From NCBI GenBank assembly GCA_028286785.1, contig JAQBQX010000019.1, positions 1-32,253 of the forward strand: a stretch of 32,253 bases of DNA. Reading direction: 5' to 3'. Both the position numbers and the translations under genes were made by a program. The notes beneath the pieces were generated by a model, which searched no databases, had not been told where the DNA came from, and was given only the letters and a program-made list of their open reading frames with translations. Shown piece after piece: positions 1 to 32,253 of the stretch (the first letter of the stretch is position 1; the number at the start of each line of letters is the position of its first letter). Source of the stretch: Candidatus Adlerbacteria bacterium (GTDB taxonomy: Bacteria > Patescibacteriota > Minisyncoccia > Phycocordibacterales > SBAW01).

Positions 1-2
1 GT

Positions 3-695
3 GAAGTTGGTGCCTATGCTGTTGCGGATGTTGCACACATCGCCGGGCTTATTGCAGGCAAGGCTGCGAAGAATCCTTTTGATGCGGGGTTTGATGTCAT
101 GACCTCGACAACACATAAGACATTGCGCGGACCTCGCGGCGGTCTGATTGTTGTCCGCGAAAGCGCCGATATCGCCAAAGCGGTAGACAAGGCAGTATTC
201 CCAGGGCTACAGGGTGGGCCGTTGATGCAGACCATTGCAGCCAAAGCAGTCGCGTTTGGCGAAGCACTGCAGCCATCATTTACAACATACGCAGCGCAGA
301 TTCTCAAAAACGCTAAAGCAATGGAAGAGGTCTTTCGTGCTCATAATGTGCGCATGCTTGGCGGCGGTACCTCAAACCATTTAATTTTGGCAGATGTGTT
401 CGGGAGCCTTGGTATTCCTGGTAAAGAGGCCGAAGCGGTTTTGGATACTGTCGGTATTACTCTGAACAAAAATGTCATTGCCGACGATACTCGCAGCCCG
501 ATGGACCCATCTGGTATCCGCTTTGGTACTCCAGCCATCACAACCCGCGGCTTTATGGAAGGGGACTGTGCGCGTGTGGCGGAGCTGATGCTCGACGCAC
601 TGGCAAACCGCGCCGACCAAACAAAGCTTTCTGCAATCCATCAGGAAATAAAAGACATGGCTGCCAAACACCCGATCCCGGACACATTTGTGTAA
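3..695 (+). CDS. glyA: Serine hydroxymethyltransferase (5'-truncated by window edge)
   Basis: Frame is open from base 3 (EVGAYAVADVAHIAGLIAG...). Contains the PLP-lysine motif TSTTHKTLRGPRGG, FPGLQGGP, GGTSNHL and SGIRFGTPAITTRG. Confidence 0.97.
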   Translation, partial: EVGAYAVADVAHIAGLIAGKAAKNPFDAGFDVMTSTTHKTLRGPRGGLIVVRESADIAKAVDKAVFPGLQGGPLMQTIAAKAVAFGEALQPSFTTYAAQILKNAKAMEEVFRAHNVRMLGGGTSNHLILADVFGSLGIPGKEAEAVLDTVGITLNKNVIADDTRSPMDPSGIRFGTPAITTRGFMEGDCARVAELMLDALANRADQTKLSAIHQEIKDMAAKHPIPDTFV

Positions 696-696
696 T

Positions 697-1800
697 ATGT
701 GGCTGACTATAAAAAAAAGAGTGGTTGCGTTTTGGCTGCGCTTCGAGCACTACTTTAACTTCTGTGCCGCAGCGGCTGGCTTTACCTTTGACCTTTGGCT
801 CGCTAAACGCCCTGACAGCATTGCCGACAATATACTGCTGCTCACCTACCTGTGCATTGCTGCAACAATAATCATCCTCCTGAATCACAAGACGCGTCAA
901 CAGATGGATGCCGAAAATCCGACCGAGCCTCTGGCACTTTTGTTTTTACTGCAGTTCTGTTTTGGAGGCCTGGCCAACAACCTGCTCATTTTATACGGCA
1001 AAAGCGGAACGCTCGCAGGTAGCGCATTGTTTGTAGTGTTGCTGTTGGGGATTGTGCTCGGCAACGAATTTTTCCGCAATCGGTATGTCAGACTCAACTT
1101 TAATGTCGGCGTGTACTACTTGCTCCTGTTGACGTATGTCATCATTGCGGCGCCGACATTCATCTTTCATTCTATAGGTACGGCCGTATTCATTTATAGC
1201 GGCCTCATCAGTCTCGCTATCATTGCCGTATTTTTGATAGTGATACGCACAACTGTCTTGCGTGGAGTGCGCGAGAGGAAGCATTTTATCGAAGTGGGCG
1301 GTATTGTTGCTGGCATATTTCTTGTATTTAATGCGCTCTACTTTTTGGATATTATCCCGCCCGTACCGCTGTCGCTCAAAGGGATCGGCGTGTATCACAG
1401 CATTATGCGCGAACCGTCGGGCAACTATGCGGCTACCTACGAAGCCCCGGCTTGGTTTGTGTTTTGGCGCGACACTGCAGCGACCTTTACCATCAAACCG
1501 GGACAATCCGCGTATTGCTTTAGCGCGGTGTTTGCCCCGGGTAAGCTTACTGCCCCGATTTCGCACAAGTGGCAATGGTATGACACGCGCACTAAAGAAT
1601 GGATCACTAAAGAAACGGTCTCGTTCGGCATTTTGGGAGGTCGCGACGGCGGGTACCGCGGCTATAGCATCAAGGCTAATCTTCCGGCAGGGCAGTGGCG
1701 CTGCGATGTCGAGACCCAAAACGGCGCGCTTATCGGCCGCATGAGTTTTACGGTCATCGAGTCGGCCTTGCCTGCAAACCTGTCGACAACCACCCTATAA
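697..1800 (+). CDS. Multi-pass membrane protein with C-terminal DUF2914-like beta domain
   Basis: About 7 hydrophobic segments, then AYCFSAVFAP...GGRDGGYRGYSIK...GQWRCDVET. ATG at 697 is 1 nt after the glyA stop. Confidence 0.75.
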   Translation: MWLTIKKRVVAFWLRFEHYFNFCAAAAGFTFDLWLAKRPDSIADNILLLTYLCIAATIIILLNHKTRQQMDAENPTEPLALLFLLQFCFGGLANNLLILYGKSGTLAGSALFVVLLLGIVLGNEFFRNRYVRLNFNVGVYYLLLLTYVIIAAPTFIFHSIGTAVFIYSGLISLAIIAVFLIVIRTTVLRGVRERKHFIEVGGIVAGIFLVFNALYFLDIIPPVPLSLKGIGVYHSIMREPSGNYAATYEAPAWFVFWRDTAATFTIKPGQSAYCFSAVFAPGKLTAPISHKWQWYDTRTKEWITKETVSFGILGGRDGGYRGYSIKANLPAGQWRCDVETQNGALIGRMSFTVIESALPANLSTTTL

Positions 1801-1810
1801 CTGGTAGTGT

Positions 1811-3433
1811 ATGGCAATGACCTCTGTGAGAGAAAAGATAGAACAGGCCGTGGCGCAGACTCTTGCTGACCTTGGCGCTGCGAACGTGCCTTTTGCGGTG
1901 GAGAGGCCTGCTGACATGTTGCATGGCGATTATTCCACCAATGCGGCGCTTGTTGTTGCTAAACTTCTCAAGAAGAACCCGAAAGATGTCGCACAAGAAA
2001 TTGCCGACAAGTTGACTGTCCAGGGTGTTAAGACAATCGACATAGCGGGTCCTGGCTTCATCAACTTTACGCTCGCGGGCAATGCGGTTAAAGATATTGT
2101 GCACGAAGCTCACGAAACCTCGTGGGGGAGCAATAACGCGCGCCAAGGTCAGAAGATCATGGTCGAATATACCGACCCTAATCCGTTTAAAGAGTTCCAT
2201 ATAGGGCACTTGATGAGCAATGCAATTGGCGAAAGTATCGCGCGACTGTTTGAAGCTGGTGGGGCGGATGTAAAGCGCGCCAACTACCAAGGGGATGTTG
2301 GGCTGCATGTCGCTAAAACAATTTGGGCAGTAAAGAATAAAAAAGTTGCTGGGGCCGATTGGGGTGCCGCATATGTTGCAGGAAATACTGCCTACGAAAC
2401 TGATGAGGTGGCAAAAAAAGAGATACAGGAAATCAATGTAAAAGTGTATGACCGCACAGACGACGCTATTAATGCTCTGTATGATGAGGGGCGCGAATCG
2501 TCACTGGCGCATTTTGAAGAGATATACAAAAAACTTGGCACTAAGTTTGATGAATACTTTTTTGAAAGCCAAACATGGAAGAAAGGTTTAGGGCTGGTGC
2601 AAAATAATATAGGGCAAGTGTTTGAGGCTAGCGACGGAGCCGTCATATACCGTGGCGAGCAGGATGGACTGCACACTCGTGTGTTTATTAATGCCGCAGG
2701 CCTGCCAACCTATGAAGCTAAAGACCTCGGGCTATTGGCGCTTAAGGCCGAGAAAGGGGAATTTGATGTATCGGTTACTGTCACTGCGAGCGAGCAGACA
2801 GAATATTTTAAAGTGGTCTTGGCTGCCGCAAAACATATTGATGAGGTACAAGCTATCGCCGAGAGAACCCAGCATGTAAGCCACGGCATGATGCGCTTTG
2901 CTGACGGAAAGATGTCGTCGAGAACTGGTAATGTGGTTACTGGCGAGTCCTTGCTTGCCGACCTGACTGAAGCTGCGCGCGGCAGGGAAGACGTTGCAGT
3001 GGGGGCCATCAAATATACCGTACTTAAATCGGCAAGTAGCAAAGATATCGTCTTTGACCCTGAAAAGTCGCTGTCTCTCGACGGCGACTCGGGGCCGTAC
3101 TTGCAGTATGCATTGGTGCGCACGCGCTCGCTGTTGCGCAAAGCGGCCGAGGCGCAAGTGGTTGATCCTCAACCGGCCGGTGCCATGCCGGTTGAAAGGC
3201 TCATCGTGCATTTTCCTGAAGTGGTTGAATATGCGGCAACAGAGCTCGAGCCGCACTACGTCACCACCTATTTAACCGAGCTCGCGAGCGCTTTCAACAG
3301 TTGGTATGCCCAAGAGCGGCTCATTGTAGACGGCGCCATAACGACCCGCTCGATTGCCGTACTCAAAGCGATAGAGAATACGCTCGCGCAGGGCTTGAAG
3401 GTGCTGGGCATCCCAACTCCGGAGGAAATGTAA
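1811..3433 (+). CDS. argS: Arginine--tRNA ligase (true start may be ATG 1817)
   Basis: HGDYSTNAAL, AGPGFINF, VEYTDPNPFKEFHIGHL (HIGH), KMSSRTG, GDSGPYLQYA and C-terminal PEEM. Confidence 0.97.
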   Translation: MAMTSVREKIEQAVAQTLADLGAANVPFAVERPADMLHGDYSTNAALVVAKLLKKNPKDVAQEIADKLTVQGVKTIDIAGPGFINFTLAGNAVKDIVHEAHETSWGSNNARQGQKIMVEYTDPNPFKEFHIGHLMSNAIGESIARLFEAGGADVKRANYQGDVGLHVAKTIWAVKNKKVAGADWGAAYVAGNTAYETDEVAKKEIQEINVKVYDRTDDAINALYDEGRESSLAHFEEIYKKLGTKFDEYFFESQTWKKGLGLVQNNIGQVFEASDGAVIYRGEQDGLHTRVFINAAGLPTYEAKDLGLLALKAEKGEFDVSVTVTASEQTEYFKVVLAAAKHIDEVQAIAERTQHVSHGMMRFADGKMSSRTGNVVTGESLLADLTEAARGREDVAVGAIKYTVLKSASSKDIVFDPEKSLSLDGDSGPYLQYALVRTRSLLRKAAEAQVVDPQPAGAMPVERLIVHFPEVVEYAATELEPHYVTTYLTELASAFNSWYAQERLIVDGAITTRSIAVLKAIENTLAQGLKVLGIPTPEEM

Positions 3434-3437
3434 ACAC

Positions 3438-3956
3438 ATGATGAAACCTGCAAAACTTTCCCTTATTGTTATTTATGGCGCTCCTGGTGCCGGCAAGACA
3501 ACTCTTGCGGATTTACTGCATACTGAGCTTTCGAACACAGCGCATATTGGTGTCGACCACATCAAACGATTTATTTCAGAATTCAGAGAAGTCGCCTCAC
3601 ATCAAGATGTAAGTAAAAAAGTTATTAACGCGATGGCTGCAGAATATTTACAAAATCATATTAGTGTCATTGTCGAGCAGGGGATAGATTTGAATGAATT
3701 AAATGCACTTAAAGAAATTGCGGCGGTAAATAGCGCAGAGTTTTTTGTCTATCGCTTGGAAATCTCTCGGGATCTTGCTGACAAACGTGCGGCGGAAAGG
3801 ATGGAGGCTTTGGGTAAGCCGGCAATTCCTCAAGAAGTTCTCGACACACTTAATAGGACACATGAAGGGGTAGATTACTCAAACACTGCGGTATTGAATT
3901 CCGGCGAGCTGACAACCCAAGAAATGGCTGATCGGATTCTTAAAGATTTGATATAA
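3438..3956 (+). CDS. Small P-loop kinase / AAA_33-like ATPase
   Basis: N-terminal Walker A IYGAPGAGKTT and a nucleotide-kinase-like layout. Visibly AT-richer than its neighbours. Confidence 0.75.
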   Translation: MMKPAKLSLIVIYGAPGAGKTTLADLLHTELSNTAHIGVDHIKRFISEFREVASHQDVSKKVINAMAAEYLQNHISVIVEQGIDLNELNALKEIAAVNSAEFFVYRLEISRDLADKRAAERMEALGKPAIPQEVLDTLNRTHEGVDYSNTAVLNSGELTTQEMADRILKDLI

Positions 3957-4007
3957 GAAAATAGGGCCGTTTTTTATTTATAGTCTTACCTGGTATAGTC
4001 TTTTCAT

Positions 4008-7000
4008 ATGCCTGACGATCCTAAACAGGGCGGGGAAGAGCTCGAGCGCCCACCCTACACCCCCAAAGGCCCTTTTGCAGAACGCGAAGAAGCCATTTTG
4101 GACTTTTGGAATGAGAGCGAGATTTTTGACCAGACGCTCCGCAAAGACGCGCCCAAAGGCGAGTTTGTATTTTATGATGGTCCGCCGTTTGCCAACGGCT
4201 TGCCGCACTATGGTCACATACTGGCTTCGACTATCAAGGACGCCATTCCGCGGTATCGCACCATGCAAGGCTACCGAGTGCAGCGTCGCTGGGGTTGGGA
4301 TTGTCACGGCTTGCCGGTTGAAAACCTTGTAGAGAAAGAGCTCGGATTTAAGAGCAAGCGCGATATTGAACAATACGGGATAGAAAAGTTTAATGCGATG
4401 GCACGTACCTCGATCATGAAGGACGTGTCCGATTGGAAGCGAATCATCCCGCGCCTGGGCCGCTGGGCTGACATGGAACATGACTACAAGACCATGGACA
4501 CGACCTACACAGAAAGCGTGTGGTGGGCTTTCAAGAACTTGTATGACCGCAAACTAATTTATGAAGGGTACAAGGCCATGCAGCTGTGTCCGCGCTGCGG
4601 CACGACACTTTCAAACTTTGAGGTGGCCCAAGGATACCAAGACATTGATGACATTGCGGTCACGGTAAAGCTCTTGCTCGTTGACGAGCCGAACACCTCG
4701 CTCCTTATTTGGACCACAACACCCTGGACGCTGCCGGGCAACACTGCCGCTGCGGTGAACAGCAAGGCGACCTATATAAAAGTAGAAAAAGACGGCGAAT
4801 TTTTCATAGTCGCAAAAGAGCGCGCTGAGGCGGTCTTTGGCGAAGCGCCTACTGTGGTTGGCGAGATGCTTGGCAAAGCCCTTGTTGGTAAAAAGTACAC
4901 GCCTCCGTTTAACTATTTTAAAAACGAAGTTCACAAACACAAAACCCATGCATGGAAGGTCTATGCTGCCGACTATGTCACGACCGATTCGGGCACCGGT
5001 ATTGTGCACTTGGCACCTGCGTTTGGTGCCGAAGACCTCGAGTTGGCACAAAAAGAAAAGGTCCCGGTCATCCACCATGTGACTGAAGAGGGTAAATTTA
5101 TTGCGACAGTCACAGACTTTGCAGGGCTCCCGGTCAAGCCAAAAGGCCGCCACATGGAAACTGACGTAAAAATCGTGGCATGGCTCGACGAACATAAACT
5201 GCTGTTCAAGCAGGAAAAAATAAAGCACTCGTACCCGCATTGCTGGCGCTGCGACACTCCACTTCTCAACTGGGCTGCAAATTCTTGGTTTGTGAATGTC
5301 CAAAGCGTCAAACAAAACTTGTTGAAGCAAAACAGCAAGGTCTCGTGGGTACCCGACCACATAGGTACTGGGCGGTTTATGAAAGGGCTCGAGAGCGCTC
5401 CGGATTGGGCAATATCCCGCAGCCGCTATTGGGGCGCGCCGCTGCCGGTATGGCGCCACAGCAAAACAAAAGAAGTCCGCGTTGCGGGTTCGGTGGACGA
5501 CATGCTGGGTCTCGTGCGCCGCTCCGGCAATCGGTACTTTGCCATGCGCCATGGTGAGGCACTGAGTAACGTGAACAAGCTCGATGATCTTATGGGCGAT
5601 CCAGAGAATCATATTACTGAAGGTGGTAAAAAGGCTATTCTGTTGACTGCACAGAATCTCAAGAAAGAACACATCGACATGATCGTTGTGTCGCCATTTG
5701 TTCGCACTCAGGAGACCGCGGCCATTGTCCAGCGAGAACTCGGTGTGCCAGGCGCAGCTGTTATGGTTGACGAGCGCCTGCGAGAAGGGGGAAGCCATGA
5801 TGTCCAAGAAGTGCGTCAACGCGTGGGTGAATTTTTGTTTGATGTGGAGCGCCGTTACAGCAACAAAAACATTCTGATTGTGTCGCATGGATATCCGATC
5901 TGGATGCTTCATAATATTGCTGCGCACCAAAAGTCGGACGTCTATGTGAAAACACATTTGCCACAGCTTGCAAGCGTGCAAGAAATTTCTTTTGTTCCAT
6001 ATCCGCACAATCAAAACTTCGAGCTCGACCTCCATCGCCCGTATATAGATGAAGTGCCACTAGGGGACCATCTCAATGGCCGCTGGGAACGCATTCCTGA
6101 TGTGTTTGACTGCTGGTTTGAGTCTGGTTCGATGCCGTTTGCGAGCAATCACTATCCGTTCGAAAAAAACACGTTCGATCCCAAGCGGTTTTTTGGTCTT
6201 GGTGCGAAAGGGTATCCGGCAGATTTTATCGCAGAAGGTCTCGACCAGACCCGCGGATGGTTTTACTCGTTGATTGTGCTGGGTACTGCGCTGTTTGGAA
6301 AAGCTCCGTACAAGCATGTCATCGTCAACGGCCTTATCTTGGCTTCTGATGGTCAAAAAATGAGCAAACGTTTGAAAAACTACCCTGACCCGATGGAAGT
6401 GGTGGAAAAATACGGAGCCGATGCGCTGCGCTATTATCTGCTATCGTCGTCTGTGATCCGCGGAGAAGACTTGCGCTTTAGTGAGCGTGGTGTCGACGAA
6501 GTATCGAAAAAATTGCTGATGCGGCTTGATAACGTGCGCAGCTTTTATGACTTGTATGCGCCGGCAGTGCAGGAAGTGGGCCGGGACAGCGCTATAGGTT
6601 TCAAGGCCTTTGCTTCGCAGCCCGCAGCACTCCACGTGCTTGATCGCTGGATCATATCCCGCTTGGCCCAGGTGGTGCGCGGCACTACAGAGGGTTTTGA
6701 TACCTATCAGCTCGATAATGCTACGCGCCCCTTGCTCGCGTTTGTTGATGATCTTTCCAACTGGTACCTGCGTCGCTCGAGAGACCGATTTAAAACAGAC
6801 GGCAGTGACAAAGTAAACGCACTGGTCACTTTGCGCTACGTGCTCATTACACTTGCGCACACGATGGCGCCTACGATGCCGTTTTACGCCGATGACTTGT
6901 ACCGTCGTTTGAGGACTGATGATATGCCAGAGAGCGTACACTTGGCGCAGTGGCCGATGGCAGACCTCATAGATGAGACCTTGGTGTCTGATATGGTATT

Positions 7001-7454
7001 GGTGCGCGAGTTGTCGTCGCGCGCTTTGCAGTTGCGCGAAAAAGCAGGAGTGAAGATCCGCCAGCCACTAGCCACCCTTACTGCCAAAGCGCTCCCTTCA
7101 GACGAGTCGCTCCATGCGCTTATCGCTGACGAGGCAAACGTTAAGCAGGTAGTGCTCGATGCTAACCTTGCTGATGAAGCCGAGCTCGATACGGTACTCA
7201 CGCCAGAGCTCAAAGAAGAGGGTACTCTGCGCGATCTTGTACGTATGGTGCAAGACCTGCGCAAAAAAGAAGGGCTGACTATTTCCGACCGACCCACACT
7301 GAGCGTTGCTACTGACAAAGACGGAAGTGCTTTTGTCGAGCGCAACAAACATGCCCTGATGGAAGAAACAGGCCTCAGCTCGGTGAATGTAGAAGATGGT
7401 GGTGAGACTGCAAAAGATTTTGTATTTCCGATAACGCTCACGCTTACTGTGTAA
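4008..7454 (+). CDS. ileS: Isoleucine--tRNA ligase (type 2-like) with inserted histidine-phosphatase domain
   Basis: FYDGPPFANGLPHYGH, GWDCHGLPVE, WTTTPWTLP, DWAISRSRYWG, EGLDQTRGWF and KMSKR. Insert at ~5525-6015 carries RHG...SPFVRT...SHG. Confidence 0.96.
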   Translation: MPDDPKQGGEELERPPYTPKGPFAEREEAILDFWNESEIFDQTLRKDAPKGEFVFYDGPPFANGLPHYGHILASTIKDAIPRYRTMQGYRVQRRWGWDCHGLPVENLVEKELGFKSKRDIEQYGIEKFNAMARTSIMKDVSDWKRIIPRLGRWADMEHDYKTMDTTYTESVWWAFKNLYDRKLIYEGYKAMQLCPRCGTTLSNFEVAQGYQDIDDIAVTVKLLLVDEPNTSLLIWTTTPWTLPGNTAAAVNSKATYIKVEKDGEFFIVAKERAEAVFGEAPTVVGEMLGKALVGKKYTPPFNYFKNEVHKHKTHAWKVYAADYVTTDSGTGIVHLAPAFGAEDLELAQKEKVPVIHHVTEEGKFIATVTDFAGLPVKPKGRHMETDVKIVAWLDEHKLLFKQEKIKHSYPHCWRCDTPLLNWAANSWFVNVQSVKQNLLKQNSKVSWVPDHIGTGRFMKGLESAPDWAISRSRYWGAPLPVWRHSKTKEVRVAGSVDDMLGLVRRSGNRYFAMRHGEALSNVNKLDDLMGDPENHITEGGKKAILLTAQNLKKEHIDMIVVSPFVRTQETAAIVQRELGVPGAAVMVDERLREGGSHDVQEVRQRVGEFLFDVERRYSNKNILIVSHGYPIWMLHNIAAHQKSDVYVKTHLPQLASVQEISFVPYPHNQNFELDLHRPYIDEVPLGDHLNGRWERIPDVFDCWFESGSMPFASNHYPFEKNTFDPKRFFGLGAKGYPADFIAEGLDQTRGWFYSLIVLGTALFGKAPYKHVIVNGLILASDGQKMSKRLKNYPDPMEVVEKYGADALRYYLLSSSVIRGEDLRFSERGVDEVSKKLLMRLDNVRSFYDLYAPAVQEVGRDSAIGFKAFASQPAALHVLDRWIISRLAQVVRGTTEGFDTYQLDNATRPLLAFVDDLSNWYLRRSRDRFKTDGSDKVNALVTLRYVLITLAHTMAPTMPFYADDLYRRLRTDDMPESVHLAQWPMADLIDETLVSDMVLVRELSSRALQLREKAGVKIRQPLATLTAKALPSDESLHALIADEANVKQVVLDANLADEAELDTVLTPELKEEGTLRDLVRMVQDLRKKEGLTISDRPTLSVATDKDGSAFVERNKHALMEETGLSSVNVEDGGETAKDFVFPITLTLTV

Positions 7455-7455
7455 T

Positions 7456-8034
7456 ATGTATGACGTCGTAGTGACCAAAGGCTTGGTGCTCGGCAAACGC
7501 GGGGTGGGGGAGGCAAACACGTTGGTGAGTATCGTGACAGCCGACCTCGGGCTCGTGCGCGCATCGGCCCGCTCTTCTCGTGCAGAAAAATCCAAGCTCC
7601 GCTATGTGCTCGAGCCTCTGACCATGGGGCGGTTTTCTTTGATACGTGGGCGACACGAGTGGCGACTGACCGGGGCAGAAGCGGCTGAGCGTGCGTTTAG
7701 TGCAGCGCTCCCCGAACGGCGCACGGCAGCTGGGCGTATCTCGCGCCTGCTGATACGGCTGATCCAAGGCCAGGAACCGGTCCCTGCATTGTTCGATGTG
7801 GTAGAAAGCGGATTTGCTGCGCTTGCATCTGTGCCCGACGACGAAGCTGTCGGGGTCGAATATATAACCGTGCTGCGCATAGTGTCACTGCTCGGATATT
7901 TGCCTCAGTCACGGGCGCTCGAGCAGTTTGTGGGCACTTCATCATATGGACGTGACCTCAACTTGCAGGCGGGTTCTATGAAGCCAGCTTTGGCCAAGGC
8001 CATCAATACGGCGCTCGAAGTAAGCGGGCTCTAA
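7456..8034 (+). CDS. recO: DNA repair protein RecO (no zinc finger)
   Basis: N-terminal OB-fold pattern TKGLVLGKRGVGEANTLVSIVTADLGLVRASARSSR..KSKLR, followed by a helical domain ending LLGYLP. Confidence 0.8.
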   Translation: MYDVVVTKGLVLGKRGVGEANTLVSIVTADLGLVRASARSSRAEKSKLRYVLEPLTMGRFSLIRGRHEWRLTGAEAAERAFSAALPERRTAAGRISRLLIRLIQGQEPVPALFDVVESGFAALASVPDDEAVGVEYITVLRIVSLLGYLPQSRALEQFVGTSSYGRDLNLQAGSMKPALAKAINTALEVSGL

Positions 8035-8056
8035 GCCAGTGCGCTATACTGTACTT

Positions 8057-10009
8057 ATGCAACGCGAAGAAAAGGACGCGGTAGACGCGCTCAAGTCCAA
8101 GCTGTATTCTCGCAACCAAACCACGTCTGTCGGCAACGATATGCGGTCACCGCTTTCTGCTTCAACAGCAGACGCTCCTCATGTGTGGCAAGAAGAGCAG
8201 TCCGAAGTTCCCGCGGAAGCTGCTCCTGTGGTGGCACCTATCGCAAGTCTGATGGTCGAGCCAAAACGCCGCGTATCCTGGGCGGCAAAATTTTTCTTCG
8301 TATCAATATCGTTTTTTATAATCGCTGCAGGGGCTGCTGCGTACTTCTTTTTTGGCGGGGGCAATTCTATCTCTCCGCAGAATATAGATCTACAAGTGGT
8401 GGTGCCGTCCTTGGTGGATGCTGGCAAACCGAGCACGTTCCAGATAATTATTTCCAATCACAATATTGGTGACCTAACGCTGGCCGACCTCATCATCGAC
8501 TATCCGGATGGTACACGTAGTGTCGAGACGGTGGGCACAGCGCTGACTCATGATCGACAAGCAGTCGGTACTATTGCGGCAGGGCAGCAGATCAAGCGCA
8601 CCACATCTGCGATGTTTTTTGGCCAACAGGGAACAGAAAATACCATCAAAGTCACACTCGAATATTCCGTCAACGGATCAAATTCGTTTTTCCAAAAATC
8701 GGGTACTGCATCGTTCGTGATAGGCTCCTCGCCAGTGTCGGTGTCCATACATTCTCCGACTGAGGCTATAGCCGGTCAGGCATTTGGCATGGACGTGACG
8801 GTGCAGGCCAATGGCCAATTGCCGGTGGGCAACGTGGTCTTGCAGGCGCAGTATCCGTACGGCTTTATTCTTTCGACATCTTCTCCGTCGGCTGTGTCCG
8901 GAGGCAACCTGTGGCGTCTCGGCGTGCTTGAGCCGGGCGATATCAAAACCATCCATATTTCAGGTTCGATTGACGGACAAGACGGCGATGAACGCGTATT
9001 CCGCTTTGTGGCAGGAACTGACGCGAGTGATAGCGACGTGACTATAACAACACCGATACTGACAGTTCCAGCAACATTGACGGTACGCAGGCCATTTATT
9101 TCAGCCACCATTGCTCTCAATGGCACGTCGGGCAAAACAGTCGCAGTGCCTCCGGGCAGCAGTGTCTCTGGTGTAATCACTTGGAAAAACAATCTGCCCA
9201 CCTCTGTTTCAAATGCAAGCTTCAAACTCTCGCTCAACGGTGCAATCATTTCTCCTGACTCGATCAATGCTCTTGGCGGATTCTATCAGTCGTCCGATTC
9301 ATCCATTACATGGGACTCGCAAACTAACGCAGAGCTCAAGAATGTTGCTGCGGGTGCTCAGGGTACATTGCAGTTTAGTTTTGGAACTCTCGATCTCCAG
9401 AAAAACATCGGGACCAAACCGAACATTTCTCTCAATCTTGCCCTCACCGGTATCCGCGAAGGGCAGTCGGGCGTGCCGGACACTGTAGCGTCCGCTGCAA
9501 CGGCCCAGGCAACGGTGGCATCGCTTTTGACCCTATCTTCACGTGCGCTGTACTTTAGCGGTCCGTTTACCAATACCGGTCCTGTACCGCCAGTGGTCGG
9601 CCAAAAGACCACATATACCGTCCAATGGGGCGTGAAAAACTCTTCTAGTGTCGTAAGTGGCACCGTAGTGCGCGCAGTGCTGCCGTCATATGTACGATTT
9701 GTCTCATCGGCTGCAGGCAGCAATATTATCTACGATGCTCCAACCCGCACTGTTTCGTGGTCCATAGGATCTGTTGCGGCAGGTACCGGCTACTCGAGTG
9801 AGGCTGTTGCAGGGAACTTCCAAGTTGAGCTCACTCCAAGCTTGTCGCAAGTGGGTCAGCCGGTGTCACTGACTGGCAAGACGATACTCACTGGACGCGA
9901 CGATGCTGCCAATGCATCTGTACAGTCAAATGCAGAAGCTCCAACAACACAGATCAATACTGATACAGGCTATATGCCATCGATGGGGATCGTTACTGCG
10001 GCAAAATAG
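8057..10009 (+). CDS. Membrane-anchored surface protein with several Ig-like beta domains
   Basis: Single TM helix (FFFVSISFFIIAAGAAAYFFF), then Ser/Thr/Gly-rich beta-sandwich-like repeats. TATACT lies 6 nt before ATG 8057. Confidence 0.75.
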   Translation: MQREEKDAVDALKSKLYSRNQTTSVGNDMRSPLSASTADAPHVWQEEQSEVPAEAAPVVAPIASLMVEPKRRVSWAAKFFFVSISFFIIAAGAAAYFFFGGGNSISPQNIDLQVVVPSLVDAGKPSTFQIIISNHNIGDLTLADLIIDYPDGTRSVETVGTALTHDRQAVGTIAAGQQIKRTTSAMFFGQQGTENTIKVTLEYSVNGSNSFFQKSGTASFVIGSSPVSVSIHSPTEAIAGQAFGMDVTVQANGQLPVGNVVLQAQYPYGFILSTSSPSAVSGGNLWRLGVLEPGDIKTIHISGSIDGQDGDERVFRFVAGTDASDSDVTITTPILTVPATLTVRRPFISATIALNGTSGKTVAVPPGSSVSGVITWKNNLPTSVSNASFKLSLNGAIISPDSINALGGFYQSSDSSITWDSQTNAELKNVAAGAQGTLQFSFGTLDLQKNIGTKPNISLNLALTGIREGQSGVPDTVASAATAQATVASLLTLSSRALYFSGPFTNTGPVPPVVGQKTTYTVQWGVKNSSSVVSGTVVRAVLPSYVRFVSSAAGSNIIYDAPTRTVSWSIGSVAAGTGYSSEAVAGNFQVELTPSLSQVGQPVSLTGKTILTGRDDAANASVQSNAEAPTTQINTDTGYMPSMGIVTAAK

Positions 10010-10031
10010 AATCATCGTCTATACTGAATAG

Positions 10032-11384
10032 ATGTCAGTGCAAAGCTTTCGCCGCGAATCTCCTAATGCATTTAATGCAGTGCTAGCAGCGCTCGGGTTT
10101 TTGCCGTTTATTATATTTCTGATACTGGGCTACATTGCTACGGCTCCGCTGAGCCAGGCCCAAGTGCTTGATATGGTGCGCCACCGCGTGTTGCCTGCAG
10201 TGGTGCAGCTGCGCTGTATGGATGCCAATGGCGACGAGGTGCAGTCAGGTTCGGGTATTTATAATACCGACTCAGAAGGCGCCTATGTTGATACCAACGC
10301 GCATGTGCTGCGCGCCGCGGACGGAAAGTTTTATGGCTGCAATGTATATTTTCCCGTACCAGACACGGGCGGATTTTATCAATCTGCGTACTATGCCGGA
10401 CCTGGGTCAGTAGTTTTGTACGACCAGCAGCAATCGGTCGTTGATGGCGAAACCATACAAGGGATCGACTATGCGCAGCTCCAGCTCGATGGTCCTTTGG
10501 CCGATGAGCGGGGTCGGGCGTACCCATTTCCACCAGTACAGGTAGATGGCTATCAGCCCATGGTGCGCGCCTGCCTGCCATACAAAGGCACTCCGCTTGA
10601 AATCGGTTCGCACATGTATGTGCTTGGTTATCCAGGTGTGGGCGACGATTCACTGACCTTTACCGACGGCGTCGTGTCCGGCTTTACTGGCGAGCATGGC
10701 GAATTTATTAAAGGCTCTGCCGTCGCGGCACCTGGCTCGTCCGGGGGAGTAACAGTCGAATCTGAAACGGGTTGCTTTATCGGCTTTGTTACAAGTGTCG
10801 AGAGCGATTCAGGCGGTACTATTACCCAGATACTGAGCGGTGACTTTATCACCAGCTTCCTTAAACATTTAACCGGTGTACATACCTATACGCCAGAGGT
10901 AACTGCGCAGCAAGGCAGCGCTGGGCTCACTAACAAAGTAGAACTTGGAAACATCTCGCTTGCATACCCATCAGACTGGAGTGTCGCAACTAGTACCAGC
11001 AAAACCGACGGGACCCAGGCGCTGTATATCCGATCTCCGTACGAAGGGGCACTGGATGGTATGGCCGAGGAGATGGACGTGTGGGCAAGCCCGATGGGTT
11101 CTACATCTATTGAGGCACAAGCCCGCGACATGTTTGTAAGCGCCAAAGCAGTGGACCCAGATGCCACAAAAACAACCTCTACGCTGGAGGGCGTAGACAT
11201 ATACACCATACAGCTCGTGGACAACACATATGCGTATTTTCCAGAAGAGATAAACACCGAAATCTCCTATTTCCGCTACAAAGACCGCGACTACGAAATA
11301 GAAATCGACTGGCCCATTGGGTCTGAAAGCCACGCTTACAAGACCGTCTTTGACCTCATTATGAGTTCCATAAAGTTTCGATAG
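10032..11384 (+). CDS. Membrane-anchored trypsin-like serine protease with extra C-terminal domain
   Basis: N-terminal TM and triad motifs TNAHV (His), DYAQL (Asp), PGSSGG (Ser), plus VLGYPG. The C-terminal ISLAYPSDW domain resembles PsbP-like folds. Confidence 0.8.
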   Translation: MSVQSFRRESPNAFNAVLAALGFLPFIIFLILGYIATAPLSQAQVLDMVRHRVLPAVVQLRCMDANGDEVQSGSGIYNTDSEGAYVDTNAHVLRAADGKFYGCNVYFPVPDTGGFYQSAYYAGPGSVVLYDQQQSVVDGETIQGIDYAQLQLDGPLADERGRAYPFPPVQVDGYQPMVRACLPYKGTPLEIGSHMYVLGYPGVGDDSLTFTDGVVSGFTGEHGEFIKGSAVAAPGSSGGVTVESETGCFIGFVTSVESDSGGTITQILSGDFITSFLKHLTGVHTYTPEVTAQQGSAGLTNKVELGNISLAYPSDWSVATSTSKTDGTQALYIRSPYEGALDGMAEEMDVWASPMGSTSIEAQARDMFVSAKAVDPDATKTTSTLEGVDIYTIQLVDNTYAYFPEEINTEISYFRYKDRDYEIEIDWPIGSESHAYKTVFDLIMSSIKFR

Positions 11385-11401
11385 CCTGTATAGTAGGCCT
11401 T

Positions 11402-12745
11402 ATGACCGAGGACCCTAAAGAAAAGAGCAGCCTCATGGAGAAAATAATATCCCTCTCTAAGCGCCGCGGTTTTGTATACCAGGGTTCCGAAATCTACGGC
11501 GGTCTCGCTGGCACTTGGGACTATGGGCCGTTGGGTGTGGAGCTTAAAAACAATATCAAAAATATTTGGTGGAAGATGTTTGTGCAGGGTCGCGACGACA
11601 TGTACGGCCTGGACGCGGCTATTTTGATGAACTCGCGTGTATGGGAGGCAAGCGGTCACGTGTCTGGCTTTTCCGATCCGCTAGTTGAGTGCGAAAAGTG
11701 TAAAAAACGTTTTCGCGAAGATCATCTCGAAGACAAAGCGAAATGTCCTGAGTGTGGCGGCAAGCTCGGAGAAGCACGTCAATTTAATATGATGTTCCAA
11801 ACACAGATTGGAGCAATGGAAGGTTCTATTTCATATTTGCGGCCGGAAACTGCTGGCGGTATTTTTGTAAACTTTAAGAATGTTGTCGACTCGTTCCATC
11901 CCAAACTGCCGTTTGGTATTGGGCAAATCGGAAAGGCTTTCCGCAACGAGATCGCTCCGCGCGACTTCATATTCCGTGTCCGCGAACTGGAGCAGATGGA
12001 AGTCGAATACTTTGTCCGCCCAACTGAATGGGAAAGCAGTTTTGAAATGTGGCGCAGCCAGGTGCATGCATTTAATGCTGCTGTTGGTATCCCGAGTGAA
12101 AATGTCCATGAGCTCGAGGTGGGCGACGGCGACCGAGCGCATTACAGCAAACGCACTATCGACTTCGAGTTTGATTTCCCGTTCGGTCGGAAGGAACTTT
12201 ACGGTTTGGCGTATCGCACTGACTTTGACCTCAAGGCGCATGAAGTCGGTTCTGGTACTGAACTGAAATACCAGGATCCGGAAACTAACGAAAAATTTGT
12301 TCCGCATGTCATCGAGCCATCGTTTGGTGTCGACCGTACATTTTTGGCGGTCCTTGCCTCTGCCTACGCCGAAGATGAACAAAACGGGGAAGTGCGCACC
12401 TACCTCAAGTTCAAACCTGCAGTTGCGCCTGTTAAAGCGGCAGTATTTCCGCTCCTTAAAAACAAACCCGAACTTGTCGCCAAGGCTCGCGAGATCTATA
12501 TCGCCCTTAAAAAGGATATTCCGCAGATTATGTGGGATGACAACGGCAACGTCGGCAAGCGCTACCGCCGCCAAGATGAAATTGGTACTCCGTGGTGCGT
12601 CACTATCGACTTTGACACATTGGGCGAAAACCCAGCCCTGTTGGACACTGTGACTGTGCGCGACCGCGACTCGGGCGAGCAGATCCGCATGCCTGTCGGG
12701 GAGTTATCCTCATTCATCTCCAGCAAAATCAAAGAAGAAATATAA
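11402..12745 (+). CDS. glyQS: Glycine--tRNA ligase, homodimeric alpha2 type
   Basis: EIYGGLAGTWDYGPLG, YLRPETAGGIF, GKAFRNEI, PHVIEPSFGVDR and GKRYRRQDEIGTP. Confidence 0.97.
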   Translation: MTEDPKEKSSLMEKIISLSKRRGFVYQGSEIYGGLAGTWDYGPLGVELKNNIKNIWWKMFVQGRDDMYGLDAAILMNSRVWEASGHVSGFSDPLVECEKCKKRFREDHLEDKAKCPECGGKLGEARQFNMMFQTQIGAMEGSISYLRPETAGGIFVNFKNVVDSFHPKLPFGIGQIGKAFRNEIAPRDFIFRVRELEQMEVEYFVRPTEWESSFEMWRSQVHAFNAAVGIPSENVHELEVGDGDRAHYSKRTIDFEFDFPFGRKELYGLAYRTDFDLKAHEVGSGTELKYQDPETNEKFVPHVIEPSFGVDRTFLAVLASAYAEDEQNGEVRTYLKFKPAVAPVKAAVFPLLKNKPELVAKAREIYIALKKDIPQIMWDDNGNVGKRYRRQDEIGTPWCVTIDFDTLGENPALLDTVTVRDRDSGEQIRMPVGELSSFISSKIKEEI

Positions 12746-12759
12746 GGTAGAATAAAGGC

Positions 12760-13839
12760 ATGTCTACCCCTCCTCGCGACATGCACGTAACCATCACCGC
12801 CAGGAGTATCATAACCGCCATACTTTTTTTGCTGTTGGTAGGTCTTGTGTGGGTGTTGCGCGACATCGTGCTTATTGTTCTCTCGGCGGTAGTTATCGCC
12901 TCGGCCATAGAGCCGGCGGTCGGGTACTTTTATCGCAAGGGCATACCGCGCATTGGCGGCGTCATGCTTACGTATGCCATTGTCCTGGGGGCGTTTTTTA
13001 GCGTCCTCTTTTTCTTTATCCCTCCCATCCTCAACGACGCTGCGACGTTTTTGCGCAACTTACCCCAGACGCTCCAGACCATCAACTTTAATGACCTGAC
13101 CCACGGCTTGCTGCCTGCGTGGGGTTCGTCATCGTTTAACTCGGCCGACCTGCTTAACAGCGTGTCGCAAACGGTCGCAGACTCGACCGGCGGGATGTTC
13201 AGCACTGCGGCAGCATTCTTCGGCGGCCTGACATCATTCATACTCATCATTGTTTTGTCATTTTACTTTTCAGTGCAGGAAACCGGCGTTGACGACTTTT
13301 TGCGCGTGGTGACCCCGGTCAAAGAACAAGCCTACGTGCTCCACTTGTGGAAGCGCTCGCAAGACAAGATAGGCAAGTGGATGCAGGGGCAATTGGTGCT
13401 CGGGGTTATTGTGGGTGTCTTGCTGTACCTTGGTCTCGTAATCCTCGGCGTGCGCTACGCGCTCCTGCTGGCAGTATTGGCTGCCGTGTTCGAACTCATC
13501 CCGGTGTTCGGGCAGATTATGGCCGCAATACCGGCGGTTGCTATCGCATATACCGACGGCGGGCTTTCGCTCGGTGTCTCGGTCTTTATTTTGTACATGG
13601 TGGTGCAGCAATTCGAGGCGCACCTGATTTATCCGATTGTGGTCAAAAAGGTGGTGGGCGTTCCGCCCCTGCTGGTCATCCTAGCGCTCCTTGTTGGGTT
13701 TAAATTAGTGGGCTTTTTGGGCGTATTGCTTTCGGTCCCGATTGCGGGAGCTATCCAGGAATTTGTGTCTGACGTCGACCGCCAAAAGACCCGGGCGCTT
13801 GCGCGTGCAGGCCTTGCACCAGACGGAGAAGAGAAGTAG
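12760..13839 (+). CDS. AI-2E (PerM/TqsA) family transporter
   Basis: About 8 TM segments, with ELIPVFG and VVQQFEAHLIYPIV motifs typical of the family. Confidence 0.9.
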   Translation: MSTPPRDMHVTITARSIITAILFLLLVGLVWVLRDIVLIVLSAVVIASAIEPAVGYFYRKGIPRIGGVMLTYAIVLGAFFSVLFFFIPPILNDAATFLRNLPQTLQTINFNDLTHGLLPAWGSSSFNSADLLNSVSQTVADSTGGMFSTAAAFFGGLTSFILIIVLSFYFSVQETGVDDFLRVVTPVKEQAYVLHLWKRSQDKIGKWMQGQLVLGVIVGVLLYLGLVILGVRYALLLAVLAAVFELIPVFGQIMAAIPAVAIAYTDGGLSLGVSVFILYMVVQQFEAHLIYPIVVKKVVGVPPLLVILALLVGFKLVGFLGVLLSVPIAGAIQEFVSDVDRQKTRALARAGLAPDGEEK

Positions 13840-13851
13840 GGTTGTACCTAT

Positions 13852-15300
13852 ATGGCCCAAGAGAATTCTAAGCAGAAACCGTTTTACCTTACCACCACGC
13901 TTCCGTACGTTAATGCCGACCCGCACATCGGCTTTGCTTTAGAAATTGTGCATGCGGACATCATCTGCCGCCACGAAAGGCTCAAAGGAAGGGAGGTGTT
14001 TTTTACCACCGGGACCGACGAACACGGACAGAAGATTTTTCAAAAGGCCCAGGAAACCGGTCAGGACACGCAGGCATACGTCGATCATTATGCCGAGCAG
14101 TTCGGTAAACTCAAAAATCTACTCGGGCTTTCATACGATGCGTTTATCCGCACTACCAATGCAGGGCATAAGCTTGCTGCTCAAGAAATGTGGCGCCGCT
14201 CGCTTGCAAAAGGAGATATCTATAAAAAGAAATATAAAGGTCTGTACTGTGTGGGCGACGAAATGTTCCTCAAAGATACTGACCTGGTTGACGGCAAATG
14301 TCCTAACCATCCAAACATGGACCCGGTAGAGATCGAGGAAGAAAATTATTTCTTCCGTCTCAGCGCATATCAAGACAAGCTCCTTGCATACTTGGCGCAA
14401 GACGGTGTGATACTGCCTGAATGGCGTCGCGACGAGGCGATAAAATTTGTTGCAGGCGGACTCGAGGACTTTAGTATCTCGCGCGAAATAGCTCGCATGA
14501 GCTGGGGTGTTCCGGTGCCAGACGACGACAGCCAGGTTATGTATGTGTGGTTCGATGCTCTCACTAACTATATTTCGACTCTTGGTTGGCCTGAGGATAC
14601 TGATGAGAATTTTGCAAAGTTTTGGGAAGGCGGCGAAGTAGTGCAGGTTGCCGGCAAAGACCAAGTGCGTTTTCAGTCTGTTATGTGGCAGGCGATGCTT
14701 ATGTCTGTCGATGTTAAAGCGACCGACAAGGTGGTGTACCACGGCTTTATCACCTCCGGCGGGCAAAAAATGAGCAAATCGCTAGGCAATGTCATCGAAC
14801 CCGCTGCCTTGGTGGAAGAATATGGCACCGAGGCTGTGCGTTACTTTTTGGCTCGGCACATACATCCGTTCGAGGACTCCGACTTTACCCTGGAGCGCTT
14901 TAAAGACGTCTACAATGCCAACTTGGCCAATGGCCTGGGTAACTTGGCTGCGCGCATCATGACCTTGGCACAAACGCATCTGGAAAGCCCGGTTGAAGCG
15001 GGAGAGGTGGAAATACCCGCAGAATATTCAGAGGCGTTCGAGAATTTTGAGATCAACAAAGCTGCCGACGTCATTTGGGAGCGCATCAGTCTCTTGGATG
15101 CACAAATCACCGACACGCAGCCGTTTAAGGTGATCAAGACAAACCCCGAAGAGGGAAAGGAACTGATTGCGGCGCTGGTGGTGGAGCTCGCTGGCATTAC
15201 TAAACTTCTGACTCCCTTTATGCCGGCAACTGCAGAAGCTATTGCCGAAGCAATTAAAGAAAACAAAAAGCCCGAAAATCTCTTTCCCCGCAAGGATTAA
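13852..15300 (+). CDS. metG: Methionine--tRNA ligase (short form, no C-terminal tRNA-binding domain)
   Basis: TTTLPYVNADPHIGF, TGTDEHGQKI, YVWFDALTNY, KMSKSLGN and terminal LFPRK. Confidence 0.97.
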   Translation: MAQENSKQKPFYLTTTLPYVNADPHIGFALEIVHADIICRHERLKGREVFFTTGTDEHGQKIFQKAQETGQDTQAYVDHYAEQFGKLKNLLGLSYDAFIRTTNAGHKLAAQEMWRRSLAKGDIYKKKYKGLYCVGDEMFLKDTDLVDGKCPNHPNMDPVEIEEENYFFRLSAYQDKLLAYLAQDGVILPEWRRDEAIKFVAGGLEDFSISREIARMSWGVPVPDDDSQVMYVWFDALTNYISTLGWPEDTDENFAKFWEGGEVVQVAGKDQVRFQSVMWQAMLMSVDVKATDKVVYHGFITSGGQKMSKSLGNVIEPAALVEEYGTEAVRYFLARHIHPFEDSDFTLERFKDVYNANLANGLGNLAARIMTLAQTHLESPVEAGEVEIPAEYSEAFENFEINKAADVIWERISLLDAQITDTQPFKVIKTNPEEGKELIAALVVELAGITKLLTPFMPATAEAIAEAIKENKKPENLFPRKD

Positions 15301-15363
15301 TAAGTAGACTGGCTCGTATCTCTGCGACATGATACCCTGCCTAAGGACTTCTTTGAGGAGGGT

Positions 15364-16143
15364 ATGATGAACGAGTTTCAACGTTTAATGGCTGTCGAAG
15401 CGGCGGTCAAGCGCGAGATGGCCAAACAGGACAAGGCGCACGACTGGTTCCATATCGACCGTGTGCGTAAGATGGCGCTTAAGCTCCAAGCAATTGAGGG
15501 TGGCGATCCTCACTTGATTGAAATGGTTGCGCTCGTTCACGACGTTGGCGACCGCAAGGCACATGAGAGCGAAGAAGCTGGGCGCAAGGCAACTCACTCC
15601 TTGCTTGAAAAATGCGGAGTTGGGCCACGGTTTGCTTCTGTAGTTGTCGACATTGCGCATAGAATTTCGTTCAAAGGGTTCCATGTGCCGGACGATATGC
15701 CATCGCTTGAAGGCAAGATTGTCCAGGACGCCGACCGGCTCGATGCTGTGGGCGCAATTGCTATCGCTCGCACGTTTACATGGGGAGGTGCCCACGATCG
15801 GCCCATGTATGACCCGAACATGCCGCCTACACCAGCAAAAACGGCTGAAGAATACTATGCCTCAGGCGGCGCGACGAGCGTCAACCATTTCCACGAAAAG
15901 CTGTTGCACCTGACCGACCGGATGCATACAAAAACAGCGCGTGCTCTCGCATCGGAGCGGACTGAATTTATGCGGGAATATCTCGAGCGGTTTATGTCAG
16001 AGTGGAATTTGTCTGAGGATTGGGAGGCTCGGGTCAGACTCGAGTTACATGAAAGGTCTGAAGATAGAAGGTCATATTTCGACGCAAAACGTAAATACAT
16101 AGAGGAAGCTCGAGCTTTCATAAATAAAGGTCATAAAAGTTAA
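15364..16143 (+). CDS. HD-domain metal-dependent phosphohydrolase (YedJ/YpgQ-like)
   Basis: AHDWFHIDRV, LVHDVGD, VQDADRLDAVGAIAIAR and HFHEKLL. SD-like GAGGAGG precedes the start. Confidence 0.88.
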   Translation: MMNEFQRLMAVEAAVKREMAKQDKAHDWFHIDRVRKMALKLQAIEGGDPHLIEMVALVHDVGDRKAHESEEAGRKATHSLLEKCGVGPRFASVVVDIAHRISFKGFHVPDDMPSLEGKIVQDADRLDAVGAIAIARTFTWGGAHDRPMYDPNMPPTPAKTAEEYYASGGATSVNHFHEKLLHLTDRMHTKTARALASERTEFMREYLERFMSEWNLSEDWEARVRLELHERSEDRRSYFDAKRKYIEEARAFINKGHKS

Positions 16144-16153
16144 GAGTTCTCAG

Positions 16154-16180
16154 GCCTGCGCACACGCGCAGGCTTTTTTT
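16154..16180 (+). terminator. Intrinsic terminator after HD gene
   Basis: GCCTGCGC-ACAC-GCGCAGGC followed by T7. Confidence 0.88.
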
Positions 16181-16194
16181 GTTATACTCACCCA

Positions 16195-16974
16195 ATGGAA
16201 TATTTCGACGCGCATTGCCATATCTATACGCCGCAGTTTGATGCCGACCGCTCGGAGGTTTTGGCTCGTATGAAAGATGCGGGATTGGGAGCTATTGTTG
16301 TTGGCACCGATTATGCACAAAGCACCCAGGCTCTTGAATTGGCTTCGGCTCACGATTTTTTGTGGGCATCTGTCGGTCTGCACCCCAATGACAATTTGGA
16401 AGAAGCGTTTGATATAGAAAAATATCGTGCCTTGGCGCAAAACCCAAAGGTGGTCGCGATAGGCGAGTGCGGTTTGGACTATTTTCGCTCCGGCGGGACC
16501 GATGCAGAAAAAGCTGCGCAAAAAATACGCTTTGCTGCGCATATCGAGTTGGCGGTTGAGGTGGGTAAGCCGTTGATCATTCACTGTCGCAATGCGCACG
16601 ACGATATGCTGATCATGTTGGGCGAATATAAAGAAAAATTTGGGGACAAACTCCAAGCAGTCATACACTTTTTTACAGGGACAAGTGAACTTGCTCAAAG
16701 ATACCTCGACCTCGGTTGCTACCTGTCTTTTCCGGGGCCGATAACCTATACAACCGAATATGACGAATCTATCCGTGTCTGCCCGCTCGACCGCATGCTT
16801 TCAGAAACTGACTCACCGTATGCAGCGCCCGTACCCAACCGTGGCAAGCGCAATGAACCAGTGCATGTTAAGGATGTAGTCGAAAAACTGGCTCTAATTA
16901 AGGGTTTTTCAGCTGCAGCCGTAGCCGACCAAATAGTCAAAAACGCCACTAAGTCCTTTGGGTTGACAAAATAG
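16195..16974 (+). CDS. tatD: TatD family nuclease
   Basis: FDAHCH, GLHP, AIGECGLDY, IIHCR, IHFF and LSETDSPY. Confidence 0.95.
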   Translation: MEYFDAHCHIYTPQFDADRSEVLARMKDAGLGAIVVGTDYAQSTQALELASAHDFLWASVGLHPNDNLEEAFDIEKYRALAQNPKVVAIGECGLDYFRSGGTDAEKAAQKIRFAAHIELAVEVGKPLIIHCRNAHDDMLIMLGEYKEKFGDKLQAVIHFFTGTSELAQRYLDLGCYLSFPGPITYTTEYDESIRVCPLDRMLSETDSPYAAPVPNRGKRNEPVHVKDVVEKLALIKGFSAAAVADQIVKNATKSFGLTK

Positions 16975-16991
16975 GTTTTTAAGAGTATAAT
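16963..16991 (+). promoter_or_regulatory. Consensus sigma70 promoter for the 17059 gene
   Basis: TTGACA (16963-16968), 17 nt spacer, TATAAT (16986-16991). Confidence 0.85.
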
Positions 16992-17058
16992 TATATTAGC
17001 TGATAGAGCCCGATTTCGGACCTCTAGGACAGCTCTTTGTAAACAAGGAGATGACGCC

Positions 17059-17727
17059 ATGACTACGGTTGTGACCCCATCGACAATCACCACTGGCCAA
17101 ATTGGCAAGCTGCAGGACCTTCTTGTGGCACGTTTGCGTAAAAGTGGATTTTCGAGTGCTGCCATGCAGGTGGTTCTCGAAACTCAGGGCGACACTATTG
17201 GAGATGCTATGCTCCAGGTTATCAGCGATGAGATCGAAGCGCTCGGTGAGGTCACGACTGAGATCATCGTTCGTCATGTTGCCGTCGACCGCACTCGTCT
17301 GCCGCAACAAGCGCTAAACGCCATAGGGTGCCAGCAATGGATTAATCCAGATGTTGTCGCTGCAATGCCACGCGGCGAAGGCTCCGAGGCAGAGGTGTGT
17401 TTTTTCAAACCCAGTCGTTATCTCAACGATGAAGAGGTTGAGAGACAGTACCAGCAGCGAGGGCTCCGGCCTGTTGACCCGTATTCTCTGGCGGCAGTAA
17501 ATGAAGCTGACCCAACATTTGGGGACAAGCGTGAAAATGTCACGCACTGGAAAGATGAACAGGGTCGGTGGTGCTATCTAGCTTTCGCTAGGAGTTCCTC
17601 CGTACACGAACGCTCTCTCCATGTTGGCTGTGGCCAAGGCCCGGTATATAACGAGAAAGGTGAGGTCTCATATGGCAGCGACGTCTGGATGAATGATACG
17701 TGGTTCGCCGGCATCCGCGAGAAATAG
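17059..17727 (+). CDS. Hypothetical protein with aromatic-rich C-terminus (possible C-type-lectin-like fold)
   Basis: 222-aa ORF with its own promoter, SD (AAGGAG) and terminator. Ends ...DVWMNDTWFAGIREK. Confidence 0.8.
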   Translation: MTTVVTPSTITTGQIGKLQDLLVARLRKSGFSSAAMQVVLETQGDTIGDAMLQVISDEIEALGEVTTEIIVRHVAVDRTRLPQQALNAIGCQQWINPDVVAAMPRGEGSEAEVCFFKPSRYLNDEEVERQYQQRGLRPVDPYSLAAVNEADPTFGDKRENVTHWKDEQGRWCYLAFARSSSVHERSLHVGCGQGPVYNEKGEVSYGSDVWMNDTWFAGIREK

Positions 17728-17741
17728 TTCACCAAACTTCT

Positions 17742-17771
17742 GCCCCGCACTGAAAAGTGCGGGGCTTTTTT
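17742..17771 (+). terminator. Intrinsic terminator
   Basis: GCCCCGCACT-GAAA-AGTGCGGGGC followed by T6. Confidence 0.9.
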
Positions 17772-17778
17772 ATATGTC

Positions 17779-17807
17779 TTGCGCCGGCTATTTTGACGTG
17801 GTAGAGT
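17779..17807 (+). promoter_or_regulatory. Promoter for leaderless rpsF
   Basis: TTGCGC, 17 nt spacer, TAGAGT with extended TG. ATG follows 6 nt later. Confidence 0.6.
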
Positions 17808-17813
17808 GCACGC

Positions 17814-18326
17814 ATGACTACAAAGTCGCAGGACGAAGAGTCCTTTACCCAAGCGAATGATGCGTCAACCGTATACGAGGTTGGCTATCACGTTATCCCA
17901 ACTGTCCCAGAGGCAGAAGTGGCTACCGTTGTCGATGCAATTCGCGCTGTGCTTACCGCACAGTCCGCAGAAATTATTAGTGAGCAGGTTCCGGTCAAAA
18001 CGACACTCGCGTACCGCATCGAGCGCGCAGCGTCAGGCAAAGTAGAGAAGTTCACAGAAAGCTATTTCGGGTTTATCAAGTTTGCCACGGCTCCCGAGGC
18101 AAGCGTTGCTATCCACAAAGCACTTTCTGATAAGTACGAAGTGCTGCGCTTTATTATCGTTCACACTACGCGCGAGGATGCCTTGGCACCACGCCGCACT
18201 GTGTTTGCTTCAGACCGTTTGGAAGGCAAGACGATCGAAAAGCCGGTCGCAGAGGTAGTTGAAAAGGTAGGGGAGGTATCAGAAGCAGAGCTCGATAAGT
18301 CGATCGACGCTTTGGTTACCGAGTAG
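17814..18326 (+). CDS. rpsF: 30S ribosomal protein S6 with acidic C-terminal extension
   Basis: YEVGYHVIP, TLAYRI, YFGFIKF and EVLRFIIV. Canonical rpsF-ssb-rpsR order. Confidence 0.88.
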   Translation: MTTKSQDEESFTQANDASTVYEVGYHVIPTVPEAEVATVVDAIRAVLTAQSAEIISEQVPVKTTLAYRIERAASGKVEKFTESYFGFIKFATAPEASVAIHKALSDKYEVLRFIIVHTTREDALAPRRTVFASDRLEGKTIEKPVAEVVEKVGEVSEAELDKSIDALVTE

Positions 18327-18343
18327 TGTGGCATAATTAAGCT

Positions 18344-18838
18344 ATGTACATCAATAAAGCAATGGTCTACGGAAACCTCACCCGTGACCCGGAGTTGCGG
18401 GCGCTGCCCTCAGGTGGGCAGGTGTGTTCCTTTAGCGTTGCGACCAACCGCGTATATAAAAAGGCGGACGGCAGCAAGGCAGAACAGGTAGAGTTCCACA
18501 ATATTGTGGTGTTTGGCCGCCAGGCAGAAACCTGCGGACAATACCTCAAAAAAGGGAGCCCTGCGTTTATTGAAGGCCACATCCAGACCCGCAGCTGGGA
18601 CGCTCCTGAAAAGGGCAAGCAGTACCGCACCGAGATCATCGCAGAGCGCGTGCAATTTGGTCCTAAGGGAGGCTCAACTGGTGGCGCAAGCTCTGGCGGC
18701 TCAGACTATAGCGGAGGCAACGGCCCAAGCAATTCTTCAGCCGGATACTCCGACGCAGAAGCGCCTCAAAAGGCTCCGAAAGACGATGCTATTGATTACC
18801 CCGAGGAAGATATTAACCCAGACGACATCCCATTCTAA
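18344..18838 (+). CDS. ssb: Single-stranded DNA-binding protein
   Basis: INKAMVYGNLTRDPELR, FSVATNR and acidic tip DDIPF. Confidence 0.98.
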   Translation: MYINKAMVYGNLTRDPELRALPSGGQVCSFSVATNRVYKKADGSKAEQVEFHNIVVFGRQAETCGQYLKKGSPAFIEGHIQTRSWDAPEKGKQYRTEIIAERVQFGPKGGSTGGASSGGSDYSGGNGPSNSSAGYSDAEAPQKAPKDDAIDYPEEDINPDDIPF

Positions 18839-18848
18839 TTAAACAATT

Positions 18849-19040
18849 ATGTCAGACAATTACGTACAATTTCAGCGTATAGACTACAAGGATACCGAGA
18901 CCTTGAAGCGCTTCATCAACCCGCACGGCAAGATCATGCCTCGCCGCCGCACCGGTTTGTCATCGGCAAACCAGCGCGAGTTGGCCCAGGCGGTCAAACG
19001 TGCTCGCTTCATGGCTTTGATGCCGTATATCATTCGCTAG
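18849..19040 (+). CDS. rpsR: 30S ribosomal protein S18 (short, Cys-less)
   Basis: [13 protein letters not shown]...[10 protein letters not shown]...[19 protein letters not shown]. Confidence 0.96.
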
Positions 19041-19046
19041 TTCAGC

Positions 19047-19084
19047 AAATAAAAAAGCCCCGCAATTGCGGGGCTTTTTTATTT
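19047..19084. terminator. Bidirectional terminator between convergent rpsR and efp
   Basis: Perfect 38-bp palindrome AAATAAAAAAGCCCCGCAATTGCGGGGCTTTTTTATTT. Confidence 0.93.
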
Positions 19085-19089
19085 CTGGT

Positions 19090-19665
19090 TTATTTTTTGT
19101 CTACGCGCTCGACGTATTCGCCGACTTCGGTATTGATGCGCACAACGTCACCTTCGTTGATGAACAGTGGGGCATTGATGACTGCACCAGTCTCAAGCGT
19201 GATCTGTTTGTTGCCTCCCTGGGCAGTATTGCCTTTGACGGCAGGAGGGGCTTCTTTGACCACGAGCTCGACTTTGATGGGGATACGTACACCGATGATG
19301 CGCTCATCAAACACCAGTGCTTCAACGACAGAATTGATTTTCATAAACTTGGCCGCGTCACCGATAGTGTCTTCAGGGATGGCAAAGCGGTCGGCAGGAT
19401 TATTTTCGGCACAAAACCAAAACTCGCCTTTGTTGGTATACATGTACTTAACCTGCTTGGTTGAAAGGTCCGCTTCCTGTACCTTTTCCGACACGTGGAA
19501 GGCCTGCTCGGTTACCTTGCCCGTAATCAGGTTGCGCAGCTTGGTCTGGTTGACCGGTTTGCGCTGCTGTTTGCGGAAGACGTGCGCGTCGAGCACTTCG
19601 TAGGGCTCCTCGTTAAAGAGGATGACCTTTTTGTTTAAAATCTCGTTATATTCAAGCATTGCCAT
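19090..19665 (-). CDS. efp: Elongation factor P
   Basis: KLRNLITG, PPAVKGNTA, LETGAVINAPLFINEGDVVRINT..GEYVER. Start taken at MAMLEY (19665). Confidence 0.95.
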   Translation of the reverse strand: MAMLEYNEILNKKVILFNEEPYEVLDAHVFRKQQRKPVNQTKLRNLITGKVTEQAFHVSEKVQEADLSTKQVKYMYTNKGEFWFCAENNPADRFAIPEDTIGDAAKFMKINSVVEALVFDERIIGVRIPIKVELVVKEAPPAVKGNTAQGGNKQITLETGAVINAPLFINEGDVVRINTEVGEYVERVDKK

Positions 19666-19694
19666 AGTGCCTCGCATTGTAGCTAAAAACCAAT

Positions 19695-19720
19695 AAAAAA
19701 GCCACCCAATAGGGGTGGCT
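19695..19720 (-). terminator. Intrinsic terminator after 19728-20045 gene
   Basis: AGCCACCC/GGGTGGCT stem with an A-tract on the + strand (T-tract on the - strand). Confidence 0.8.
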
Positions 19721-19727
19721 GGAAATC

Positions 19728-20045
19728 TCAACGCTTACGGACTTGTGCGTGCTGCATGTTACTGCGGGCCCATTGGCTAAGTGTGACAATCACAGACTGG
19801 TGCTCAGGATTGTCGACGGTCAGTTTGTACGGGCCGATATCGATCTTTAGTTTGGAATCCTGTCGGGAAGTCCAAATTTTGCGGACTTCACCGATCGGTC
19901 CACTGCCTACTATTTCAACGACAGCTCCCGGGAAGTCTTTTCCCAGGGCTTCTAGCAGCATTTCTATTTGAGATGCTCTAGGAAGTTTGCCTTCAGTAAT
20001 CTGCGTGTCCGACTCGCTATCATAGTGTCTGACTGAACCTACCAT
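19728..20045 (-). CDS. Hypothetical protein (105 aa)
   Basis: Fills the gap. Upstream TGn-TATAGT (20093-20101, - strand), purine-rich RBS, downstream terminator. No family recognised. Confidence 0.6.
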   Translation of the reverse strand: MVGSVRHYDSESDTQITEGKLPRASQIEMLLEALGKDFPGAVVEIVGSGPIGEVRKIWTSRQDSKLKIDIGPYKLTVDNPEHQSVIVTLSQWARSNMQHAQVRKR

Positions 20046-20183
20046 TTCCTGCCCTCTGTATGTGCCCTAGAATGTACTCGGTACAATGGCACACTATACC
20101 ACTACTTCCGCAGCATTTCCAGAAACTGACGCTGCAATTTTATTGTTATAGATATCAAAGAGCACATGATATATGCTACAGGG

Positions 20184-20771
20184 ATGGGGGAGTATTTAGA
20201 CAATAGCGAAAACCTCGAGCGCTCCGACGAGGAGATTTTGGCGCTTTCGATCTCAAACCCGAGCCTTTTTGCGCTTTTAGTACGTAAATATGAGGCGCCT
20301 TTTTTGCGCAAAGCGCGCTCTATTATCCGCGAGGAGGAAGAGGCCGAGGATATCGTGCAGGAAGCTTTTACCAAAATTTACCTCAATGCAAAAAAATTTA
20401 AGGTAATGGAAGGTGCCCAGTTTTCATCCTGGGCCTACCGGATAGTCATCAACACGGCGCTTTCGCACTACGCCAAGCGCAAACGCCGCGGCATGATCGT
20501 GGCACCGCTGGATGACGAGATTTTGCAGCTTATTCCGGACAAGACGCTGGACCAGTTTGACCAAAAAGAATTGCGCGATGAAGTGGCGAGCGTGGTGTCC
20601 CGCATGTCGCCCATGTTCGCATCAGTACTGACTTTGTTTTTTATCGACGGGAAGTCTCAAGAGGAAATAGCCACGCAGGAAGGTGTGACAGTGGGGGCAA
20701 TCAAGACCCGCGTGCACCGAGCAAAGGAGGAGTTCAGGAAACTTTATAAGTCGGTCACAGAGTTACCATAA
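20184..20771 (+). CDS. ECF-type RNA polymerase sigma factor (alternative start 20166)
   Basis: Region 2 AEDIVQEAFTKIY...FSSWAYRIVIN and region 4 SQEEIA...GAIKTRVHRAK. Confidence 0.93.
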   Translation: MGEYLDNSENLERSDEEILALSISNPSLFALLVRKYEAPFLRKARSIIREEEEAEDIVQEAFTKIYLNAKKFKVMEGAQFSSWAYRIVINTALSHYAKRKRRGMIVAPLDDEILQLIPDKTLDQFDQKELRDEVASVVSRMSPMFASVLTLFFIDGKSQEEIATQEGVTVGAIKTRVHRAKEEFRKLYKSVTELP

Positions 20772-20773
20772 GT

Positions 20774-21112
20774 ATGAGTCATAACATGAGCATAATCGAG
20801 AAAAACGTCATGGCAGGGGTGCGTATGGTCTACCTAGGCCGCACCCTTGTGTCGCGCACTGCGCTAGAGGCTTACGTAGCGGTACTTTCGCTATGGGGTA
20901 TAGGCCGCTTGGTGTGGGTGAGCGAAGTCTTTCATAACTTTGTCACAGTGGAAAAGCTGGGACTTGCTGCCACAGGGAAGTACGTGCTTTATGCCCTGGG
21001 ACATACACAAATAGGCGTTCAATTGACGCTTCTGGTGCTTGGTGCGGCATTGCTGGGCCTAGCGGTTGACGCTGTACGCTCGGCCACGACACCTACGCGA
21101 CGTTTTGCATAG
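20774..21112 (+). CDS. Small membrane protein, candidate anti-sigma factor
   Basis: Starts 2 nt after the sigma stop and has two hydrophobic segments. Function inferred from position only. Confidence 0.6.
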   Translation: MSHNMSIIEKNVMAGVRMVYLGRTLVSRTALEAYVAVLSLWGIGRLVWVSEVFHNFVTVEKLGLAATGKYVLYALGHTQIGVQLTLLVLGAALLGLAVDAVRSATTPTRRFA

Positions 21113-21114
21113 CT

Positions 21115-22194
21115 CTATTCTTCGTCAGGAGCATCGTCATCTTTGCTTGGCGGGAGTTTAGAAGTGAGAGCGTTTTCAGCAAATTTAGTACGGATTTCCT
21201 TTAAGATCGCGTTTGCGGTCTTTTTGTTGTCACGCAGGTACGTACGGGTTGCGTCGTAACCGCGGCCCATCTTTTCATCGCCGTAGCTGTAAGAAGATCC
21301 GCTTTTTTGTATGACGCCGTACTTTTCGCCCAAGGCGATGATTTCGCCCTCGCTTGAGATACCTTCGTTGTACATGAGGTCAAATTCGGTGGTACGGAAG
21401 GGAGCTGCTACTTTGTTTTTGACTACCTTGACCCGGTGGCGGCCTCCGACAACTTCTTCGCCCTTCTTTATCTGTGCAATGCGGCGGATATCGAGGCGCA
21501 CCGATGTATAAAACTTGAGAGCCTTGCCGCCGGTCGTTGTCTCGGGGTTGCCGAACATCACGCCGATCTGCATACGGATCTGGTTGATGAAGATGACTAT
21601 GGTCTTGGACTTCGAGGTAATGGCTGTGAGTTTGAGCAGCGCTTGTGACATAAGGCGTGCTTGTTTGCCCACCTGGTGGCTGCCCATGTCGCCCTCGATT
21701 TCGTCTTTAGGAGTGAGCGCCGCAACCGAGTCGATGACAATGAGGTCGACCTTGCCCGAGCGCACCAAAGACTCGACGATTTCGAGCGCTTGTTCGCCGG
21801 TATCTGGTTGTGAGACAAGAAGGTTGTTGATATTTACGCCGATTTTTTTGGCATATTCTGGATCAAGTGCGTGTTCGGCATCTATAAATGCGCAGATGCC
21901 GCCTTTTTTTTGCGCTTCGGCAATGGCATGCAAGGTAAGAGTTGTTTTGCCGGATGACTCAGGGCCGAAAACTTCGATGATGCGGCCGCGCGGGTATCCG
22001 CCGATACCAAGAGCCCAATCAAGCCCAATAGAGCCCGAGGGAATAACGTCGACATCCACCTTGGGGGAGTCGCCGAGCTTCATGATGGCCTCGTCGCCAA
22101 ATTTTGTCTTGATTTCGCGGATTGCCGCATCAATAGCGCTGCTGTCTTTTGAAATGCTTTTCGGTTCCTTCGGTGCAGATTTCTTGAGTGCCAT
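21115..22194 (-). CDS. recA: Recombinase A
   Basis: [35 protein letters not shown] and KNKVAAPF. Confidence 0.99.
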
Positions 22195-22198
22195 AGTA

Positions 22199-22564
22199 TT
22201 AAGTATTATTCGTGCAAAAGTTCAAAACAGTGAAGTGCACAGACATGGATGCTTCGCGCCCAAAACGGTCTTTTGCTGCGACCGTAATACTAGTATACCC
22301 CGGGTGTGGAGAGAGTGTAGCACTAAAATGTCCTGCCGCATCCGTGTAGGCAGGGCGACCGTTAATAGTCAAAAAAGCTATATTTTGAGCCATTCCTGAG
22401 ACCACGACCGCAACGCTTGATGTGGCGGATCCACTGCGAGGGAAGTCGAGGCTGATTTCTGGGCCTGACAAGATCCGACGACCTTCAAATAATCCGTAGC
22501 CGCCGACTATAACTATAGCCACCAGTACTAACGCCCATTTGTACCAATTATTGTTCCTCATCAT
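22199..22564 (-). CDS. Small membrane-anchored protein with single Ig-like domain
   Basis: Start overlaps the ftsK stop. N-terminal TM, then VVVSG...LTING...F...[17 protein letters not shown]. Confidence 0.7.
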
Positions 22565-24761
22565 GCGTGCTCTCTGTCTTGGCGCCCAATACTTCGCGTG
22601 GTTTTGCGCCATCAGCTGGGCCAATGACTCCACGCTCTTCAAGTACGTCCATCAACCGCGCTGCGCGAGAATATCCGACTCGAAGCTTGCGCTGGAGGTA
22701 CGAAGTCGACGCTTTGCCTGCCTCTAGTACTGCGTTGCGCGCAGCTTCGTACATGTCGTCGTCAATTTCGTCCTCGTCGCTCGTGATACCGGTGTTGCCA
22801 AGTCCGCCTGCGGTAGGGCCGCCAGTGGGGCCGGTGATATCGATAGGAAGTTCCGAATCGTTATGCTTTGCAATAAAGTCGGTGACCTTTTTTACTTCGT
22901 TTTCGCTGATGTAGGCGCTCTGGAGACGTATAGGTTTGCCCATTTCGCCTGAAAGGTAGAGCATGTCGCCCGCACCCAAGAGCTTTTCTGCGCCTGCTTG
23001 GTCCAAAATGGTGCGCGAGTCGATCTGTGAGGCAACCTGCAGTGCTATGCGGGCCGGAACGTTTGCTTTGATGAGGCCGGTAATGACATTAACTGATGGT
23101 CGCTGTGTCGAAAGAAGCAGGTGAATGCCCACAGCGCGGCTCATCTGGGCCAAACGCACAATTGCCGCTTCAAGTTCACGTGGGAATGTCTGCATGATGT
23201 CGGCCAACTCGTCGATGACAATCACGATGTACGGCATTGCTTCAGGGATCTTGTCGCCCTCGGCTGCGCCTCCTTTGCGGCGTAGTTTTTCCAAAGACGG
23301 GGTAAGGACGTTGGTATGGTACGACTCGATGTCGCGCACGCGTTCAGACTCTAATATATTGTATCGGCGTTCCATTTCTTTGCCCGCCCAGCGCAGCGCC
23401 ATGACTGCTTTTTTAGGGTCGGTGATAACTGGGGTGAGTTGGTGCGGGATAGTGTTATAGAGGGTCAACTCCACACGCTTGGGGTCGATCATCAAAAAGC
23501 GCAGCTGCTGCGGCCCGCAACGGTACAAAAGTGAGGTGATGATAGTGTGGATGCTCACCGACTTGCCCGAGCCCGTTGCCCCTGCGATGAGTCCGTGGGG
23601 CATTTTGGCGAGGTTGGCAAACTGCGACCCGCCTGCAATGTCGCGGCCAAGTGCTACCAACAACGGCTTCGGCGATGCGGCAAACTCAGGTGCCTCAAGG
23701 AGCGTGCCCAAGCCCACTGTAACTTTTGAGTGGTTCGGGACTTCGATGCCTACCAGGGATTTGCCAGGGATAGGTGCCTCAATGCGTACGGGGTGCGCCG
23801 CAAGAGCAAGTTCGAGGTTAGTCTGGAGCGATACAATTTTTTGCAGGCGCACACCTTCGGCGGGTTTGATGGCATAGCGGGTGACCGATGGGCCGATTGA
23901 AATCTCGTCGAGCTCAACCACAATTCCAAAGTTTTGAAGCGTGCGTTTGATGATGTTGGCATTTGCTTTAACGTCACCAACACCCGGGCGGCCTTTGTCA
24001 CGCTCAAGGAGTGACAAAGGTGGCGGGGTGTACGTGCCCAATAGCGACTTCAAAAGGTCTGCAGTATTGACCGCTGCCACAGCGGCAGTAGCAGGTTCGC
24101 GCAGAGGCTGCTGGTGCGGGACGGGCACATCATCTTCCTCGTCGTCTGCATCTGGTGCCTCTTCGTGCTCCTCGTCTTCTGCGTCCACACGGAAGCCGCT
24201 CACGGCAATTCCGTCATCTTCTGGTTCGGGAGTTTTGCCAAATAACCCACGCACTCCACGCACTGTGCTTGCGCTCAAGCCGGTAAAGACATGGACCGGG
24301 ATCGAGCCTTCCAACAACATGAGCAAAGATACCAATGTGAGTCCGCCCATGAGTATGACCGATGCGTATATATCAAAGTAATGAATGGCAGTTTTGCCCA
24401 GCATATCGCCCACTAATCCGCCCTTGCCGCTGACAATAGCCACAAACCCTAATCCAGACAATATAAAGAGAATGCTCGAAAGGCTCTTAAACCAGTCGAA
24501 GCCGGGTTTTTCTTCGCGCAGAGCAGTCCCTGCCAAAACAAAAAAGAGCACTGGCAACAGAAAATATCCGATACCCACCAGATGTACTATGCCTTGATAG
24601 GTGTCTATGCCCGCGACCCCTGCGGTGCCAAATGCGGCCAGGGTCAGGAAGCAACCAAGGATCGAAAACACTACGGCTAAAATTGCACGTTTTGTACCGT
24701 CGGGCATGCCAGATGTTGCCGCGCGGGCGTTTGCTGACTTAGAATTTTTCTTACGCGCCAT
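22548..24761 (-). CDS. ftsK: DNA translocase FtsK/SpoIIIE
   Basis: N-terminal TMs, RIEAPIPGK, AGATGSGKS, IVIDELADIM, STQRPSV and gamma domain STSYLQRKLRVGYSRAARLMD. Confidence 0.98.
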   Translation of the reverse strand: MARKKNSKSANARAATSGMPDGTKRAILAVVFSILGCFLTLAAFGTAGVAGIDTYQGIVHLVGIGYFLLPVLFFVLAGTALREEKPGFDWFKSLSSILFILSGLGFVAIVSGKGGLVGDMLGKTAIHYFDIYASVILMGGLTLVSLLMLLEGSIPVHVFTGLSASTVRGVRGLFGKTPEPEDDGIAVSGFRVDAEDEEHEEAPDADDEEDDVPVPHQQPLREPATAAVAAVNTADLLKSLLGTYTPPPLSLLERDKGRPGVGDVKANANIIKRTLQNFGIVVELDEISIGPSVTRYAIKPAEGVRLQKIVSLQTNLELALAAHPVRIEAPIPGKSLVGIEVPNHSKVTVGLGTLLEAPEFAASPKPLLVALGRDIAGGSQFANLAKMPHGLIAGATGSGKSVSIHTIITSLLYRCGPQQLRFLMIDPKRVELTLYNTIPHQLTPVITDPKKAVMALRWAGKEMERRYNILESERVRDIESYHTNVLTPSLEKLRRKGGAAEGDKIPEAMPYIVIVIDELADIMQTFPRELEAAIVRLAQMSRAVGIHLLLSTQRPSVNVITGLIKANVPARIALQVASQIDSRTILDQAGAEKLLGAGDMLYLSGEMGKPIRLQSAYISENEVKKVTDFIAKHNDSELPIDITGPTGGPTAGGLGNTGITSDEDEIDDDMYEAARNAVLEAGKASTSYLQRKLRVGYSRAARLMDVLEERGVIGPADGAKPREVLGAKTESTHDEEQ

Positions 24762-24840
24762 TGAAACATAATACCACGTGAGCCGAGACTATTTTTAAGC
24801 CTTAATCAACCTGTACAACCTGGAAGCGCTTGTTATACTC

Positions 24841-25531
24841 AAGGACACAGTCTGTCTTAGAAATGTCTTTCAAATCCTTAAAGGACAGCAATAAGACAAG
24901 TGTAAAAGACGCATTGAAAATCAATGTCTGATAACACCTCTAATTTTCATACATTTGCCTTACAGTCAGGCCTTTTTAAAGGACACGACGATTGGTATTT
25001 TTGCTATTTAAAGTCAGAACGGATCGCCCACGTGCTCGCTGTTTTGGCCCAGAGCTCTCCACACCCTGACCTAGACCGTTTGATTGAACTTGCGTCGTCT
25101 CTGCCGGAATCAATCGTGTACTTTGCTGCCTCTGAAGTGGTGCCTTCTGTATTGTTGGCCGAAGTATTTGTGCTCCTTTCCGCGATGCGTCTTAGCGGTA
25201 CTAAGAACCTCATTCGGCAAGAAAACGTTTCAGTACTTATAAGTGAACTCCAACACATTGCTCAATTAATGGGGAACAGCAGCCAAGTGTCGCCGTTTGT
25301 GACTGCCGAGGATTTTGCCGTGCCGTTTGCAACGGCCCCTGACCAAATACCTAAAAGACTTTCTATGCCACCAACCTTAGCCGAAGCGGGAGTTCCTATA
25401 AAGGACATCTATAAAGGACATTTAAAAAGGCAGGCAGGGCCCGTCCCACGCCCCTCTAAAGACCAGGAAGATCGGGCTGCCATAATCCGCGATTTTGTCC
25501 TTTCAAATAAGGGGGTTTCTATAAAAGACAT
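24841..25531. repeat. Cluster of (T)AA(A)(G/A)GACA motifs in the leader and ORF of the HTH gene
   Basis: Exact TAAAGGACA at 24879, 24977, 25399 and 25412. TAAAAGAC at 24903, 25352 and 25522. AAGGACA at 24841, TAAGACA at 24892. Inverted TGTCTT at 24853 and 24864. Confidence 0.8.
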
Positions 25532-25664
25532 TTCTAAGGTAGTGCGAAACTGTAGTGAGAAAACAATCCAGCGCGAATTGGGTGCGCTTATCCAACAGGG
25601 ATTGGTTAAAAAAATAGGGGAGAGGCGGTGGAGCGTATACGTAGGCAGTGCTTCGGCGCAGTAA
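24924..25664 (+). CDS. Helical N-terminal domain plus C-terminal winged HTH (DeoR-like) DNA-binding protein
   Basis: C-terminus RAAIIRDFV...VSIKDISKVVRNCSEKTIQRELGALIQQGLVKKIGERRWSVY. TGn-TATACT promoter at 24831-24839. Confidence 0.8.
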   Translation: MSDNTSNFHTFALQSGLFKGHDDWYFCYLKSERIAHVLAVLAQSSPHPDLDRLIELASSLPESIVYFAASEVVPSVLLAEVFVLLSAMRLSGTKNLIRQENVSVLISELQHIAQLMGNSSQVSPFVTAEDFAVPFATAPDQIPKRLSMPPTLAEAGVPIKDIYKGHLKRQAGPVPRPSKDQEDRAAIIRDFVLSNKGVSIKDISKVVRNCSEKTIQRELGALIQQGLVKKIGERRWSVYVGSASAQ

Positions 25665-25700
25665 AAATCAAGTTGACCCAGACCCCTCCCTGGTGTACCT

Positions 25701-25709
25701 TTATCCACA
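25701..25709 (+). promoter_or_regulatory. Consensus DnaA box
   Basis: TTATCCACA, intergenic, 8 nt upstream of the -35 element. Confidence 0.55.
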
Positions 25710-25717
25710 AGGTATTT

Positions 25718-25746
25718 TTGCACCTTCCACCCCCTGTACCTATAAT
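25718..25746 (+). promoter_or_regulatory. Sigma70 promoter for the structured leader / S-layer-like gene
   Basis: TTGCAC (25718-25723), 17 nt spacer, TATAAT (25741-25746). Confidence 0.8.
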
Positions 25747-25752
25747 GGTACA

Positions 25753-26118
25753 TAGTGGTTGAACCCCATTCGGGCTATAAGCCTGTGTGGGGCAGAATGC
25801 CAGGTTCGTTGACAATTTCATAATCAAACACCTTCATGAAAGACGCAGGTAAGATGTGCGCTCTTTTTGCGTCTATAAATAGTACGTGCTCGCACACCAG
25901 GAATCTTCCTTGTTCCGTATTGACCGCATGACCGATTCCGCCTCACATCTTGCTACCAACGCCTTCACATCTCGCTTGCCTCTTCGCGCTCCATCCTTCC
26001 TTTAATAGGAAAGGTGGTGACGAGGAGAGAGCGAGCGGGAGGGCAGGTAGGTTATCAGTGCTGTTCCATTTATTCGTAGGATTACAAGTAAATTATTATT
26101 CGTTCGTTTAGTTACCTT
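25753..26118 (+). ncRNA. Long structured 5' leader or uncharacterised ncRNA
   Basis: Hand-folded stems at 25761-25807, 25841-25874 and 25953-26050. G-U pairs favour the + strand. No known RNA family recognised. Confidence 0.55.
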
Positions 26119-29100
26119 ATGACTATTACTCAGAGTTCTTCACGTCTCGCCGCTCTCACCATTGGTGTAGCAGCAGTCGTCGCATTTGCGTTCGCAGCGG
26201 TTTCGGCCACTCCAGCGCAGGCTGCAACAATCTGCCCAGGCACAACGTTCTCGACAAACCTTAAACAAGGTGCAACGAGCGCAGGTGTTTTGGCATTGCA
26301 GCAGTTCTTGAACATGAGCCCAGACACGATGATTGCATCGACTGGCGCCGGTTCTCCTGGAAATGAAACAACCTACTTTGGTGCTTTGACCACAGTAGCT
26401 GTTAAAAAGTTCCAGCAAAAGTACGCAGCACAGATTTTGACACCGTTGGGTCTTACAACTCCAACGCCTAACTTCTACGCTGCATCACGTGCACAGGCTA
26501 ATGCAGTCTGCGCAGGCACAGCGGGCACAGGTACTGGTACCGGAACTGGTACAGGCACAGGAACAACAGGTTCTGGCTTGTCGGTTATGGCATCAGCACA
26601 GCCGGCTAATGCACTTGCTCCGGCAAATGCAGCTCGCGTACCATTCACAAACTTTACTCTCACAGCTTCTAATGACGGCGACGTCACTATCAGCGGTGTG
26701 ACAGTACAGCGTGGTGGCGCATCAGCTGACGCTTCCTTCTCAGGTGTTACTCTTCTTGATGCTTCAACTGGTCTCCAGATCGGTATCTCGAAGACGCTTA
26801 ACAGCAACCACCAGGCTACCGTCGGTGACACTATCGTCATCCCTCGCGGCACATCGCGTACCTTCACTGTTGCAGCAAACCGCGCAGCAGCAGGTGCTCA
26901 TGCTGGTGAAATCGCAAGCTTCTCTGTTGTGTCTATCAACACTTCAGCTGCAGTCAACGGTTCGCTCCCAATTGTTGGTGCAAGCCACACAATCAACGAG
27001 TCGCTGTCACTTGGTTCAGTTTCGACTTCAACATCGTCATTTGACCCAGGCGCAGCTCAGAGCCGCAACATCGGTGACACCGCTGTTCGCTTCTCGGGTA
27101 TCCGCTTTACAGCAGCTTCTTCGGAAGACTTGAAGCTCTACTCGATCCGTTGGCGCCAGACCGGTTCTGTTAGCGCATCTGACTTGTCAAACGTCATGAC
27201 AAACGTTGGCGGTACTATGTACCCAGCGACTGTTTCGGCAGACGGCAAATACTTCACTTCAACCTTCCCAGGCGGTATCTTGATCGCTAAGGGCAACTCG
27301 GTTGATGCGTACGTACAGGGCGATATCACCGGCTCTAACGCTGCAGGTCGCACCGCAGAGTTCGACATCGACAAATCGACAGACGTCTACTTTGTTGGTC
27401 AGCTCTATGGCTACGGCATCGCTGCTCCAGGTACCTACACACCTTGGTTTGTAGGCCGCTCGGCATCGATCAGCGCAGGTACAGTAACTACAATCAGCAA
27501 GGCAAACGAAGTTGCTGCGCAGAACATTGCAGTTAACGTTCCTGGCCAGGTTCTCGGCGGGTTTGCTACAAACTTTGCAGGTGAATCTGTATCAGCACAG
27601 CAGATGGTCTTCACTGTCTCAACCACAACCGGTAACACTTTCGGTCTCACCAGCGTTTCTATCGTTGATGAGAGCGGTCGCGTAGTTGCAGGTCCAGTTG
27701 ACCAGTCAGGCACATCACTTACCTTTACTGATACCGTTACGTTCTCAACAGGACGCCACGTGTACACACTCAAGGGTAAGGCTTCGTCTGCAACACCTAC
27801 AGGTACTACCTTCACTGTTGCCACAACTCCTTCGAGCCAGTGGACAAACGTGACAGGTCAGACCTCGGGTAACACCATTTCGCTTTCTGGTACAAGCCAG
27901 GTAACGATGAACACAATGACAGTTAAGGGCGGTTCGGCTGCAGTGACCTTCTCGTCACAGCCAACTTCTCAGAACGTCGTTGCAGGTGTTCAGAACTTTG
28001 TGTTCGGTAACTACCAAATCGACGCATCACAGTCAGGTGAAGACCTCCGCCTCAACGCGGTACCTCTTTACTTCACTGGAAATGCTACAACCCTTTCAGG
28101 TTGTCAGATCTGGGACGGTACAGCCTCTCTCAACAATGGCTCACGTGTAGTCAACACATTGACTGCAGGTGGTGCTACTGCAAACACCTTCAGCCTCGAT
28201 AACACTCTTATCGTTGCTAAGGGTACGGTCAAGACACTCGCAGTTAGCTGTAACATTTCGTCATCAGCTACTTCGTCGTCAACCTACAAGTTCTCAACAG
28301 ACACAGCTACGGGTGATTACGCCTTTACTGGCGCAACCTCGGGTAACACCATCACTCCTACCGCTTCGGCTTCGAACGCAGGTACGATGACTGTTACTGC
28401 AGGCTCGCTCACCATCTCAGTTGACTCATCGTCTCCTTCATACAAGGCGGCATCAGGTGGTTCAACCGGCGTGACTGTTGCTGCTATCAAGGTCCGTGCA
28501 ACAAACGAGGCAACAAACCTCACTAAGCTCGGCTTGGTACTCACTTCAGGCAGCGCAGGTGACCTCTCACAGGTATACATCTACAACGGTGCAACCTTGG
28601 TAGGTACAGCTCAGTTCACTGGTGGTAACACTGTCGCAACATCTACATTCAACACTGCGGTAGCGTTGACTAAGGATACCGACACAGTTCTTACCGTTAA
28701 GGCTGACTTCGCTGACATTGGTTCTAGCCAGTCAGGTACAGAAGGTAACCTCGTCAAGATTGATCCGCTCAATGCAGAAGGCACTGGCGCATCATCTGGT
28801 AACACAGTTACTGCAAGCGCAACAGCTGGTGTAGCAGGCGTACGCGTCTTCAACACCTTCCCAACGCTCGCACTTGATACGCTTGGCTCTACCGGCGTAG
28901 CCGATGGCAAGCTTATGCGCTTCAAGGTTACTGCTGACTCGTTGGGTCAGGTAGGTATCGGCAAGTTCACGTTCACACTCGCAACTACAACGTTGTCAGT
29001 GACGAACATCGGCTTGTACGCATACACTGATTCTTCTTACTCTTCAACAATCTCAAGCCAGGGCACTTCTGGTCAGATTGGTGCAACAGTATCGTCAGCA

Positions 29101-29412
29101 AGCACAACAGCGTTCTGGATCCAGCCAAGCACGTCTCCTGTCCAGGTCCCAGCAGGCTCAACTGTATACTTCGAACTTCGCGGTTCAGTTACAAACAATG
29201 CCACTGGCGCTTCGGTCGTGACGACTCTCTTGGGTGATGCAACCGCTAGCCCATCGACGGGTACATCGCCATTCGCTTCGGTCTCTGGTAACTTTATCTG
29301 GAGCGCAAACGCAACAGGTACAGCTGCTACATCAACCGGCAACGACTGGTCAAATGGTTACGGCCTCCCAGGCTACCCAGCCTCAGGTCTTATCCAGACT
29401 CGTTCGAACTAA
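26119..29412 (+). CDS. Large secreted S-layer-like protein: signal peptide, peptidoglycan-binding-like domain, Gly-Thr linker, ~6 beta-sandwich repeats
   Basis: Signal ending AQA and PGBD-like LKQGATSAGVLALQQFLN...YFGALTTVAVKKFQ. T/S/G/A-rich with strong codon bias (GGT, GCA, ACT/ACA, TTC, AAC). Confidence 0.8.
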   Translation: MTITQSSSRLAALTIGVAAVVAFAFAAVSATPAQAATICPGTTFSTNLKQGATSAGVLALQQFLNMSPDTMIASTGAGSPGNETTYFGALTTVAVKKFQQKYAAQILTPLGLTTPTPNFYAASRAQANAVCAGTAGTGTGTGTGTGTGTTGSGLSVMASAQPANALAPANAARVPFTNFTLTASNDGDVTISGVTVQRGGASADASFSGVTLLDASTGLQIGISKTLNSNHQATVGDTIVIPRGTSRTFTVAANRAAAGAHAGEIASFSVVSINTSAAVNGSLPIVGASHTINESLSLGSVSTSTSSFDPGAAQSRNIGDTAVRFSGIRFTAASSEDLKLYSIRWRQTGSVSASDLSNVMTNVGGTMYPATVSADGKYFTSTFPGGILIAKGNSVDAYVQGDITGSNAAGRTAEFDIDKSTDVYFVGQLYGYGIAAPGTYTPWFVGRSASISAGTVTTISKANEVAAQNIAVNVPGQVLGGFATNFAGESVSAQQMVFTVSTTTGNTFGLTSVSIVDESGRVVAGPVDQSGTSLTFTDTVTFSTGRHVYTLKGKASSATPTGTTFTVATTPSSQWTNVTGQTSGNTISLSGTSQVTMNTMTVKGGSAAVTFSSQPTSQNVVAGVQNFVFGNYQIDASQSGEDLRLNAVPLYFTGNATTLSGCQIWDGTASLNNGSRVVNTLTAGGATANTFSLDNTLIVAKGTVKTLAVSCNISSSATSSSTYKFSTDTATGDYAFTGATSGNTITPTASASNAGTMTVTAGSLTISVDSSSPSYKAASGGSTGVTVAAIKVRATNEATNLTKLGLVLTSGSAGDLSQVYIYNGATLVGTAQFTGGNTVATSTFNTAVALTKDTDTVLTVKADFADIGSSQSGTEGNLVKIDPLNAEGTGASSGNTVTASATAGVAGVRVFNTFPTLALDTLGSTGVADGKLMRFKVTADSLGQVGIGKFTFTLATTTLSVTNIGLYAYTDSSYSSTISSQGTSGQIGATVSSASTTAFWIQPSTSPVQVPAGSTVYFELRGSVTNNATGASVVTTLLGDATASPSTGTSPFASVSGNFIWSANATGTAATSTGNDWSNGYGLPGYPASGLIQTRSN
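26515..26565 (+). repeat. Gly-Thr dipeptide linker repeat
   Basis: GTAGTGTGTGTGTGTGT encoded by varied GGN-ACN codons. Confidence 0.8.
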
Positions 29413-29448
29413 TCTTGGATGACTTCGGTCAACTAAGTTAGCAAGCAA

Positions 29449-29478
29449 CAAAAGCCCCCTCACAAGAGGGGGCTTTTG
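29449..29478 (+). terminator. Intrinsic terminator after S-layer-like gene
   Basis: CAAAAGCCCCCTC-ACAA-GAGGGGGCTTTTG, preceded by a second hairpin with a C(TTCG)G loop at 29409-29441. Confidence 0.85.
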
Positions 29479-29510
29479 CGTTGCGTAGGTATATCAATTA
29501 CACTGTTGAT

Positions 29511-30224
29511 ATGAATACGAATCGTTCACTTTTCCTAGGTATTGTTATTGCTGTAGTCATTGCCCTTGTTGCATTTATGGCATTTCGCTCATCGCGTGCG
29601 CCGGAAGCTGTCCAGTCGCCGGATACTACTCAAACGACCGGTACGACAACCGGTCAAACTGCCTCTTCCACTACTGTGGGCGGCGTCACTATCACAGGCC
29701 CGGGCACTATCGAGATGGTAGATAGCGGAGGCACTAAAATTCCCACACCTTCGCTTACACGCCCGATTACATTTTCGGCGGATGTTTCTGCCGAGATAAA
29801 AACATATCTCACCGGTAAGGAGCAAGATCTTATCGCCCAGCTCAAAAAAGCCCCAACTCGCACTGACCTGTGGCTCCAGCTTGGGCTCTACCGCAAGCAA
29901 GCAGGGGATTACACAGGTGCGGCAGAGGCGTGGACCTATGTAGCAAAGGTTGCACCGACTGAAATGCGCACAACCGCCTACGCTGATTTAGGCGACCTCT
30001 ACATGAACTTTGTGCACGACAACGCAAAGGCCGAGGTTAACTTCAAGGCAGCAGTAGCGCTTACTCCAAAGTACGTGCAGGGCTACCACGACCTTTTTAA
30101 CCTGTACCACTACACCCTCAAAGACGACATCAAAGCCGCTGCAATCCTGAAGGCGGGCCTCAAAGCAAACCCAAACAATACCGAACTCCTTGAGGTCCAA
30201 AAGCAATTCCAAGCAGGAAAGTAA
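29511..30224 (+). CDS. Membrane-anchored tetratricopeptide-repeat protein
   Basis: N-terminal TM, Thr-rich linker and TPR-like helices (WLQLGLYRKQAGDYTGAAEAW; AYADLGDLY...AEVNFKAAVALTP). TACACT lies 6 nt before the ATG. Confidence 0.82.
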   Translation: MNTNRSLFLGIVIAVVIALVAFMAFRSSRAPEAVQSPDTTQTTGTTTGQTASSTTVGGVTITGPGTIEMVDSGGTKIPTPSLTRPITFSADVSAEIKTYLTGKEQDLIAQLKKAPTRTDLWLQLGLYRKQAGDYTGAAEAWTYVAKVAPTEMRTTAYADLGDLYMNFVHDNAKAEVNFKAAVALTPKYVQGYHDLFNLYHYTLKDDIKAAAILKAGLKANPNNTELLEVQKQFQAGK

Positions 30225-30244
30225 ATTAGGAGTATACTAGAGCT

Positions 30245-30871
30245 ATGAATACTTCATCCGAAACGGGTGGAAAGGGGGCATGGCTTACCAAAATATGGCG
30301 GGTTGCACGATGGGTGCTTCTCGCCATTTTTGTGTTATATATAGCCTTGGCTGTATACCGCTTCCCAGTGGTGGCGCAAAAACAGAAAAGCGATGCCGTT
30401 GTGGCAAAGATCCATGCGCAAAAACTTACCCGAGAGGTGGTATTGGGGGATTTGCCCAACGAGCCTGACAAAGAGATAAATGACGCAACAGTGGCTGGCG
30501 TAGACGCTAACCGTAACGGCATCCGCGACGATGTTGAGAGGGCGATATATTTCAACCATAAAGACTCAGCAAAAGTAGTTGCCGCCGAGTATCAATATGC
30601 GATGGCGATACAAATGATGCTCACCCAAGTATTTGATACTAATACCTGGATTGCTGCCGCGGAGGAAACTTCTCGGGGTGATGCATGTGTTGGTGATGCT
30701 ACTGGTGATGATTTTCAAATCTATCTTAAAAGAACAAGAGAAGTTGAAAACATGATGGTGAATACTTCAACAAGACATGCCTCTGAGGATGCGGCATATA
30801 TGTTTACTGCTAGTTTCACACTTCCTAATACAGATATATGCAACGTCGATTTAAATACATTGCCCAACTAA
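30245..30871 (+). CDS. Membrane-anchored protein with DxNxNG (Ca-binding-like) motif
   Basis: TM helix, then GVDANRNGIRDDVER and two Cys. Overlaps the downstream hydrolase gene by 34 nt. Confidence 0.75.
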   Translation: MNTSSETGGKGAWLTKIWRVARWVLLAIFVLYIALAVYRFPVVAQKQKSDAVVAKIHAQKLTREVVLGDLPNEPDKEINDATVAGVDANRNGIRDDVERAIYFNHKDSAKVVAAEYQYAMAIQMMLTQVFDTNTWIAAAEETSRGDACVGDATGDDFQIYLKRTREVENMMVNTSTRHASEDAAYMFTASFTLPNTDICNVDLNTLPN

Positions 30872-32253
30872 CACTTTTAGTGGGTCTTTTTTCTATACCT
30901 GCACTTGTGCAGTCTGATGCGAATAACTGTTCAGAAACAGGCTATACGGTCATTTTTATAAATGGAGTTTGGGATGATTACCGGTCTGCTCAAGTAAATG
31001 CTAGTTCTTTAGGAAAAAAATTAAATCGTAATTTTAACGGACAACCCTTAACAGTCCAGCTTGAATACAACGCATCACATTTGGCTGGGATAGGGGATGG
31101 GTTAGAAGTGGCTTTTCCTGTTTTGAATCAATATGACCTGCAGACTATCTTGCAGCACATGCACCAGGATGTGCATACACAGAAAGTGATTATTGTTGGA
31201 CACTCACAGGGTGCTGTATATGCCAACAAAGTATATGAATATCTTGTTGCGCACGGTATGTCCCCTGAATCGGTGGCAGTCTATGCAGTCGCAACGCCCG
31301 AAAGTTATGTGGCGGGCGGTGGCAAGTACATCACGTATGCTTTGGATAATACTGTTACCAACCTTGCTACGACATTTGGTCTGCATCCGCTTGCGCCCAA
31401 CGCAACATTTAGCGAACTCCTCGATACCTCGGCAAGCAACTCGGCCGTCCCTGCGCAAGGTCATTCATTTATAGACCTGTATCTCGGTGCATTTTCCGAC
31501 CGGATAGTAAGTGACATCCACCAAGAACTTGCAGGTCTTACTGCAGAGAATCAGAATAGAGCCGAATGTTTTACCGTCCCGAGCGTTTCGTTGATGTATC
31601 GGGCCCAAGGTGCGGCACTTGGGATGGCAGACCCGCTTGTGTCAGGTATCAGTACCGTCAGTGTTAAAGGATATAGTGCGCTCGCAGCAGTTGCGGGATC
31701 TATTGGGGCCCTGGCCGAAGCGGGGCGAGGTGCCGTTGCGTATGTTGTCACAACTCCGCGCAGGGTGGTTGATGCTGCATATAACAACCTTACCTCTGCC
31801 GAGTCGAACGTTAAGGATTTTACCGTACAAAAACAAATATACGGTTCTAGTCTGGACACGTCGGATGTGCGGGACTTACTCGGAGTTCCACAAGGCGGGG
31901 CAGCAATTTTAGCTTTGCAAAAAACAATTAATAAGCCTGCTGACCCAGAGTCTGCTCCGGCGGCAGAAGTTGCAACTTCAACACAAGGTGGAGTGATAGA
32001 TAATGAAGCTACCTCGACTGTGCGGGTCATGGGTTCTCGCGAGTGGCCTTGGCCGGGCGGTGATTCAAGAGTGCCTCAACCTGCAACTGCATCAGTCCCT
32101 GATGCTATCCCGCCTGTGCCAGACCCAGCCACAACAACACCCACCACAACTCCGGACATACTACCTATTGTCCCGGATGCTCCAACAGTGCTCTTTACGT
32201 CTACTACCACTCCGCCTACTTTGACTGTGGAAGAATGCGCAACTTCGCTTAAC
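30838..32253 (+). CDS. Secreted alpha/beta-hydrolase (lipase-like) with Pro/Thr-rich stalk, 3'-truncated; absent from the ORF track
   Basis: Hand translation from ATG 30838 is open to the window end. MQRRFKYIAQLTLLVGLFSIPALVQS signal, VIFINGV, VIIVGHSQGA (GxSxG at 31198-31212), GHSFIDLYL. Confidence 0.85.
   Translation, partial: MQRRFKYIAQLTLLVGLFSIPALVQSDANNCSETGYTVIFINGVWDDYRSAQVNASSLGKKLNRNFNGQPLTVQLEYNASHLAGIGDGLEVAFPVLNQYDLQTILQHMHQDVHTQKVIIVGHSQGAVYANKVYEYLVAHGMSPESVAVYAVATPESYVAGGGKYITYALDNTVTNLATTFGLHPLAPNATFSELLDTSASNSAVPAQGHSFIDLYLGAFSDRIVSDIHQELAGLTAENQNRAECFTVPSVSLMYRAQGAALGMADPLVSGISTVSVKGYSALAAVAGSIGALAEAGRGAVAYVVTTPRRVVDAAYNNLTSAESNVKDFTVQKQIYGSSLDTSDVRDLLGVPQGGAAILALQKTINKPADPESAPAAEVATSTQGGVIDNEATSTVRVMGSREWPWPGGDSRVPQPATASVPDAIPPVPDPATTTPTTTPDILPIVPDAPTVLFTSTTTPPTLTVEECATSLN

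Follow-up and report, generated by a model that had tools for sequence, protein, structure and literature searches.

Why should the gene for a small winged helix-turn-helix (wHTH) protein carry repeats of one short DNA word in its leader and again inside its own coding sequence? The question is raised by a stretch of 32,253 nucleotides (the window), contig C18 of the genome G000 (581,337 nt, 39 contigs, 51% GC), in which such a gene stands back to back with ftsK; the genomes that carry homologs are annotated at source as Candidatus Paceibacterota, Adlerbacteria or Parcubacteria. The answer that we consider fairly probable is that the gene encodes a Parcubacteria-specific, negatively autoregulated transcription factor, with operator arrays in the leader and in the linker-coding DNA and with a tiny regulon. 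To our knowledge, almost nothing is known of transcription control in Parcubacteria and other bacteria of the CPR, which are uncultured and for which we know of very few regulators. The locus offers a testable set consisting of a candidate regulator, a deeply conserved 9-bp site and three conserved candidate target regions.

The motif arrays and their conservation

The wHTH gene is single-copy in G000 by tblastn, which detects no paralog in this genome (next match at E 0.09). Its position divergent from ftsK and recA, read from the sequence in an earlier note on this DNA, is borne out by Pfam, which identifies both FtsK and RecA (Table 1). Of 30 homologous loci, 29 have ftsK upstream in divergent orientation and 27 keep the large downstream gene, the product of which has no Pfam match at 1e-5. 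The DnaA box that the earlier note placed after the gene is present as well, and 22 of 23 loci of the genus, as read by eye, have TT[AG]TCCACA at the corresponding position; the promoter-like element behind the box is conserved in orthologs. Rfam finds nothing in the whole window at the gathering score and, around the wHTH gene at E up to 10, chance-level matches only.

Table 1. Positions of genes, predicted elements and motif arrays in the window
Feature	Position	Strand	Remarks
recA	21115-22194	-	identified by Pfam
ftsK	22548..24761	-	Pfam: FtsK alpha, FtsK_SpoIIIE ATPase and gamma domains; divergent from wHTH gene
Promoter-like TGTACA-16-TATACT, TG extension	24812..24839	+	consensus scan; predicted, for wHTH gene
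Leader array, 7 copies	24839..24933		24839+, 24853-, 24864-, 24879+, 24890+, 24903+, 24925-
wHTH ORF	24924..25664	+	246 aa; predicted four-helix bundle 22-119, disordered linker 121-178, winged HTH 179-241
Isolated TAAAGGACA	24977..24985	+	read F-K-G-H in conserved LFKG[RHQ] peptide
Linker-coding array	25352..25420	+	TAAAAGACT at 25352, TAAAGGACA at 25399 and 25412 in perfect 13-bp tandem
Two further ORF copies	25496..25530		25496(-), 25522(+)
DnaA-type box TTATCCACA	25701..25709	+	37 nt past wHTH stop codon
Promoter-like TTTGCA-18-TATAAT	25717..25746	+	consensus scan; directly after DnaA-type box, faces 1,097-aa gene
1,097-aa ORF	26119-29412		downstream of wHTH gene

With up to two mismatches allowed and the GAC core kept, the 9-bp word TAAARGACA occurs 13 times between 24839 and 25530; seven of these copies, four on the plus and three on the minus strand, fall in the leader and start codon, and six inside the ORF. 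The shorter words AARGACA/ARGACA start at 24841(+), 24853(-), 24864(-), 24879/24881(+), 24892(+) and 24903(+) in the leader, the last of these copies reading AAAAGACG, and at 24977, 25399, 25412, 25496(-) and 25522 in the ORF; the mismatch scan adds weaker copies at 24925(-) and 25352(+). The count of at least 11 copies made in the earlier note holds with all its coordinates, as do the perfect 13-bp tandem of CTATAAAGGACAT at 25396-25421, its near-copy CTATAAAAGACAT at 25519-25531 and the claim that the tandem copies are translated in different frames, as K-D-I and K-G-H. The predicted wHTH promoter ends at the very nucleotide at which the first motif copy begins, and an inverted pair AAGGACA-N5-TGTCTTA lies directly 3' of its -10 box; candidate sites overlap or directly follow the predicted core promoter of the gene itself. 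Two of the ORF copies look, from aligned sequences, partly coincidental with conserved peptides. The one at 24977 (LFKG[HQ]) may be coincidental because, across loci, the motif is there only if the next residue is H or Q, and the one at 25522, which codes for S-I-K-D-I at the beginning of the wHTH, is less well conserved at the DNA level, with SIKEI or GAT in several orthologs.

The clustering is local. Counted on both strands, AAGGACA occurs 70 times in the genome, which is about the uniform expectation, versus six times between 24800 and 25700, while the corresponding figures are 25 and five for AAAGGACA, 10 and four for TAAAGGACA, with five more of the latter in two clusters on contig C29, and four and three for CTATAAARGACAT. 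In an unseeded test, the genome was divided into 1,234 overlapping 900-nt windows and the best-enriched 7-mer of each was taken; the wHTH region ranks fourth (AAGGACA, Poisson P ~1e-9), and the array region is thereby confirmed as no artefact of motif picking. The earlier note had proposed enrichment over the genome background as a test; genome-wide enrichment is not found, while clustering at very few loci is, and this combination is what is expected of a local regulator. A genome-wide polarity signal of the KOPS type is out, as AAGGACA occurs only at chance frequency.

Homologs were found in 38 of the 41 genomes of a sample of relatives, the window's own genome included; within the genus 23 of 24 genomes have one, and in other families of the order 14 of 16. 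The genus loci analysed are the window and 22 relatives, with G005, which gave a 29-residue match, assigned no locus, and all 23 carry both the leader array and the linker-coding array. Conservation of the arrays holds at the nucleotide level and extends to most order-level loci. In these 23 loci AARGACA reaches 19.6 copies per kb in the leaders (51 in 2,599 nt) and 5.7 per kb in the ORFs (94 in 16,500 nt), versus 0.23 per kb in the flanks (15 in 64,770 nt). Sense copies outnumber antisense copies by 80 to 14 in the ORFs and by 45 to 6 in the leaders, and the unseeded positions -3 to -1 are T in 82%, A in 65% and A in 85% of 170 sites, which extends the word to the 9-mer TAAARGACA.

The layout recurs along with the word. 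A -10-like hexamer, followed by a motif copy within 4 nt, lies 76-90 nt before the start codon in 17 of the 23 loci, and the same leader position holds a palindrome RGACR-N3-7-YGTCY in 15; in 14, the last leader copy, which contains AGGA, ends within 12 nt of the start codon. Among direct pairs of adjacent copies, 38 of 72 have a distance of 9-13 bp, and among inverted pairs five of ten have one of 11 bp, a spacing of about one helical turn.

Beyond the genus, seven order-level homologs share 23-26% identity overall, the same motif is found in the leader and/or linker of all seven, and the recognition helix SEKTIQREL and the wing G-x-RRWS-x-Y are almost invariant. At the class level, homologs were found in 44 of 81 genomes, counting that of the window, and AARGACA occurs at 1.62 per kb in gene plus leader versus 0.39 per kb in the flanks of 29 loci. 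GGACA reaches 7.1 per kb in the class-level linkers versus 1.7 per kb in the flanks, an excess driven by seven of 28 loci with at least three sense copies each (L086, with two stops in frame, was dropped from this count). Leader arrays are not evident beyond the order, where the distant homologs use the words ATTGGACAA, AATGGACA and ACGGACA; a scan of G118 with WWNGGACAW, a noisy pattern, has none on the strand of the gene among the matches listed. The base in front of the core differs with the wing of the protein: among 32 loci that encode an RWS wing, 28 have AA as the most frequent bases before GGACA, and among 14 loci with sites that encode an RWR[RK] wing, 10 have a pyrimidine there. This covariation is suggestive support for the wHTH as the binder, and it is probably a single evolutionary split.

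What maintains the copies inside the gene? ORF nucleotides 447-546 contain one AARGACA or more in each of the 23 genus loci. Among the linker copies, 60 in number, 24 are translated as K-D-x, 34 as K-G/R-H/Q and two in the third frame, with more than one frame used in 16 of the 23 loci; since TAAAGGACA opens with a stop (TAA) in the third frame, both usable frames are in use. The choice among synonymous codons is equally constrained. Aspartate after lysine in the linker is encoded by GAC in 27 of 27 cases, versus 84 of 193 aspartate codons elsewhere in these genes, and the glycine of K-G-[HQ] by GGA in 24 of 25, versus 55 of 253 (Fisher P 2.5e-9 and 8.5e-14, both overstated as the genomes are kin). 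The use of two frames together with this near-absolute codon constraint shows that selection acts on the nucleotides. The tandem of the window is old and no recent duplication, because its 13-bp offset, as read from the copy positions, recurs in many orthologs. That the array lies in linker-coding DNA follows from the disorder of residues 121-178 in the AF2 model, and the disordered linker appears to be used as 'free' sequence space for operators. The gene is a clean natural example of putative regulatory DNA within a coding sequence, where synonymous sites bear the mark of selection.

The protein, a second locus and the proposed mechanism

The AF2 model of the 246-aa protein has a mean pLDDT of 83.5 and consists of an N-terminal bundle with helices at 22-44, 48-68, 74-93 and 99-119, a linker with pLDDT below 60 and a winged HTH with pLDDT above 90 (helices 179-194, 200-206 and 212-224, strands 228-231 and 238-241). 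The earlier note had called the wHTH from the sequence and had asked whether the N-terminal domain is a four-helix bundle; in the predicted structure it is, and the wHTH call agrees with the model and with fold matches to BlaI, HlyU, MarR, TtgV and IclR. In Foldseek only the wHTH finds relatives, namely BlaI, HlyU, MarR and IclR (E 0.014-0.1 over 60-79 columns), and VIA gives Z of 10-11.3 and an rmsd of 1.4-2 over 58-67 residues; the proteins matched by fold (BlaI, HlyU, MarR, IclR/TtgV) are repressors. BlaI is the sole match of a profile search against the PDB (E 0.034). Curated Pfam and NCBIfam cut-offs are not reached (HTH_36 at 19 bits versus 25, TIGR01884 at 19.5 versus 60.2), and a few homologs carry a precomputed PF08220 or PF13730.

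With respect to the bundle, VIA gives matches to Avd and 'S23 ribosomal protein family'-like structures (Z 13.4 for 8ub7_B, 13.3 for 2rld_A and 12.8 for 4dwl_A); a designed ROP bundle reaches the same top value of 13.4, and Z up to ~13 is common among helical bundles. A Pfam search with the N-terminal domain gives no match, and an atlas search with it returns only hypothetical clusters from the CPR at scores of at most 0.85. In 1.84 billion proteins the domain occurs in 72 representative clusters, almost all of about 225-255 aa, from which a fixed architecture and a narrow family follow; the source annotations examined name homologs 'hypothetical protein' or 'predicted transcriptional regulator'. 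A LexA-type SOS repressor, a candidate given the nearby recA, is rejected, as Pfam and NCBIfam find no S24 peptidase domain and the AF2 model has a helical bundle. Searches of Pfam and NCBIfam at E up to 1 find no Rep, O or ParB domain in the protein either.

When G000 and the 754-kb contig of G018 are scanned with a PWM, the strongest clusters fall at the wHTH gene and at one other locus only, which comprises tRNA-Pro(tgg), UPF0102, tRNA-Gly(gcc), tRNA-Arg(tcg), cca (CCA-adding enzyme) and xth (Xth-like nuclease). Arrays lie beside xth in ten of ten genomes (G000, G004, G009, G013, G018, G019, G021, G027, G029 and G037), and the motif is also found upstream of tRNA-Pro. Between cca and xth, two copies overlap the -35 box and spacer of a conserved promoter-like element, with a DnaA-type box just upstream; the xth-proximal alignment of five genus genomes reads TTATCCACA, N4, TGTCCTTTACAc, TGTCTTTTATAg, N3, TATAGT. 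Single DnaA-type boxes adjoin the arrays at this locus, and altogether single conserved boxes abut three putative target sites, one after the wHTH gene and two in the tRNA/cca/xth locus. As the copies of the second locus stand in both orientations in intergenic DNA, recognition as DNA is favoured. The ~260 nt that follow the xth-proximal promoter fold well (z -4.9) and end in a terminator hairpin, with a weak consensus fold of four sequences for the candidate RNA (-9.3 kcal/mol, double changes in 15 of 27 pairs). Rfam detects only tRNAs in six second-locus regions and chance-level matches in the cca-xth spacer at E up to 10, and the 6S model finds nothing in five genomes.

Gene and arrays do not coincide in every genome. 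G029 (99% complete) has the second-locus arrays, and neither protein nor profile search detects a wHTH homolog in it (386 nt lay outside the search), nor do two further candidate regions of this genome hold one. G026 (92% complete) is the only genome without both the gene and the arrays.

How could such a system work? The ORF product would combine the N-terminal bundle, presumably an oligomerisation module, via a flexible linker of ~55 residues with a DeoR/BlaI-like winged HTH at the C terminus, the recognition site of which would be TAAARGACA. We infer that the wHTH protein binds the motif and that binding represses: the factor would occupy the inverted pair right after its own -10 box and the direct repeats up to the start codon, and would shut off transcription of its own gene. 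The linker-coding array, ~480-500 bp downstream, could serve as an auxiliary operator, by joining the leader array in a cooperative loop or bridge or by acting as a roadblock; oligomerisation of the bundle and cooperation between the two arrays are presumed. The regulon would be very small, with the cca-xth promoter, tRNA-Pro and possibly the divergent ftsK. Of the 'protein plus cognate-site module' proposed in the earlier note, autoregulation, with the wHTH protein as the putative binder, is the part that gains support, from arrays conserved in 23 of 23 genus loci and in most order-level loci and from their position directly after a -10-like box.

A more far-reaching version of this mechanism, which we regard as speculative and unlikely, would make the protein a Parcubacteria-specific growth or cell-cycle switch, in which oligomers held together by the bundle bridge the leader and linker arrays in a ~500-bp loop and, together with the DnaA boxes, couple DnaA status to ftsK, to the tRNA-maturation locus and to the structured RNA of ~260 nt. 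If this were true, the two-frame operator code in the disordered linker would be a case of overlapping protein and regulatory coding across an order, and should the connections with DnaA boxes, ftsK and tRNA genes prove functional, the system could offer a way into cell-cycle control in reduced genomes.

Other readings of the arrays

The motif might be the site of another DNA-binding protein, with the wHTH gene merely one of its targets. G029, with its tRNA/cca/xth arrays and no detectable homolog, fits such a protein. We nevertheless consider a different binder unlikely, as the densest arrays lie on the wHTH gene itself in every genome examined, gene and arrays travel together across families at 23-26% protein identity, and the wing residue and the base before GGACA change together. 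Autoregulation is, moreover, the commonest arrangement among bacterial regulators, which on general grounds argues in the same direction. Less probable still is an action of the repeats in the mRNA, be it as Shine-Dalgarno-like AGGA or through a complementary UGUCCUU, controlling initiation, pausing in the linker or stability, or as protein-bound RNA. The sense-strand bias, the AGGA-containing copy that 14 of 23 loci have close to the start codon, and the possible pairing of inverted copies are all compatible with an RNA element; on the other hand, the copies of the second locus stand in both orientations over a -35 box and spacer, hence upstream of the transcript, the frequent variant AAAGACA lacks GGA, the spacing tracks the helical repeat of DNA, and the modelled fold is that of a DNA-binding wHTH.

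The earlier note had also considered chromosome replication or segregation, such that the arrays would be iterons or a centromere, belonging either to a lambda-O-like initiator with the origin in its own gene or to a segregation site that works with FtsK. Tandem direct repeats do lie within or next to the gene, as in iteron initiators, they sit in the linker-coding part as in lambda O, a DnaA-type box and ftsK are close by, and the GC skew of the window changes sign near 24-25 kb. This local change coincides, however, with a strand switch and a Thr/Ser/Ala-rich gene, and in the one relative tested (G018, contig 1 of 754 kb) the cumulative GC skew falls to minima near 174 and 282 kb and peaks near 645 kb, with the wHTH locus (342.8 kb) at no extremum and on the rising limb. 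On that contig dnaA is found at 280.4 kb, 62 kb away from the wHTH gene, with the second locus at 246-248.5 kb; TTRTCCACA occurs there 11 times versus ~11.5 expected and never clustered. The lack of Rep, O and ParB domains in the protein, a canonical ParB in five of five genomes tested and the conserved chromosomal synteny speak against iterons and centromere as well. On the evidence of skew, DnaA boxes and ParB, replication or segregation is rejected as the main explanation, and we regard it as very improbable.

Least credible of all is that the copies in the ORF simply reflect a repeated peptide or chance. A consensus peptide xIKDxxKGHxK does recur, and in the distant homologs one frame, giving G-Q or G-H, accounts for most copies. 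Within the genus this reading is refuted by the two-frame use and the codon constraint, one DNA word giving two different peptides with an almost absolute synonymous choice; the same word is used in the non-coding leader and in intergenic sites, and the fourth rank among 1,234 windows argues against chance.

Relation to known systems

The earlier note had not recognised the module as described, with which the literature agrees at the level of listings and abstracts, where nothing relevant to the TAAARGACA motif or to the protein family was found. Parts of the arrangement have well-known counterparts. The C-terminal domain shares, in the model, the DNA-binding fold of BlaI/MecI, ArsR/HlyU, MarR and IclR repressors; in contrast to these repressors the wHTH is C-terminal and not N-terminal, and its partner is a four-helix bundle without sequence relatives outside its own family. 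Bacillus subtilis Spo0J (ParB) has a parS site inside its own gene, and similarly a putative cognate site lies here within the coding sequence of a DNA-binding protein, whereas the ParB_N domain is absent, the site is a repeated 9-mer and not a 16-bp palindrome, and a canonical ParB is encoded elsewhere.

In phage lambda, ori-lambda consists of direct repeats for a winged-helix protein inside the linker-coding part of its own gene, O, and direct repeats are embedded in the same kind of place here. Iteron Rep proteins such as RepA of pPS10 use an inverted repeat at their promoter for autorepression and direct repeats elsewhere, which again resembles the inverted repeat at the wHTH gene's own promoter and the direct repeats at other positions. 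No relation in sequence or fold to lambda O or Rep_3 was found, however, and unlike O and Rep genes the wHTH gene is chromosomal, single-copy and syntenic, and neither the GC-skew switch nor a cluster of DnaA boxes coincides with it.

The operators through which Escherichia coli PurR regulates itself lie downstream of the transcription start, and one falls within the coding sequence of purR. As with PurR, a putative repressor gene carries its own operators in leader and ORF, with a presumed roadblock or cooperative action. In contrast to PurR, a LacI-family protein with two 16-bp palindromes, the wHTH gene has arrays of two to seven 9-mers that vary in number, spacing and orientation, and its sites lie in a segment that codes for a disordered linker, use two reading frames and are kept across an order. 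The wHTH gene with its arrays is a member of neither the PurR nor the lambda O nor the iteron Rep family; these are its closest analogues.

Genes flanking the regulator

Downstream of the winged-helix regulator gene, the ORF encoding 1,097 aa is retained in 27 of 30 loci, and its product matched no Pfam family at a threshold of 1e-5. A leader of approximately 370 nt, which contains a conserved GTTCGTTGACAA segment, separates this ORF from the promoter-like element. The long hairpin within the leader gave matches to miRNA models at chance level only.

On the other side, the start region of the divergent ftsK gene possesses a conserved TGnTATKAT-like extended -10 element, read by eye and absent from the promoter-scan listing. 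As only about 10 nt lie between this element and the ATG, the arrangement suggests from sequence that the ftsK mRNA is nearly leaderless.

Features of the regulator locus, the second locus and further motif clusters (G, genome, with G000 that of the window; C, contig; L, extracted locus)
Feature	Location	Remarks
Extended -10 of ftsK	window 24762-24800	minus strand; also in orthologous leaders
DnaA-type box and strong promoter-like TTTGCA-18-TATAAT	within window 25701-26118	conserved box
Long hairpin	window 25969-26041	in leader of 1,097-aa ORF
1,097-aa ORF	window 26119-29412	Thr/Ser/Ala/Gly-rich; signal-like N-terminus
Candidate structured RNA, ~260 nt	L001 (G000 C29) 8352-8618	between cca and xth 3' ends
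tRNA/cca/xth locus	G029 C2:102000-110000 (L081)	carries arrays of the motif, with DnaA-type boxes
7-mer clusters	G000 C6:901-2250, C11:3601-4950	
Pair of perfect sites that abut each other: TAAAAGACA, TAAAGGACA	G018 C1:707186-707203 (L082 2187-2204)	minus strand
Extra motif clusters	G027 C1:1006-1242, G027 C7:1216-1308, G037 C26:13812-13933	other families of the order

A candidate RNA at the second locus

The candidate RNA between cca and xth, which has counterparts in three further loci (L033, L034 and L035), shows a minimum free energy z-score of -4.9 and terminates in a GC-rich hairpin followed by a T-run. The promoter predicted to drive it is covered by the TAAARGACA motif. The RNA has no match in Rfam, and a 6S model search of five genomes found nothing.

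In G029, a 99%-complete genome with arrays at the equivalent locus, no regulator homologue was found by a search covering all but 386 nt.

Motif clusters and possible further targets

In the genome of the window, two regions exceed the regulator gene in 7-mer clustering; the 7-mers concerned (GCGGTGA, eight copies; ATCGTCC and GGTGGAC, six each) may represent coding repeats.

In G018, a 266-aa ORF has the abutting sites at its 5' end and is a possible further target. One extra cluster, in G037, adjoins a tRNA-Phe region in which two DnaA-type boxes occur. To judge from such clusters, other families of the order may have a larger regulon.
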